In this document: in pieces, positions 1 through 64,000 of the stretch
Position numbering within the stretch: the first letter of the stretch is position 1
Layout of the letters: each line of letters starts with the position of its first letter
DNA from: an archaeon GW2011_AR5
GTDB lineage: Archaea > Aenigmatarchaeota > Aenigmatarchaeia > GW2011-AR5
Assembly: GCA_000806115.1 (NCBI GenBank)
Contig: JWKQ01000002.1
Span: 174,551 to 238,550, forward strand
DNA length: 64,000 nucleotides
Reading direction: 5' to 3'
Notes under the pieces: generated by a model
Told to the model about the DNA's origin: nothing
Seen by the model: only the letters and a program-made list of their open reading frames with translations
Databases searched by the model: none
Position numbers and translations under genes: made by a program

Positions 1-602
1 TCTCCCTCGCCTTCGAGCCTGTCATGATCACCCGTTGGACTCATGTCTTTGGGACACCAGATTACAGGATGAGTCCCCTGAACAACATACCCTTTCTTCT
101 TTAGTGAATTGTACTGCCACTCTACGAACCGCGAGAAGCCGGATGTCAGTGAGAGGGTGAATTTGCGCCGCCAGTCAATGGAAAATCCCGCAAGCTTTGC
201 GCTCTCCTCGATTTTCTCCGCCCAGAATTGCGCGACATATTTCGGGCCCTTTTTCTTGAAATTTTCTATGTCGCGCCCTGTGGCGCCGAAAAGTTTAAAG
301 GTGGATATCTGGCTTTCGTCCCCGCTTTTCAGCCGCTCGATTGCACCAAGAATCGGCTCCCCTGTTGCGTGGAAGCCCTGGGCGAGCAGAACATTGTACT
401 GTTGCATCCTCTTGAACCGCGCGTACGCATCCGTGCGCGTAAATGTGTATGAATGCCCGACGTGCCAGTTGCCGTTTACGTAGGGGATTACCATGGACGT
501 GAAAAATTTCTTGCGTGCTGACGGATTCGCTTCGAACAGCTTTGCCGCCGTCCATTTCTTCTGCCATTTTTTATCAAGTGCGGTAAAATCAATATCACTC
601 AT
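1..602 (-). CDS. leuS: Leucyl-tRNA synthetase, N-terminal part (runs off window start)
   Basis: Manual minus-strand translation from ATG at 602: MSDIDFTALDKKWQKKW...PYVNGNWHVGHSYT (HIGH motif)...GFHATGEPI...DWRRKF...WCPKDMSPTGDHDRLEGEG, typical of archaeal LeuRS. Confidence 0.93.
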   Translation of the reverse strand, partial: MSDIDFTALDKKWQKKWTAAKLFEANPSARKKFFTSMVIPYVNGNWHVGHSYTFTRTDAYARFKRMQQYNVLLAQGFHATGEPILGAIERLKSGDESQISTFKLFGATGRDIENFKKKGPKYVAQFWAEKIEESAKLAGFSIDWRRKFTLSLTSGFSRFVEWQYNSLKKKGYVVQGTHPVIWCPKDMSPTGDHDRLEGEG

Positions 603-627
603 AAGCAATCCTTGACATCTATGTTTT

Positions 628-723
628 TATAGTGAACCCAGAAAACAGGCTCGATATGAATTCTGAGTTCACATATAGTTCCCAAGGAAAATAATACCCA
701 AAATGTTTCCTTGGAGAACTATA
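628..723 (+). repeat. Family A double-hairpin element (MITE-like)
   Basis: TATAGTGAACCCAGAA..TTCTGAGTTCAC-ATATAGTTCCCAAGGAAA..TTTCCTTGGAGAACTATA; stems nearly identical to those at 27675 and 35605. Confidence 0.9.
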
Positions 724-760
724 AGGTATTAAGTGTTCAGGTTTCAATAATTGTAAAAAA

Positions 761-865
761 GGGCTCGTAGCTCAGCTTGGATAGAGCATCTAACCCCACG
801 GTGTGCAAGCCTTCTAAACGATAGAAGATAGCAGGGGGTCGCGGGTTCGAATCCCGTCGGGCCCA
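761..865 (+). tRNA. tRNA-Arg(TCT) with two introns (29/30 at 792-808; 37/38 at 817-829)
   Basis: Acceptor GGGCTCG/CGGGCCC, T arm GCGGG-TTCGAAT-CCCGT; BHB helices GCAT/GTGC and CTTC/GAAG. Confidence 0.88.
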
Positions 866-922
866 TATCCCCGCACTTTCAACCTTTTTAATATTAGCAG
901 TTAAAATCTTATTAGTGGTCGG

Positions 923-1690
923 ATGACTCGTATCATTGCTGTTGTTTCTGGGAAGGGTGGCGTGGGCAAGACAACCATGGTCGCCAACATAGGCACGGCT
1001 CTTTCGAATATGGGAAAAAACGTAATAATTCTTGACGCGAACCTCACAACGCCCAGCCTTGGAATGCACCTTGGCGTGCCGTTGTACCCGATAACGCTTC
1101 ACGACGTGCTCAAGGGGCGCGCCAACATCAGGGATGCGATTTACAAGCACGAGTCCGGAGTGAAGATAATTCCTGCCGGCATCTCTCTCCGTGATATGCG
1201 CGGCGTCGATTCAAAGGATCTGCCTAACGCGCTGCTCGACCTTCTGGGAAGCGCGGAAATAATAATTATTGACGCAGCCGCGGGATTAGGTCGTGAGGCG
1301 CTGGCTGCTATAGAAGCCGCGGATGAGATGCTGATAGTCACGAACCCTGAAATTTCTGCGGTGACAGACGCGCTGAAAGCCGTAAAGATAGCAGAACAGC
1401 TGGGAACGCACACGACAGGTTTTGTGCTCAACCGCGTAAGCGGCAAGAGTCATGAAATGACACAAAAAGACATACTTAACATGCTTGATAACGTCCCGTA
1501 TCTGGGACAGGTTTCTGAAGATGTCGCCGTCATGCGCGCCGTCTCCAGCAGGGTGCCTGTCGTGCGCCACAGCCCTTCTGCAAGGGCAAGCGGCGAGATC
1601 ATGAACATAGCTGCGTCCCTAGTTGGCGAAGAGACAAGAATCCGGGCTGTTACGCCATGGTACAGGAAGATGTTCCCTTTCATAAAATGA
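923..1690 (+). CDS. minD: MinD/ParA-family ATPase
   Basis: Deviant Walker A SGKGGVGKTT, IIIDAAAGLG, VTNPE motifs. Confidence 0.88.
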   Translation: MTRIIAVVSGKGGVGKTTMVANIGTALSNMGKNVIILDANLTTPSLGMHLGVPLYPITLHDVLKGRANIRDAIYKHESGVKIIPAGISLRDMRGVDSKDLPNALLDLLGSAEIIIIDAAAGLGREALAAIEAADEMLIVTNPEISAVTDALKAVKIAEQLGTHTTGFVLNRVSGKSHEMTQKDILNMLDNVPYLGQVSEDVAVMRAVSSRVPVVRHSPSARASGEIMNIAASLVGEETRIRAVTPWYRKMFPFIK

Positions 1691-1780
1691 GCTGATTCCA
1701 TGAGGAAGAAAAAGAAGCGCCTTTTGGATCCGGAGAGGGATATAGCGCCTATTAAAGGAAAAATTAAAAGAAGGATGTAA

Positions 1781-2095
1781 TTATCCGTAAACAATTACAC
1801 CTAATACTATTGAAAGATAAAGTATTATCCCAGTCGCCGACGAAATTATAACTGGCTTGTCCCTATGAACAATTCCGTAAAGGACCCAAAATATGGAGGT
1901 TATAGTGTAAGTCGCCCATGAAACAAGGGAAACTCCGGAAGCTGTTTTATTGCCCCATATTTCTATAACTTGAGGAAGGGTCATAACAAGGCCGGCAAAA
2001 ATAACAATATAGATGATTTTGTCCATTGCGCTTTTTATTTTATTATGATTGCGCTTGTCTTTTCTTTTAATTAAATGATGCAATGCGTGATGCAT
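1781..2095 (-). CDS. SemiSWEET/PQ-loop membrane transporter
   Basis: TLPQVIEIW..KTASGVSLVSW..FWVLYGI, three hydrophobic helices; start placed at MHHALHH. Confidence 0.75.
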   Translation of the reverse strand: MHHALHHLIKRKDKRNHNKIKSAMDKIIYIVIFAGLVMTLPQVIEIWGNKTASGVSLVSWATYTITSIFWVLYGIVHRDKPVIISSATGIILYLSIVLGVIVYG

Positions 2096-2096
2096 C

Positions 2097-3755
2097 TTAT
2101 CTACCCAGCATCCCGAATATTTCTTCAAGGCTTATCTCAAATGCAACAACCGGCTTTTCAAGCCCCCAGTTGTTCAGCACCTGCGGATGTATTTCGCCTA
2201 TGTATCCTGCAATGTCCTTGCCAATTATCACTTCGGCAGTCCTGCCTTCTATGAAACTCGGATGAGAGCACGCTTTTAGTTTGTACGATATTCCAAGGTT
2301 TCTTAGCATCGCATCAAGAGCGGACGAAATTGTCTCGTAGTTGACAACACTGGCAGAGACTGCGGCTGCAAGCTTCTGCACGTCTCTTGACCTTGTTTCG
2401 GTATTTGCATTAAGGATACAGTTGCCTATTTCGAATATGTTATGAGGATATTCTATATGCTGATTCCTGCTCAGGAATTCCATCATGCCCGGGAGAAGCC
2501 ATGTGCGAAAAACAGACCAGTTCGCGGACGTCGGTTTTTCTATTTCTATCGCATTTCCGTTCGTGTTCATCTTTGCATAAAGGTTGTCGGGGCTTGTAAG
2601 GGTGTATGAAAGTATTTCCTGGAAACCTGCGCCTAACATTGCATATGCCAAACTGTCAAGAAGAACCTGCTTTCTCGTAAGGCTGCCTTTCGTGGGCAGC
2701 TTTGGAGCTGCCGGCTCTATTTTATTGAATCCGTACGATATCAGGATGTCCTCGACAACATCCCTTTCGTGCATTATGTCAGACCTGTAAGCAGGATAGG
2801 AAAGGTCGATATATTTGCCGTTTATTTTAGCTTCATACATGGCTTTCTCAAGCAGGCTAATTATTTCTTTTGGAGGAAGGCTCAAGCCGGAAACTTTGCC
2901 TATATAGTCGCTCCTCACGCGGAATCTCTTCGGCGACAAATCGGGCGTTGCAAGAATTTTTTTGCCGTAAACTATGTCCACGCTGAATAGTGCGCAGCCG
3001 CGCTCGTGAAGCGCGGCAGCCATGACGTTGAGCGCGGTGTTGAGGAATTTCATGCTGAATCCGCTGCACTCGATGAATACGTCCTTCGTGCTTTCAGTAA
3101 CCTTGCCGCTGTGGTCGGAATTTATAATCGGAGGCATGGACAGGATTTCCCCCTGGGAGTCGACAAAAATTGGATACGCGTTTTTTCCCTTTAGAAGATG
3201 CCCGTATTCCTTGCCCTTCTGATGCCTTTCAAGGATTTCATCCGCGCTCATTTTATTTTTATGTTCAAGAGGCACGAATTTTATGTCACGGGGTTTGAGC
3301 GCCCTGAATGTCACAGGGAATTTTATTTTGTCCAGATCATAAACACCTATTGCAACTTCTTTCCTGTTTGCGCCGAATGTCCCGGAAATCTTTTCCTGAA
3401 GCTGCAACAGCTGGGACATTATTACGGCATTTATTTTCAGACCCTTTGCGATCATGCATACAGTATAAGGCCTTACGCCGCTGACGCTTGAATCAACAAT
3501 TACACTGGCGCCGGACTTCTTGATTGTATACTTTGGCATGCCAGGCTTGTATCTCGCCCTTATCTCTCTTGCGAGGCCTTCTACACTCCAGAGGTCCGGC
3601 CTGTTTGTGTCCTTTATGTCTATCTTGAGATTGTCGCCGTTTACGTCGTCAAGCTCGCTCTTCGCGTAGAGAAGTTCGTCGAAAAGCTGTTCGCCGGTAA
3701 GTTTGCGCCCGATAAGGCTGCACATGTCTTTTTGCGATACGTCTATTTTTGGCAT
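2097..3755 (-). CDS. pheT: Phenylalanyl-tRNA synthetase beta subunit
   Basis: DTNRPDLWSVEG, PAYRSDIMHERDVVEDI, FRTWLLPG, GEIHPQVL. Confidence 0.96.
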   Translation of the reverse strand: MPKIDVSQKDMCSLIGRKLTGEQLFDELLYAKSELDDVNGDNLKIDIKDTNRPDLWSVEGLAREIRARYKPGMPKYTIKKSGASVIVDSSVSGVRPYTVCMIAKGLKINAVIMSQLLQLQEKISGTFGANRKEVAIGVYDLDKIKFPVTFRALKPRDIKFVPLEHKNKMSADEILERHQKGKEYGHLLKGKNAYPIFVDSQGEILSMPPIINSDHSGKVTESTKDVFIECSGFSMKFLNTALNVMAAALHERGCALFSVDIVYGKKILATPDLSPKRFRVRSDYIGKVSGLSLPPKEIISLLEKAMYEAKINGKYIDLSYPAYRSDIMHERDVVEDILISYGFNKIEPAAPKLPTKGSLTRKQVLLDSLAYAMLGAGFQEILSYTLTSPDNLYAKMNTNGNAIEIEKPTSANWSVFRTWLLPGMMEFLSRNQHIEYPHNIFEIGNCILNANTETRSRDVQKLAAAVSASVVNYETISSALDAMLRNLGISYKLKACSHPSFIEGRTAEVIIGKDIAGYIGEIHPQVLNNWGLEKPVVAFEISLEEIFGMLGR

Positions 3756-5014
3756 TAAACTATCACCTGTTTTCTCAACCAATCAAGATTCTGGCTGAAC
3801 ATATCCCTGATGTCATTTATGCCAAGCTTGAACATTGCAAGCCTGTCAATGCCCAATCCCCATGCAATAACAGGAACGTCTATTCCGAGCGGCTTTGTAA
3901 GTTCCTCGCGAAATATACCGGCGCCGCCGAATTCAACCCAGCCAAGCTGCGGGTGCTTCGCAGAAAGCTGCACAGACGGCTCCGTGAAAGGGTAATAGTC
4001 CGGCATAAATTTTATTTTCTCCGTCCCGGCGAACTCAATCGCGAATTCTTTCAGCAGCCCGAGAAGGGCGCGGAAATTAAGCGATTCGTCAATGACAATC
4101 CCTTCAGTCTGGTTGAATTCACTTCCATGAGTCGCGTCTATTACATCGGGCCTGTAGCAGCGCAGTATGGCAAAATACTTCCCCGGAATGTCGGGTTTGT
4201 TTGCCATTGTCCGGGCTGACACCGCGGTTCCATGTGCCCTTGGCATCAACTGGGCAGCTTTCCTGGGATCCCATTTATACTGCCAACCGGTGCTGCCGGT
4301 ATTCCCGCCGTTTTCATGGGCAGCCTTGACGCGCTCAACTATCGACTTTTCGGGAAGTGACCCTTCTTTCGTGCTCTTCAGCGAGTATGTCTGCGTCCAG
4401 TCGCGGCTTGGATGGTTCTGCGGCTGAAACAGGGCGTCGAAATTCCAGAACTCAGTTTCGATGGTGGGACCTGTCATTTCCTGGAAGCCCATTTCTACAA
4501 GCTTGCGCCTCGCTTCCTGCAGGAACCTGTTGTACGGCTGGCGCTTGCCTATGTGCAGCGTCTTTCCGGCAGCCTCTACGTTATAAGGTTTAAGTCTTGT
4601 TTTCTTCCACACTCCGGTTTTTATTATGTCCGTGTTCAGGTTGATTATTTCCTTTCCCGCAAAGCGCTCGGCCCGTTCCACAATACCTTCGCCTTTTTTC
4701 TCCGCCAGTTTTCTCTGGATTAGGATTTGAAGTACGTCTTCCGGCAGTTCCTTTCCAGCCGCAAGATCCTTCATAGATTCTGTCTGCTCATCTATTCCCC
4801 TGATTTTGTCCTCAATGAGAATAAGGTTGCCGTGGGACACCTCGATGCATTTGTACTTCTTGCACCATTGGAGCGCAATAGAGAACTCGTTTCCCAGGAC
4901 ACCGCTCGCGTCTTTCATGCTGATGCCGTTCCTCTCCTTTATGAGCTCTATAAGCCTCTTCTCCGGCAAGCCGTGTTTGAGATAACGCTTTCCCTCGCCT
5001 GTTAATTCGTACAT
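3755..5014 (-). CDS. pheS: Phenylalanyl-tRNA synthetase alpha subunit
   Basis: FWNFDALFQPQNHPSRD, YYPFTEPS, AWGLGIDRLAM. Confidence 0.96.
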   Translation of the reverse strand: MYELTGEGKRYLKHGLPEKRLIELIKERNGISMKDASGVLGNEFSIALQWCKKYKCIEVSHGNLILIEDKIRGIDEQTESMKDLAAGKELPEDVLQILIQRKLAEKKGEGIVERAERFAGKEIINLNTDIIKTGVWKKTRLKPYNVEAAGKTLHIGKRQPYNRFLQEARRKLVEMGFQEMTGPTIETEFWNFDALFQPQNHPSRDWTQTYSLKSTKEGSLPEKSIVERVKAAHENGGNTGSTGWQYKWDPRKAAQLMPRAHGTAVSARTMANKPDIPGKYFAILRCYRPDVIDATHGSEFNQTEGIVIDESLNFRALLGLLKEFAIEFAGTEKIKFMPDYYPFTEPSVQLSAKHPQLGWVEFGGAGIFREELTKPLGIDVPVIAWGLGIDRLAMFKLGINDIRDMFSQNLDWLRKQVIV

Positions 5015-5055
5015 GTTAATCACTTGGCTGGCAGCTTATTAATCCGTTTTTTATT

Positions 5056-5283
5056 TCACGAAAAGAACCATTTATCACTGCCGTAATTCCTCTTTTTCTC
5101 GCGTTTATACCAGACGCTCACGGCTCTGCCGTCTCCCGTCACATATGTGCGGGCGGACCCGTGAAGCAGAAGCTCGCTTTTTGCCCTTTCAACATATTCC
5201 AGGAGGTCATTGGGACAGTCATGAATGCCGTATCTTGTAGTCGAGCCATTTTCCCTTATGCTAATCCTCAATCTCGAGTCCAT
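5056..5283 (-). CDS. Hypothetical protein
   Basis: 75-aa ORF co-oriented with, and overlapping the end of, the upstream HTH gene. Confidence 0.45.
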   Translation of the reverse strand: MDSRLRISIRENGSTTRYGIHDCPNDLLEYVERAKSELLLHGSARTYVTGDGRAVSVWYKREKKRNYGSDKWFFS

Positions 5284-5581
5284 TCAAACCCCTCCAACAA
5301 AGTTCTAGCCAAATATGTAAGCCTAATATGTCCATTGCTCTCTACAAGTCCGCATCTTTTCAACACTCTTATGGAGTTCCATATGGCAGATTCTGAACAG
5401 TTCAGTTCGGAAGAAACTGAGCGGACCATGCCGGAGATATTTTCAAGCTTTGATAGAGAAAGCCGCCTGAGTATGTGTCTCTGTTTTTGTGTCAGTCTTT
5501 CCTGGGCGATTTTTCGTGCAAGAATCAGATAGCTATAGCGATAATCTCTATAGCCTGCTTGAATTGGTACGGCATCGCCAT
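5268..5581 (-). pseudogene. Winged-helix HTH protein, apparently frameshifted by a 17-nt hairpin insertion
   Basis: C-terminal wHTH (SELNCSESAIWNSIRVLKRCGLV). ATG at 5581 follows GGAAGTG and is in frame only if 17 nt of the 5534-5552 TATAG..CTATA palindrome are removed. Confidence 0.5.
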
Positions 5582-5653
5582 CACTTCCATTTGCTTGGAT
5601 AAAGAGCTTTTTAAAACTATTCTGCAGGAAATGTTGGAGTTGAAATTGTTTTT

Positions 5654-5748
5654 TATAGCTGACCAACTTAATATTCAAGATCACAAGTTGGTCGCATATA
5701 GTGAATCAAGTTGTAATAATATCCGAATTCTTTACTTGTTTCACTATA
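5654..5748 (-). repeat. Family A element, divergent subtype (like 52106)
   Basis: 95 bp with TATAG..CTATA ends; stems GACCAACTT/AAGTTGGTC and GTGAATCAAGT/ACTTGTTTCAC. Confidence 0.75.
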
Positions 5749-5763
5749 AGTTGAAAGTTCAAG

Positions 5764-7272
5764 ATGGTTAATATGACTTCTAATTTTGAAAAAATAGAGG
5801 AAATAGCCCGGCGACGCGGTTTCTTTTGGATAGGGTCGGAAGTTTACGGCGGATTGTCGGGTTTCTACGATTACGCGCATCTCGGCTCCCTTTTGAAAAG
5901 CAGATGGGAAAGCGAGTGGCGAAAATTTTTTCTGGGACTTGATGACAACTTTTTCGAGATCCAGCCTGCAGAGATAATGCACGAAAGAGTTTGGCAGGCA
6001 TCCGGACACGTCGAGTCTTTCGTGGACCCTGTTGTGAAATGCAGGAAATGCGGGAACGTAGAGAGGGCCGACAAGCTTCTGGAGGAACAGCTGAAGGAGA
6101 GCTTTGAGGGCATATCCATGGAAGAGCTTGCGAAGGTTATCAAGAAACATAACATGAAATGTCCCAAATGCAAGGGGCAGCTTGAGGAGGTGGGCGTCCT
6201 CAACCTGATGTTCCCCATAACCATAGGAAATGATGTGCGTGCCTACCTTCGCGGCGAGACCGCGCAGGCTGCCTATCTAAATTTCAGGCGCGAGTTCGAA
6301 ACGCTTCGAAAGAGGCTTCCCCTCGGGCTTGCAATAATAGGCAAAGCTTTCAGGAACGAAATAAGCCCGCGCCAGCTTATTACCCGCATGCGCGAGTTCA
6401 CGCAGGCGGAGCTCCAGATATTTTTCGACCCGGAAAAAATGGAAGAGCACCGGAAATTTGGCGAGGTTAAGGACTACAAAATTCTCGTGATGCCGGTAAA
6501 GAACAGGGAAAACAACCAAATAGACGAAGTTTCCTGCGAAGAGATGACGAAGCATCTTCCGCGTTTCTACGTGTACCATATGGCAAAGGTTCAGCAGTTT
6601 TTCCTCGACGTACTTGGAATCCCAAGACATCTCTTTCGCTTCAAGGAACTTTCTGACGAGGAAAAGGCTTTCTACAACAAATACCACTGGGATATAGAGG
6701 TAAAACTTGAAAGCATAGGGGGATTTCTGGAGATAGGCGGCGTTCACTATAGAACAGATCACGACCTTGGGGCGCACCAGAAAATTTCCAAGCAGGACAT
6801 GTCTGTATTCGCTGATGGAAGAAAGTTCGTGCCTCACGTCCTCGAACTAAGCTTCGGTGTTGACAGGAATATTTATGCCCAGCTGGAGTTGTGCTATAAG
6901 GAGGACAGAGAAAGGAGTTTTTTCAATTTTCCGCGCAGGCTGGCGCCGTTTGACTGCGGCTTGTTCCCTCTTGTAAATAAGGACGGGATTGACGGGAAAG
7001 CGGAAGAGCTGAAGGCTTTCATGAAGGACTGCGGATTCTCCGTCTTCTATGACGATTCAGGGAGCATAGGACGCCGCTACAGGCGTATGGACGAGATAGG
7101 GGTTCCCGCTTCCATTACCGTGGACCATAGGACGCTCGAAGACAGAACAGTAACCATACGAGACAGGGATTCGATGAAGCAGATACGCATTCCCGTTGCA
7201 GACATGGCTGAAACCCTGAGGAAATTTATATCAGGGACGCCTATAGAAAGCCTTGGCACACCGGTAAAATAG
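5764..7272 (+). CDS. glyS: Glycyl-tRNA synthetase (alpha2 type)
   Basis: YLRGETAQ, FRNEISPR, REFTQAE, ELSFGVDR, GSIGRRYRR. Confidence 0.96.
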   Translation: MVNMTSNFEKIEEIARRRGFFWIGSEVYGGLSGFYDYAHLGSLLKSRWESEWRKFFLGLDDNFFEIQPAEIMHERVWQASGHVESFVDPVVKCRKCGNVERADKLLEEQLKESFEGISMEELAKVIKKHNMKCPKCKGQLEEVGVLNLMFPITIGNDVRAYLRGETAQAAYLNFRREFETLRKRLPLGLAIIGKAFRNEISPRQLITRMREFTQAELQIFFDPEKMEEHRKFGEVKDYKILVMPVKNRENNQIDEVSCEEMTKHLPRFYVYHMAKVQQFFLDVLGIPRHLFRFKELSDEEKAFYNKYHWDIEVKLESIGGFLEIGGVHYRTDHDLGAHQKISKQDMSVFADGRKFVPHVLELSFGVDRNIYAQLELCYKEDRERSFFNFPRRLAPFDCGLFPLVNKDGIDGKAEELKAFMKDCGFSVFYDDSGSIGRRYRRMDEIGVPASITVDHRTLEDRTVTIRDRDSMKQIRIPVADMAETLRKFISGTPIESLGTPVK

Positions 7273-7315
7273 ATTTAAACTGATATTTCGAATAAACTAA
7301 TAGGAGGTAGAAAAA

Positions 7316-7498
7316 ATGGCAAAAGTCGAAATGCTTGTTGTTAAGAGCAAAGTTCGTGACTACGCGAAGAAAAAGAAGGTAAACCTTGGCGGAGATGCTG
7401 CAGAAGCCCTGAGCAAGGAAGTAATGCGCCTTGTTGACAGAGCAGTGGAGCGCGCAAAGGCGAACAGGCGCAGCACGGTGAAAGGAAGAGATATTTAA
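7316..7498 (+). CDS. Archaeal histone-fold protein
   Basis: 60 aa ending RAKANRRSTVKGRDI (R-T-x-x-x-R-D histone motif); SD GGAGG. Confidence 0.85.
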   Translation: MAKVEMLVVKSKVRDYAKKKKVNLGGDAAEALSKEVMRLVDRAVERAKANRRSTVKGRDI

Positions 7499-7516
7499 TT
7501 GGGATTTTTATTTTCT

Positions 7517-8647
7517 TTATCTTCCTTTTCTCATCATCCTTCTTCTTTTTGTGTCGGTTTTTACCTTGCTGGACTTGTGAACCACTTCTTTCTCCATGTC
7601 GCTGAAAACTTCCTGAAGGACGTCTATCGGTTTCCAGCCCCATGAATGAGAGATAAAAAAACCTGTCGATGATTTGAAGCGCGCACGTATGGAATATTTT
7701 GCCTTCGGGCCCTGTTTGTGCATCTTGTCGACATGAACCGCAAGATATTCTATTCTAGGCGTTATCTTCGCCATCTTCTTTACGAAGTCCGTCACGGCTA
7801 TGTCCATCCTCGCCTTGAATTCTATGCTTTCGTCCTGCATTCCGGTTATCTGCACATAGACACCTTTCTGCGGCGCCTGGACGAACAGTTCAAGTATGTC
7901 CTTGTGGGTGATTATCTTCACGCCGCCATCCTGCACAATAACCTCTTCGTTGGTTTTTAGCAGGTCAATTATGTCTCCTATCTTCTTGTTAGTCCCGGCA
8001 ACCAGAGCCGGCCTCATTAGCGCAGTCACAGGCGTCTCTTCGAGCCCGACCTTTTCCCTTGCCGCCTTCTCCTGGGTACCGCCTCTTACTTCCATTGTTC
8101 CCCTACCCGTGAGGATCTTTATCATTTCGAGCGTACCGATTACGCCTTCAATCTTTTCGCCGTCGGTTATCGGGACGCGAGACACGTTCTTTTCAATGAA
8201 CAGTTTTTTGACCTGTCCAAAATTGCCTCGCTTGTCGATGCACTCCGCGGCTCCGGCAATCTGGCTTGCAGAATTGTCAAGTCCTCTTATGAACTGCTTC
8301 GCCACCTTCATGATATCGGTTTCCGATATTATTCCAACGATTTTTCCCGCGTCAGTGACTGGCACTGCGCGCATGGCGCTCGTAAGCAGGAGCTGTGCCG
8401 CGCTTTCGACGTTTGCATTTACATCGATATTCGGGACGTTTGTGGCAAAATTTTCAACCTTGGCAGAGGAAGCGTCTATCCTTTGGGTGACTATTTTTCT
8501 CAGTTCGATTATGCCGTAAAGGTTCTCGCCGCTCATAACAGGAAGCTGATGTATCTTGTGACGTTCCATCTTTCCAAGTGCTTGGCTCACATGCTCGTCG
8601 GGCCTCACGGATATTATGTTTTTTGTCATGAGTTCTCTTACATTCAT
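7517..8647 (-). CDS. CBS-domain protein with C-terminal HPF/RaiA-like domain (putative ribosome hibernation factor)
   Basis: Four CBS repeats (QLPV, AVPV, RVPI) followed by a ~90-aa alpha/beta domain (LAVHVDK..KYSIRARF..W..DVLQEVFSDMEKEV). Confidence 0.7.
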   Translation of the reverse strand: MNVRELMTKNIISVRPDEHVSQALGKMERHKIHQLPVMSGENLYGIIELRKIVTQRIDASSAKVENFATNVPNIDVNANVESAAQLLLTSAMRAVPVTDAGKIVGIISETDIMKVAKQFIRGLDNSASQIAGAAECIDKRGNFGQVKKLFIEKNVSRVPITDGEKIEGVIGTLEMIKILTGRGTMEVRGGTQEKAAREKVGLEETPVTALMRPALVAGTNKKIGDIIDLLKTNEEVIVQDGGVKIITHKDILELFVQAPQKGVYVQITGMQDESIEFKARMDIAVTDFVKKMAKITPRIEYLAVHVDKMHKQGPKAKYSIRARFKSSTGFFISHSWGWKPIDVLQEVFSDMEKEVVHKSSKVKTDTKRRRMMRKGR

Positions 8648-8655
8648 TCAATCAC

Positions 8656-9270
8656 CTACGGTTTGTGCCTTGTTATCTGATAAAATGTCACGTCGCTTTC
8701 ATTGTCAACAACCGCCCATAGCATTCTTGCGCGTATATTGTGAGCAAGCCGCACGCTCCGCGAAAGTTCGGCAAAGGACATCGTGAAGTCCTCAGGAACC
8801 GAAAAAACTATCCATTTTGTGTGCTCCTTGGCGCTTTTTGGGCCTTTCTTAAGCTGTACCCCCCGTTCATATACGCGGAAATCGCACCCGAACTTGAAGC
8901 CTGTGCGCACGAGCAGCCCGCGCTCCCTCAAATCTTCATAAACGCGGTATTTATGCGGAAATCTTTTATCTATTGAACACGCATGGTCATAAAGTTCCTT
9001 AAATGTTAGGAGTTTTCCGAGCGAAGAGACCCTTATCCTCCCGCGCTTCAGAAGAAGTGTCGCTTCGACCATGGCAAGTTCAAGCCTTTCGCCGAGCTCC
9101 TTGCCGTAATATCCCGGCTCATAAACATGTTCGCGGTTTTCCGTTGCTATTACCTTGTCCTCGGCAAGGATAGTGTCAACCACTATCTTCACAGGTTCCG
9201 GCTCGATGTATTCGTTGCCGACATCTGCCTGTTCCATTGAATCTCCGGATTTTTTGTTCTTTTTTGACAT
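8656..9270 (-). CDS. endA: tRNA splicing endonuclease (catalytic subunit)
   Basis: VYEDLRERG..RTGFKFGCDFRVY (catalytic Tyr)..EH (His)..VRLAHNIR. Confidence 0.92.
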   Translation of the reverse strand: MSKKNKKSGDSMEQADVGNEYIEPEPVKIVVDTILAEDKVIATENREHVYEPGYYGKELGERLELAMVEATLLLKRGRIRVSSLGKLLTFKELYDHACSIDKRFPHKYRVYEDLRERGLLVRTGFKFGCDFRVYERGVQLKKGPKSAKEHTKWIVFSVPEDFTMSFAELSRSVRLAHNIRARMLWAVVDNESDVTFYQITRHKP

Positions 9271-9378
9271 ATTATCGCCAGAAATAGACGTACCTAAAAG
9301 AAGGTAAGACGAATGCAGGATGCCCGGCATTCTTTGTCTACTCCGAAATTATAATCCTAGCGTATCTTTAAAAATCAG

Positions 9379-9951
9379 TCAGTAGTTTGATTCTCCGCTT
9401 GTGCAGTTTATTGTGTAATTGCCGTTGCATACTATGCTGCCGTTTGTGATGTTCCAGTTGCGTATTGCAGCCGATTGCACGTCTCCAAAACTGCAGCATA
9501 TAGGTCTTACAGAGCTGCGCGCAAGCTGCTTGTACGATTGAATAGAGTTTTCATTTTCCGTTCTGCAGGAATTAAGCGACGCCGACAGGTTATTCCCTTC
9601 GTTCTCAAGCCTTACCCTCTCTTTATTGCAGTTATCCAGGGAGAGCCTGTTTGAAGCTAAGTTCGAGCCGCATGTGCTCAGACTGCTGTTCAATGAACCA
9701 AGGTTGCTTCTCATATTTTCCAGGACAGACTCGCATATATCTTTCTGCTCCTGCACTGCTGTTAGTTCAGCCTGAGTATTGTTCAGCTGCGTTTCAAGCG
9801 ACTTGCTGTAAGTTGCATAGCCTGTCATTGTATTTCCGACAAAATAGAAAATTCCGGCGAAGAGAATTATGACAGCCGCTATCGCAAGATGCTTGCCTTT
9901 TTTACCGAATTGCAAGCCTTCGTTGCTCTGCGGGCTGTAATTGTAACCCAT
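9379..9951 (-). CDS. Membrane-anchored coiled-coil protein
   Basis: N-terminal TM with TGYA motif, heptad repeats, Cys-rich tail. Confidence 0.65.
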   Translation of the reverse strand: MGYNYSPQSNEGLQFGKKGKHLAIAAVIILFAGIFYFVGNTMTGYATYSKSLETQLNNTQAELTAVQEQKDICESVLENMRSNLGSLNSSLSTCGSNLASNRLSLDNCNKERVRLENEGNNLSASLNSCRTENENSIQSYKQLARSSVRPICCSFGDVQSAAIRNWNITNGSIVCNGNYTINCTSGESNY

Positions 9952-9998
9952 AATAGCTATTTGCCTGTGTTTTATAAAAAGGTGCGTAATGCGGCGAA

Positions 9999-10205
9999 CT
10001 AAATGTACCAGAACCTCCGGTTTCCTATCTTTCGATGTTTTATTCTACCTTCTTTTGAAAGTTGTTCGATATATTTTAAGCCAGTTTCATATCCCATCTT
10101 AAGCCTATCACAAATTTCAGAAGTCGACATAAAGGTGTATTCTTTCAAAATCTCTAGAATTTCTGTCTTATATTTTTCAGCATCAAAGCCTTTTTTTCTT
10201 GGCAT
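9999..10205 (-). CDS. Small winged-helix DNA-binding protein
   Basis: MSTSEICDRLKMGYETGLKYIEQL..GRI HTH pattern. Confidence 0.7.
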   Translation of the reverse strand: MPRKKGFDAEKYKTEILEILKEYTFMSTSEICDRLKMGYETGLKYIEQLSKEGRIKHRKIGNRRFWYI

Positions 10206-10258
10206 GTTATTTTATTGTATAACAAATTTTATATAGTTTAAAACTCTATATAAAAGAT

Positions 10259-10883
10259 ATGAAATTAAACGAAAATATGGCAGAAATGGTTGGAATAATT
10301 ATTGGAGATGGGTTTATTCATAGAGGCAAAAAGAGTTATTTTGGATTCACCGGCAGCCCAAAAACAGATAAGGAGTACTATATTTTTTTGACAAATCTAA
10401 TTTCTGATACATGTAATAAAACCATTAAGGTTAGAGAGACTTGGAGGACTTAGAATTGTTGTTTATTCTAGTGAGGCAACAAAATTTCTAACCGAGAATT
10501 TAGGGCTTGTACATGGGAAAAGTAAAACAGAAAATGTTGTTATTCCTGAAGTCATTGCATCGAATTGGAATTTAGTTAAATATACGATAAGGGGAATTAT
10601 AGATACAGATGGCTCAGTTTTTCTTTCAGATAAGCCAGGAACCCCAAAATATCCTTCTATTGAAATAACTACATCTAGTCCGAAGTTAGCTAAACAAATA
10701 AGGAGTATTCTATTAACTAGAGGATTTAGGGTCGCAAAAATTTGGGGCTATAAATCAAAACTTAGTAAAAAGACTAGCTATAAAATACCTCTGAATGGAA
10801 AGAAAAACCTTGAAATGTGGGTAAAAGAAACAGGCTTTTCGAATCCTTACAAAATGAAAAGGGCTTTGTCTGCATTGAATTAA
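10259..10883 (+). pseudogene. Free-standing LAGLIDADG endonuclease-like gene, frameshifted near 10438
   Basis: Motif 1 MAEMVGIIIGDG in the first frame; second frame continues GGLRIVVYS..IRGIIDTDGSVF..GFSNPYK to TAA at 10883. Confidence 0.85.
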
Positions 10884-10884
10884 A

Positions 10885-11063
10885 TGGGAATGGTGGGAAT
10901 TTCACCCACGGTCAATCTAAGACCGTCAGCTTTGAATTTGCGGGCTCACGAAGAACCTCCCACAACACTCCGTATTGAGAAAATCAATTTCCCAACTTCA
11001 CGGTCTTCAGCCGTTTGAGCTACGTTTTTGCGTATGTGCTCTCCCAGATTGAGCTACATTCCC
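10885..11063 (-). tRNA. tRNA-Phe(GAA) with intron at 27/28 (11015-11035) and a ~85-nt insertion in the variable region
   Basis: Acceptor GGGAATG/CATTCCC; anticodon arm C|ACGG-CTGAAGA-CCGTG; BHB GAGC/GCTC; atypical T loop TGAAATT. Confidence 0.75.
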
Positions 11064-11099
11064 TTTTTCTTAAAATCCTTTAATGAGGAAGTTTAAAAG

Positions 11100-11204
11100 C
11101 GCCCCGGCGCGGGCTCGAACCGCGGACCTCTTGGTTAACAGCCAAGCGCTCTACCTGTTCCTCTCTAACCCGACAATATCCGATTAGATCTGAGCTACCA
11201 GGGC
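11100..11204 (-). tRNA. tRNA-Asn(GTT) with ~31-nt D-loop intron
   Basis: Acceptor GCCCTGG/CCGGGGC, CTTGG-CTGTTAA-CCAAG, TTCGAGC T loop; hairpin insert in the D loop. Confidence 0.88.
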
Positions 11205-11259
11205 ATTCTCAGATATACACTTTCACGGAATATTTAAAAGCTGTAAATAACTTAATTCT

Positions 11260-11559
11260 ATGGTCTTATCCGGCTTGGATTTTGCCGTAATAATAGCATC
11301 GCTAACTTTTCTTTTTACTATACTTTCCAAAGTGATAGGATTTCCTGACCAAATAAGAAAAAACTTCAAAAAGAAATCTACTGAGGGACTCTCTACGATA
11401 TTTATTGTAATTTCTGTAGTAAGCTATGCTCTATAGACAATTCATGGATTTATTCTTGGTGACTGGGTATTGATTTTTGGTCAGGGTCTTGGTATAATAG
11501 TCACAGGAATAATCTTATTCCAAATAATTTACTACAAAAATCGTAAAAAGAAAAGGTAA
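11260..11559 (+). pseudogene. SemiSWEET/PQ-loop transporter with in-frame TAG at 11434
   Basis: MVLSGLDF..GFPDQIRKNFKKKSTEGLS..SYAL*TIHGFILGDW..; the stop falls where Trp (TGG) is expected. Confidence 0.75.
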
Positions 11560-12639
11560 CTAATCCAAGAAATCTTTCTTCTTGAGCTTGTCCGGAAGGT
11601 ATGTTTCCGACATAAACTTGAGTCCTTTATGGGACAGGGCCTCGATTTCTGCCTTTATTCCCTTCTCTATCATCAGGTTTAGCTCCTTTTGCCATTTGGG
11701 ATTCTTCTTGAACCACTCGTAGTTGAGCATCTCTTTGGCACGCTTAATGTCTACGTCCTTTGCCTTGATCGTTGCTTTCTTCAGGTCATACTCATATACA
11801 TCTGATATCGTAAGTCCTAGGAATTTCGCGCTCGGCGTAGAAATTCTATCTGACACATGTGCTAAGCTTATTGAGCCTGATTTTATTACAGAATAAATAT
11901 ATGCCCCATAGGCGTCAGCGTCGCAAAATACATAAACGGGCAGCTTGTGTTCCTGGTTCAGCCTCTGTATCAGCAGTCTCGTCCCTCTTGACGGTTGTCC
12001 CCCAGTACCTATCAGTATGCACTTGTGCTTCTGCCAGAACTTGTCCTCGTGCAGTCTTTCAAAACCTGCGTTTTTCTCTACGACAAGCACGAATTCCGCC
12101 TCCACCTTCTTGAATGTTATTTCATCCACCGTGCTTGGAATGGACCAGCCGCCGCTTCCGAGCTTCGACCAGTCTATGCTGTCGCCGCGGTCCTGGATGA
12201 TGACGTTGCCGGCAACTATGCCTTTTCTGTCCGTGGTGAGGTGAAGCTGTTCGCGCAGCACGTCTATGGCAACTTCCAGATCGACTATTATCGGGTCGCT
12301 TTCAGATTGTTCGTCAAAAGTATTCTCATTGCTGTCGGGCAGCGTACGCTTCAGGTTGTAGAACATGTCTCTGATGCTCGCGTGTATGTTCTGGTCTATC
12401 AGCTGCTTGGAGAATGACGCAACCATGGCGGTCTGCATAAATTTTTTTGCGTGGGCTACGTTGAAGTAATATCTTTTTGCAGTCTTGTCGCCAAGCGTCA
12501 GCTGCCCAAGTTTCTTGTCGAAGACGACGTTGGACAGTGCACGTATAGGTATCTCTATGCTGGGATTTTCCTTCTTTTCTATATCCTGCAGTATCTTGTC
12601 CCCGAGTTTTTGCAGTTCTTTTTTAACGTCTTTTGCCAT
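11560..12639 (-). CDS. top6A: DNA topoisomerase VI subunit A
   Basis: SIRDMFY (catalytic Tyr), NTFDEQSESD, LVVEK, DADAYG, KAEIEAL. Confidence 0.95.
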   Translation of the reverse strand: MAKDVKKELQKLGDKILQDIEKKENPSIEIPIRALSNVVFDKKLGQLTLGDKTAKRYYFNVAHAKKFMQTAMVASFSKQLIDQNIHASIRDMFYNLKRTLPDSNENTFDEQSESDPIIVDLEVAIDVLREQLHLTTDRKGIVAGNVIIQDRGDSIDWSKLGSGGWSIPSTVDEITFKKVEAEFVLVVEKNAGFERLHEDKFWQKHKCILIGTGGQPSRGTRLLIQRLNQEHKLPVYVFCDADAYGAYIYSVIKSGSISLAHVSDRISTPSAKFLGLTISDVYEYDLKKATIKAKDVDIKRAKEMLNYEWFKKNPKWQKELNLMIEKGIKAEIEALSHKGLKFMSETYLPDKLKKKDFLD

Positions 12640-12649
12640 TCTATACCAC

Positions 12650-14293
12650 TCATTTCTTTTCTTCTTTCTTAACATCTTTAGTATCCGTGGATTCATCCAC
12701 AAACTCTTCCTTTATATGTACCCTGCTTTCCACAAGAGCTTTTAGCTTCTTTTCTATATCCTTGTCATTCTTGCCTGTAAGTATTGCTATGGCATCTGAC
12801 ACTTCGCCCGCGTATCTGTCGAACATCTGCATCCTGCGCTTCTGTTCGCCTGCCCTTCGCTTGCCGGACAGGTATGAGGAAAGCTTTCGACCGGCGTCCT
12901 GGATTGCAAGTTTAGTCTCCTTTATTATTTCGGGATATGCAGCGACCGCTTCCTTGCTTTCGGACATGAACGGAACCCACACTGAGCATATATGTACCAC
13001 AAGCTTCATTGGACCCGATGGGAGGTTGTTGCCCGATTGTGAAAGGTTGTAACGCCTCCAGTCAACGTCCTTGGCGGCCTCCGTCAGGGCGCATGCACTT
13101 TGCTGGTAGAGCAGCGGAACCCGGTTTGCAAATCTTATCAGCTCAATTGTATCTTCCTTTTTTTCGTCGTCTTCTTTCTTCTTTTTTGTTCCGGATTCGT
13201 CTGATAAGCCGTAAACAATACCCACTTCAACTAGGAAAGGAAATCCCCTGTAAACTTCAGGATCTCTTGTTATAGAGGTGATGAACTCGGCATTTGGGTA
13301 CTCTTTTTTCAAACTCTTTTCCAACTCTGCTGAGCCGATTGGTGACAGGCAGTCTGTCGGCGGTCTCTGAACCTTTGCGGTTTGCATGCCTTTGATTAGC
13401 TTGTCTATTGCAGCGCGGTCAAGTTCCTGCGGCTTGGAGTCTTCAGGGAGTTTTGCAAGCTTGCATATTTCCTTTGCGCTTTGCTGCCCTACGGAGGAGA
13501 ATTCATTGGTCAAAAATGACTGAAGCGTTCTCGAGCTTGTGTTCTGCAGAAGGCGTTGCAGGATTCCGAATTCCATGCCGTGCGGGTGGGGCTTCATCCT
13601 CTTTGGAGGTTTTGGCAGCTCATTTACTGAGCGCGGGAAAATCGTCTTGGTACCGTCTGGTGCAGTATATGCGATTTTTGCAAACGGATTCGAAACGGAT
13701 GTCTGTTTAAGATAATCCTCAACAGTTTTTCTGTAGCGGCCGTGGATTTCCATCTCCACCTTTACGCCGTGCTCGCCGACAACATCCTTTTCAATCTCAT
13801 CTTCCTTGATGATGTCGGGCTCGTTCTTCGCCGTATTCAGGTGCAGTTCGCAATAATAAGTTTTTTTCTTGCTTTCAACCTTTGACCATACCTTTGTCGG
13901 CACGCCCGTTGTGAGCTGGGCATAAAGTGTTACGCTGCTTATTCCTATGCCCTGCTGGCCGCGTCCCTGGAGTAATCTGTGGAACTTGCTTCCGTAAAGC
14001 AGCTTGCCGAATACGCGCGGCACGTTTTCTTTTACTATACCGGGCCCGTTATCAGCGACAGAAACTATGTAAGTGTTGTCGTCAACCTGCTTGATCTTGA
14101 CTGTGATGTCCGGCAATATACCTGCTTCTTCAGACGCGTCCAGCGAGTTGTCGACAGCCTCCTTGACAGCCATCAAGAGGGACTTTGTCGGGTTATCAAA
14201 GCCCAGAAGATGCTTGTTTTTCTCGAAGAACTCGCTCACGCTTATCTCTTTCTGTTCCTTTGCAAAGTCCTCAGCTTTTTTCCTCTCGCTCAT
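12650..14293 (-). CDS. top6B: DNA topoisomerase VI subunit B
   Basis: KEAVDNSLDA, DNGPGI, RGQQGIG, RFANRVPLLY. Confidence 0.96.
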   Translation of the reverse strand: MSERKKAEDFAKEQKEISVSEFFEKNKHLLGFDNPTKSLLMAVKEAVDNSLDASEEAGILPDITVKIKQVDDNTYIVSVADNGPGIVKENVPRVFGKLLYGSKFHRLLQGRGQQGIGISSVTLYAQLTTGVPTKVWSKVESKKKTYYCELHLNTAKNEPDIIKEDEIEKDVVGEHGVKVEMEIHGRYRKTVEDYLKQTSVSNPFAKIAYTAPDGTKTIFPRSVNELPKPPKRMKPHPHGMEFGILQRLLQNTSSRTLQSFLTNEFSSVGQQSAKEICKLAKLPEDSKPQELDRAAIDKLIKGMQTAKVQRPPTDCLSPIGSAELEKSLKKEYPNAEFITSITRDPEVYRGFPFLVEVGIVYGLSDESGTKKKKEDDEKKEDTIELIRFANRVPLLYQQSACALTEAAKDVDWRRYNLSQSGNNLPSGPMKLVVHICSVWVPFMSESKEAVAAYPEIIKETKLAIQDAGRKLSSYLSGKRRAGEQKRRMQMFDRYAGEVSDAIAILTGKNDKDIEKKLKALVESRVHIKEEFVDESTDTKDVKKEEKK

Positions 14294-14774
14294 CCTGTCT
14301 TGCCTCCAGAAATTCGTATACAAATCTGTGCGGTATACCTTTTATAATCTTCTGTATAGCCTGTTCAGCCAGGCTGACATTGCCGTATTTGCCTATCAGG
14401 GAAACAGTTTTACCGTAAACAGAAATATATGTTCCTGTCAGGCGTTCTATGTTGCGCCGGGACTTACCTCTCGTACCTATTAGCCTTGACTTGAGCCTTT
14501 TTTGGGTCTTCTCGCCTTTTGGAAGCTCTATTATGACAAGCGTGTTCTCTTCGTCCATTAGAAGCTCAGCATGTACGGGTGAAAAGCCGCGGCCAATTGC
14601 TTTGATTACGCTTTCGGCGTCAAGCACCCCGATGGATTCACCGTCTATTATTATTTCTTCCTCACCCGCTGTTATCTTCGTCTTCGTCTTGCGCTGGATG
14701 GAGCGCTTTGTAGCGCCATTCTTGCCTATCAGGACAGGCAGGCGTTCCTCCGGTATCTTGACATTCTTTATCAT
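14271..14774 (-). CDS. KH-domain RNA-binding protein (Dim2/Pno1 family)
   Basis: LIGKNGATK, AIGRGFSP, RLIGTRGKSR. Confidence 0.9.
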   Translation of the reverse strand: MIKNVKIPEERLPVLIGKNGATKRSIQRKTKTKITAGEEEIIIDGESIGVLDAESVIKAIGRGFSPVHAELLMDEENTLVIIELPKGEKTQKRLKSRLIGTRGKSRRNIERLTGTYISVYGKTVSLIGKYGNVSLAEQAIQKIIKGIPHRFVYEFLEARQDEREEKS

Positions 14775-14828
14775 AGTAAATTTTTTCGTTCCTTACGTAT
14801 TAAAGCGAAAAATCTGTGCAGAATCAGT

Positions 14829-15128
14829 TCAATATTCCATTTTCAGTATGTTCTTCTTCTTCAGGACAGAAACCTGCGTCTGCGTGTATCTTATCACGAT
14901 ATCCCCGTTCGTGTCTTTTTGTATGTCCCATGGCTTTACCAGCACCACGTCGTTCTCCTTTATCCACATGGACTTCCTAAGCCGTCCAGGTATCCTGCAC
15001 AGACGCATCTTGTCGTCCTGGCACCTGACGCGGAGCTTGTTGGCGCCAAGCATGGCTTCTACTATGCCGAGCACCTCGCCCTGCCTTGGCATCTTCACTC
15101 TTACCGGTTCGCCTGGATGATGGTACAT
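14829..15128 (-). CDS. eif1a: Translation initiation factor aIF-1A
   Basis: MLGANKLRVRC..RLCRIPGRLRKSMWI..PWD..GDIVIRY. Confidence 0.93.
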   Translation of the reverse strand: MYHHPGEPVRVKMPRQGEVLGIVEAMLGANKLRVRCQDDKMRLCRIPGRLRKSMWIKENDVVLVKPWDIQKDTNGDIVIRYTQTQVSVLKKKNILKMEY

Positions 15129-15133
15129 AAAAA

Positions 15134-15478
15134 TCACTTGTATCTTCTTTTAATCTCCTTTAGCTTCTTCAGCAAAGGACTTCTCCAATCTTCTTCCAAT
15201 TGAGACTTAATAAGCTTAATTAACTCTGCGTCTCCCTTTCTGATTTTTATTTTTTCTAGAGCCTTGCATATTGAAAGAATTTTAAAATCACGGTCTACGG
15301 ATAACAAATATTTCTTTGAGTCAGCTTTTGTGACTTTGTGAGTGTGCTTGAGCACAGCTTTTCTATCCTTCAGAAGTTTCTGGTAGGTTTTATCTTTCTC
15401 AAGGATATACCTTAACTTGGTTCCAGAGTAGCCTTTCTGAATATAAAATTCGGCAATTTCATCTAGAGTCAGTTTCAT
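15134..15478 (-). CDS. Hypothetical basic protein
   Basis: 114-aa AT-rich ORF abutting nmd3 and aIF-1A. Confidence 0.6.
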   Translation of the reverse strand: MKLTLDEIAEFYIQKGYSGTKLRYILEKDKTYQKLLKDRKAVLKHTHKVTKADSKKYLLSVDRDFKILSICKALEKIKIRKGDAELIKLIKSQLEEDWRSPLLKKLKEIKRRYK

Positions 15479-16078
15479 TTACCGCACCGCGTAATAATTC
15501 CTGTAAACCATCTGGCCTTTCTTGCTGCCTCCGACCTTGTAGGAGTCTTTCACCGAAAATCTTTCGCGAAGCGCCTTCGCGGCGGCTGCGGCGTTGGGTT
15601 TTCTCATTATTTTCACGTCATATCCTTCCTTTATTTCCTCTATGCTGCTTATCGCCTTTTCCGGCACAACCTGCTTTACTTTTTTAAGAATGGACTCTTT
15701 TTGGGGGCCGCGTATCTGTATCATCGCCTCGTAGTAGCCGCCTGAAAGTCTCACGTGCATCTCGCACATTTTCTGGCGCAGCATCACGAGAGATTTGTGG
15801 GTTTCCGTTTTTTTCAAACCTTTTATCACACCTTCCGCCTCGATTGTTGCATATACCCTGTTGCCGAGAGTTCTGAGGGATATCTTTTCCCGTGTTATTT
15901 TGTGCGAGGTTTTTATTGAACGGCTTATCTTACCCCTGAGGTCTTTCTCGTCAATCCCGCACTGGTTGCAGTAGATGTATGAGAAATCCTTGATCTCAAA
16001 CAGTTTCTGCGCTTCAAGGAAGTGCTCGCTGCAAAAATTGCCCACCGTGGCGGGACCCCCGCATTTTATGCAAAACAT
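15479..16078 (-). CDS. nmd3: Nmd3-family protein
   Basis: N-terminal CxxC zinc ribbon, SGGYYEAMIQIRG, YRNYYAVR. Confidence 0.8.
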   Translation of the reverse strand: MFCIKCGGPATVGNFCSEHFLEAQKLFEIKDFSYIYCNQCGIDEKDLRGKISRSIKTSHKITREKISLRTLGNRVYATIEAEGVIKGLKKTETHKSLVMLRQKMCEMHVRLSGGYYEAMIQIRGPQKESILKKVKQVVPEKAISSIEEIKEGYDVKIMRKPNAAAAAKALRERFSVKDSYKVGGSKKGQMVYRNYYAVR

Positions 16079-16109
16079 AGAAGTAGTAGAGATGTGAGAG
16101 AATTTAAGG

Positions 16110-17177
16110 TCAGAAAAATATGCGCCATATTGTAAGATCTACGATGTAAACATCCCCGTCAAAGACGAATATGCTCGACTTGAAGTTCACCGGCGCAGGA
16201 GTTTTCTCTATCATGTCCAGTTTTGACCTTTCGCCGCTTACCCACATTATGCCCGCTTTTGTCAGGTTGTCTGTGTCCCTTGTCGGACCGCATGATGCGC
16301 ATGTGTGGTCTACACGGTTGTAGTCATTCAGCCATATGGTTCTGCCGCGCCCGATCTGATTGGACCTGACGTATGACCTGCTGTCAGGCGTTTTTACAAT
16401 GTCTTTTCCGTCTGCCTGGTAGCCGATTCCTGTTGAAACAAAAACGCTGAAAGGGTCTGTCTGTACGTTCGGAAGGTGCCTGGTGGATATGTTGGCGTAG
16501 TATCTCGCAATGAAGTGTGACGGCTTGTTGGAATTGAAAATCCCCCCGTCAACGTCTTCGAACCTGCCTTGTAGGTTGGATGTGCCGCCGCTCCACGTCA
16601 GTCCGAATGTGTTGCCTATCGGCGTGTTCCCGACATCCGTCGAGTCAAGGCTTGAAAGCAGAAAAACGCCCCCTCCTGTGTCAAGGAAATCGTTTATCTT
16701 TGTCTGGTGCACGGCTATCTTTGACTTGTCAAAGAAGAACAGTATGCCGGCGCCTTCCGGTACATCCTGTGTTGCGAGGTCAAGAGTCTGTATGTTTATG
16801 CTTGTGTTTTTCTTTTTGTAGGTAAAGTCCTTGTTTGCAATTATGGCGGAAAGGTCGTCCAAGTTGGTCTGGCTGCAGCCAATGCATGCTATGTTAATTG
16901 TCTTGCCCGGTATACCCCTGACTTCTATGGAGAAGTCCACGGTTTTCGGCAGCATCTCGGAAAAAAAGGCGTTCAGCTGCGTCGTGTTGTCGGTTTTTAC
17001 AAATCTTGCCAGAGTGCCGTTCAGGTACGCGCTCTCAAGCGCGTCTTCTGCCATTATCTGGAGCGACGTGCTGTCCCACTCGGATTTCTGCACGTTTGGC
17101 GTGAAGAAGAATGTCAGTGAGGCAAGCAGTATGATTGACGCCACTATCGCCTCGAATATCTTTGCAAAACCCTTCAT
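16110..17177 (-). CDS. Class III signal peptide (pilin-like) protein
   Basis: KG|FAKIFEA followed by hydrophobic stretch; within pilus locus. Confidence 0.7.
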   Translation of the reverse strand: MKGFAKIFEAIVASIILLASLTFFFTPNVQKSEWDSTSLQIMAEDALESAYLNGTLARFVKTDNTTQLNAFFSEMLPKTVDFSIEVRGIPGKTINIACIGCSQTNLDDLSAIIANKDFTYKKKNTSINIQTLDLATQDVPEGAGILFFFDKSKIAVHQTKINDFLDTGGGVFLLSSLDSTDVGNTPIGNTFGLTWSGGTSNLQGRFEDVDGGIFNSNKPSHFIARYYANISTRHLPNVQTDPFSVFVSTGIGYQADGKDIVKTPDSRSYVRSNQIGRGRTIWLNDYNRVDHTCASCGPTRDTDNLTKAGIMWVSGERSKLDMIEKTPAPVNFKSSIFVFDGDVYIVDLTIWRIFF

Positions 17178-17178
17178 T

Positions 17179-17712
17179 CTAATCCCCTGTGACAGTCACC
17201 TTGATTTTTATTACGTAAGTGTCGCCGCCCTGTATGGGCATGACGCCGAGTCTCGTTGTCTGGAACTGCTGCCTTACCTCTGTTGTCACAGAAGGCCCGC
17301 ATATAACTTTTGGCAGCCCGTTCAGCGGCGTGTCGTCCAGATGCGAAACCTCTATTACGATATCCTCGCCTTCAAGTCCGAGTTTCTGTCTTGCGAGCTG
17401 GTAGTTTGAGCAGATAGAATTCAGTTTCGCGATTTTGTCCCTGTCAACAAAATAGCGCATTCCTGAGGACAAGCCGATGCGCTTTATGTTCTGGGTGTCG
17501 CTTTCGTCCTCCCAGTTCATGGGGACGCCCTCGTCAAAGAGCAGCAGCTCCGAATACTGGTAGCTCTTGGATTTCAGGCTTTCTGAGGCTGACAAGCCGT
17601 GAAGTATCGGTATGTTGTTGATTATCAGGAAAGTCACGAAGGATATGGTGGTTATGAAAACAAAAACCGATATAATGAATTCAAGTTCGGCAATCCCTTT
17701 CACATAAATCAC
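17179..17712 (-). CDS. Class III signal peptide (pilin-like) protein
   Basis: KG|IAELEF + hydrophobic helix; LLFDEGVPMNWE motif. Confidence 0.72.
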   Translation of the reverse strand: MIYVKGIAELEFIISVFVFITTISFVTFLIINNIPILHGLSASESLKSKSYQYSELLLFDEGVPMNWEDESDTQNIKRIGLSSGMRYFVDRDKIAKLNSICSNYQLARQKLGLEGEDIVIEVSHLDDTPLNGLPKVICGPSVTTEVRQQFQTTRLGVMPIQGGDTYVIKIKVTVTGD

Positions 17713-17725
17713 TTCTGCGGCTGTC

Positions 17726-17847
17726 TAATGTGAATCAAATAATCAATCGTGATATAATCAAGAACTTTTGATTCTTGTATTATAAATTTGATTCACTTAA
17801 AGCGTTCCAAGTTATACTATCCCCGATTCTTTACTTGGAGCGCTTTA
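17726..17847 (+). repeat. Family A element, degenerate, with nested mini-hairpin
   Basis: GTGAATCAAAT..ATTTGATTCAC then TAAAGCGTTCCAAGT..ACTTGGAGCGCTTTA; extra CAAGAA/TTCTTG hairpin in loop 1. Confidence 0.65.
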
Positions 17848-18804
17848 GATGATTCCCGTCTTTACCAGTAGTATGAACACTATGAAGCCGCTCAGTAGCA
17901 TTATCAGGCTGTGCTTGACGCCGACGGCGATTGAGTCAGAGCCTATCTGGCCGGCTATTAGGCCTGAAAAGAAGCCTTGTATGAGTATCATTGCAAGGAA
18001 CAGCGATTTGTAATAAGAAGATGACTCTTTCGGGTCTCCGAGCTCGAACGCCTGCGTTATGGTGGCGAAAGTGTTGCACCCCACGCATGCAAGGTCCTGG
18101 TTGTTCACGCAGAGCGAGCAGGGGTTCGGATTGAAGCCCTGCACCCCGAACCCGCCGGTTTGCGACTGGGTTTGCAGCAGCGGTATCAGGAATTTGATTA
18201 GCGCTATTGTTATGCCGAGAAATATGAAGAATATGGCGTACATCATCATGACCTGCTGGTTCAGCAGCACGGATTTTTCCTGCTGCGACTCCTTTATCGA
18301 CTCTATATGATTTGCCAGGGACTCCATCGTGTCTTCTATGTTGCCGCCGGACTTGTTCGCCTGGTCTATTATCATCAGCGATCTCGTTATTATCTTGCTG
18401 TCGGCAACGCGTATTCCGAAATTCTTCAGCACCCTGTCAAGCGATATGTTCCAGCTCAGCTGCGTGTTCATTTTTTTGATTTCCTTGGTAAGGGCCCCGT
18501 AGTCCGACTTCGAGGTGGTCTGTATAGCCTGTATCAGGGAAAGGCCGGCACGCAGACTCTCTGATATGTCGCGCAGAAAATTGGGGAAATCGTTTTCATA
18601 GGAGCGTATTTTCTTGAGCCTGAAGAACTTGAACAGGCTGTATGGCACCACTAAAATGAGCATTCCAAGAAACAGCATGTTGGCAATGAGAGCTATGCTG
18701 CCCGTATAAATTGCAAAGGAAACGAGTCCGATGAAAGCGGCAACGCATACTATCAGAATTTTGCGTTCTGTCCTGATTCCGCCACCTTCTTTGTATTTCT
18801 TCAT
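17845..18804 (-). CDS. Type II/IV secretion system F-family membrane platform (TadC/ArlJ-like)
   Basis: FPNFLRDISESLRAG, DYGALTKEI, QGFFSGLIAGQI. Confidence 0.85.
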   Translation of the reverse strand: MKKYKEGGGIRTERKILIVCVAAFIGLVSFAIYTGSIALIANMLFLGMLILVVPYSLFKFFRLKKIRSYENDFPNFLRDISESLRAGLSLIQAIQTTSKSDYGALTKEIKKMNTQLSWNISLDRVLKNFGIRVADSKIITRSLMIIDQANKSGGNIEDTMESLANHIESIKESQQEKSVLLNQQVMMMYAIFFIFLGITIALIKFLIPLLQTQSQTGGFGVQGFNPNPCSLCVNNQDLACVGCNTFATITQAFELGDPKESSSYYKSLFLAMILIQGFFSGLIAGQIGSDSIAVGVKHSLIMLLSGFIVFILLVKTGII

Positions 18805-18828
18805 GTCTCTCTGCGCCCCGGCTATGAT

Positions 18829-18923
18829 TATAGTGCTACAAGAGAACAATCTGGATGTGATTTTCTTGTGCACTATATGTGAACCCAGAAAACATGTAGG
18901 GATTCTTTTCTGGGTTAACTATA
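18829..18923 (-). repeat. Family A double-hairpin element
   Basis: 95 bp; reverse complement TATAGTTAACCCAGAAAA..TTTTCTGGGTTCAC-ATATAGTGCACAAG..CTTGTAGCACTATA. Confidence 0.85.
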
Positions 18924-18979
18924 TAATTAACATTTGGGGTTAAAAATACACGGACGAATCAGTAATTTCCCTGTGATGC

Positions 18980-19837
18980 CTACCCTGTCGGAGACGTAGC
19001 CCTGATAAGTATGATGAATGCTATTGAGAGCGCCGGGAGCAGCAGGAATACGACCATTGTCTGGACCAGTATAGTGCCAAGTCCTGCCGAAATTGTAGAT
19101 ATGATTGAGGACAGCACTATGAAGAATATTGAGCCGGTTATTATGAGGGTGAGATACATCTCCACGTAAAGCGACAGGTCCTGGGAGTACTTGCGTATAC
19201 GCCTGCGGTAGTCGCCCATCAGCTCGTTGCTTCTGTCCTTCAGGTAGGAGCCCAGATTGCCGCCGCTTGTTATCATGGTGTTTATCCCGTATAGCAGATC
19301 CCTGAATTCCTTCGATGGTGTGATTTTTGCCTGTTTTTTTATAGCAGCAGCCGTTGTCATGCCGAATAGTTCGACATCTCTCACTATGTTCTCCGCCTCT
19401 TTGCTCAGCTCCCCGTACTCCTTGAATTCGCTGAGCGTCTTGAATATGATTATAGGGGGCACATTCGACCTGGCTATCGTTGCCATGTAGCTTACAGAAA
19501 AGGGCAGTATTTTCTTTATCTTGTTTCCCCTGCTTTTTGATGCCGTTTTGGGGTATGAATAGAAAAGGAAGAACAATATGCCCGATATGGTCATCGAAAG
19601 GGTAAATGCCAGTATAACGGCAATTATGGGCGTCACAAGAAGGCCGAATATGAACGAGAGCATAGTAGCTTCGATTATGAAAGTCACAACCGTGGTGAAC
19701 AGGGCTATGGAAAGATACTCCTCAAGCGTATAGCTGATGTTCGCCTGGCGCAGCTCCTCCTTGATGTCAAGGAAGTACGGCTTCGCATACCTCACAAGAT
19801 TGCCGAAAAGTCTGTAGGATACGCCTGCATAACTCAT
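18980..19837 (-). CDS. Type II/IV secretion system F-family membrane platform (TadB/TadC-like)
   Basis: LPFSVSYMA, YGELSKEA..IVRDVELFG, TPSKEF, SGGNL. Confidence 0.85.
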   Translation of the reverse strand: MSYAGVSYRLFGNLVRYAKPYFLDIKEELRQANISYTLEEYLSIALFTTVVTFIIEATMLSFIFGLLVTPIIAVILAFTLSMTISGILFFLFYSYPKTASKSRGNKIKKILPFSVSYMATIARSNVPPIIIFKTLSEFKEYGELSKEAENIVRDVELFGMTTAAAIKKQAKITPSKEFRDLLYGINTMITSGGNLGSYLKDRSNELMGDYRRRIRKYSQDLSLYVEMYLTLIITGSIFFIVLSSIISTISAGLGTILVQTMVVFLLLPALSIAFIILIRATSPTG

Positions 19838-19909
19838 TTTATAGCACCAATAATGATTTGCACGCGGGGGAATATTAAGGTTTTAAAAGATTTCTGACAT
19901 CTGTGGGAT

Positions 19910-20152
19910 ATGGGTTACGGAACATTTGCTGGAGAGGTTCTAAGAGACCGGGATTTGACAAGGTTAGGAAACCTTGAACAGACTGAAAGAACTTTGAGAG
20001 GGTATTTTCAAGTTGTAAATGGCGAAAGATTGAACCATTCCGATATGCCATTGGTGAAAGATGCGTTCTGGTTTGCGTATGAGAGAGGATGGTCAGATGG
20101 AATGGGAAATGCCATGAATATTGTTGCTGATACCAGGAAAATCCCTGTTTAA
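19910..20152 (+). CDS. Hypothetical protein (opposite strand within pilus locus)
   Basis: 80-aa ORF filling the gap between ATPase and platform genes. Confidence 0.55.
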   Translation: MGYGTFAGEVLRDRDLTRLGNLEQTERTLRGYFQVVNGERLNHSDMPLVKDAFWFAYERGWSDGMGNAMNIVADTRKIPV

Positions 20153-20164
20153 ATCAGACGTTTT

Positions 20165-21886
20165 CTATACGTCTCCCTCAATACGTCCCATGAGAAAGTC
20201 CGGAGAAAGGTAAAACATGCCGATGACCGACGCTATTTTTCTATAGTCTGTTATGTCCTTCTTCACGAGCCATTTAATCACCTTGGCTCTCTGTTCAAGC
20301 TCCTTCGCTATCTGGGCGTCATCGAGCCCCGTAATTCCGGAGACTTTCTTGAGAAGCGCGCTCGTGTTCATGGTCTTGAAGTCGTCGCTCTTTGCTTCCC
20401 AGTTGAAAACTTCGTTGGTGATGGGAACTTTCGCTTCGTTGTCGAAGCCTGCAACTTCAATGGCTGAAAAAATTCGTCTGTTGTATTTTCTTCCCTGCTT
20501 GACGCGTTTCATGAACAGTATGAGATCGAGGTTTTCCATGAGGTTGATGGGAAGGCTGATTGGCGGCGATGTCATCCTGTCAACCAGTTTTGAGAAATTC
20601 TCGGCGTGTATCGTAGACAGCCCGGGGTGCCCGACAGCCATCTGCTGGAAGAGAACATACGCCTCCTTTCCTCGCACTTCCCCGACGATGATATAATCAG
20701 GGCGCTGCCTCAGCGATTCGCGCAGCAGCTCGAACATGTCCACTTTTCCTTCCTCAGATATTGGAGTGCGCGCCACTTCGGGAACCCAGTGGGTGTGCGG
20801 CAGCCTTATTTCAGATGTGTCCTCAATGCTTATGATTTTCATCTGCGGTTTTATGAAAAGCGAGAGGACGTTGAGCAGCGAGGTTTTGCCCGATGCGGTG
20901 CCGCCTGATATAAGCACCGATGAGCCGTGCTCTATGAGCATCCAGAAGTACGCCATCATCTTCAGGTCGCATGTCCCCGATTTTATCAGGTCAACGGGGG
21001 TCATTGGCTTGTCAGAAAACATTCTTATTGTGAAGTTGCTGCCGTTCCTGGCTATGTCGCTGCCCAGCGTGGCCTGAAGACGGGAGCCGTTCGGAAGCGT
21101 GCCGTCAAGCAGCGGCTTCGCAACGGATATCGCGCGCCCGCACCTTTCCGACAGTTTGTTGACGAACGAGTCAAGCTCGTCCCTGTTTGTGAATGTTATC
21201 GAGGTCCTGACCGAGCCGAATTGCGGGAGTCTGTGGTAGACGAATATCGGTATGTTGGCGCCGTCGCAAGATATGTCTTCTATGTATTTGTCCTGCATGA
21301 GAGGTTCTATTTTCTCCATGCCTATGAAGTCGCGAACCACGTAGTATCTGAGAACTTCAGCGGATTCCTTGTCAAGCTTGACATTGAAGTATGAAAGGGC
21401 TTTTGAGAACACGACATTCAGGTAGTTTACGGCGTCTCCTTTCCTTATCTGGCTGAAATTGATGTCAAGCTTCTCCTCTATGTACTCTTTTATCGAATTC
21501 AGGAGCTGCTGGTCCGGCACGGGCGGCTCAACCACGTTATAAACCAGCTCTCCGGCACGCCTGTCGAAATAGATATGCGCATAGGCGAACACCCTCTCGC
21601 CTTTTGCGGGATTCGAGGGTATAAGCGGATATTTCATGTCAGTCCTCTGTATTTCCTCAAGGTCCGGTATTAGCTGCTTCTCCGTCTTTATGTCGGGAAC
21701 CGCCACTCCGTCTATGGAATAAGTGCGCTGCCGTGCCGGAAGAATCTGCATCTGAAGCGGCGCGCCCGCTTGCCATGCAGGTGCCTGTGCAGATTCAATC
21801 ATTCCGGTCTTCATGCTTTCCTCCTTCCTCGGGTTCACCGCGAACCCGCGGCCCCCCTTAACACTGAAAAAAAGTTTCTTCTCCAT
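20165..21886 (-). CDS. Type IV pilus assembly ATPase (VirB11/ArlI family)
   Basis: GGTASGKT, SIEDTSE, LRQRPDYIIVGEVRG, STIHA. Confidence 0.93.
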   Translation of the reverse strand: MEKKLFFSVKGGRGFAVNPRKEESMKTGMIESAQAPAWQAGAPLQMQILPARQRTYSIDGVAVPDIKTEKQLIPDLEEIQRTDMKYPLIPSNPAKGERVFAYAHIYFDRRAGELVYNVVEPPVPDQQLLNSIKEYIEEKLDINFSQIRKGDAVNYLNVVFSKALSYFNVKLDKESAEVLRYYVVRDFIGMEKIEPLMQDKYIEDISCDGANIPIFVYHRLPQFGSVRTSITFTNRDELDSFVNKLSERCGRAISVAKPLLDGTLPNGSRLQATLGSDIARNGSNFTIRMFSDKPMTPVDLIKSGTCDLKMMAYFWMLIEHGSSVLISGGTASGKTSLLNVLSLFIKPQMKIISIEDTSEIRLPHTHWVPEVARTPISEEGKVDMFELLRESLRQRPDYIIVGEVRGKEAYVLFQQMAVGHPGLSTIHAENFSKLVDRMTSPPISLPINLMENLDLILFMKRVKQGRKYNRRIFSAIEVAGFDNEAKVPITNEVFNWEAKSDDFKTMNTSALLKKVSGITGLDDAQIAKELEQRAKVIKWLVKKDITDYRKIASVIGMFYLSPDFLMGRIEGDV

Positions 21887-21887
21887 G

Positions 21888-22343
21888 TTACCGCCTTAGA
21901 ATCGTTATTTTCTCGTTCTTCACTATTTCAATGAACTGAGCGCTGCTAACTACTTCGCTGTTGTTGATGACGTTGTTGCTAGTAATTGTATTGTCATGGT
22001 TTATATTAAAGAGTTTTTTCCTGACAGACTCTGTCCCGTCAAGTTTGGTTATTATTAGCTCCCCATCCCCCTCAGCGCCTTCCCTGAGAGCAATCATGTA
22101 GATGCTGTCGGAAATCTTGTCCGGTATCACCAGCCTCACTGATGCATTGTTCTCGTGTGCGACTTTTATCACTGCAGTTGCGACAACGTCGGCAACACTG
22201 TTCATCTGGTCCTCGAACGTTATTTTCATTGTAGAGTCCTGAAGGCTGTTGAAATTGACTATCACGTAGCCTGTAATCAGGATGCCCACGGAAAATAGAA
22301 TAATCTCGCTTATTATCCTGTATTGTCCTTTGCTATGTCTCAT
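21888..22343 (-). CDS. Pilin-like protein
   Basis: KG|QYRIISE class III signal peptide. Confidence 0.7.
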   Translation of the reverse strand: MRHSKGQYRIISEIILFSVGILITGYVIVNFNSLQDSTMKITFEDQMNSVADVVATAVIKVAHENNASVRLVIPDKISDSIYMIALREGAEGDGELIITKLDGTESVRKKLFNINHDNTITSNNVINNSEVVSSAQFIEIVKNEKITILRR

Positions 22344-22421
22344 GTTAAGATGTTCTGCCGAGGTAGATATTAAGATTTTTAGTCTGAAAAGTGAGGCGTC
22401 AACGGGTGTCTTTATCGCAAT

Positions 22422-22476
22422 GGATGCTATGCAAGGAAACTCGCAACTTCGGGTTAGACGTGGATATTAGGAGCAT
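22422..22476. repeat. Family C 55-bp element (related to 45081-45135)
   Basis: Shares GGATGCTATGC, GAAACYCGCAMCTT and TATTAGGAGCAT with 45081; same length. Confidence 0.55.
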
Positions 22477-22507
22477 ATCATTGCAGTTTTTTTCAGAAAA
22501 AAAAGAT

Positions 22508-23155
22508 TTAGATGATGGAAATTTCCACGTTGCTGGTAACCAGCGTCCTTCCAAGAACAGGCGTCGTGACATCGCCCCTGTTCTCCATTATTATGGTTTT
22601 GTCCTGGCCGCCGGCTGCGCCCGAGCCTGTAAGGCCGATTTTGAAGTCCCTCAGGGAATTGTCGTTCTTCAGCTGGATATATGTTAGCGTGTACTCATTC
22701 CTGTAGTTATTTTCTCTAAGCTTGACGCTTTTCACGTTGAACAGGACTGGGTCGTCAATTCCCCAAGTCCCGTAGAACTCTCCGCCGCTCTGTTCCAGTG
22801 TGCTGAGCGTGTTCCTCCCCAGGGGTATCTCGGCATCGGTCGCGTAAATTGTACCTTCCGTTTCAATGGTAAGTTTTATTTCCATCTGCGGGTCAAGCTC
22901 TGTGCCGACGTTCTCGAAGCTCACGATTCCCGGCACGGGTATAATAATCTGGTCCCTGCCCCCGTTGTTCGCGACAGATCTTATCTTCTCGTCCAGCTGG
23001 CGCATGAAAGCCTCAGAAGTTTCCAGCAGGGAGATGTCCTTGTTCTTCTGGATGAGCGGTACTCCCCAAAAATAGACAGAACCCACGACGCCGATAAGTA
23101 TGCCGGAGATGAGCACTGCCGAAAGCGCCTCCTGCTGCCCCTTGCTAAACCTCAT
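22508..23155 (-). CDS. Pilin-like protein
   Basis: MRFSKG|QQEALSAVLI..YFWGVPLI class III signal peptide. Confidence 0.75.
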   Translation of the reverse strand: MRFSKGQQEALSAVLISGILIGVVGSVYFWGVPLIQKNKDISLLETSEAFMRQLDEKIRSVANNGGRDQIIIPVPGIVSFENVGTELDPQMEIKLTIETEGTIYATDAEIPLGRNTLSTLEQSGGEFYGTWGIDDPVLFNVKSVKLRENNYRNEYTLTYIQLKNDNSLRDFKIGLTGSGAAGGQDKTIIMENRGDVTTPVLGRTLVTSNVEISII

Positions 23156-23181
23156 AGAAACTATTTGGTGAAAGGGTAATT

Positions 23182-23269
23182 TATAGTTCTCCAAGGAAAA
23201 ATCCTGCATATTTCCTTGGGGACTGTGTGAACTCGCAATGCATGTCCGAACCCTTGCGGGTTCGCTACA
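23182..23269 (-). repeat. Family A double-hairpin element
   Basis: TATAGTTCTCCAAGGAAA..TTTCCTTGGGGAC and GTGAACTCGCAA..TTGCGGGTTCGC. Confidence 0.8.
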
Positions 23270-23298
23270 AATGTGCAAAAACCCTCAGAAAATGGCGC

Positions 23299-23727
23299 TT
23301 AGACAGGCAGAGGTCTTCTCTGTAAAGGCATCGGCGCGCGTATCTGCTTTGCCTTCATCGTGGAAAGCAGCAGGGAGTTTATCCGCTTCTCAAGCTTCTC
23401 TATCCTATGGTCGACTTCAGGACTCCTCTGTTCCGGCGCAATAGCGGCGGCAGGCTCGCTTTCACTAACCTCGACGCGCTCAAGGAAGTCGCCCATCCTT
23501 TCCGTAAGCTCGCTCACTTTTGCGTTCAGGTCGGAAACCTTGTTTATCATCTCGCTGTTTATCTTTACCACTTCGTCGATTATCTTCTGGTTTGTGCGCA
23601 CGACGTCTATGAGCTCCTTCACCATCTCGTTGTTGGTGCCGCCCTTCTCTATCTTCTCCATCCGCTTCTCTATGCGTCGCAACGGTCCGACCGGGACCAA
23701 TTCATATTCTTCCTCTTCAATAGGCAT
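23299..23727 (-). CDS. Coiled-coil hypothetical protein
   Basis: YELVPVGPLRRIEKR start, heptad pattern. Confidence 0.65.
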   Translation of the reverse strand: MPIEEEEYELVPVGPLRRIEKRMEKIEKGGTNNEMVKELIDVVRTNQKIIDEVVKINSEMINKVSDLNAKVSELTERMGDFLERVEVSESEPAAAIAPEQRSPEVDHRIEKLEKRINSLLLSTMKAKQIRAPMPLQRRPLPV

Positions 23728-23778
23728 ACTTACCTTATGTCGGAGGGGGTATAAAAAGTTTAGAACAAACGCATAGGT

Positions 23779-23851
23779 AATAGGAGCAGTAAAGCTTCGC
23801 TTTCTACAGATAAGGATAGTAATGCATTAGAAAGGAGTACCCTTTCTCGGC
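23779..23851. repeat. Imperfect direct repeat, copy 1 (3' of NUDIX gene)
   Basis: AATAGGAGCA..TAAGGATAGTAATGCATTAGAAAGGAGTACCCTTTCTCGGC. Confidence 0.75.
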
Positions 23852-24252
23852 TAGTCAATCAGGTTTTTCGTCTTCAAATCAGCCAGAATCAGCCGGTCGA
23901 CAGGCGAACTCCTTTCAGAATCTGCATCGCCTGAGGTTATCCACACAATCCTTTCCACTTCAGCAGAAGGCTTCATCTCCCCTTCGAATTCCGCAGTGTA
24001 GCATGTCATTTTTACTATGACGCCTTCGGCTTTTCCGTGTGCCTGTGCCATGAAAGTCCCGTAAAGTTTGATTGTGGGTGGTATAATATCAACAGAAAGC
24101 TCTTCCTTTATCTCACGGATTAGAGCCTGTCCGTCTGTTTCGCCTTTTTCGCGCTTCCCTCCGGGTATGTAGTAGGTGTCCTTTCCCTTGGATATTGTCG
24201 AGAGAACTTTCCTGTCCTTTATCAGTATCCAGGCCAGCTTGTCTATTTCCAT
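23851..24252 (-). CDS. NUDIX hydrolase
   Basis: PGGKREKGETDGQALIREIKEEL Nudix box. Confidence 0.9.
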   Translation of the reverse strand: MEIDKLAWILIKDRKVLSTISKGKDTYYIPGGKREKGETDGQALIREIKEELSVDIIPPTIKLYGTFMAQAHGKAEGVIVKMTCYTAEFEGEMKPSAEVERIVWITSGDADSERSSPVDRLILADLKTKNLID

Positions 24253-24276
24253 GAGTAATTGTGAATAGAAAAATTT

Positions 24277-24343
24277 AATAGGAGCAAGCGTAGCTTGCGA
24301 CTTAAGGAAAGTAAAGCCTTAGAAAGGAATACCCTTTCTCGGC
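24277..24343. repeat. Imperfect direct repeat, copy 2 (3' of thermosome gene)
   Basis: AATAGGAGCA..TAAGGAAAGTAAAGCCTTAGAAAGGAATACCCTTTCTCGGC. Confidence 0.75.
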
Positions 24344-24344
24344 A

Positions 24345-25979
24345 TTACTCGCCGTAGTCTTCCATGCCGCCCATTCCGCCCGGCATCCCCGGAGGCGGGC
24401 CTGATGGGGCTCTGGACTTGATTACATCGTCTATGCGAAGTATCATCTCTGCCGCCTCGCTTGCCGATTTTATTGCCTGGGTCTTGATTTTCAGCGGCTC
24501 GATTACTCCAAGAGCCTTCATGTCTGCAAGCTCCCCGTTCATGACGTCAATGCCGAAGGTTGTCTTGCCCTTTTCATGCAACGTGCGGAGGTTAACCAAA
24601 AGGTCTATCGCGTCCTTGCCGGTGCTCTCTGCCAGCGTGCGCGGGATTATTTCTATCGCTTCCGCAAAGCAGTTTATCGCCAGCTGCTCACGCCCGCCTA
24701 CAGTCTCCGCGTACTCACGCAGTTTGCGTGCAATCTCTATCTCAACCGCGCCGCCGCCGGCAACGAACTTGCCCATCTCGACAGCGCTTATGATGCCAAG
24801 AACCGCGTCGTCCATCGCCCTCTGAGCCTCGTCTACGACGTGCTCGGTTCCGCCCCTCACCAATATCGAGACGGCTTTCGGGTCCTTGCAGTCGCGGACG
24901 AATATCATCTCTTCACCCGCGATTTTCAGCTCTTCCACGAGCCCGGCATTGCCTATGTCCTCTTTTGTAAGCTCGTCTATGCTTGAAACTATGTTTGCGC
25001 CCGTTGCCTTTGCCAGCTTTTCTATGTCGGATTTTTTGACCCTTCTTGCAGCTGCGATGCCCGCTTTTGCCAGGTAGTGCTGCGCCAGGTCATCAATCCC
25101 CTTCTGGCAGAAGACTACGTTGCATCCGCTGTCAACGACCTTCTTGACCATGTCCTTGAGCATTCTTGATTCCTGTTCTATGAATGCCTGTAGCTGATGG
25201 GGGTCTGTTATCCGAATCTCCGCTGACGTTTCCGTCTCCTTTACCTCCAGAGCGGCATCAAGAAGCGCGATTTTGGCGTTCTTTATGTGCTTTGGCATGT
25301 TTGAGTGGACGATTTCCTTGTCTATTACTATTCCCTTTATGAGTTCCGTGTCGTCTATAGAGCCGCCCTGCTTCTTCTCTATCTTGACGTCGCTCTTGTC
25401 TATAACAGGCTTGCCGTTGCGAACCTCTGTCACTGCCTTGACAGCCTGCACTGCAAGCTTCGCGAGCGGCTCGCGGGCTGCTTCGCTGCTTTTGCCCGTC
25501 ATTGCTGTCATGGCTATTTTCTCCAGCATTTCCGTGTCGTCTATGTTGATGTCATCGCTGATTTTCATTACGACTTCAAGAGCCTTGGCTTTTGCAAGAC
25601 GGTATCCGCGAACTATCATCGTGGGATGTATGTCCTGGTCAAGGAGCAGCTCTGACTTTTTCAGAAGCTCCCCTGTGAGCACCACAGCCGTTGTTGTGCC
25701 GTCTCCCACCTCGTCTTCCTGGGTTTTGGCGACTTCAACTATCATCTTTGCAGCAGGGTGTTCGATTTCCATCTCCTTGAGAATGGTTGCGCCGTCATTG
25801 GTGATGGTAACGTCGCCTATAGAATCGACAAGCATTTTGTCCATGCCTTTCGGGCCCAGAGTCGTGCGAACCTGGTCTGCAACAGCCTTTGCAGCTGCTA
25901 TGTTCTGGGACTGTGCGTCCCTGCCGGTTGTCCTGAGAGTACCCTCAGGCAGTATGAATATTGGTTGTGCTCCGTTCAT
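24345..25979 (-). CDS. ths: Thermosome subunit (group II chaperonin)
   Basis: [26 protein letters not shown] tail. Confidence 0.97.
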
Positions 25980-26261
25980 CTTAATCACTCCTTTTTGATC
26001 GAATTTCTAATATCAGAATATCCTTGTTCGTATGACCTGTGAAGGGCGCAAAGTTCTTCCGGCGTAACGTATTTCGCTATCCGTGAATCGTGCAATCCAG
26101 GATCCGGCTTGGCGGCTTCCATCAAAACGCCCTCTGAACCTGTAGAGGCGGTGCACGCCTTCCGGCTGAACTATTCCCTGAATTTCCATAAGCTCACAGT
26201 ATACTTTCATGCACATTATGACAGAAAGCTTCTTAAGCGTTCTTTTTGAGGAGAAAAATAA

Positions 26262-26397
26262 TGGGCCGAATGAGATTTGAACTCATGACCTTCTGCTGGC
26301 TTAGACGTTTTCAGGCTATGCCAAGATGCTTTGATTTTGTTTGTTATCAAAGCACGTCATATAAGACAGATGCTCTACCAAGCTAAGCTACCGGCCC
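26262..26397 (-). tRNA. tRNA-Ile(TAT) with canonical 62-nt intron (26298-26359)
   Basis: GGGCCGG/TCGGCCC-A; TCTGT-CT-TAT-A|..|A-GCAGA; BHB helix CTTA/TAAG. Confidence 0.88.
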
Positions 26398-26449
26398 GTT
26401 TCTTCAACTAGAGTTGATTACAGTTTTTATAAACTTTCTCTTTGGCGTA

Positions 26450-26544
26450 TATAGTGAACCTCAATTCATGTAGGGATTCTTTTGCGGGTTCACTTATAGT
26501 GTCCAAGTAAGTATAATATCTTAAAGTTTACTTGGAGCACTATA
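26450..26544 (+). repeat. Family A double-hairpin element
   Basis: 95 bp; TATAGTGAACC..GGTTCAC-TTATAGTGTCCAAGTAA..TTACTTGGAGCACTATA. Confidence 0.85.
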
Positions 26545-26547
26545 ACT

Positions 26548-27426
26548 ATGCTAATCCGGGAAATCGAGGGGATGCTGGCTGACAAAGGTTTTGGATACTG
26601 CGAGTACGGCGGCTGCTTTGACATAGCGGCAAGAAAAAGCGAATCAATGATGCTGATCAAGGTTCTTACCAACATCGATTCCCTCCAGGAGGAGCAGGCG
26701 CAGAACCTGAAGATACTCTCCCGCGAGCTCGACGCCAAGCCTGTGGTTGTCGGGCTTCACACCAGGAGGGAGAAGCTTTCCAACAATATTATTTACGAAA
26801 GGTTCGAAATTCCGGCTCTTACGCCGAGAACCCTTGAGAACATAATTGGCGGGCTCTTCCCGGAGATATACAGGTTCCGGGGCGGCATGTTCGTGGAGAT
26901 AAATCCCCAAACCCTGAAGGACGCGCGAGAAAATGCGGATTTAAGCCAGTCGGAACTCGCAAGGAAAGTAGGCGTTACGAAGAAAAGCATATACGAGCAC
27001 GAGTCAAGGAAACTGAAAATCGTCTACAAGAACGCCGTCAGGATAGAGAAAGTTCTGAAAACCAAGATAATTCTGCCGCTTGAGATGAAAGTGTCTTACG
27101 AAACCGAGACCGCCCCCAGAAGCGAATTCGAAACCAAGATTTCCGGAAATTTCAAGCGAATCGGTTTTGACACAGGTTTCGTTTACCAGTCTCCGTTCAA
27201 CATGATAGCCAAGGAAAAGAATTTCACGCTGCTTTCGGACGTCGAGGAATCCGGGAAGCAGATCCGGAAAAACGTGCCTCACATCTCGGAATTCTCAAAA
27301 CTTGCCGGAAAGTCGGCTGTGATAATAACCAGGGAAGAATTCAATTTTGACATACCCACAATCCGCGAGGAAGAGCTGTCGTCCATGAAGTGCAACGACA
27401 TCAAGCGCCTTGTAAAGAACTGGTAA
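26548..27426 (+). CDS. Conserved archaeal HTH transcriptional regulator (COG1395-like)
   Basis: CFDIAAR..IKVLTNIDS N-terminal domain plus Cro/C1 HTH LSQSELARKVGVTKKSIYEHE. Confidence 0.85.
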   Translation: MLIREIEGMLADKGFGYCEYGGCFDIAARKSESMMLIKVLTNIDSLQEEQAQNLKILSRELDAKPVVVGLHTRREKLSNNIIYERFEIPALTPRTLENIIGGLFPEIYRFRGGMFVEINPQTLKDARENADLSQSELARKVGVTKKSIYEHESRKLKIVYKNAVRIEKVLKTKIILPLEMKVSYETETAPRSEFETKISGNFKRIGFDTGFVYQSPFNMIAKEKNFTLLSDVEESGKQIRKNVPHISEFSKLAGKSAVIITREEFNFDIPTIREEELSSMKCNDIKRLVKNW

Positions 27427-27525
27427 TTTTTGATTAAACTTTTTCCTAAAAAGTTTATGAGAATAAAAAAAAGAACTAGAAAGCGTCCTTGCAAAAATCT
27501 AAATTAGACTGAAATCAAACCCGAA

Positions 27526-27555
27526 TTATTTCTTCTTTTTCTTTTTTGCTGCCAT
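27526..27555 (-). CDS. Putative micro-peptide MAAKKKKKK
   Basis: GGTGA SD 5 nt before ATG, TTTATAAT box upstream. Confidence 0.4.
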   Translation of the reverse strand: MAAKKKKKK

Positions 27556-27568
27556 TTATATCACCATT

Positions 27569-27641
27569 CAATGCGAAGCAAATGAATAATAATTGCGTAT
27601 TATAAATTTGCTTCGCTTAAAGCATTTTTTGAAATGCTTTA
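27569..27641 (+). repeat. Short Family A-like element (17726 subtype)
   Basis: GCGAAGCAAAT..TATTATAAATTTGCTTCGC-TTAAAGCATTT..AAATGCTTTA. Confidence 0.6.
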
Positions 27642-27674
27642 TGTAAAATAATGTTCTGATTTCATATATATAGT

Positions 27675-27769
27675 TATAGTGAACCCAGAAAATAAACAGG
27701 ACATGAATTCTGGGTTCACAGATAGTTCCCAAGGAATTAATATCAGTAATGTTTCCTTGGAGAACTATA
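27675..27769 (+). repeat. Family A double-hairpin element, followed by further units to ~27840
   Basis: 95 bp, nearly identical to 628 and 35605; followed by TATAACCCAGAAA..TTTTTGGGTTATA and TATAGTGAACCCGCAAA. Confidence 0.9.
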
Positions 27770-27879
27770 ACCCAGAAAAAAACTTAGAACATTTTTGGGT
27801 TATAGTGAACCCGCAAAAGAATCCGGACGTGTTTGTGGGCCCTGAAAAATAAAATTCGCCGGAAAATAGGGAGTTTCCC

Positions 27880-28347
27880 TTATCCGTTGTAAGTCGGACG
27901 TTCGTTTTTGAATCTCAGATTTCCCCAGCTGCTGGAAAGCTTCTTGCATGTCTTGGAGAGTTCAGCTTCAATCTCGCTGTTCCAGATTTCCCACGTTTTT
28001 TTCACCCATGCAGCGGCCTTCTTCTCGTCGGGGTGCAGCATCAGTAGGTTGTTTTCCCATTTCAGGACCTGGATTTTCTTGTATATGTCGAAAAGCTTCT
28101 GGCGCTCCTCGTCTGTGAGCATTTCCTGCTCGAAAATGCACGAATAAGATTCGCTTCCGGCGATGACGGGCTCGATTATCTTCTCGGTGAACGTGAAAAT
28201 CCTTTCAGAAATCTCGTTCCGTATCTGGTCAAAGATTTTGTCGTTTTCTTCCAGCTCGAATTTGAATGTTTCCTTGAGTTCGTTAAGCTGCGGAAGTTTG
28301 AATTTGTCCTGCATTTTTCGGTATTGGCTGTGAAAATTCGAACTCAT
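27880..28347 (-). CDS. Hypothetical helical protein
   Basis: KFKLPQLNELKETFKFE..IRNEISERI; long ORF with coding-like composition. Confidence 0.65.
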   Translation of the reverse strand: MSSNFHSQYRKMQDKFKLPQLNELKETFKFELEENDKIFDQIRNEISERIFTFTEKIIEPVIAGSESYSCIFEQEMLTDEERQKLFDIYKKIQVLKWENNLLMLHPDEKKAAAWVKKTWEIWNSEIEAELSKTCKKLSSSWGNLRFKNERPTYNG

Positions 28348-28452
28348 TAATAATAGAGATGCGATAAAAACTATTAAAGCGTTCCTCGACCATTTTTCCT
28401 TAGAAGGCAATGAAAAAATTTCTCATGCGCAATAAAAATCCGGTGCAAGAAC

Positions 28453-29103
28453 ATGAAAATAGTGGTTAAAATCGGCGGGTCGGTTTCAATCGGCGAAACC
28501 GGGCCGAAATTTGCCTATTTTTCACGCCTCATGCCTGTCCTGAAAGAGCTGGGGAAGAAAAACCAGCTGATTGTGGTTATAGGCGGCGGAGGACTCACAA
28601 GGAGTTATGGAAAATCAATAGAGAAATTCCCCCTGAAAAACAGGGAAAAGGAAGGAATCTTCATCCAGCTCCTGAAGGCGAACGTGCTGTTCGTGTCTTC
28701 GCTGCTCGGAATGAAGCCTATTTTCTCCCTCGAAGAAGTCATGCCAAATACAAGCGGCGTCATAGGCGGTATTGCGCCGGGAAGGAGCACGGACGCCAAC
28801 GGCGCAATAGCTGCGAAGCGGATTCATGCCGACTTGTACATCAAGCTCACCAATGTGGACGGCGTATATGACAGGGACCCGAAGAAATTTCACGGCGCAA
28901 GGAGGCTTGACAGGCTGAAATATGAAGACATGAAGAAACTGGCGGTAAAAGGCAAGCCAAACAGCTACGGCGTGCTGGACAGGATGGCTGTGGAAACGCT
29001 TGCCTCGTCAGGCATCAGGACTGTTATAATAAATGGCAAAACACCCCGCGACGTGCTAAAGGTAATCAGGGGCGGGAAAATCGGCACGATAATAGAGAAC
29101 TAG
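28453..29103 (+). CDS. pyrH: Uridylate kinase (archaeal type)
   Basis: KIGGS, VIGGGG, PGRSTDA, TNVDGVYDRDPK. Confidence 0.85.
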   Translation: MKIVVKIGGSVSIGETGPKFAYFSRLMPVLKELGKKNQLIVVIGGGGLTRSYGKSIEKFPLKNREKEGIFIQLLKANVLFVSSLLGMKPIFSLEEVMPNTSGVIGGIAPGRSTDANGAIAAKRIHADLYIKLTNVDGVYDRDPKKFHGARRLDRLKYEDMKKLAVKGKPNSYGVLDRMAVETLASSGIRTVIINGKTPRDVLKVIRGGKIGTIIEN

Positions 29104-29112
29104 AATAGAGAA

Positions 29113-29211
29113 CTAGAACTGGAATGCGAAGATGCCAAGCCAGATCATCGCCGCGGCGAAGCCGACGACGATTATGGAGGCAGCAAACTTCTCCTCTTTC
29201 GTAAGATTCAT
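29113..29211 (-). CDS. Small single-pass membrane protein (32 aa)
   Basis: MNLTKEEKFAASIIVVGFAAAMIWLGIFAFQF; below ORF-track cutoff. Confidence 0.5.
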   Translation of the reverse strand: MNLTKEEKFAASIIVVGFAAAMIWLGIFAFQF

Positions 29212-29263
29212 GGTAATAAATCGATTTCTTGTATCTTAAAGTTTTCTGATTAAGCAAAATTAT

Positions 29264-29500
29264 GGGCTTGTAGTCTAGTACAGATCCCTTTTCGCGAAAA
29301 GGTCTCTGTATGCCCCAAAAGGCATATAGTGCTTGCGCAGATATTAAGGAATCTGTGGAAACTGGTATCTGCAAAGATCGGAGATCTTTGAGGTCCCGGT
29401 CTGCTAACGCAGACACGAGATGACGTTACCTTCACACGGTAAAGGCCGGCGGTTCGAAAGCTGTATTCTCTGGAAGCAGCCGATTGTCCGCCCGAGCCCA
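29264..29500 (+). tRNA. tRNA-Val(CAC) with three introns (D loop 29280-29361 and ~29368-29420; T loop ~29459-29486)
   Basis: Acceptor GGGCTTG/CGAGCCC-A; GTCT..TGAC D stem; TTACC-TTCACAC-GGTAA; GGCGG-TTCGAA|..|T-CCGCC. Confidence 0.82.
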
Positions 29501-29501
29501 T

Positions 29502-29924
29502 TTATTTTTTCTCAATAACGTGCTCTGTGAACTTGTCGCCGTTCCAGAGATGCTTGGCGGTGTGGTAGCTCCAACCCTTTCCAAGCAGGAACTCCACTTT
29601 GAATCTCATGAACGTAGCGTCAAGTTTTTCCGCGTCAACCTGCCCCTTGAGGTTGGGAAAGGGGTCCGTAAGGAACCTGTAGACTATCTTGGAGTCGGTA
29701 GCTTCAAGCTCGACTTTCAGTCCCACTGCCTCATCCCGCGCCTGCACGGCGCGCGCAAAGCTGTGTGCATCCCCTTTTTTGAATCCCGAGAACGTGTAGG
29801 ACTTGCCAAGGGTGCGTTCCATCACGCGCTGCATCATTTCCAGCGCAAAGCGTTCTCCTTTCTCTTCTTTCAGAACCAGAAAATATACTTCATGCAGTCC
29901 AAAAAACGGCGCATTGTACTCCAT
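29502..29924 (-). CDS. Hypothetical protein
   Basis: 140-aa ORF, YRFLTDPFP..TAKHLWNGDKFTEH. Confidence 0.6.
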   Translation of the reverse strand: MEYNAPFFGLHEVYFLVLKEEKGERFALEMMQRVMERTLGKSYTFSGFKKGDAHSFARAVQARDEAVGLKVELEATDSKIVYRFLTDPFPNLKGQVDAEKLDATFMRFKVEFLLGKGWSYHTAKHLWNGDKFTEHVIEKK

Positions 29925-29974
29925 GCTCCAACTATTTGTAAAATCCTTAAAAAGACTCGATATAGTTTAAACCT

Positions 29975-30961
29975 ATGAAAGCCACGGCAACCGCCAATGC
30001 AAACATAGCTCTCGTAAAGTACTGGGGAAAGCGTAGCAGCGACCGGATACTTCCGCAGAACGGCAGCATTTCCATGACGTGCGATGGAATGGCAACGAAA
30101 ACCACCGTCGAGTTCTCGGAGCAGCCCGAACATACGGTGATGATAAATGACGAGGAGTTCAAGAAGGACGAGAAAGACATTCACGGGCACATCGACAGGA
30201 TATGCAGGATGGCCGGCATCCGAAAACATGCAAAGGTTGTTTCTGAGTCCAATTTCCCGGTGGCGGCCGGACTGGCGAGCAGCGCCAGCGGATTTGCCGC
30301 GCTGACTGTTGCCACATGCGCGGCGGCAGGGCTGAAGCTTTCTCCGAGGGAACTTTCAATTCTTACGCGCCAGGGCTCGGGCTCGGCCTGCCGCTCGATC
30401 TTCGGAGGATTTGTCGAATGGCATCGCGGGCAGCGGGACGATGGAAGCGACAGCTATGCCGAGGAGATAAAGGACAAGAACCACTGGCCTGAGTTCAGGA
30501 TGATCGCCACTATAGTAGAATCAAAAAAGAAACCGGTGAGCAGCCGCGGCGGCATGGCTCAGACAGTCGCAACCTGCCCCTATTACAAGGACTGGCTTGC
30601 CACAGTGGACGAGGACCTGAAAAATATGAAAGAAGCTATTGAAGAGCGCGATTTTGAGAAAGTTGGCGGCATAGCCGAATTCAACGCGCTGAAGATGCAC
30701 GCCACGATGATAACCACGAAACCGTCAATAATATACTGGATTCCTGCGACAATGGAAATCATACATGCGGTCCGCCAGATGAGAGAGGAAGAAATACAAG
30801 CTTACTTCACGATGGACGCGGGGCCGAACGTGAAGGTGCTCTGCCAAGAGCGGGATGTTAAGGAAATAAGCATGCAGCTGGCGGAGCTGGAAGGCGTCGC
30901 GAACACGATACTGTGCAAGCCGGGCGATGGCGCTAAAATAGTTAGCGAGCACTTATTCTAA
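29975..30961 (+). CDS. mvaD: Diphosphomevalonate decarboxylase
   Basis: NIALVKYWGK, AAGLASSASGFAAL, GSGSACRS, TMDAGPNV. Confidence 0.92.
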   Translation: MKATATANANIALVKYWGKRSSDRILPQNGSISMTCDGMATKTTVEFSEQPEHTVMINDEEFKKDEKDIHGHIDRICRMAGIRKHAKVVSESNFPVAAGLASSASGFAALTVATCAAAGLKLSPRELSILTRQGSGSACRSIFGGFVEWHRGQRDDGSDSYAEEIKDKNHWPEFRMIATIVESKKKPVSSRGGMAQTVATCPYYKDWLATVDEDLKNMKEAIEERDFEKVGGIAEFNALKMHATMITTKPSIIYWIPATMEIIHAVRQMREEEIQAYFTMDAGPNVKVLCQERDVKEISMQLAELEGVANTILCKPGDGAKIVSEHLF

Positions 30962-30963
30962 GC

Positions 30964-31599
30964 ATGATATATGCCTCCGATTTCGCCGGGGTTATTGCAG
31001 ACAGCGGATATGGAAGAAAGCTTGGGATAATAATTATGGACAAGAAAAATGTAAAGCTTCTTCTGTCAAAGAGCGTTGAGTATTTCGAGGTAATAGACAA
31101 ATCAAACAAGGTTATAGGAAAAGCTCCGAGAGACGAGTGCCACAGGAAAGGGCTGCTGCACCGTGCTGTCCATATAATGATACTGAACAGGAAGGGCGAA
31201 TTTCTCCTGCAGAAGCGAAGCAAAAAGAAGGATCTCTATTCGGGATGGTGGACGTCTTCGGCGAGCGGACACGTGGCCAGCGGAGATGACTATGACGAAA
31301 CGGCGGCAAGGGAACTGGAAGAGGAGCTCGGGGTAAAAGCAAAACTCAAGCCCATGTTCGTAGTTGTAAAGAACTACAAGGGAGAAGGCAAACACGACCG
31401 CGAGCGCATCAAGTTCTACATAGGCAGCCATGACGGGCCGTTCGGGATTAACAGGGAAGAAGTGGACAAGGTAAGATTTTTCACGCCAAAAAAGATAAAT
31501 GAGATGATGAAAAAGGAGAAGTTCACGCCGGGGACGGTTTCTGTGCTGAAAGAGCTCCGGAAGCATCCTGAACTCTTAAAAAGACTGAGTCTATCCTAA
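30964..31599 (+). CDS. NUDIX hydrolase, IDI-like (start may be 31036)
   Basis: HRKGLLHRAVHI..LQKRSKKKD..W..SASGHV..RELEEELG. Confidence 0.8.
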   Translation: MIYASDFAGVIADSGYGRKLGIIIMDKKNVKLLLSKSVEYFEVIDKSNKVIGKAPRDECHRKGLLHRAVHIMILNRKGEFLLQKRSKKKDLYSGWWTSSASGHVASGDDYDETAARELEEELGVKAKLKPMFVVVKNYKGEGKHDRERIKFYIGSHDGPFGINREEVDKVRFFTPKKINEMMKKEKFTPGTVSVLKELRKHPELLKRLSLS

Positions 31600-31603
31600 T
31601 TAC

Positions 31604-32626
31604 ATGGCCATTGCATCGGCGCCGGGAAAAGTGCATTTGATAGGCGAGCACGCAGTGGTTTATGGAGAACCGGCGATAATTGCGTCTATAGGACTAAGAA
31701 CAAAAGCAAAGGCAGAAAAATCGGGCAAAATTCGTTACAAGGATGACAGATGGAATCATAATGATTCTTTTTCTATCGATGACGTGAAGTCCACTTCCAT
31801 TGAAGTTCTGAATTTGTGGAAAAAATGTGCAGAGAACAAAAACTTCTTGCCTCTTTTCGAGAACATCAAGGCGAATAATTATGAAAATTACAAGAAAGCT
31901 GTGGCCGGTATTGCCGTTGAAAATCTTGGAATAGAAGGCGGAATATCCATAGAAATGGAGTCGGACGTTCCTTCCGGTGCAGGCGTTGGATCGTCGTCTT
32001 CCCTCGAGGCGGCGGTGATACAGGCAATGGCGGCAGAATACGGGAAAAAAATCTCTATCGAAGAGATTAATTCAATAACGTTCCGGATGGAGGAGATCAT
32101 CCATGGCACGCCGAGCGGCGGAGATAATTCCGCATGCTGCTTCGGGCGCGTTATCTGGTTCCAGAAGGGCACTCCAAATATAATCAAGCCTCTTTCATTG
32201 CCGCATAAGCTGGAGAATTTTGTCCTTGTTTACACGAAGCCTCCTGAGAAGAACACGGGAGAACTGGTTCAACTGGTAAGAAATCTTGGCGAGTCATTCA
32301 GGGGCCCGCGTGTTCAGGAACTTGGGAAGATGACGCATCAGATGCTTGAAGCGCTAAAAAAGAAGGACATCAAGACAATCCAGAATCTGATAAACAAAAC
32401 CCAGAAGAATTTGAAGGAGCTGGGTGTTTCCGTCCCTGAAATAGACGAGATTGCCTCAGCCGTCGTCGATATCGGAGGCGCGGCGAAGCTCTGCGGGGCG
32501 GGTGGCGGCGGAATGATGCTTTGTCACCACAGTGACAAGGAAAAGCTGGTTGATACGATTAAATCTCTTGGATACGAACCGATAGAAACAGAGCTTGCTG
32601 TTGAAGGTGTCAAAATTGAAAAATAG
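31604..32626 (+). CDS. mvk: Mevalonate kinase
   Basis: APGKVHLIGEHAVVYG, PSGAGVGSSS, HGTPSGGD, KLCGAGGGG. Confidence 0.93.
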   Translation: MAIASAPGKVHLIGEHAVVYGEPAIIASIGLRTKAKAEKSGKIRYKDDRWNHNDSFSIDDVKSTSIEVLNLWKKCAENKNFLPLFENIKANNYENYKKAVAGIAVENLGIEGGISIEMESDVPSGAGVGSSSSLEAAVIQAMAAEYGKKISIEEINSITFRMEEIIHGTPSGGDNSACCFGRVIWFQKGTPNIIKPLSLPHKLENFVLVYTKPPEKNTGELVQLVRNLGESFRGPRVQELGKMTHQMLEALKKKDIKTIQNLINKTQKNLKELGVSVPEIDEIASAVVDIGGAAKLCGAGGGGMMLCHHSDKEKLVDTIKSLGYEPIETELAVEGVKIEK

Positions 32627-33728
32627 TTATAGCGCCCCGGGAAAACTCTTCATAAGCGGCGAATGGGCAATTCTTGAAGTCGGTAATTTCGGCTTGGTTG
32701 CGGCGGTGAACAATCGTGTCCGCGTTTCTATTGAGCCTGCAGGGCATACAAGCGTGACTGCCGCGGAATTTGGCATACAGGACGCCAAAGCCCATTATGA
32801 AAGCGGCAAAATTTCCTTCCCGGACATCGATGACAGGCAGAAAGACACTCTGAAGCTCCTGGGCGAGGCGCTTTCTGTTTCACTGAGATATCTTGAAGAG
32901 AACGGAACAGCTGCAAAACATTTTCACTTGTCAACAAGCAGCAAGGACACGCAGTTCGAGGTTAACGGGGAGCTGAAGAAGGTCGGATTCGGCTCTTCCG
33001 CAGCCGTGGTTGTGGCTACTGTCGCCGCGGTCCTTGATTTTCACGGATATGCCGCAACAAAAGACGAGATTTACAAGCTCTCCACCATCGCACATTATTA
33101 TGCGCAAGGCAAGGTAGGCTCTGCATTTGATGTTGCCGCGTCCACTTACGGAGGTTTGTTTGTCTACAGCCGTTTTGACCCGCAATGGCTGACAAAAAAT
33201 GTCGAGGCTGGCGGATCTTTGAAAAACATCGTGAATCAGGAATGGCCGAGTCTTGTAATCGAGGAGATGGACGTGCCCAATAATTTTGAGCTGCTTGTAG
33301 GCTGGACAGGCGAGTCTGCATCCACCAGCGCCGCGATAAAGCAGATGAACGAGTTCAAAGCAAGGAACAGTGAAGAATATTTCAGGCTTTACAATAACAT
33401 CGCTTCCGTAGCAGGGCGCGCGATTGAAAAATTCAAATCCGGGAACAATGACGATTTTCTTGAATGCCTGAAGGAAAATGAAAAAGCCTTGAGAGAACTC
33501 GGCGAAGCCAGCGGCGTGAATATTGAAACGCCCGAACTTTGGAAGCTTTCTGAAATCGCTGCTGACTACGGCGCCGCGGGAAAGTTGAGCGGCGCGGGCG
33601 GCGGAGATTGTGGAATTGCCGTTTGTTTCGACGATGTCACCGCAAATAACATAATGGCGGCATGGCAGGACGAAGGACTGGTGCCGCTGGACGTTACAAT
33701 AGACAGGCATGGCGTAAGGAAGGATTAA
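32616..33728 (+). CDS. Phosphomevalonate kinase (GHMP, Gram-positive/ERG8 type)
   Basis: APGKLFISGEWAILE, KVGFGSSAA, GSAFDVAAS, GWTG..AST, KLSGAGGGDCG. Confidence 0.9.
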   Translation: MKNSYSAPGKLFISGEWAILEVGNFGLVAAVNNRVRVSIEPAGHTSVTAAEFGIQDAKAHYESGKISFPDIDDRQKDTLKLLGEALSVSLRYLEENGTAAKHFHLSTSSKDTQFEVNGELKKVGFGSSAAVVVATVAAVLDFHGYAATKDEIYKLSTIAHYYAQGKVGSAFDVAASTYGGLFVYSRFDPQWLTKNVEAGGSLKNIVNQEWPSLVIEEMDVPNNFELLVGWTGESASTSAAIKQMNEFKARNSEEYFRLYNNIASVAGRAIEKFKSGNNDDFLECLKENEKALRELGEASGVNIETPELWKLSEIAADYGAAGKLSGAGGGDCGIAVCFDDVTANNIMAAWQDEGLVPLDVTIDRHGVRKD

Positions 33729-33752
33729 ATTCATTTCTTTCTAAGTTCTGGC

Positions 33753-34271
33753 ATGGAAGAAGTTATTCTTGTAGACAGCGAAGACAACGAGCTCGGCTTG
33801 AAGGAAAAGATGGAAACGCACCGCAACCCCGTGCCGCTTCATCGCGCGTTCTCTGTTTTTATACTGAATGACAAGGACCAGCTTCTTATCACCAAACGCA
33901 ACGGCAGCAAAAAAACATGGCCCGGGTTCTGGTCCAACTCGTGCTGCAGCCACCCAAGGAACGGGGAGCCGGCGGAACTCGCCGGACAGCGCCGCCTGGA
34001 AGAAGAGCTTGGGTTTACCTGCGAACTAACTTTCCTTTTCAAGTTTGAATATTCCGCGGTTTTTGACAGGGACTGGGGGGAGAACGAGCTCGATCACGTG
34101 CTTGTCGGGTATTACAGCGGCGACGTCAAGCCAAATGAGGAAGAAGTTGAAGAAATCAAGTGGATAGACCTCGACGAGCTAAGAAATGACATGGAGAAGA
34201 ATCCTGGCAAATACACACCTTGGTTCAAATTATGTTTCCGCCGGTTTTTATATCATATAGGCAAAACATAG
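33753..34271 (+). CDS. idi: Isopentenyl-diphosphate delta-isomerase type 1
   Basis: LHRAFSVF, WSNSCCSHP, ENELDHV, YTPWF. Confidence 0.93.
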   Translation: MEEVILVDSEDNELGLKEKMETHRNPVPLHRAFSVFILNDKDQLLITKRNGSKKTWPGFWSNSCCSHPRNGEPAELAGQRRLEEELGFTCELTFLFKFEYSAVFDRDWGENELDHVLVGYYSGDVKPNEEEVEEIKWIDLDELRNDMEKNPGKYTPWFKLCFRRFLYHIGKT

Positions 34272-34278
34272 AATAAAA

Positions 34279-34467
34279 TTAATTTGGTCTTTTCATTACG
34301 CGCGTCAGGTAGCCTACAACCCTGTTTCTCATTCTCTTATTCTGAATGAGGCCAAGCTCTTTTACAGCATCCTTATTCTTTTCGAAATCCGCCGAAAACT
34401 TGTCCTTGTAAGCCTCTTTAAGCTGGAAAGACGCTTTTTTGATGTCCTTTGTTCTGACATTTCCCAT
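34279..34467 (-). CDS. rps17e: 30S ribosomal protein S17e
   Basis: MGNVRTKDIK..F..DFEKNK..KRMRNRVVGY. Confidence 0.93.
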   Translation of the reverse strand: MGNVRTKDIKKASFQLKEAYKDKFSADFEKNKDAVKELGLIQNKRMRNRVVGYLTRVMKRPN

Positions 34468-34544
34468 TTGTAATCACTCTCAAAATATGACTAAGGTTTC
34501 TTTCTTGGCAACCCTTTAATACGTTCTTGTAGCCACTTTAATCT

Positions 34545-35510
34545 ATGAAAGCGCTTGTAGCAAGAAGCCCGGCGGGGTTTTTTGCCTTTTCCGAGAACGG
34601 AGAGCTTCTTTACTATAAGCTATGGAACCAGAAAACAGCCCTCGAGAAGTTCGCTTCCAGGGAATTGGACAGGGATTTCATTGCGGGGCTGTCAGGCTAC
34701 ACGCTGGAAGAGTCGCCCAAGGCATATGGTTTTCTGCGAAAAAACTTCCGCGAATATGCAAAGACGCTCGGTTTTGCCAAGGACGACGGCGAGCTGAACG
34801 AATTTCTCTCGGGTTTCTCCATTGGACTGTCAAAGAGGAATCTCATGGGCACCATAGGCAGGGACCGCCTTGTCGTTCAGTCTGTACGTTCGCTGGACGA
34901 CATCAGCCGCGCGGTTAACGTATTTCTTGAGAGACTCTACGAGTGGTTTTCGCTGCATTATCCCGAGATGAAAAATGCAAGCGTCAAGGACATAGTGCTC
35001 AAGCATGGCAGGAGGGACAACATTCCGGGCTTCAAGTCCAGCACAGGCGTGGACCTCGGCGAGGAGGACGAGAAAGCGGTGGCGGAGTTTGCCAAAGCCA
35101 TAGACGGACTGGAAAAGGAGAAGAAGCTCCTTGAGAAATACGTATCTTCCGCAATGAAGGAAATCGCGCCCAACTTTGCCGCGCTCGTCGACCCGCTTCT
35201 AGGGGCGCGGATTGTCGCGGCGGCGGGCTCGCTTGAAAAACTGGCAAGGATGCCTGCTTCAACAATACAGCTTCTCGGCGCAGAAAAAGCCCTGTTTCGT
35301 CATCTTCATCAGAAGGGAAAAAGCCCAAAGTACGGCATAATTTACAACTCGCCGCTGGTGCAGAACGCGGGCGAGCACAAGGGAAAAGTAGCAAGGATTT
35401 TATCTTCGAAGCTTATGCTGGCAGCGCGCATAGATTATTATTCCGGCAGGGACGAATCTGAAAAACTGAAACGCGAACTTGATGAGGAGATAAGGAAGGT
35501 AAAAATATGA
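34545..35510 (+). CDS. nop5: Nop5/Nop56 C/D box RNP protein
   Basis: EWFSLHYPE, MPASTIQLLGAEKALFRHL, PKYGII. Confidence 0.92.
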   Translation: MKALVARSPAGFFAFSENGELLYYKLWNQKTALEKFASRELDRDFIAGLSGYTLEESPKAYGFLRKNFREYAKTLGFAKDDGELNEFLSGFSIGLSKRNLMGTIGRDRLVVQSVRSLDDISRAVNVFLERLYEWFSLHYPEMKNASVKDIVLKHGRRDNIPGFKSSTGVDLGEEDEKAVAEFAKAIDGLEKEKKLLEKYVSSAMKEIAPNFAALVDPLLGARIVAAAGSLEKLARMPASTIQLLGAEKALFRHLHQKGKSPKYGIIYNSPLVQNAGEHKGKVARILSSKLMLAARIDYYSGRDESEKLKRELDEEIRKVKI

Positions 35511-36334
35511 AAGAAATATTTTCCGGCGTATTCAGGGACGGAAACAGGGTTTACACGGCTAATCTTAACCCCGGGAAGAGCGTCTACGGAGAAAAACTGC
35601 TGGATATAGTGAACCCAGAAAAGAAACACGACATGAATTCTGGGTTCACAGATAGTTCCCAAGGAAATAATACAAGAAAGAACGAAGTTCTTTCTGTACA
35701 GCAAGAATCGAAGATTCTTGCTCGTATCCATAATGTTTCCTTGGAGAACTATAAACAGGCAGACGCAAAACAAACAGACGCCGAAGGCGTCATGCAGCTC
35801 AGAGAATGGGATCCGAGAAGAAGCAAACTCGGCGCCGCTATAACAAACGGCTTGAAGGAATTGCCTGTCAAGCCGGGAAGCGTAGTTCTTTACCTTGGAG
35901 CTTCGACAGGCACCACAATTTCTCACGTCAGCGATATTGTAGGAAAAGACGGTTTTGTTTATGGCATTGAGTTTGCAGAGAGAGTTCTGAGGAATCTTCT
36001 GGACCTGGCGAACCGAAGAAAGAACATAGCGTCGATGCTCGGCGACGCAAGAAAGACGGAACAATACAGGTGGGTTGAGGAATGCGATGTTGTGTTCTGC
36101 GACATAGCAGATCCCCAGGAAACGGAGATAGCAATCCGCAACTGCGAGTTCCTGAAGAAGGGCGGATACCTGATGATAGCGATAAAATCCCAGAGCATAG
36201 ACGTCACGAAGAAACCGAAAGACGTGTACGAACAGGAGAAAAACAAGCTGGAGAAGGCAGGCTTCAGGATTATACAGATGATTGACCTTGAGCCGCACGA
36301 AGAGAAGCATGCCATGATTGTTGCAAAGAAGTGA
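35507..36334 (+). CDS. flpA: Fibrillarin (2'-O-methyltransferase) with ~60-aa repeat-derived insertion
   Basis: PGKSVYGEKL..[insert]..REWDPRRSKL, VLYLGASTGTTISHVSD, IKSQSID. Confidence 0.93.
   Translation: MKEIFSGVFRDGNRVYTANLNPGKSVYGEKLLDIVNPEKKHDMNSGFTDSSQGNNTRKNEVLSVQQESKILARIHNVSLENYKQADAKQTDAEGVMQLREWDPRRSKLGAAITNGLKELPVKPGSVVLYLGASTGTTISHVSDIVGKDGFVYGIEFAERVLRNLLDLANRRKNIASMLGDARKTEQYRWVEECDVVFCDIADPQETEIAIRNCEFLKKGGYLMIAIKSQSIDVTKKPKDVYEQEKNKLEKAGFRIIQMIDLEPHEEKHAMIVAKK
35605..35753 (+). repeat. Family A element inserted in frame in fibrillarin (149 bp; two extra nested GAA-loop hairpins)
   Basis: Matches 27675 and 628; removing 147 bp (leaving one TA) keeps the frame. Confidence 0.92.
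35762..35797 (+). repeat. Family B element in fibrillarin
   Basis: GACGCAAAACAAACA-GACGCC-GAA-GGCGTC-ATGCAG, encoding DAKQTDAEGVMQ. Confidence 0.8.
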
Positions 36335-36944
36335 TTTCGTGGGAAAAATAAAAGTGATATTCTTTGATATTGGCGGGGTTTATTGCAGGGAGTCAGGAGC
36401 CTGCGCCGTAATGAAGGCTTCGAATTTGACAAATAGAAGCTTTGAGGACGTATTGAAAATATTTCACGAGATATGGAAAGACTTCGGAGTTGGAAATGTG
36501 TCTCCGGAGGAATATTACAGTTTTCTGTCGTCGGAACTCGGAATCGACACCGGCACTCTGGCAGAGATATGGACCGATGACGAGCTCTTTGTCATAAACC
36601 CCGACGTGGAGTCCTTGATAGTTGAGTTGAAAAAGAGGAATTATACGGTTGCATCAATAACAGATGTAGATCCTATCCACACAAAAATCAGGACGGAGAG
36701 GGGCATATACAATGCATTTGAATTTGTTATTGACTCCATTTCTGTGAGGGCGCAGAAAAAGTTCGGAAAGGTGATATATGAAAAGGCGCTGGAAATGGCT
36801 AAAACAGAACCCGAAGAATGCATCATGATTGACGACACTCCGGAAAAGCTTGTTCCAGCAAAAGAGCTCGGAATGCACACGATTCTTTTCATGGATGCAG
36901 GACAACTGAAAAAGGAGCTTATGGAATTTGGCGTGGAAATCTAG
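36318..36944 (+). CDS. HAD-superfamily phosphatase
   Basis: FFDIGGV motif I, MIDD motif IV. Confidence 0.88.
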   Translation: MLQRSDFVGKIKVIFFDIGGVYCRESGACAVMKASNLTNRSFEDVLKIFHEIWKDFGVGNVSPEEYYSFLSSELGIDTGTLAEIWTDDELFVINPDVESLIVELKKRNYTVASITDVDPIHTKIRTERGIYNAFEFVIDSISVRAQKKFGKVIYEKALEMAKTEPEECIMIDDTPEKLVPAKELGMHTILFMDAGQLKKELMEFGVEI

Positions 36945-37990
36945 TTTTTGTTGACCAATTTTATCAGTTCTTCCCTGAATTTTTCCCAGTTCTCAGCTGA
37001 CACCGTTGCGCCCGCCGCAGCCTCATGCCCGCCGCCGGAGCCCCCGACAGAGTTGGCAGCCTTTTGCATGACACGCCCCGCATTGATGTTCTTTGCCTGG
37101 TTCCGCGCCGACGCTTTGATGCGGTTCCCGCTGCGCTCGTATATTACCACAAGGTTTTTCTGGTAGCCTTCGCTTATTTTTGTGGACAGTGACGACCCGA
37201 GATTGAATTTTGACTTTATGTTGTAGAATACAATCCTGCCTATCTTCTCAGAGTGCTCCTCCGCGTCCTGCAGGAGCGAAGCCATTTCCTTCTCTATTGT
37301 ATCGCGGGCTTCAATCATCTTGTCGGCGTTCTTGGTTTCCTCGAAATTCTCAAGGGATGCTTTTTCGAACACGTCAACCATCTGTTCGCAGGACAGGGCA
37401 TTGACAGCCCGCGTCGATGAAATCATGTCGGCTATTCTCCCCAGCTTCGTTCCATAGAGCGGTTCGCTGAGTTTGTACTTTTCCTTCAATGATTTCACGA
37501 GATCCTTCGAATCGTTAAGGTTGTAGTCGGACACCATTCCGACTCCCGCTATCCAGAGGTCTTCTGACATATCAGACAGCTTTGAGCATATTTTGTAAAC
37601 GCAGTAAGAAGTTGACATGTAAACATCGTGCTGCTCCATCCTGGGATTGTAATGTACAATGTTTTTGCTGTTCATATTTTTGAATATCTGGTGGTGGTCC
37701 ACAATCATGATATCGCAGATGCCGCCCAGCTTCTTCAGAACGTTCTGCTGCTGGTCCGCCGCTATGTCAAGAAATATTATCTTGTGGGGAACCGTGGTTT
37801 GTATCCTTTGTATGATGTTCTTGTCCATCGGCATCGGCTGGTTTATTATGTAAGGCTTCTTCCTGCCAGTTTTTGCCAGGAACTTGTTCAGGAGAACGCA
37901 TGAGCAGATGCCGTCTCCGTCGTTGTTGAACACCACGACTATGTCATCCTTCTCAGATATATTATTCAGGAAATCAACGGCTTTTTTCAT
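36941..37990 (-). CDS. DHH/DHHA1 phosphoesterase (RecJ-like)
   Basis: NDGDGIC, IVDHH, SAR, GGGHEAAAG. Confidence 0.88.
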   Translation of the reverse strand: MKKAVDFLNNISEKDDIVVVFNNDGDGICSCVLLNKFLAKTGRKKPYIINQPMPMDKNIIQRIQTTVPHKIIFLDIAADQQQNVLKKLGGICDIMIVDHHQIFKNMNSKNIVHYNPRMEQHDVYMSTSYCVYKICSKLSDMSEDLWIAGVGMVSDYNLNDSKDLVKSLKEKYKLSEPLYGTKLGRIADMISSTRAVNALSCEQMVDVFEKASLENFEETKNADKMIEARDTIEKEMASLLQDAEEHSEKIGRIVFYNIKSKFNLGSSLSTKISEGYQKNLVVIYERSGNRIKASARNQAKNINAGRVMQKAANSVGGSGGGHEAAAGATVSAENWEKFREELIKLVNKN

Positions 37991-38054
37991 GCGAATCAAC
38001 TGGTAGAAAATCATTGGATAAAGCGTATTAAAAATGATGAAAAGAATGTCATGA

Positions 38055-40943
38055 CTATTCGTATATTTTTTGCAGCGTCTCTATTTTGAAAGAGACTTTT
38101 TCGTCCTCCAGCTGCACCTGTCCCGTAGGCTTCTCTATGGGGCCGAATATTATGTTCTTGGCGCCGACCTTGTCTCGTATCTCTCTTTCAAACTCCTGCA
38201 TGGAGTCGTTGTCAAGGTAAAGGACAATCTTGTCTTCGACAATGAGTTTCTGCAGTTTCCTGTGGCTCTGGATTTCCCTAAGAAGTTCGCGCATCAGAGC
38301 CTCCGCCTTGAGCACGTTCTTGCTCACATATACTGTGCCCTTGGAGAAAGCTTTCGAGTAGCCTTCAGATTTTCCATGCGAAATATATTTTGAATTTGTC
38401 ATGTTCTTCAGGACCTTTTCAAACGTTATGAGGCAGCCCTTCACGGTTTCATCGTCGCTTTCGATGTAAACGTTCTCCACGGGCCATCTTATCTTTACGT
38501 TGTTCTCCTTTCTTACTGCGTTGGCAGTCTCGATTATTTCCTGGACTATTTCCATCTCTTTCTCAATCTGCGGGTTTGCGTATTTCTTGTAAGGCTTCGG
38601 CCATTTGCACATGTGGACGCTCTCTTCCTTTCCGAGCTCCCCGATCTGATAAACGTGTTCCGCGAAGAACGGGCATGCGGGCGCAAGAAGTTTCGAGCAC
38701 TCTTTTGCAACCTCGAAGAGCGCGAACATTGCCGATTGCTTGTCGCTTCCGGAGTATGTCGGCCATACGCGATCCCTTACCATCTTGATGTATACCCGCG
38801 AGAAGTCATTCAGCATGAAGTTGGTTATGGCGTTAACCGCCTTGTGTATGTTGTAGGTTCTGTAATGTTTCGTAACTTCCTCTATCAGGTTGTTGAGGCG
38901 CGAGAGTATCCATGCGTCCTCAGGCTCCAGGTCTTTCACTTTTTTCGCTTTCGGGGCGTAGCTCTTGACATAATTGTAGGTGTTCTCGAGAACCATGAAT
39001 GATTTCGCTATGGCGTCTACATCAGTCCACTTGAAATAGAAATCCTCCCACGGAGCCGACGAGAGCAGGTAGAGGCGAAGCACGTCGCGACCGTACTTGT
39101 CTATGACTTCCTCGGGCGATATTATGTTGCCCTTGCTCTTGGACATCTTGCTGCCGTGCGCATCGAGAGTGAATCCGTGAAAAAGTATGTTCTTGAACGG
39201 CGCCTTGTTGAATGTTATGACGCCGGTTATGAGCTGCGAGTTCCACCAGCCCCTTATCTGGTCGGGACCTTCTATGTTCAGGTCAGCTGGCCACATATTC
39301 TCGAAAAGCTCCTTCCTGTTCGGATAGCCGAGCGATGCCCAGCTTGCAAGTCCCGAGTCAAACCATACGTCCAGTACGTCATGAATGCGGCTCATTTCTT
39401 TCCCGCATTTGCAGGGAAGCCTGATATCGTCTATGTAAGGCCTGTGCAAATCCTTCAAAGTGTAAGACGCAGATTGCATGACGCCTTTGGCGTCTTTCTG
39501 TTGTGCGTCAGTCAGTTTCGGAAGCTCGTTTGATGAGCCGATTATTTTTACCTCTCCACAGCTGCATGTCCATATCGGCAGCGGTATTCCCCAGTAGCGC
39601 TGCCTGGATATCGGCCAGTCGCCCAGGCTGTTCAGCCAGTTCTCGAAGCGCTGTCCGGCCCATTCAGGATACCATTTTACTTTTTTGTTCTCCTTGAGCA
39701 GTTCCTTCCTGATTTGCGTAACCTTGAAAAACCATTGTGTGACTGCCATCTCAAGGAGCGGCGAGCTGCACCGCCAGCAGAGCGGGTAGTCGTGAGTCAC
39801 TTTTTCCTCGTGCAGAAGAAGGTTTCGTTCTTTTAGTATGTCAATTATCTTTCTGTCTGCAGTCTTGGCAAAAATCCCCGCAAACTGCCCGCATGTTTCG
39901 TTGAATGTTCCGTCAAGTTTGAGCGGCGAGATTATTGACAGTCCGTTCTCCACGCCCACTTTATAGTCTTCCTGGCCGAAACCCGGTGCAGTGTGAACCA
40001 GCCCCGTGCCCGATTCCAGCTCAACATACTGTTCTGAAAGCACAACGCGGTGTTTTACAGGTTCCTGAAACTTGAATATGTCGATGAGTGGGTGCTCGTA
40101 CTCGAGCCCGTCAAGCTTCTTGCCTTTCATCGTTCCGATTATCTTATAGCTAGTCACGCCGGCACGCTTCATCACGTCGTCCATCAGGACTTTCGCCATT
40201 ATCAGTGTTTCTTTGCCAACTTTCACCTTCACGTAGTCTGCAGAGGGCTTCGCCATTATCCCCGTGTTGGACGGCAGCGTCCACGGCGTGGTTGTCCATA
40301 TTAGCAGAAAGCCATCCTTTGTAGGGAATTTTACATAGACCGACGGGTCTGACACCTTTGTATACTCGATTTCATTGTATGCTACGGCAGTCTCGCAGTG
40401 CGGGCAGACATGCACGGGATAAAGTCCCTGGTAAAGCAGACCTTTCTCGAATGCTATCTTGAACGTGTGCCACGCCCCTTCTATGTATTCGTTGTCGAGG
40501 GTAAGGTACGGGTTCTTCCAGTCCATCCACACGCCCAAGTTCGCGAACTGCTGGTTCATGATGTCTATGTATTTCGTGGCAAATTTCCTGCATTCGTGCA
40601 CGAATTTCTCTATGCCGAGCTTCTCTATGTCGCTCTTCGATTTTATCTGAAAATCTTTCTCAACTTTGTTCTCTATCGGCAGGCCGTGCGTATCGTAGCC
40701 GGGCTGGTCCCACACGTCGAATCCGCTCATCCTCCAGAATCGGATGTATGTGTCCTTGAGAATCTTGTTCCACGCAGTTCCCATGTGTATGGAGCCTGTT
40801 GCATAAGGAGGACCGTCAAGAAAATAGAACTTTTTCCGGGAACTGCCTGACGCTCCGCGCCCTTTTGACGACTCTTTCAGCTTTTCGTATATACTCCTGG
40901 CTTCCCAAAAGCGTTTTATTTCTTCCTCATGCGACTTGTTCAT
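38055..40943 (-). CDS. ileS: Isoleucyl-tRNA synthetase
   Basis: DGPPYATGSIHMG, WTTTPWTLP, ISRQRYWG, DQIRGW, KMSKS. Confidence 0.97.
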   Translation of the reverse strand: MNKSHEEEIKRFWEARSIYEKLKESSKGRGASGSSRKKFYFLDGPPYATGSIHMGTAWNKILKDTYIRFWRMSGFDVWDQPGYDTHGLPIENKVEKDFQIKSKSDIEKLGIEKFVHECRKFATKYIDIMNQQFANLGVWMDWKNPYLTLDNEYIEGAWHTFKIAFEKGLLYQGLYPVHVCPHCETAVAYNEIEYTKVSDPSVYVKFPTKDGFLLIWTTTPWTLPSNTGIMAKPSADYVKVKVGKETLIMAKVLMDDVMKRAGVTSYKIIGTMKGKKLDGLEYEHPLIDIFKFQEPVKHRVVLSEQYVELESGTGLVHTAPGFGQEDYKVGVENGLSIISPLKLDGTFNETCGQFAGIFAKTADRKIIDILKERNLLLHEEKVTHDYPLCWRCSSPLLEMAVTQWFFKVTQIRKELLKENKKVKWYPEWAGQRFENWLNSLGDWPISRQRYWGIPLPIWTCSCGEVKIIGSSNELPKLTDAQQKDAKGVMQSASYTLKDLHRPYIDDIRLPCKCGKEMSRIHDVLDVWFDSGLASWASLGYPNRKELFENMWPADLNIEGPDQIRGWWNSQLITGVITFNKAPFKNILFHGFTLDAHGSKMSKSKGNIISPEEVIDKYGRDVLRLYLLSSAPWEDFYFKWTDVDAIAKSFMVLENTYNYVKSYAPKAKKVKDLEPEDAWILSRLNNLIEEVTKHYRTYNIHKAVNAITNFMLNDFSRVYIKMVRDRVWPTYSGSDKQSAMFALFEVAKECSKLLAPACPFFAEHVYQIGELGKEESVHMCKWPKPYKKYANPQIEKEMEIVQEIIETANAVRKENNVKIRWPVENVYIESDDETVKGCLITFEKVLKNMTNSKYISHGKSEGYSKAFSKGTVYVSKNVLKAEALMRELLREIQSHRKLQKLIVEDKIVLYLDNDSMQEFEREIRDKVGAKNIIFGPIEKPTGQVQLEDEKVSFKIETLQKIYE
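39466..39509 (-). repeat. Family B element in frame in IleRS
   Basis: Reverse complement GACGCA-CAACAGAAA-GACGCC-AAA-GGCGTC-ATGCAATC-TGCGTC, encoding DAQQKDAKGVMQSAS. Confidence 0.82.
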
Positions 40944-40977
40944 GTTTAACACTTTCTAAATAAATGATTAAAAGGGG

Positions 40978-41271
40978 CTAGGATTCAGACCTAGCTAGTT
41001 TTGCTGCGTCTGTCGCATCCACAAGAAAATATTTGCCTTTTTGAGGACCAATTTCGCCGCGACGGACTGGAACAGTCTGATCTTTCCATGTCAGGAGATA
41101 TTCTCCCTTATGAGAATGGACTGGATAGATACCTAATCTTTTCCCGTCTGGATCGTAAACTTTTACATTGCTTTTTCTAGGTCTTTCATTTCTTACAAAA
41201 TCTTGGTCGTTTCCTACCATTTCTCTACACCTCGTTTGACACTCGTACATCCCCGCTGAATTTGGAATCAA
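40978..41271 (-). CDS. Hypothetical protein
   Basis: 97-aa ORF; start uncertain. Confidence 0.5.
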   Translation of the reverse strand: MIPNSAGMYECQTRCREMVGNDQDFVRNERPRKSNVKVYDPDGKRLGIYPVHSHKGEYLLTWKDQTVPVRRGEIGPQKGKYFLVDATDAAKLARSES

Positions 41272-41300
41272 AAAGAAGCAGGGAAAATTATCGGTTTTAT

Positions 41301-41392
41301 TACTGTGAAATCAGAAAAGATTTTTCAATAATTCTGATTTCACATATAGTTCGCAAGGAAATAATAGATTTCTTTATCCTTGCAGAACTATA
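41301..41392 (+). repeat. Family A double-hairpin element
   Basis: GTGAAATCAGAA..TTCTGATTTCAC-ATATAGTTCGCAAGGA..TCCTTGCAGAACTATA. Confidence 0.85.
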
Positions 41393-41494
41393 ACCAATAA
41401 TCAGGCTAAGCAAGTTGTTCAGGATTATGCTTAGCTTCTGCATGGCTTCTCTTTTGGCACCAGAACTTATAAGCTTTTCAGACAGCAGAGAAAT

Positions 41495-41848
41495 ATGGAG
41501 TGCGAGCTATGCGGCAGGCAGAATGCAAATGCAAGGGTAGAGGTGGAAGGCACCTCTCTGACAGTATGCGAAACCTGCTCGCGTCTTGGAAGGCGCCTTG
41601 ACCCGATGGTTGTTGAAATGAAGGGCAAAAAACCGGCAGAAATCGGGACGTCTTCGATTAACCCGAAATTTGCGACTATTGTCATGAATGTGCGCAAGAA
41701 GCTCGGTATGAGCATCGAGGAACTAGGGAAGCGCATCAATGAAAAAGCTTCGGTGCTCGAACGCGTGGAGAAGGGCATGCGGCCAACCGACGCCTTGGCA
41801 AGGAAGCTGGAAAAGGCGCTGAAGATTAAGCTGCTCGATTTCGAGTAG
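41495..41848 (+). CDS. Archaeal multiprotein bridging factor aMBF1 (Zn ribbon + HTH)
   Basis: CELCG..VEG..VCETC..G and HTH EELGKRINEKASVLERVEKG. Confidence 0.88.
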   Translation: MECELCGRQNANARVEVEGTSLTVCETCSRLGRRLDPMVVEMKGKKPAEIGTSSINPKFATIVMNVRKKLGMSIEELGKRINEKASVLERVEKGMRPTDALARKLEKALKIKLLDFE

Positions 41849-41901
41849 CCCACGTTTCTTTATTAAATATGTTTTCTGAATACTGAATATATGTTACAAA
41901 T

Positions 41902-41975
41902 GGCAGCTATGGTGTAGCTTGGTAGCATATGGGCCTGTGGAGCCTCTAGGGCGGGTTCAAATCCCGCTAGCTGCC
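41902..41975 (+). tRNA. tRNA-His(GTG), intronless, genome-encoded G-1
   Basis: G-GCAGCTA/TAGCTGC-C; CT-GTG-GA loop; GCGGG-TTCAAAT-CCCGC. Confidence 0.9.
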
Positions 41976-41979
41976 CTCT

Positions 41980-42486
41980 TTACAGCGTCTTTTCCAGGTA
42001 CCACAGGACCTTCCCGTTCTTGAATTCGTCTTCCCTGTCTTTATTTTCTATATGGACGAACTTGTTCCTGAGGTAGAATTCGATTCCTTTTTTGTTGTGC
42101 CTGTTGCAGAATGTATGGTATTTCCTGCAAGCCTTGTCGCGCAGAAAATTCTCGCAGTGAACTAAAAGCTGCCTGCCAATTCCCTGTCCAATATAATCCA
42201 GATCAAGATACAGCCTCAGAAGTTCCGCCTCACCTTTCTGGTTTTCTTCCGTGACATGGCAGAATCCTATTATCTTCCCGTTCAGTTCGGCTATTGCAAA
42301 GAAGTCGATTCCGCTCTCTGCCCTGTTCAGTGAAAGAGTTAGGCTTTCGTCGGAGTAATATTCATCTACAATACTTTTCAGAGAGTCTTTTGGCAGATAG
42401 TTGTATGCGAAGAGCCAGCCTTTCAGGGCGATTTCATGAACTCTTTTGAAATCCCTTCTTTCCAGTTGCCTTATTGAGAAATTCAT
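41980..42486 (-). CDS. GNAT acetyltransferase
   Basis: LYL..DYIGQGIGRQLL, N..GIEFY. Confidence 0.85.
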   Translation of the reverse strand: MNFSIRQLERRDFKRVHEIALKGWLFAYNYLPKDSLKSIVDEYYSDESLTLSLNRAESGIDFFAIAELNGKIIGFCHVTEENQKGEAELLRLYLDLDYIGQGIGRQLLVHCENFLRDKACRKYHTFCNRHNKKGIEFYLRNKFVHIENKDREDEFKNGKVLWYLEKTL

Positions 42487-42550
42487 TATCTAAGAATGTG
42501 TTTTTCTTTTAAAATTCATTCTGTATGCCGCGTTCCATATAAGGAACACA

Positions 42551-42826
42551 TTATCCTAACCGCTTGATGATATGCCAGCCGAACTCCGTTTTGACTGGTT
42601 GTGACGTCTGCCCCTTCTCGAGAGCGAATGCAGCCGTTTCGAAAGGTTTTACCATCTGTCCGCGGCCGAAAGTTCCGAGGTCGCCGCCCTTCTTGCGCGA
42701 AGGGCACATGGATTTCTGCTGTGCCAAGGCTGAAAAGCTTGCCCCGTCCGCCAGTTCCTCGAATATTTCCTTCGCTTCCTGCTCAGTCTTCACCAAAATG
42801 TGCGCGCAGTGGACCTGATTTGACAT
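42551..42826 (-). CDS. ppiC: Parvulin-type peptidyl-prolyl isomerase
   Basis: HILVK, S.CPS...GGDLG.F.RGQMV..FE, TEFGWHII. Confidence 0.92.
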   Translation of the reverse strand: MSNQVHCAHILVKTEQEAKEIFEELADGASFSALAQQKSMCPSRKKGGDLGTFGRGQMVKPFETAAFALEKGQTSQPVKTEFGWHIIKRLG

Positions 42827-42991
42827 GTGGTAAAATGTCCCACCTAAACTTTAAATAAGTCCGTACTGCAAGAGAGGTTGTGATAGACATGGAGTGTAAA
42901 ACTGGTGGATTAGTTCACATCTGTCAAAAGGAAAAAGGTTGCGCTTAGTGACAGCTCCATATCGGCATCGAAAAGCAAATCTTTTCGCAGC

Positions 42992-43147
42992 GTGTTCTTT
43001 TCTGTTTCTGTAGACGCGAAAGGCAGAATTATTCTTCCTTCTGGAATACGCAAGACGCTGGGTTTCAACACAGGAGATAAGCTTGAGCTGGCCCTGTCTG
43101 TTTCTGAAGGTAAAATCATAATCAGGAGGGATAAGTATGGAATTTAG
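42992..43147 (+). CDS. AbrB/MraZ/SpoVT-family DNA-binding protein
   Basis: Manual translation VFFSVSVDAKGRIILPSGIRKTLGFNTGDKLEL..GKIII; GTG start uncertain. Confidence 0.7.
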   Translation: MFFSVSVDAKGRIILPSGIRKTLGFNTGDKLELALSVSEGKIIIRRDKYGI

Positions 43148-43304
43148 CGAATATCTAGAAAAGCTCGACGTTTTGGAGAAATTAAAAAATGCATCAATTC
43201 GCCTGCCCGAGGAGTATAGAACATGTGCGATGGAAATCCTAGACAGATTGGAGAATATCTATGACATGGCTCTTATCGAGTCCGGCAGGTATCCAACTTT
43301 TTGA
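43137..43304 (+). CDS. Small hypothetical protein (55 aa)
   Basis: MEFSEYLEKLDVLEKL..; GGAGG SD; overlaps the end of the AbrB gene. Confidence 0.5.
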   Translation: MEFSEYLEKLDVLEKLKNASIRLPEEYRTCAMEILDRLENIYDMALIESGRYPTF

Positions 43305-43313
43305 GATGGTTAT

Positions 43314-43487
43314 ATGAAATGGTTCTATGAGATGACAACTGACGAGAGAAAGAACGCGAGGCCACAGGATATAATTATAGGATTTGACAGACTTGACAAA
43401 GTTCCCATAACTCTTGACAAGTTGTACATAGTTTGGGCTGAAGAAATTTCCACCGATTTAAATCGGAAGGAACAAAGATATAAGTGA
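43314..43487 (+). CDS. Small hypothetical protein (57 aa)
   Basis: MKWFYEMTTDERKN..; fills the gap before hisS. Confidence 0.4.
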   Translation: MKWFYEMTTDERKNARPQDIIIGFDRLDKVPITLDKLYIVWAEEISTDLNRKEQRYK

Positions 43488-43492
43488 TTCAT

Positions 43493-44752
43493 ATGACGCA
43501 ATTTCAGCCGCCCAGGGGCACGCGAGATTTCCTGCCGGAAGACATGATAAAGCGACAGTTCATACTTGACAAGGCGCGGGAAACTTTTGAGCAGTGGGGC
43601 TTCGACCCGCTTGACACGCCGGCGTTCGAGGATTTTGCGCTGCTTACGGCAAAGAGCGGGGAAGCCGTCAAGGACGAGATATACTACTTCAAGGACAAAT
43701 CAGACCGGGAGCTGGGCTTGCGTTTTGACTTCACTGTTCCCATGTGCCGCGTCGTCGCGAACAATCCAAATCTTCCGAAGCCTTTCCGGCGCTACCAGCT
43801 CGGGACTGTGTGGCGCTACGACCGTCCCGGAGCGGGAAGATATCGCGAGTTTTGCCAGGCGGATATCGATATAGTCGGCGCGCCCGGGCCTGAAGCTGAC
43901 ACGGAAGTGGTTGCCTGCGCATGCGAGGTGCTGCGGAAAATCGGGCTCTCGAACTTCTACGTCCGCATCAATAACAGGAAGATAATAAGCTCGTTTCTGG
44001 AAGGGTTGGGTGTTGACGCCGTCAGCGTGATGAGGACGGTTGACAAGCTGAACAAAATCGGCGAAGATGAAGTTGAGAAGGAGCTTGAAGGAAAAGGCAT
44101 CAAAAAAGACGACATAAAATCCATAATGAAATTCGCGAAAATAAGGGAAATAGACAGGGCGGTTCCGTTGATAAAGGACGACAGGGGCAGGGAAGGGATA
44201 GACGAATTGTACGTCCTTCTAAAGGGGCTTGAAAAATTCAGTTGTGCTGTAGAGGTTGACATGAGCATGGTGCGCGGACTCGAATATTACACAGGAAACA
44301 TATTCGAGATAATGCAGAGAGGCAGCGAGTTAACCGTCACGGCCGGCGGGCGGTACGACAGGATGATCGAGGCGTTCGGCGGGAAGCCGACGCCTGCCAC
44401 GGGCATCTCGCTCGGCGTTGACCGCCTTGTGAATTTCATCCAGGTCGAGCTCGGAAAAACGGGTGTGGAGGTTTACCTGGCCAATGTCGACGAAAAGAGC
44501 AGGGAAAAATGCATGGAACTCGCAAAGCAGCTGAGAGAAATTGGAGTAAATGTTGAATACGACGTTATGCAGCGTCCCCTTGTCAAGCAGCTTGATTACG
44601 TGAACAGCAGGGGCATAAAATATGCTATTGTTGTCGGCGAGAAGGAAACAAAGAGCGGCGTGGTCAAGCTGCGCAACATGCAAAGCGGGAGCGAGAAGGA
44701 AATCGAGGTAAGGAATCTGAAACGGGTAAAGGACGTCGTTGATTCCGAATAA
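43493..44752 (+). CDS. hisS: Histidyl-tRNA synthetase
   Basis: PRGTRDF, LRFDFTVP, GRYREFCQAD, VRGLEYYTG, GGRYD. Confidence 0.96.
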   Translation: MTQFQPPRGTRDFLPEDMIKRQFILDKARETFEQWGFDPLDTPAFEDFALLTAKSGEAVKDEIYYFKDKSDRELGLRFDFTVPMCRVVANNPNLPKPFRRYQLGTVWRYDRPGAGRYREFCQADIDIVGAPGPEADTEVVACACEVLRKIGLSNFYVRINNRKIISSFLEGLGVDAVSVMRTVDKLNKIGEDEVEKELEGKGIKKDDIKSIMKFAKIREIDRAVPLIKDDRGREGIDELYVLLKGLEKFSCAVEVDMSMVRGLEYYTGNIFEIMQRGSELTVTAGGRYDRMIEAFGGKPTPATGISLGVDRLVNFIQVELGKTGVEVYLANVDEKSREKCMELAKQLREIGVNVEYDVMQRPLVKQLDYVNSRGIKYAIVVGEKETKSGVVKLRNMQSGSEKEIEVRNLKRVKDVVDSE

Positions 44753-44864
44753 CTGGATTTTAGTGACTCGCATTAAAAGCATTTCTACTTTTCAAAAAAT
44801 ACGTTACGAGTCAGAAAAAGCCTTTATAGACGGCGGCAATTTCTCTTCGTGAGGTGTGGCAAAT

Positions 44865-44972
44865 ATGAAATGCATGGAATGCGGCTCGGACAGGATTGCG
44901 TACGATCCGACCCACGACAGCAAGTATTGCAGAGAATGCGGTATTGTAATAGAGGAGTTCGCTTTCGCTTGA
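44865..44972 (+). CDS. Stand-alone TFIIB-type zinc ribbon (35 aa)
   Basis: MKCMECGSDRIAYDPTHDSKYCRECGIVIEEFAFA; GAGGTG SD, TTTATA box upstream. Confidence 0.7.
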   Translation: MKCMECGSDRIAYDPTHDSKYCRECGIVIEEFAFA

Positions 44973-45080
44973 GCAAAAATAAAAACTAAGCGTTGCGCGC
45001 CGGTTTTGTTTACATGTTCTTATCCAAGAATGCATTGAAAACTGCCGCATTCATGCGACAGATGAAACTCAATGCATTCT

Positions 45081-45135
45081 GGATGCTATGCTCCAATGAA
45101 ACCCGCACCTTTAGGTGCGGGTTATTAGGAGCATT
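45081..45135. repeat. Family C element with IS200/IS605-like end palindrome
   Basis: ATGCTCC-AAT-GAAA-CCCGCACC-TTTA-GGTGCGGG-GTT-ATTAGGAGCAT. Confidence 0.6.
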
Positions 45136-45425
45136 TCATGCGCTTTTGACGCCTTTTTAAGGATTACAGTTTCAGATATGATTACTCTTACTTCTTCAGG
45201 AAGCCTTTCTTAGGAAGAAAGCTTAACAAAAGGATAGAGGACTTTGAATATATGTCTTTTGTACAAAGTCCTTATTGTGAACTTTGACAAGCAAAGTTCT
45301 CAATATAATGTTCTTTTTGGCTAGATTTTTTCCAAGAAAAAGTTCAAATGAATGATGTTAGAAAATCAGGACAGCTGTAACGATTTTGTTACAAAAACGG
45401 TTGTCCGGTAAAAAGGTGAATACAA

Positions 45426-54557: not shown

Positions 54558-56078
54558 ATGAAGATGAAAGCAAAGGTTCTCCCGTTGAACGCCGGCGGGA
54601 AGATGATAGGAATAATCAACGAGAAAGACGCCCTTGAGCTTGGCGTTCATCCGCTTGACAAGATAGTTATGACAAGGGGGCCGAAGAAAGCAACGCTCAC
54701 TGTCGACACAACCAAGAATTTTGTAAAGCGCGGCACGATCTTGCTCTACGACGATGTGAAAGAAGTCATGCATATCAGGAGCGGCGATGCAGTGCATGTC
54801 GAGCCGAGAATGCCGCTCGTGAGCAAGGCTTACATAAGGAAAAAAACTGACGGCAGAGAGCTAAGTTATCTGGAATTGAGGGCGATAGTAGACGACGTCA
54901 TAGCGCGCAATTTAAACGATCTGGAGCTTGCGTCCTTCATCACCGCGCTTCACATACACGGCTTAACACTTAACGAGAGCATTGATTTCTCCAAGGCTAT
55001 GATAGAAACCGGAAAGAGCCTTAAGTTTCCGGGCACGGTAGTCGACAAGCATTCCATAGGCGGTGTGCCGGGGGACAAAACCTCGATGCTGGTGGTGCCG
55101 ATAATTGCCGCTTCCGGACTTACAATACCGAAAACATCCTCGCGTTCCATAACATCGCCTTCCGGCACCGCTGACAGGATGGAAATACTTGCGCCTGTCG
55201 ATCTGCATATTGACGACATAAAGAGGGTTGTGAAGAGAACGAAAGGATGTCTGGTATGGGGAGGATCTGTCGACATCGCCCCGGCAGATGATCTTTTCAT
55301 ACGCATAGAGCACCCGCTCGGCCTTGACCCGCTGCTCCTGCCGTCGGTGATGAGCAAGAAAAAATCCGTCGGGTGCAAGTATCTTGTGATAGACATACCG
55401 ACAGGTGATACAAAAATCCATACCAAAGAGGATGCGGAAAAACTGGCCCGTGATTTCATAGCAATGGGGAGGAGCCTAGGAATAAAGGTTGACTGCGCAA
55501 TCACGCGCGGAGACCAGCCTGTAGGCTACGCCGTCGGTCCGGCTTTGGAGGCAAGGGAGGCGCTGGAGGTTATCATGAACGTGCAACAGACTGACGCCAA
55601 AGGCGTCGTGCAACGCAGCGACGTCTTCGACAAAGCGGCCTCGGTAGCAGGCGTACTGCTCAGAATGGCAGGCAAAGGTAACAAGAAAATAGCGGAGCTT
55701 ATGATAAAAAGCGGAAAAGCTGAAAAGAAGCTGCGGGAAATAATAGATGCGCAGGGCGGGAATCCTGGCGTGAAACCTGGGGATATAGAAGTCGGCGCCT
55801 TCAGCTTCAGGGTACGTTCGAAAACCGGCGGAACTGTTTCAACCATCAGCAACGCAGCGCTTGTCGAAATCTGCCGCACTTCCGGCACGCCGAAAGACCG
55901 CGGCGCAGGCGTTCTTCTGAACAAGAAGATCGGTGATCCGGTGCGCAGGGGAGAAGTTCTCTTCACAATTTTTGCTGAGAAGCGCCGGAAGCTGAACTCT
56001 GCGGTAAAAACTTCAAAATCCTGCGAGGTGTACGGAATTCTGACGGGAAAAAGAAGCATGCTTGTTGAGACTGTGTGA
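54558..56078 (+). CDS. AMP phosphorylase
   Basis: DKHSIGGVPGDKT, PKTSSRSITSPSGTAD, IDIPTG, GPALEAREAL. Confidence 0.93.
   Translation: MKMKAKVLPLNAGGKMIGIINEKDALELGVHPLDKIVMTRGPKKATLTVDTTKNFVKRGTILLYDDVKEVMHIRSGDAVHVEPRMPLVSKAYIRKKTDGRELSYLELRAIVDDVIARNLNDLELASFITALHIHGLTLNESIDFSKAMIETGKSLKFPGTVVDKHSIGGVPGDKTSMLVVPIIAASGLTIPKTSSRSITSPSGTADRMEILAPVDLHIDDIKRVVKRTKGCLVWGGSVDIAPADDLFIRIEHPLGLDPLLLPSVMSKKKSVGCKYLVIDIPTGDTKIHTKEDAEKLARDFIAMGRSLGIKVDCAITRGDQPVGYAVGPALEAREALEVIMNVQQTDAKGVVQRSDVFDKAASVAGVLLRMAGKGNKKIAELMIKSGKAEKKLREIIDAQGGNPGVKPGDIEVGAFSFRVRSKTGGTVSTISNAALVEICRTSGTPKDRGAGVLLNKKIGDPVRRGEVLFTIFAEKRRKLNSAVKTSKSCEVYGILTGKRSMLVETV
55579..55625 (+). repeat. Family B element in frame in AMP phosphorylase
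   Basis: GCAACAGACT-GACGCC-AAA-GGCGTC-GTGCAA, encoding VQQTDAKGVVQRS. Confidence 0.8.
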
Positions 56079-57244
56079 TTATAATGAAAAAATTTCTCCT
56101 GATTATAATTGACGGCGGCGCAGAGGACTGCCTGACACGCCGCTCTGCCGGGAGCGCATTCGCGAAAGCCAAAAAGCCGAATCTGGATTTGCTTGCTTCG
56201 AACAGCGCATGCGGCTTGTGGACAGGTCCTCATGCGCCGCACTACAATCCAAGAAGCCTGTCGAGCGTCGCGACGCTGGAAATACTTGGCTACAGCTGGC
56301 GCGACGAACCGGGTCGCGGGTATCTGGAAGCTCTTGGCATAGGGATTAAGCTGAGGAAAGGCGACGTTTGCATCCGTGGGAATTTTGCGACCGTGTCGGA
56401 CAAAATAAGGGACAGACGTGCGGGGCGCGATGAGAAGGGACTTGACAGGATGGTAAAAGACCTCAACAAAAAGATAAAGTCCATAGACGGCGTAAAGACA
56501 ATGTTATACAGGGCGGTAAGCCACAGGTTGGTGCTTGTTTTGTCGGGAAAAGGAATTAGCCCACAGGTAAGCGACAGTGATGTCGGCAGTTCTCCGCAGA
56601 AAATAAAACCGCTGAACGGAAAAGGCAAAAAAACATCCGGCGTGCTTAACAAATACGTTGAAATGTCGCGCGAACTGCTTTTGAGTCATCCTGCAAACAG
56701 AAAACGAAGAATGCCTGCAAATTACATACTGTTCCGTTCAGCCGGCGCCGCCAGAAAAGTCGGGAGCTTTGCGTCAAAATACAGGATGAAGGCGTGTTCA
56801 ATAAGCGGGGTGAATATAATAAGAGGGACGTCAAAATATCTTGGCATAGATATCCTGCCTGCACCTCTCAGCCAGCTTGAAAACGACCTGCAGCTGCGGG
56901 CAAAAAAGGCGGTAGATGCACTGGAACGCTATGATTTTGTGATGCTTCATATAAACGGCGCCGACACGAAAGCTCATGACAAAGATTTTCATGGAAAGGT
57001 GAAATACATAGAGAAAATCGACAGCGACGTGTTTTCTCAGGTTGTCAAGCTGCGCCACATAAACATAGCAGTTATAAGCGACCATATAACAGATTCAAGG
57101 ACGGGCAACCACGTTTTCGGCCCTGTCCCGTTCCTGATTTACGCTTCAGAGGAGGATTCAGACGGCGGGAAATTTGACGAGAAATCTTGCAGCAACAGCT
57201 TTGTTGCTGATAATCCGATGAAAAAGATTCTTAGCGTTGCGTAG
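56075..57244 (+). CDS. apgM: Cofactor-independent phosphoglycerate mutase (ApgM family)
   Basis: IIDG, AKKPNLD, GRGYLEALGIG, RGNFAT, DRRAGR, D..AHD, SDH. Confidence 0.85.
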   Translation: MIIMKKFLLIIIDGGAEDCLTRRSAGSAFAKAKKPNLDLLASNSACGLWTGPHAPHYNPRSLSSVATLEILGYSWRDEPGRGYLEALGIGIKLRKGDVCIRGNFATVSDKIRDRRAGRDEKGLDRMVKDLNKKIKSIDGVKTMLYRAVSHRLVLVLSGKGISPQVSDSDVGSSPQKIKPLNGKGKKTSGVLNKYVEMSRELLLSHPANRKRRMPANYILFRSAGAARKVGSFASKYRMKACSISGVNIIRGTSKYLGIDILPAPLSQLENDLQLRAKKAVDALERYDFVMLHINGADTKAHDKDFHGKVKYIEKIDSDVFSQVVKLRHINIAVISDHITDSRTGNHVFGPVPFLIYASEEDSDGGKFDEKSCSNSFVADNPMKKILSVA

Positions 57245-57252
57245 GTGGATTC

Positions 57253-58041
57253 ATGTATGTAATAAAAGCCGGCGGAAAAAAGGAAGAATTTAGCGAGGAA
57301 AAAATAGTAAGGACTTGCATGAGATCCGGCGTCGCTCCTGACGATGCCAAAGCAATAGCCAAGAAAATATCATCCTCCATCCAGAATGGAGCTACTACCC
57401 ACAAAATATACACGATGATTCTTGACGAGCTGGACAAGTCGCACGCAGGCAGCTCCTTGTTCATGCTGCGCGAAGCCATAGCGAATCTTGACCCAATTAG
57501 CTTCGAGGTTTACGTGAAGAAGGTGCTGGAAGCCCATGGCTATCGCTGCACCTGGAACAAGCTGATAAAAGGCATGAATGTGGAACACCAGGTTGACGTG
57601 ATAGCCGCAAAAGAAAAAACCTTTCTTGTAGAGTGCAAGCGGCACTTCAATCCTCACAGGTTCACCGGGCTGAATATATGTCTGCAGGTCGAGGCGCGCC
57701 TTAACGACATAATGCTCGGAAGCAGGAACGGGAAGAACAATTATAAATTTGATGCGGCATGGGTGGTCACGAATACCAAGTTCTCGGACCATGCAAAGAT
57801 GTATGCGAAAGGGGTTGGCATACGCCTCACCGGGTGGGGATACGACCAGGATTTTGCCCTGGAGAAGCTGGTCCAGGAAAAGAAGGTGCTGCCGGTGACT
57901 GTCCTGAAAACCGACGTCTCAGTCCAGCGCGGGCTGCTCAACAAGAAAATCATAACGCTCCAGGACCTGATTAGCGAGAAACCCAAGATAGGTTCAAGAG
58001 ATTTGATATCGCAGGCAAAATCCATTCTGAGCAAGCTTTAG
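57253..58041 (+). CDS. ATP-cone + Mrr-like restriction endonuclease domain protein
   Basis: VIKAGGKKEEFSEEKI ATP cone; FE..V, HQVDV, VECKRH, VTNTKFS. Confidence 0.8.
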   Translation: MYVIKAGGKKEEFSEEKIVRTCMRSGVAPDDAKAIAKKISSSIQNGATTHKIYTMILDELDKSHAGSSLFMLREAIANLDPISFEVYVKKVLEAHGYRCTWNKLIKGMNVEHQVDVIAAKEKTFLVECKRHFNPHRFTGLNICLQVEARLNDIMLGSRNGKNNYKFDAAWVVTNTKFSDHAKMYAKGVGIRLTGWGYDQDFALEKLVQEKKVLPVTVLKTDVSVQRGLLNKKIITLQDLISEKPKIGSRDLISQAKSILSKL

Positions 58042-58116
58042 CACTGCCGTAGAAACATATATTAGGCGCTTTTTCAGATTAACTTTAAATACAGCTCTCA
58101 GTGAATAGATAATCTG

Positions 58117-58255
58117 TTATGAAGATCAGAGCTTCATCCATTCTGTGTGATTAGTGTTTTCATTGGATTAGTTTGAGCTCTGGCTGTGGAGAATCTCAGG
58201 CTTAAGACCACGTCTTAAGTTGGTGTCCTTTGTGATACCTTAATGAGCTCTGAAT
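58117..58255 (+). ncRNA. Candidate structured/box C/D-like small RNA
   Basis: TTTAAA box ~30 nt upstream, ATGAAGA (C-like) at 58119, CTGA (D) at 58250, TCAGAGCT/AGCTCTGA pairing; no ORF. Confidence 0.35.
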
Positions 58256-58265
58256 CGGCCGGAGT

Positions 58266-59168
58266 TTAAGTTTTTATTTTCTCAAGAAGCTCGCAAGCCT
58301 TGCAAATTTCATGCGCAGCAGGCTCGCCGCACCTGGTGCATTTTACCGGGACGCTTTCCGTGCCGATAGTCGGGAGTTTTCTGTAGAAGCTTATTATGTT
58401 GCTTTTTGTGCCGGGATATTTCTGCTCCATTTCATTGAGCATGCCTTGCACGTCCCGCCGCGCGTTGTTGAATGAATTGGGACATTCCCCGTCAAAGTAT
58501 GGTATGTTGTTTAGTATGGCATAAGCTACGATTTCCTTTTCCGGGATATTTTTCATCGGCTTTATGCGGCGGACGAAATGTTCCGACGTTTTTGCGAGGC
58601 GCGCCATCCGGGTGACGTCGCCGCGCATCACGTTCATTAGCACGCTCTGAGCCTCGTCGTCAAGATTGTGCCCGACGGCAAGCTTTGTGGCGCTGACCTC
58701 CCGCGCTGCCTTGTTAAGGAGGGTTCTTCGGAAAACGCCGCAGTAGGTGCATGACTTGATTGAAGGGTCGTTTTTGACAAGATTGTCTATAGTAACGTCA
58801 AATTCATTTTCAAATGAAAATATACGGTGTTCTATGTCCATGGCTTTTACAAACTCATTTACCTTCGCCATGCTCCTGTCCCTGTAGCCGTCAATGCCTT
58901 CGTCGATGGTCACTGCAACCAGTTTTATTGGCAGCTTCTCGGAAAGTTTCTTCATTAGATGAAGCAGCACCATCGAGTCCTTCCCGCCGCTCACCCCTAC
59001 AGCCACCGTGTCGTTCTTCTCGAGCATTTTCCCCTTGGACACTGTTTTCTCGAATTGCCTTTCTGTTTGTCTGCTTAAGCATGCAGGACAGTAATGCACC
59101 CCTTCCTGCACACGGAAGTAAACAGCCTCGCGTCCGCATTTGCAAGAAGCGCTTTGAGTATTTTCCAT
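58266..59168 (-). CDS. tRNA 2-thiolation protein (TtuA/NcsA family)
   Basis: SGGKDS PP-loop, CTYCGVFRR, GHNLDDEAQ, terminal Zn fingers. Confidence 0.9.
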   Translation of the reverse strand: MENTQSASCKCGREAVYFRVQEGVHYCPACLSRQTERQFEKTVSKGKMLEKNDTVAVGVSGGKDSMVLLHLMKKLSEKLPIKLVAVTIDEGIDGYRDRSMAKVNEFVKAMDIEHRIFSFENEFDVTIDNLVKNDPSIKSCTYCGVFRRTLLNKAAREVSATKLAVGHNLDDEAQSVLMNVMRGDVTRMARLAKTSEHFVRRIKPMKNIPEKEIVAYAILNNIPYFDGECPNSFNNARRDVQGMLNEMEQKYPGTKSNIISFYRKLPTIGTESVPVKCTRCGEPAAHEICKACELLEKIKT

Positions 59169-59171
59169 AAT

Positions 59172-59360
59172 TTAGCCGCCTGAAATGACTGTAATAGTCT
59201 CTATGGAATCCCCGTCGCCCAGCTTCATATCATGGGGAATAAGCCTGCTTTCCCTTTTCACAAGAACCGTTTCGGAGTTGATTTTTGCCGCGCCAAGGAC
59301 ATCAAAAACTGTTGAGTTGTCTTCCACTTCATAATTCTTGCCGTTGAGGATTATTTTCAT
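59172..59360 (-). CDS. ThiS/MoaD-like sulfur carrier
   Basis: Ubiquitin-like, ends ISGG; adjacent to TtuA. Confidence 0.88.
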   Translation of the reverse strand: MKIILNGKNYEVEDNSTVFDVLGAAKINSETVLVKRESRLIPHDMKLGDGDSIETITVISGG

Positions 59361-59394
59361 TTTAAAGGTTACTGCTGTAACACATTAAAAGGAA

Positions 59395-59505
59395 GCCGAC
59401 GTCGCATAGCTTGGTATTGCACCAGAGTATTAGTTACGGCTAATAAGGTGATTCTCGAAAACTGGCGTCCGAAAGGACTTGCAGGTTCAAATCCTGCCGT
59501 CGGCG
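59395..59505 (+). tRNA. tRNA-Ser(CGA) with intron at 30/31 (59426-59452)
   Basis: GCCGACG/CGTCGGC; CCAG|T-CT-CGA-AA-ACTGG; long variable arm; BHB CACC/GGTG. Confidence 0.88.
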
Positions 59506-59546
59506 CTTCTTCTTTATTTTAAGAATTCATCAAAACAACTATTTTC

Positions 59547-59912
59547 ATGGTAAATTGGAAAGCAGTTTTGGTAGGAGCCGTTGCTTTCATCGTCCTTACC
59601 ATAGTGCTCTCGTTGGCGCATCCGGTTCTCGGATTCGTCGGCGGAATACTTGGCGGACTGATAGCTGCATGGGTTGCCAAATCGAAGAGCGTAACAGACG
59701 GACTTGTTGTCGGTCTTCTGGCAGGTCTCATCGGAGGGCTCGTTGAGGGAATAATACTCGGCGTGCTTTTCGCAGCAGTCGGCGGGGCACTTGGACTTGG
59801 CGGATTCGGCACAGCGCTTGGCGTTGTAGCCGTGGTTGCTGCGGCAATCGCAGGCCTGGTTCTTGGGCTCATCGGCGGTGTCATCGGCTCATTTCTCGTG
59901 AAGAAAAAATAG
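59547..59912 (+). CDS. Gly-rich small membrane protein (DUF5518-like)
   Basis: NWKAVLVG..GGLIA..G.IGG.IG. Confidence 0.7.
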   Translation: MVNWKAVLVGAVAFIVLTIVLSLAHPVLGFVGGILGGLIAAWVAKSKSVTDGLVVGLLAGLIGGLVEGIILGVLFAAVGGALGLGGFGTALGVVAVVAAAIAGLVLGLIGGVIGSFLVKKK

Positions 59913-60013
59913 GGTGCATTAATTGCGCCTTCTTTTTGATTTTTCTTTTTCGTTTTCATCTTTTCTAGAAGAATTTCTATTTTAATTCTTTGGAAGAATA
60001 GGAATCATAAGAT

Positions 60014-60130
60014 GCCGGCGTGGCAGAGCTTGGTAAATGCGCTAGCCTTGAGAGCTAGAGTGCCTTTGGCACATGCAGGTAATTGATTAGTCTCGGCTAA
60101 TCGATCTGAATTCAAATCCTGCCGCCGGCG
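60014..60130 (+). tRNA. tRNA-Ser(TGA) with T-loop intron (~60081-60111)
   Basis: GCCGGCG/CGCCGGC; CTAGC-CTTGAGA-GCTAG; GCAGG-T|..|TCAAAT-CCTGC. Confidence 0.88.
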
Positions 60131-60360
60131 CTTATACTTATGAAAATTGAAGTATGGTTGGCACGGAAGCCTGACAGGAAAGCGTTTGTTAACCTTGGAA
60201 ATTTTCTTCTTCAAGAGCCTGAAAAAGTGATTTCTTCGTAGTTTTGTGCTAACAAAATCTTTATTAACGGGGTTCAGCCATTTATACAAAGGAGAATTAC
60301 GCGGAAATTACGCCATACACTAAAAATTTCCGTGAATTCCATATATGGAGGAATAAAAAA

Positions 60361-60990
60361 ATGGTGTTAGTCGACATCTTAGGCGAACTAACAACGAACA
60401 CAGTGTCGTTCCTTCCGAACCTTGTGGCTGCGGTAATACTACTTGTAATCGGACTCGTAGTCGGCAAGGTTGTCGGCAGGGTTGTCAAGGAAGTCCTCGA
60501 AAGAGTGAAGCTGGACTACTACATAACAGAGACGCACAAACCGGCGATAAGCGTTTCTAACCTGTTCTCTGTTATAGCAAAGTGGTGGATATACCTCGCA
60601 TTCATAACCGCCGCGTTGTCCAGGGAAGTACTTGGCGTAACGGCGCTGTCCTTGTGGATCGCCGACATCAACGCCTTCATACCAAGAATAATCGGAGCCG
60701 CAGTCATCATGGTTGTCGGCTACGTGCTGGCAGAATACATCAAGAGCCATCTTAGGAAGACAAACAGCCTGTACGCGATACTGGTCGGCAAGACATTGTT
60801 CTTCTTTGTCTTGTACGTCTCGATTGCGCTCGCGCTGCCTATCCTGGGGATATCAGCAAGCCTCGTGAACAACATCTTGCTGGTAATCATAGCATCAGTG
60901 GGCCTTGGTTTCGCGCTGGCATTCGGTCTTGGTGCGAAAGAAGCGTTTGCTGACGTATCGAAGAGATGGGTCAGAAAGCTCAAAATTTAG
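60361..60990 (+). CDS. TM-helix repeat protein (mechanosensitive channel-associated family)
   Basis: FLPNLVAAVILLVIG, FIPRIIGA, ALAFGLG. Confidence 0.8.
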   Translation: MVLVDILGELTTNTVSFLPNLVAAVILLVIGLVVGKVVGRVVKEVLERVKLDYYITETHKPAISVSNLFSVIAKWWIYLAFITAALSREVLGVTALSLWIADINAFIPRIIGAAVIMVVGYVLAEYIKSHLRKTNSLYAILVGKTLFFFVLYVSIALALPILGISASLVNNILLVIIASVGLGFALAFGLGAKEAFADVSKRWVRKLKI

Positions 60991-61041
60991 AGATTTTTTC
61001 TTTTAACTCTAATTTTTATTTTTCTTAGTTGAACTAGTTCT

Positions 61042-61662
61042 ATGAATGTCTATACAGTCAGGGCTCCTGGATACGGAGTCGGTAAAAAGCCCGATGCGAA
61101 AAAGATAGGCACAAAGATAGACACAGTTATCAAGAGGCATTTTTCAGGAAGGCGCGTGGCAATCCGCTGTCTCGGCTCCCAAGAACATAGGGGAAAGACC
61201 GCCGACGATTTGGTTGAAACTTCGCATTCCACTGCTTTCAAGCAGTGGTTCAAAAGCAGTGAATGCGAATTGCTCAAGGATTCATAAATTTCAGCAAGCC
61301 ACCGTCTTTAGACGGTGGTCCTTGACATAATAAGGAAGCTCGGAACCGACAGGTACAGCCCTAAAAGAGAGGACGAAAAATACGGGAACGCGGAGGGCAG
61401 GCATATTGATATCTTCGCGCTTGACTTCAGGATTGGTCCCAAAGGAAGATATATGGAGAATTTCATAGAGCCTTTTTACACGTATCCGAAACAGGAAGGC
61501 AGGAAACCGGTAAGGATAGACGTTATAATAATCTATGACTTGTCAAAGCTGAAGCGCGTGCCGCATCGTTACGAAGGAAGGGAAGACATAAAGAGGGACG
61601 GGTTTGTATTCAGGTGTCCCGATAAGAAAGACGCGCTGCTCGGAATAATCAAGGTGCTTTAA
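61042..61662 (+). pseudogene. Hypothetical gene interrupted by a 108-bp mini-element
   Basis: ORFs 61042-61287 and 61315-61662 are in the same frame; removing 108 bp joins ..TADDLV(E/D)IIRKLGTDRY.. Confidence 0.75.
61219..61326 (+). mobile_element. IS200/IS605-type non-autonomous mini-element
   Basis: Follows TTGAA; left palindrome CCACTGCTT-TC-AAGCAGTGG; right end AAG-CCACCGTC-TTTA-GACGGTGG-TCCTTGAC. Confidence 0.72.
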
Positions 61663-61689
61663 TATGTTTTCTAATAATTTTAACAAAAC

Positions 61690-61791
61690 GCGATGGTAGT
61701 CTAGCCGGTAGGACACGACCTTGCCAAGGTTGAGATTTGCGCTGTATTGCAGCGCATCCGACATACCCGGGTTCGAATCCCGGCCGTCGCA
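61690..61791 (+). tRNA. tRNA-Gly(GCC) with variable-loop intron (61735-61764)
   Basis: GCGATGG/CCGTCGC-A; CGACC-TTGCCAA-GGTTG; BHB GTTG/CGAC. Confidence 0.88.
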
Positions 61792-61821
61792 TTCTATTTA
61801 AATCGCGGGCGATAAGTAAAA

Positions 61822-62283
61822 TTGGTTGCTATGTTTTTCTCAAAGGACAGGAAGGAGCTCCGGGACATAAAGGAGATTATGGACCAGGACGAGGAGATGC
61901 CGGTTCCCGTTGCGCCCCAGATGCCGCCTTCTGTGCAACTAAGGGAAAAGGAGAGCGCGGCGCCGCTTTTCGTAAAAGTGGACAAGTACCGCGACATTAT
62001 TTCCAGCATTCACGAGATGAAGCTTTACGTTTCCAGCACCAAGCAGGTTTTCTCCGTTTTGCAGGAGATAGAATCCCTCCGCAGCGAAACCCTGAACGTG
62101 CTCCGCACCACCATGCAGCGCCTTGAGAGGAGCGTCATAGAAATGGACGCCGAGCTGCTGCGCCCGCAGGGCGTCACGATGACCGAGGAGAAAAGCTCGG
62201 AGGTAACGCATATCGAGTCGTCCCTGACGGATCTCCAGAAGCAGCTCCTTGATTTGAAACGCGAACTGCAGGGCATGAAATAA
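61822..62283 (+). CDS. Coiled-coil hypothetical protein
   Basis: APLFVKVDKYRDI motif followed by heptads. Confidence 0.7.
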   Translation: MVAMFFSKDRKELRDIKEIMDQDEEMPVPVAPQMPPSVQLREKESAAPLFVKVDKYRDIISSIHEMKLYVSSTKQVFSVLQEIESLRSETLNVLRTTMQRLERSVIEMDAELLRPQGVTMTEEKSSEVTHIESSLTDLQKQLLDLKRELQGMK

Positions 62284-62334
62284 GCCCACGATTTTACATA
62301 TTATTAATATCTTGTTTCTCAACTAGTTACTCAC

Positions 62335-62534
62335 GCGAGGGTAGCCAAGTCTGGTCAAACCCTTTTACTCAAGGGGTCACGGAAAAAGGCGCAAGGTCGC
62401 TTGAGTTATGAAGAGCATAGCTCAATGATTACGAAACTCAAGTATAACCAACGAAAATTATCCTTTGGTCTTTAGAGACTATTGAGATATCTTGTCGGTT
62501 AGTCCGTTCGGCGGTTCGAATCCGCCCTCTCGCA
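62335..62534 (+). tRNA. tRNA-Leu(CAA) with three introns (D loop ~62359-62385; 30/31 at 62396-62435; 37/38 at 62443-62488)
   Basis: GCGAGGG/CTCTCGC-A; CAAG|A-CT-CAA-G|A-TCTTG; BHB CTCA/TGAG; long variable arm. Confidence 0.85.
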
Positions 62535-62631
62535 TCGATGGAATTCGAACCTCGGTTCGCGTTCGATTGAGCGCAGCTCATCGACGGCTTGGTTTCGGTT
62601 TCCGAAACCACAGCAATCCGCCCTCTCGCAT
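62519..62631 (+). repeat. 17-bp direct repeat of the tRNA-Leu 3' end enclosing a hairpin-rich 79-bp insert
   Basis: AATCCGCCCTCTCGCAT at 62519-62535 and 62615-62631. Confidence 0.8.
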
Positions 62632-62778
62632 ATTCTGCCCGCCGCAAGGCGGAGCCTTTTTAAGCCTTTCTATTATACTAACTTAGAAGTAGTAACATCA
62701 CATCTTCCTTACGAGAGCATTACCAGGAAGATGGGATCCCGAATGCGCAAACGCATTCAAGATCATGGACGTGGTACG

Positions 62779-63849
62779 ATGGCGAATGACTTTGTATATT
62801 TCCTTGTAGGCGGGCTTGTTATCATAGGGCTTATGCTGGCTCTTTTCGGCTTTGATTTCGCTTATGCGCCTACGGGCTCAACGCTTCTTGGCGTAGGAAG
62901 CCCGATTTTTGTGGGTGAGAACATCTACGATGATGTGGAAACACTCCGCGCCAGCTTCTCTGCCGACAATTACCTGCAGACCAGCGTATACGACGTGGGT
63001 TCGCGGCGCATCAGCAGCGGGCTGCTCTTTGGAAGCGACGCGATCCAGGTGGACGTCGGACAGGCTGAAATAGTATCGGTCAGCTTTGACGTCACCAAGA
63101 CGAACGGCTACGGGACGCTTATTGTAAGGCTTGACGGAAACGTGGTTTTCGAGCAGCTATTGGCAGAAGGGCACTATGATTATAATTTCGGCCCTGCAAG
63201 CAAGGTGCAGATAGAAGCAAGAAGCAGCGAGTGGCGCATATGGGCTCCGGCTATTTACGACCTGGACAACGTGAAGGTATCCGCCAACGCTTATCCGAGG
63301 GAAATCAGCACATACACATTCAGACTTAATGATGTTGAAAAGGTCGAAGAGGCGAGGATAGACATGTCGCTTTATGACAACGCAGGCATCCTGATAGTGA
63401 AGCTGAACGGCGACATTGTTTACAACGGCGCCGTAAGCCCGAGACAGACGATTTATCTTGACAAATCTGTTCTTGACGAACTGAACATAATCACATTCGA
63501 CGCCGCGCCTGACTCGAAATTCAGCGGACTCGCCACTCTTGCATTCACCAAGCGCACTTTGCAGGAGAAACAGCTCTCCGCCACAATCAACCTTTCATCC
63601 GCGGAATACGCGAGGTTCGGAAAGGGCACGCTCGCGTTCGATGTTGTTGATATCTTCAGGCCGGGCGGCTACACGATAAAGATAACGAATGGACAGCGCA
63701 CGCTTCTCAGCGAGTACGTCAAGCTGGAGAAAGGCTATTTCGAGTTCGTGCTTAAGAAAGAGCACCTCCAGCCGGGTCTCAACGTGATCACGATAACCAG
63801 CATAGACAACGCCGCATTCCATGTCCAGGGGCTCACTACGCGGCTCTAG
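62779..63849 (+). CDS. Membrane-anchored beta-rich surface protein
   Basis: N-terminal TM then TNGYG.L.V.LDG and FWAP-like (IWAPA.Y.L) motifs. Confidence 0.7.
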   Translation: MANDFVYFLVGGLVIIGLMLALFGFDFAYAPTGSTLLGVGSPIFVGENIYDDVETLRASFSADNYLQTSVYDVGSRRISSGLLFGSDAIQVDVGQAEIVSVSFDVTKTNGYGTLIVRLDGNVVFEQLLAEGHYDYNFGPASKVQIEARSSEWRIWAPAIYDLDNVKVSANAYPREISTYTFRLNDVEKVEEARIDMSLYDNAGILIVKLNGDIVYNGAVSPRQTIYLDKSVLDELNIITFDAAPDSKFSGLATLAFTKRTLQEKQLSATINLSSAEYARFGKGTLAFDVVDIFRPGGYTIKITNGQRTLLSEYVKLEKGYFEFVLKKEHLQPGLNVITITSIDNAAFHVQGLTTRL

Positions 63850-64000
63850 AGCCTTTTTATCATATCGGCGCAAATAGTCATCATGCGGACGGTTTATTCT
63901 AACATAAGGAAGCTTGAAAGGGACATAGAAAGGGTAAAGATGCTCCATTCGCTGAAGCGCGTGACGCACGACGCGGCTAAGCAGGAAGTCAGGCGTCTGG

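Follow-up and report, generated by a model that had tools for sequence, protein, structure and literature searches.

Two in-frame repeat elements in an Aenigmatarchaeota fibrillarin gene and their probable translation as a surface loop

Fibrillarin, the catalytic subunit (2'-O-methyltransferase) of the box C/D RNP, is among the most conserved archaeal and eukaryotic proteins, and together with Nop5 it forms a textbook partner pair. The fibrillarin gene of GW2011_AR5, a DPANN archaeon from groundwater, contains two different repeat elements, which raises the question of what becomes of them in the gene product. The window analyzed here is a stretch of 64,000 nt of this organism (JWKQ01000002.1, positions 174,551-238,550, forward strand); its own genome, an assembly of 858 kb that is 87.6% complete, is labelled G000. 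A first-pass annotation had noted two different in-frame repeats adding about 60 residues, and had offered as alternatives a translated insertion or an element excised at the RNA level. Our analysis lends better support to translation, and excision was left without support. We put the probability that both in-frame inserts are translated and tolerated as a disordered surface loop of fibrillarin at roughly two in three, as judged from the sequence and from comparison with relatives.

An insert at the tip of a hairpin in the N-terminal lobe

The fibrillarin gene (35507..36334, + strand) is a stop-free ORF of 275 aa that matches Pfam PF01269 with 262.4 bits (cut-off 27; E 3.3e-78). Its start overlaps by 4 nt (ATGA) the stop of the intact nop5 gene directly upstream (Nop5/Nop56-like, 34545..35510, + strand, 321 aa; Pfam Nop PF01798, E 3.2e-54). 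It is the single full-length fibrillarin match in the assembly, the remaining matches being copies of one of the repeats (Family A, described below), and no second fibrillarin gene was found in these 87.6% of the genome. All 53 columns that are invariant across 19 aligned fibrillarins, the window's included, are kept, and methyltransferase activity and Nop5 binding are probably retained.

The protein exceeds that of four congeners (213 aa) by 62 residues; one further congener has 214 aa, counted from the aligned Met. The extra sequence is confined to the tip of a single beta-hairpin in the N-terminal lobe, where about 65 residues without counterpart in relatives separate YGEKLL (to residue 32) from REWDPRRSKL (from residue 99), the interval in which the first-pass annotation had placed a stop-free insert. 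For 34 of the 39 other genomes the fibrillarin match (open frames of 162-251 codons) covers query residues 1-32/38 plus ~93-99 to 275 and bypasses residues ~33-96; in three of the 39, all incomplete genomes, fibrillarin was not found. The hairpin comprises 2-7 residues in the 19 aligned relatives' loci, with the exception of the congener G004, which carries Family B only. The alignment proposed at first pass shows the extra segment to be absent from the relatives aligned, apart from this Family B copy. All length changes at the site are multiples of three (Family A +147 nt, and Family B +57 nt in G004).

A metagenome scan gave 42 loci encoding fibrillarin relatives, with matches of at most 231 codons, too short for the full insert. 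In a search of representatives, most of the best 150 matches fall into two stretches that bypass the insert, and the eight longer or single-stretch matches among them, once aligned, have their extra length at the N-terminus and none at the hairpin. Among 41 genome-collection stretches with the Family A pattern there was no fibrillarin and no gene like P0003 (see below), and an Rfam scan of the window gave seven tRNA matches only, neither repeat being matched by any family.

Anatomy of the two repeats and their support in DNA

Family A is a hairpin-rich, MITE-like, non-coding element with 46 loci of 38-211 nt in G000 (nhmmer census). Its 26 complete copies measure 90-97 or 146-155 nt; the long forms are of two different kinds, and independent hairpin modules in series make up the body. 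The ends, TATAGT... (TATAGTGAAC...) and ...(A/G)CTATA, are inverted over about 6-7 nt, and each half folds into its own hairpin. The family reference is a standard 95-nt copy between ORFs (27675..27769, + strand). The observation that such a copy minus the duplicated TA is divisible by three holds for this modal length (7 of the 26 complete copies are 95 nt) and fails for many others, as length minus 2 is a multiple of three in 13 of the 26.

In fibrillarin, a long-form Family A copy (35607..35753, + strand, residues 34-82) with ends TATAG...CTATA follows the left TA of a target-site duplication (35605..35606, + strand), which was defined by comparison with G004 and other congeners. With both TATA ends it spans 35605-35753 (149 nt), and the first 69 nt match the family (nhmmer E 6.5e-15). 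RNA folding and repeat analysis place hairpin 1 at ~35609-35650 and the outer arms of hairpin 2 at ~35655-35668 and ~35735-35748, with two small extra hairpins in its loop (~35675-35695 and ~35701-35724; all + strand). The fibrillarin copy shares 94% identity over 151 nt with another long-form copy, at C1:223508-223658. The proposal that removal of 147 bp, corresponding to a TA duplication, would preserve the frame is borne out exactly: excising 35607-35753 leaves GAT AAA CAG, colinear with GAA AAA CAG of G004, so that the net gain is 147 nt or 49 codons relative to this orthologous site, which is not an empty allele from the same population.

The adjoining Family B copy (35754..35800, + strand; nhmmer E 7.6e-07) encodes residues ~84-98, QADAKQTDAEGVMQL. 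Its left outer arm GACGCA lies at 35762-35767 and its core hairpin GACGCCGAAGGCGTC at 35777-35791 (both + strand); most of the right outer arm is lost in comparison with G004 and with the protein fragment P0002. The right arm in G000 is 15 nt shorter than in G004, and the near-identical population represented by P0002 has 30 nt more.

Both junctions of the insert are present in public DNA runs. Exact Logan contigs, from runs of four study codes and with 0 differences, cover the left junction at 35325-35659 (X1, X2) and 35419-35659 (X4), and the right junction at 35729-35920 (X1, X2) and 35701-35880 (X6). Among the contig joints listed in the four runs, none lacks the element or represents an empty-site allele. 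The first-pass annotation had pointed to reads that fail to span the insertion as a sign against it; here each junction is exactly covered, although no single contig, all being short, extends across the entire insert. For this reason, and since the repeat has 10-100 times the depth of its flanks, one might suspect an assembly error that placed a repeat copy in the gene. The high depth is explained by the abundance of the family in the community, and against a misjoin stand the exact contigs that bridge both junctions in several runs and the independent record P0002 (a 203-aa fragment), in which Family A is joined to its own Family B variant and to fibrillarin by specific junction sequence. We therefore regard an assembly artefact as scarcely credible.

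The N-terminal part of P0002 shows the same A and B arrangement in a slightly diverged second population, with three substitutions nearby, and this version is also present in an X4 contig. P0002 as a whole is a mosaic: this part resembles G000, and the remainder, beginning with KERKNIAAIK, matches G008 without differences (tree and three-way alignment). An apparent signal of purifying selection after insertion (changes between G000 and P0002 concentrated at variable columns, Fisher P 0.004) was rejected for that reason, and with it vanishes the apparent excess conservation of the 42 residues derived from Family A.

Fate of the insert in the gene product

As both elements are multiples of three and free of stops in the frame used, the mRNA would be read straight through them. 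Several observations indirectly favor this translated reading: the open frame, the indels in multiples of three, the lack of a second gene in the 87.6%-complete assembly, the confidently predicted fold of the protein core around a low-confidence loop, and the frame bias of Family B described below. For Family A, the frame used in fibrillarin (F2) is open in 11 of the 26 complete copies, including the 94%-identical sibling, which sits upstream of the likely start of an ORF. An open frame through the element is hence not rare by chance, and no repair would have been needed after insertion.

In the AlphaFold2 model (19-sequence alignment; mean pLDDT 82.8), ten-residue block means drop from 72-98 outside the insert to 42-54 over residues 41-90, and the insert is placed between strands 31-35 and 95-101. 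The model shows a Rossmann-fold lobe and a small N-terminal beta lobe, and Foldseek matches it to the solved fibrillarins 2NNW, 1G8A, 3PLA and 7SE6 (target-normalised TM 0.85-0.90). Structure prediction, one of the checks suggested at first pass, thus places the loop as a low-confidence excursion from the N-terminal-lobe hairpin next to a confident core. The fibrillarin N-terminal lobe is described as five antiparallel strands, and the Nop5 interface as lying around helix alpha4 of the C-terminal lobe (PMC7962484). With this placement of Nop5, the model suggests that the insert is surface-exposed and disturbs neither the catalytic Rossmann-fold lobe nor the helix that binds Nop5.

The sequence of events that we propose has three steps. 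A short nested palindrome (Family B) may have entered the DNA for the hairpin tip of the N-terminal lobe; a 147-nt MITE-like Family A element would then have inserted at a TA a few bases upstream of it, duplicating the TA; and the mRNA would be read through to give an enzyme in which some 62 additional hydrophilic residues form a flexible protrusion from the hairpin. The tryptic peptides predicted for the insert region are LLDIVNPEK, HDMNSGFTDSSQGNNTR, NEVLSVQQESK, IHNVSLENYK and QTDAEGVMQLR.

At the RNA level the insert region is highly structured, with a predicted fold of -82.3 kcal/mol (z -10.3) that was equalled by none of 200 shuffles, and a 4-bp helix, GCUG/CAGC, closes the entire insert. 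Archaeal introns excised at bulge-helix-bulge (BHB) motifs occur in cbf5 of Crenarchaeota, and the present case resembles them in being a structured insert in an RNA-modification gene of a host with a splicing endonuclease. G000 encodes such an enzyme (PF01974, 92.8 bits, E 8.5e-27, C2:183233-183511), and several of the window's tRNA genes have spans of 102-136 nt, which suggest introns. Excision from the mRNA, for instance by this endonuclease, would yield a protein of normal length. The insert differs from BHB introns, however, in consisting of dispersed repeat families, in its open frame and in the lack of an in-frame BHB motif. A scan of all site pairs around the insert gave 143 candidates (4-bp central helix, two 3-nt bulges), none of which excises it in frame: a single candidate (35595/35791) brackets the insert, but its flanking helices measure 1 and 3 bp and it would remove 196 nt, a length not divisible by three; the in-frame candidates would delete the conserved YGEKLL or only part of Family A. 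Moreover, the open frame and the indels in multiples of three would be unnecessary if the insert were excised, and the Family B bias again argues for translation. We therefore consider excision very unlikely.

The run of about 190 nt of very stable hairpins could also hinder translation of the coding region, and Family A may be a recent hit that is slightly deleterious or inactivating, with a protein that is misfolded or poorly made and a gene heading for loss, or with a lineage that copes with little 2'-O-methylation. The copy is 94-96% identical to other copies and thus young, so that an inactivated gene would not yet show decay, and the 53 invariant residues that are kept say little in this respect. 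DPANN genomes are reduced, fibrillarin was not found in 3 of the 39 relatives (incomplete genomes), and the low-confidence prediction for the insert would fit a damaged protein. Against this, the insert is in frame and stop-free in a family of which 41 of 46 copies avoid ORFs, the same A and B arrangement occurs in the second population, no empty-site allele was seen in the four runs, and nop5 directly upstream is intact. On balance, a deleterious or inactivating insertion appears unlikely.

A further possibility is transcription from within the gene, with the Family A right end (...CTATAAA) serving as an archaeal promoter, so that the functional enzyme starts at Met96 (ATG 35792-35794) and the part upstream is dispensable. 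By position, a TATA-like sequence at 35750-35755 lies about 40 nt upstream of this in-frame ATG, many Family A copies are located just upstream of genes or tRNA genes, and promoters have been reported for Correia elements (PMC3184786). We give this little credence, since it leaves the open frame through the insert unexplained and since the N-terminal lobe is conserved in all relatives.

The translated reading is also consistent with the distribution of Family A. Despite a crude ORF map that covers 81-87% of each contig, 41 of the 46 loci lie between ORFs (binomial 1.5e-25), and the fibrillarin copy is the only one within a recognized G000 gene. This strong exclusion from coding sequence indicates that selection acts on such insertions, and the fibrillarin copy may survive because it is one of the few gene insertions that selection tolerates. 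The same selective filter would account for Family B in several other housekeeping genes in one preferred frame. Outside G000, P0003, a predicted esterase (PF00756), carries the same long-form Family A in the same frame, following a signal-peptide-like start. Three candidates for in-frame Family A in relatives (G009:C62, G007:C46 and G009:C37) were set aside, as the likely start codons of the long stop-to-stop frames that contain them are located downstream of the copies.

Family B in other proteins and relation to known repeats

Family B is a small nested palindrome with 16 loci of 27-57 nt in G000. Matches to its core GACGCCNNNGGCGTC number 14 in G000 and 27 in G011, a genome of another genus, against 0 for the reversed control in all 40 genomes. 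In an IleRS-like gene (38058-40955, - strand) a copy at 39466..39509 (- strand) adds 18 residues, LTDAQQKDAKGVMQSASY; 35753-35796 of the fibrillarin copy is 84% complementary to 39475-39518. In a thymidine/AMP-phosphorylase-like gene (54525-56075) the core at 55579..55612 (+ strand) adds about nine residues, QQTDAKGVV, and further in-frame hosts in G000 are ribosomal protein uL2, an ADP-forming acyl-CoA-synthetase-like (ACS-like) protein and an MBL-fold protein. The element has no counterpart in relatives for IleRS (20/20), the phosphorylase-like protein (19/19), uL2 (21/21) and the ACS-like protein (14/14), and it is absent from 15 of 16 relatives for the MBL-fold protein and from 18 of 19 loci for fibrillarin, G004 sharing both.

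Within Pfam-recognized G000 proteins, six of seven Family B copies are read as D-A-K/E-G-V. The same frame is used in G011 by 13 of 15 copies in long open frames (P 3e-5), and of the nine copies there with AAA/TTT or GAA/TTC loops, eight have K/E as the central residue and one has F. Without translation of the elements no bias of this kind would be expected, and it provides an argument, from sequence alone, that such repeats are translated.

The fibrillarin and MBL-fold sites are common to G000 and G004 and are not found in G009, the nearest relative of G004 in three proteins. A single origin of the fibrillarin copy in G000 and G004 was first read as inheritance; this was abandoned, as G009, without Family B, groups closest to G004 by pairwise identities and in a concatenated three-protein tree, in which over-long open frames supplied some of the rows and the position of G012 is odd. 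The shared site may reflect two insertions, a loss in G009 or recombination. It is conceivable, though doubtful, that Family B is an archaeal counterpart of the rickettsial palindromic elements (RPEs) whose frame bias and re-use of identical sites go beyond passive selection and are imposed by a mechanism of insertion or exchange, or by some role of the hairpin or peptide. If so, the fibrillarin hairpin would be a hot spot at which a MITE, too, came to insert later.

If the insert is translated, its 62 residues from two selfish repeats show how far the N-terminal lobe of fibrillarin can stretch, and the hairpin may be a permissive site usable for tagging the enzyme. With Family B lying in frame in six or more housekeeping genes of a 0.86-Mb DPANN genome, IleRS and uL2 among them, the concept of selfish DNA within proteins, for which Rickettsia is the main example, would extend to archaea with reduced genomes. 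Such repeats also give rise to spurious indels and chimeric contigs when genomes of Aenigmatarchaeota are assembled from metagenomes. A literature search returned no paper on coding palindromes or MITEs in this group; among the matches listed, the papers naming both Aenigmatarchaeota and 'palindromic' were defense-system studies.

Palindromic repeats with coding potential in Methanocaldococcus jannaschii are an archaeal precedent for repeats read within ORFs. Family A resembles the TA-duplicating MITEs Correia (CREE) and ERIC in its TA duplication, its TATAG...CTATA ends, its two size classes, the many copies beside gene starts and the lack of coding capacity; in contrast to these, its terminal inverted repeat is only about 6-7 nt, its body is a chain of hairpin modules, it has two long forms, and it is archaeal. 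Neither DDE_3 (PF13358) nor Y1_Tnp (PF01797), the two families searched for a cognate transposase, had a match in the 87.6%-complete G000. Correia elements are given as ~104-157 bp (PMC3184786), and in-frame intragenic copies of ERIC, BOX and other repeats are on record (PMC10969869, PMC3184786).

Family B shares with the REP/BIME elements a short GC-rich hairpin, flanking imperfect palindromes and CGTC in the stem, the tag of one REP superfamily (PMC3733652). REPs are extragenic by definition, whereas Family B is often intragenic and apparently translated, and no RAYT-type Y1_Tnp gene was found in G000 (87.6% complete). The comparison with RPEs made at first pass is apt, more for Family B, with its in-frame hosts and common peptide, than for Family A. 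RPEs are described as palindromic repeats in frame in unrelated housekeeping genes, with a conserved peptide and without counterpart in orthologues, and are presumed to occupy positions that the protein fold can accommodate (PMC10969869, PMC3184786). At the level of sequence features Family B is alike, with six G000 genes, one preferred frame and absence from orthologues; it differs in that RPEs are bacterial and ~105-146 bp long, whereas Family B is a nested REP-like palindrome of 27-57 nt in a DPANN archaeon. The fibrillarin of GW2011_AR5 would thus probably represent a new archaeal (Aenigmatarchaeota) variant of the known in-protein repeats.

Repeat-derived insert in the fibrillarin gene

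The fibrillarin gene (35507-36334; 275 aa; PF01269, E 3.3e-78) lies behind nop5 (34545-35510; PF01798, E 3.2e-54), with a 4-nt overlap between the nop5 stop and the fibrillarin start. The assembly to which the window belongs (three contigs, 858,244 bases, completeness 87.6%) yields no other full-length fibrillarin match; the remaining seven own-genome matches are repeat copies. A search of 39 further genomes from this order found the insert segment skipped in 34, where the match consists of query residues 1-32/38 and ~93-99 to 275, adjoining, in open frames of 162-251 codons. Counted from the aligned Met, fibrillarin has 213 residues in four congeners, 214 in one and 209 in one; in a 20-locus alignment, six congeners have 2 residues between YGEKLL and REWDP, and other genera have 3-7. 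No long insert was seen at this hairpin in the eight aligned sequences of the best 150 fibrillarin representatives. The in-frame excess of about 60 residues described in the first-pass annotation is confirmed at 62 residues, which derive from two repeat families, A and B. An antisense open frame of 290 codons (35438-36310, minus strand) spans fibrillarin and both repeats; we take it for a shadow ORF, wrongly preferred over the real gene by our crude gene map.

Read support at the insertion comes from exact Logan contigs across both junctions, from four public DNA sequencing runs with four different study codes: 35325-35659 in X1 and X2 and 35419-35659 in X4 on the left, 35729-35920 in X1 and X2 and 35701-35880 in X6 on the right. 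The runs are not fully independent, as they could stem from one campaign or contain the source sample itself. Fifteen of the 16 contig joints are internal to Family A and reflect short-form copies elsewhere, and none of these 15 removes the Family A element.

The insertion target can be reconstructed from the congener G004, which reads GTT GAA AAA CAG ACA GAC GCA where our genome reads CTG GAT-element-AAA CAG GCA GAC GCA. From this comparison, insertion of Family A created a TA duplication and lengthened the gene by 147 nt (49 codons, residues 34-82), which bears out the earlier proposal that removal of 147 bp with a TA duplication keeps the frame. Directly behind it lies Family B (35754-35800; core hairpin 35777-35791), which G004 carries complete at the same codon boundary, without Family A. 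The right arm of our copy lacks 15 nt, a public 203-aa fibrillarin fragment (P0002) has 30 nt more there, and all length differences among the three are multiples of three.

An AlphaFold2 model (19-sequence alignment; mean pLDDT 82.8) superposes on solved fibrillarins. Its ten-residue block means drop to 42-54 across residues 41-90, against 72-98 outside the insert. The loop, whose placement by structure prediction had been suggested, is predicted to leave the fold between strands 31-35 and 95-101, with a tentative helix at 64-89. As described in part of PMC7962484, the N-terminal lobe of fibrillarin is a small five-stranded sheet, and Nop5 binds around helix alpha4 in the C-terminal lobe.

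Family A and its exclusion from genes

Iterated nhmmer yielded 59 Family A hits in the genome, merged into 46 loci. The element starts with TATAGTGAAC, finishes with (A/G)CTATA and has a chain of hairpins as its body; complete copies measure 90-97 nt with two hairpins or 146-155 nt with four. Long forms are of two kinds, by the position of the two extra hairpins. The fibrillarin copy and a sibling of 94% identity (contig C1:223508-223658) have them within the loop of the second hairpin; in the other kind (C1:33970-34119, 100218-100363, 270034-270179, 434578-434726 and 438987-439133; contig C2:125882-126036) they are ~27 nt long, each end in GTA, and stand between the standard two. Family A looks modular, with TA-flanked hairpin units as building blocks. 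No transposase for either family was found with the two Pfam families searched. A related subfamily, scoring more weakly with the Family A profile, has the termini GTGAA...GCTTTAAA, not TATAG...CTATA (17777-17806 and 27597-27626; C1:244452-244541; C2:153368-153456, 192320-192394 and 304338-304425). A 41-nt direct repeat (23811-23851 and 24303-24343; 90% identical, copies 492 nt apart) is unrelated to both families.

Family A is strongly excluded from genes: 41 of the 46 loci lie between ORFs, three touch an ORF end and two are internal (fibrillarin, and a frame of 130 codons close to the end of a contig), with ORFs covering 81-87% of the contigs on a crude ORF map (P 1.5e-25). Nor is its structure adapted to coding. 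Of 26 complete copies, only 13 give a multiple of three once 2 is subtracted from the length, 11 are open in the frame that fibrillarin uses, and none is open in either of the two frames reading the terminal TAG. Given this exclusion, the fibrillarin copy is best read as a rare survivor of selection, with a length that is a multiple of three, an open hydrophilic frame and a permissive site. The insertion is young, so the conserved residues that were kept are no proof of function since then.

Public records with the Family A pattern come from relatives within Candidatus Aenigmatarchaeota (DPANN), mostly from groundwater. The public predicted esterase P0003 (351 aa, PF00756) carries a long form in the same frame as fibrillarin, directly behind a signal-peptide-like N-terminus; this may be a second in-frame case, from a different organism. 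One copy (626-724) precedes a tRNA gene (761-865) by 37 nt, and in relatives several copies sit immediately before likely start codons; from these positions, a promoter-like role of the element ends is conceivable.

Family B in coding frames

Family B has a nested palindromic structure (GACGCA, 9 nt, GACGCC-NNN-GGCGTC, 8-9 nt, TGCGTC; 57 nt at most with weaker outer arms) and occupies 16 loci in the genome. Beyond fibrillarin, it adds 18 residues to an IleRS-like gene (38058-40955, minus strand; absent in 20/20 relatives), 9 to a thymidine/AMP-phosphorylase-like gene (54525-56075, plus strand; 19/19), 9 to ribosomal protein uL2 (C1:276038-276784; 21/21), ~20 to an ADP-forming acyl-CoA-synthetase-like gene (C2:29254-30768; 14/14) and 9 to an MBL-fold gene (C1:265342-266343; absent in 15/16, shared with G004). 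Among 40 genomes the core is frequent in some of the same family (14 in our genome, 27 in G011, which represents another genus, 7 in G022, 6 in G010, 5 in G004) and missing from most others; a reversed-pattern control gave 0 in all 40.

The core is read as D-A-K/E-G-V in six of the seven Pfam-recognised host proteins. G011 has 15 of its 27 cores in open frames of 150 codons or more; 13 of these follow the D-A-x-G-V frame (P 3e-5), where x is K/E/S/N in 12 and F in one. As no core frame contains a stop, the bias is not mechanical; selection acting on a translated peptide would give such a pattern. Of the findings here, Family B is the more general and lends itself better to testing.

Family B occupies identical sites in two genes of our genome and G004, namely fibrillarin (35754-35800) and, at C1:265692-265719, the MBL-fold gene (loci L007 and L200 in G004; L003 and L198 in G009 for comparison). 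G009 lacks both inserts, although it is the closest to G004 in IleRS (83.7% identity), the phosphorylase-like protein (75.6%) and the fibrillarin core (80.9%). Recurrent insertion, loss or recombination are possible explanations. P0002, from a population closely related to ours, begins within Family A and is mosaic: the N-terminal part resembles our genome, and the C-terminal part has the same sequence as G008. Chimeric assembly across a conserved stretch is its probable origin, with natural recombination as the alternative. A selection test based on P0002 is invalid because of this mosaic structure. A 159-nt X4 contig has exactly the substitutions that set the N-terminal part of P0002 apart (T113S, K121Q, V125I) and departs from the window left of 35788, which fits the longer Family B of P0002.

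Probable translation and known in-frame repeats

The first-pass annotation had left two outcomes, translation of the insert or its excision from the RNA. Three features point to read-through: the frame stays open, indels come in multiples of three, and Family B shows its frame bias. For excision, a motif scan found no bulge-helix-bulge motif that would remove the insert in frame; a splicing endonuclease gene is present (8683-8961, minus strand). Separately, five tRNA matches (761-865, 26262-26397, 59395-59505, 60014-60130 and 61690-61791) are 102-136 nt long, far exceeding plain tRNA length, which suggests that these genes bear introns.

An archaeal precedent for in-frame repeats comes from a methanogen. 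Our literature search found no published account of such elements in Aenigmatarchaeota. In-frame repeat insertions are already known in bacteria, and the Family B pattern matches the one described for the Rickettsia palindromic elements, as set out in parts of PMC10969869 and PMC3184786.
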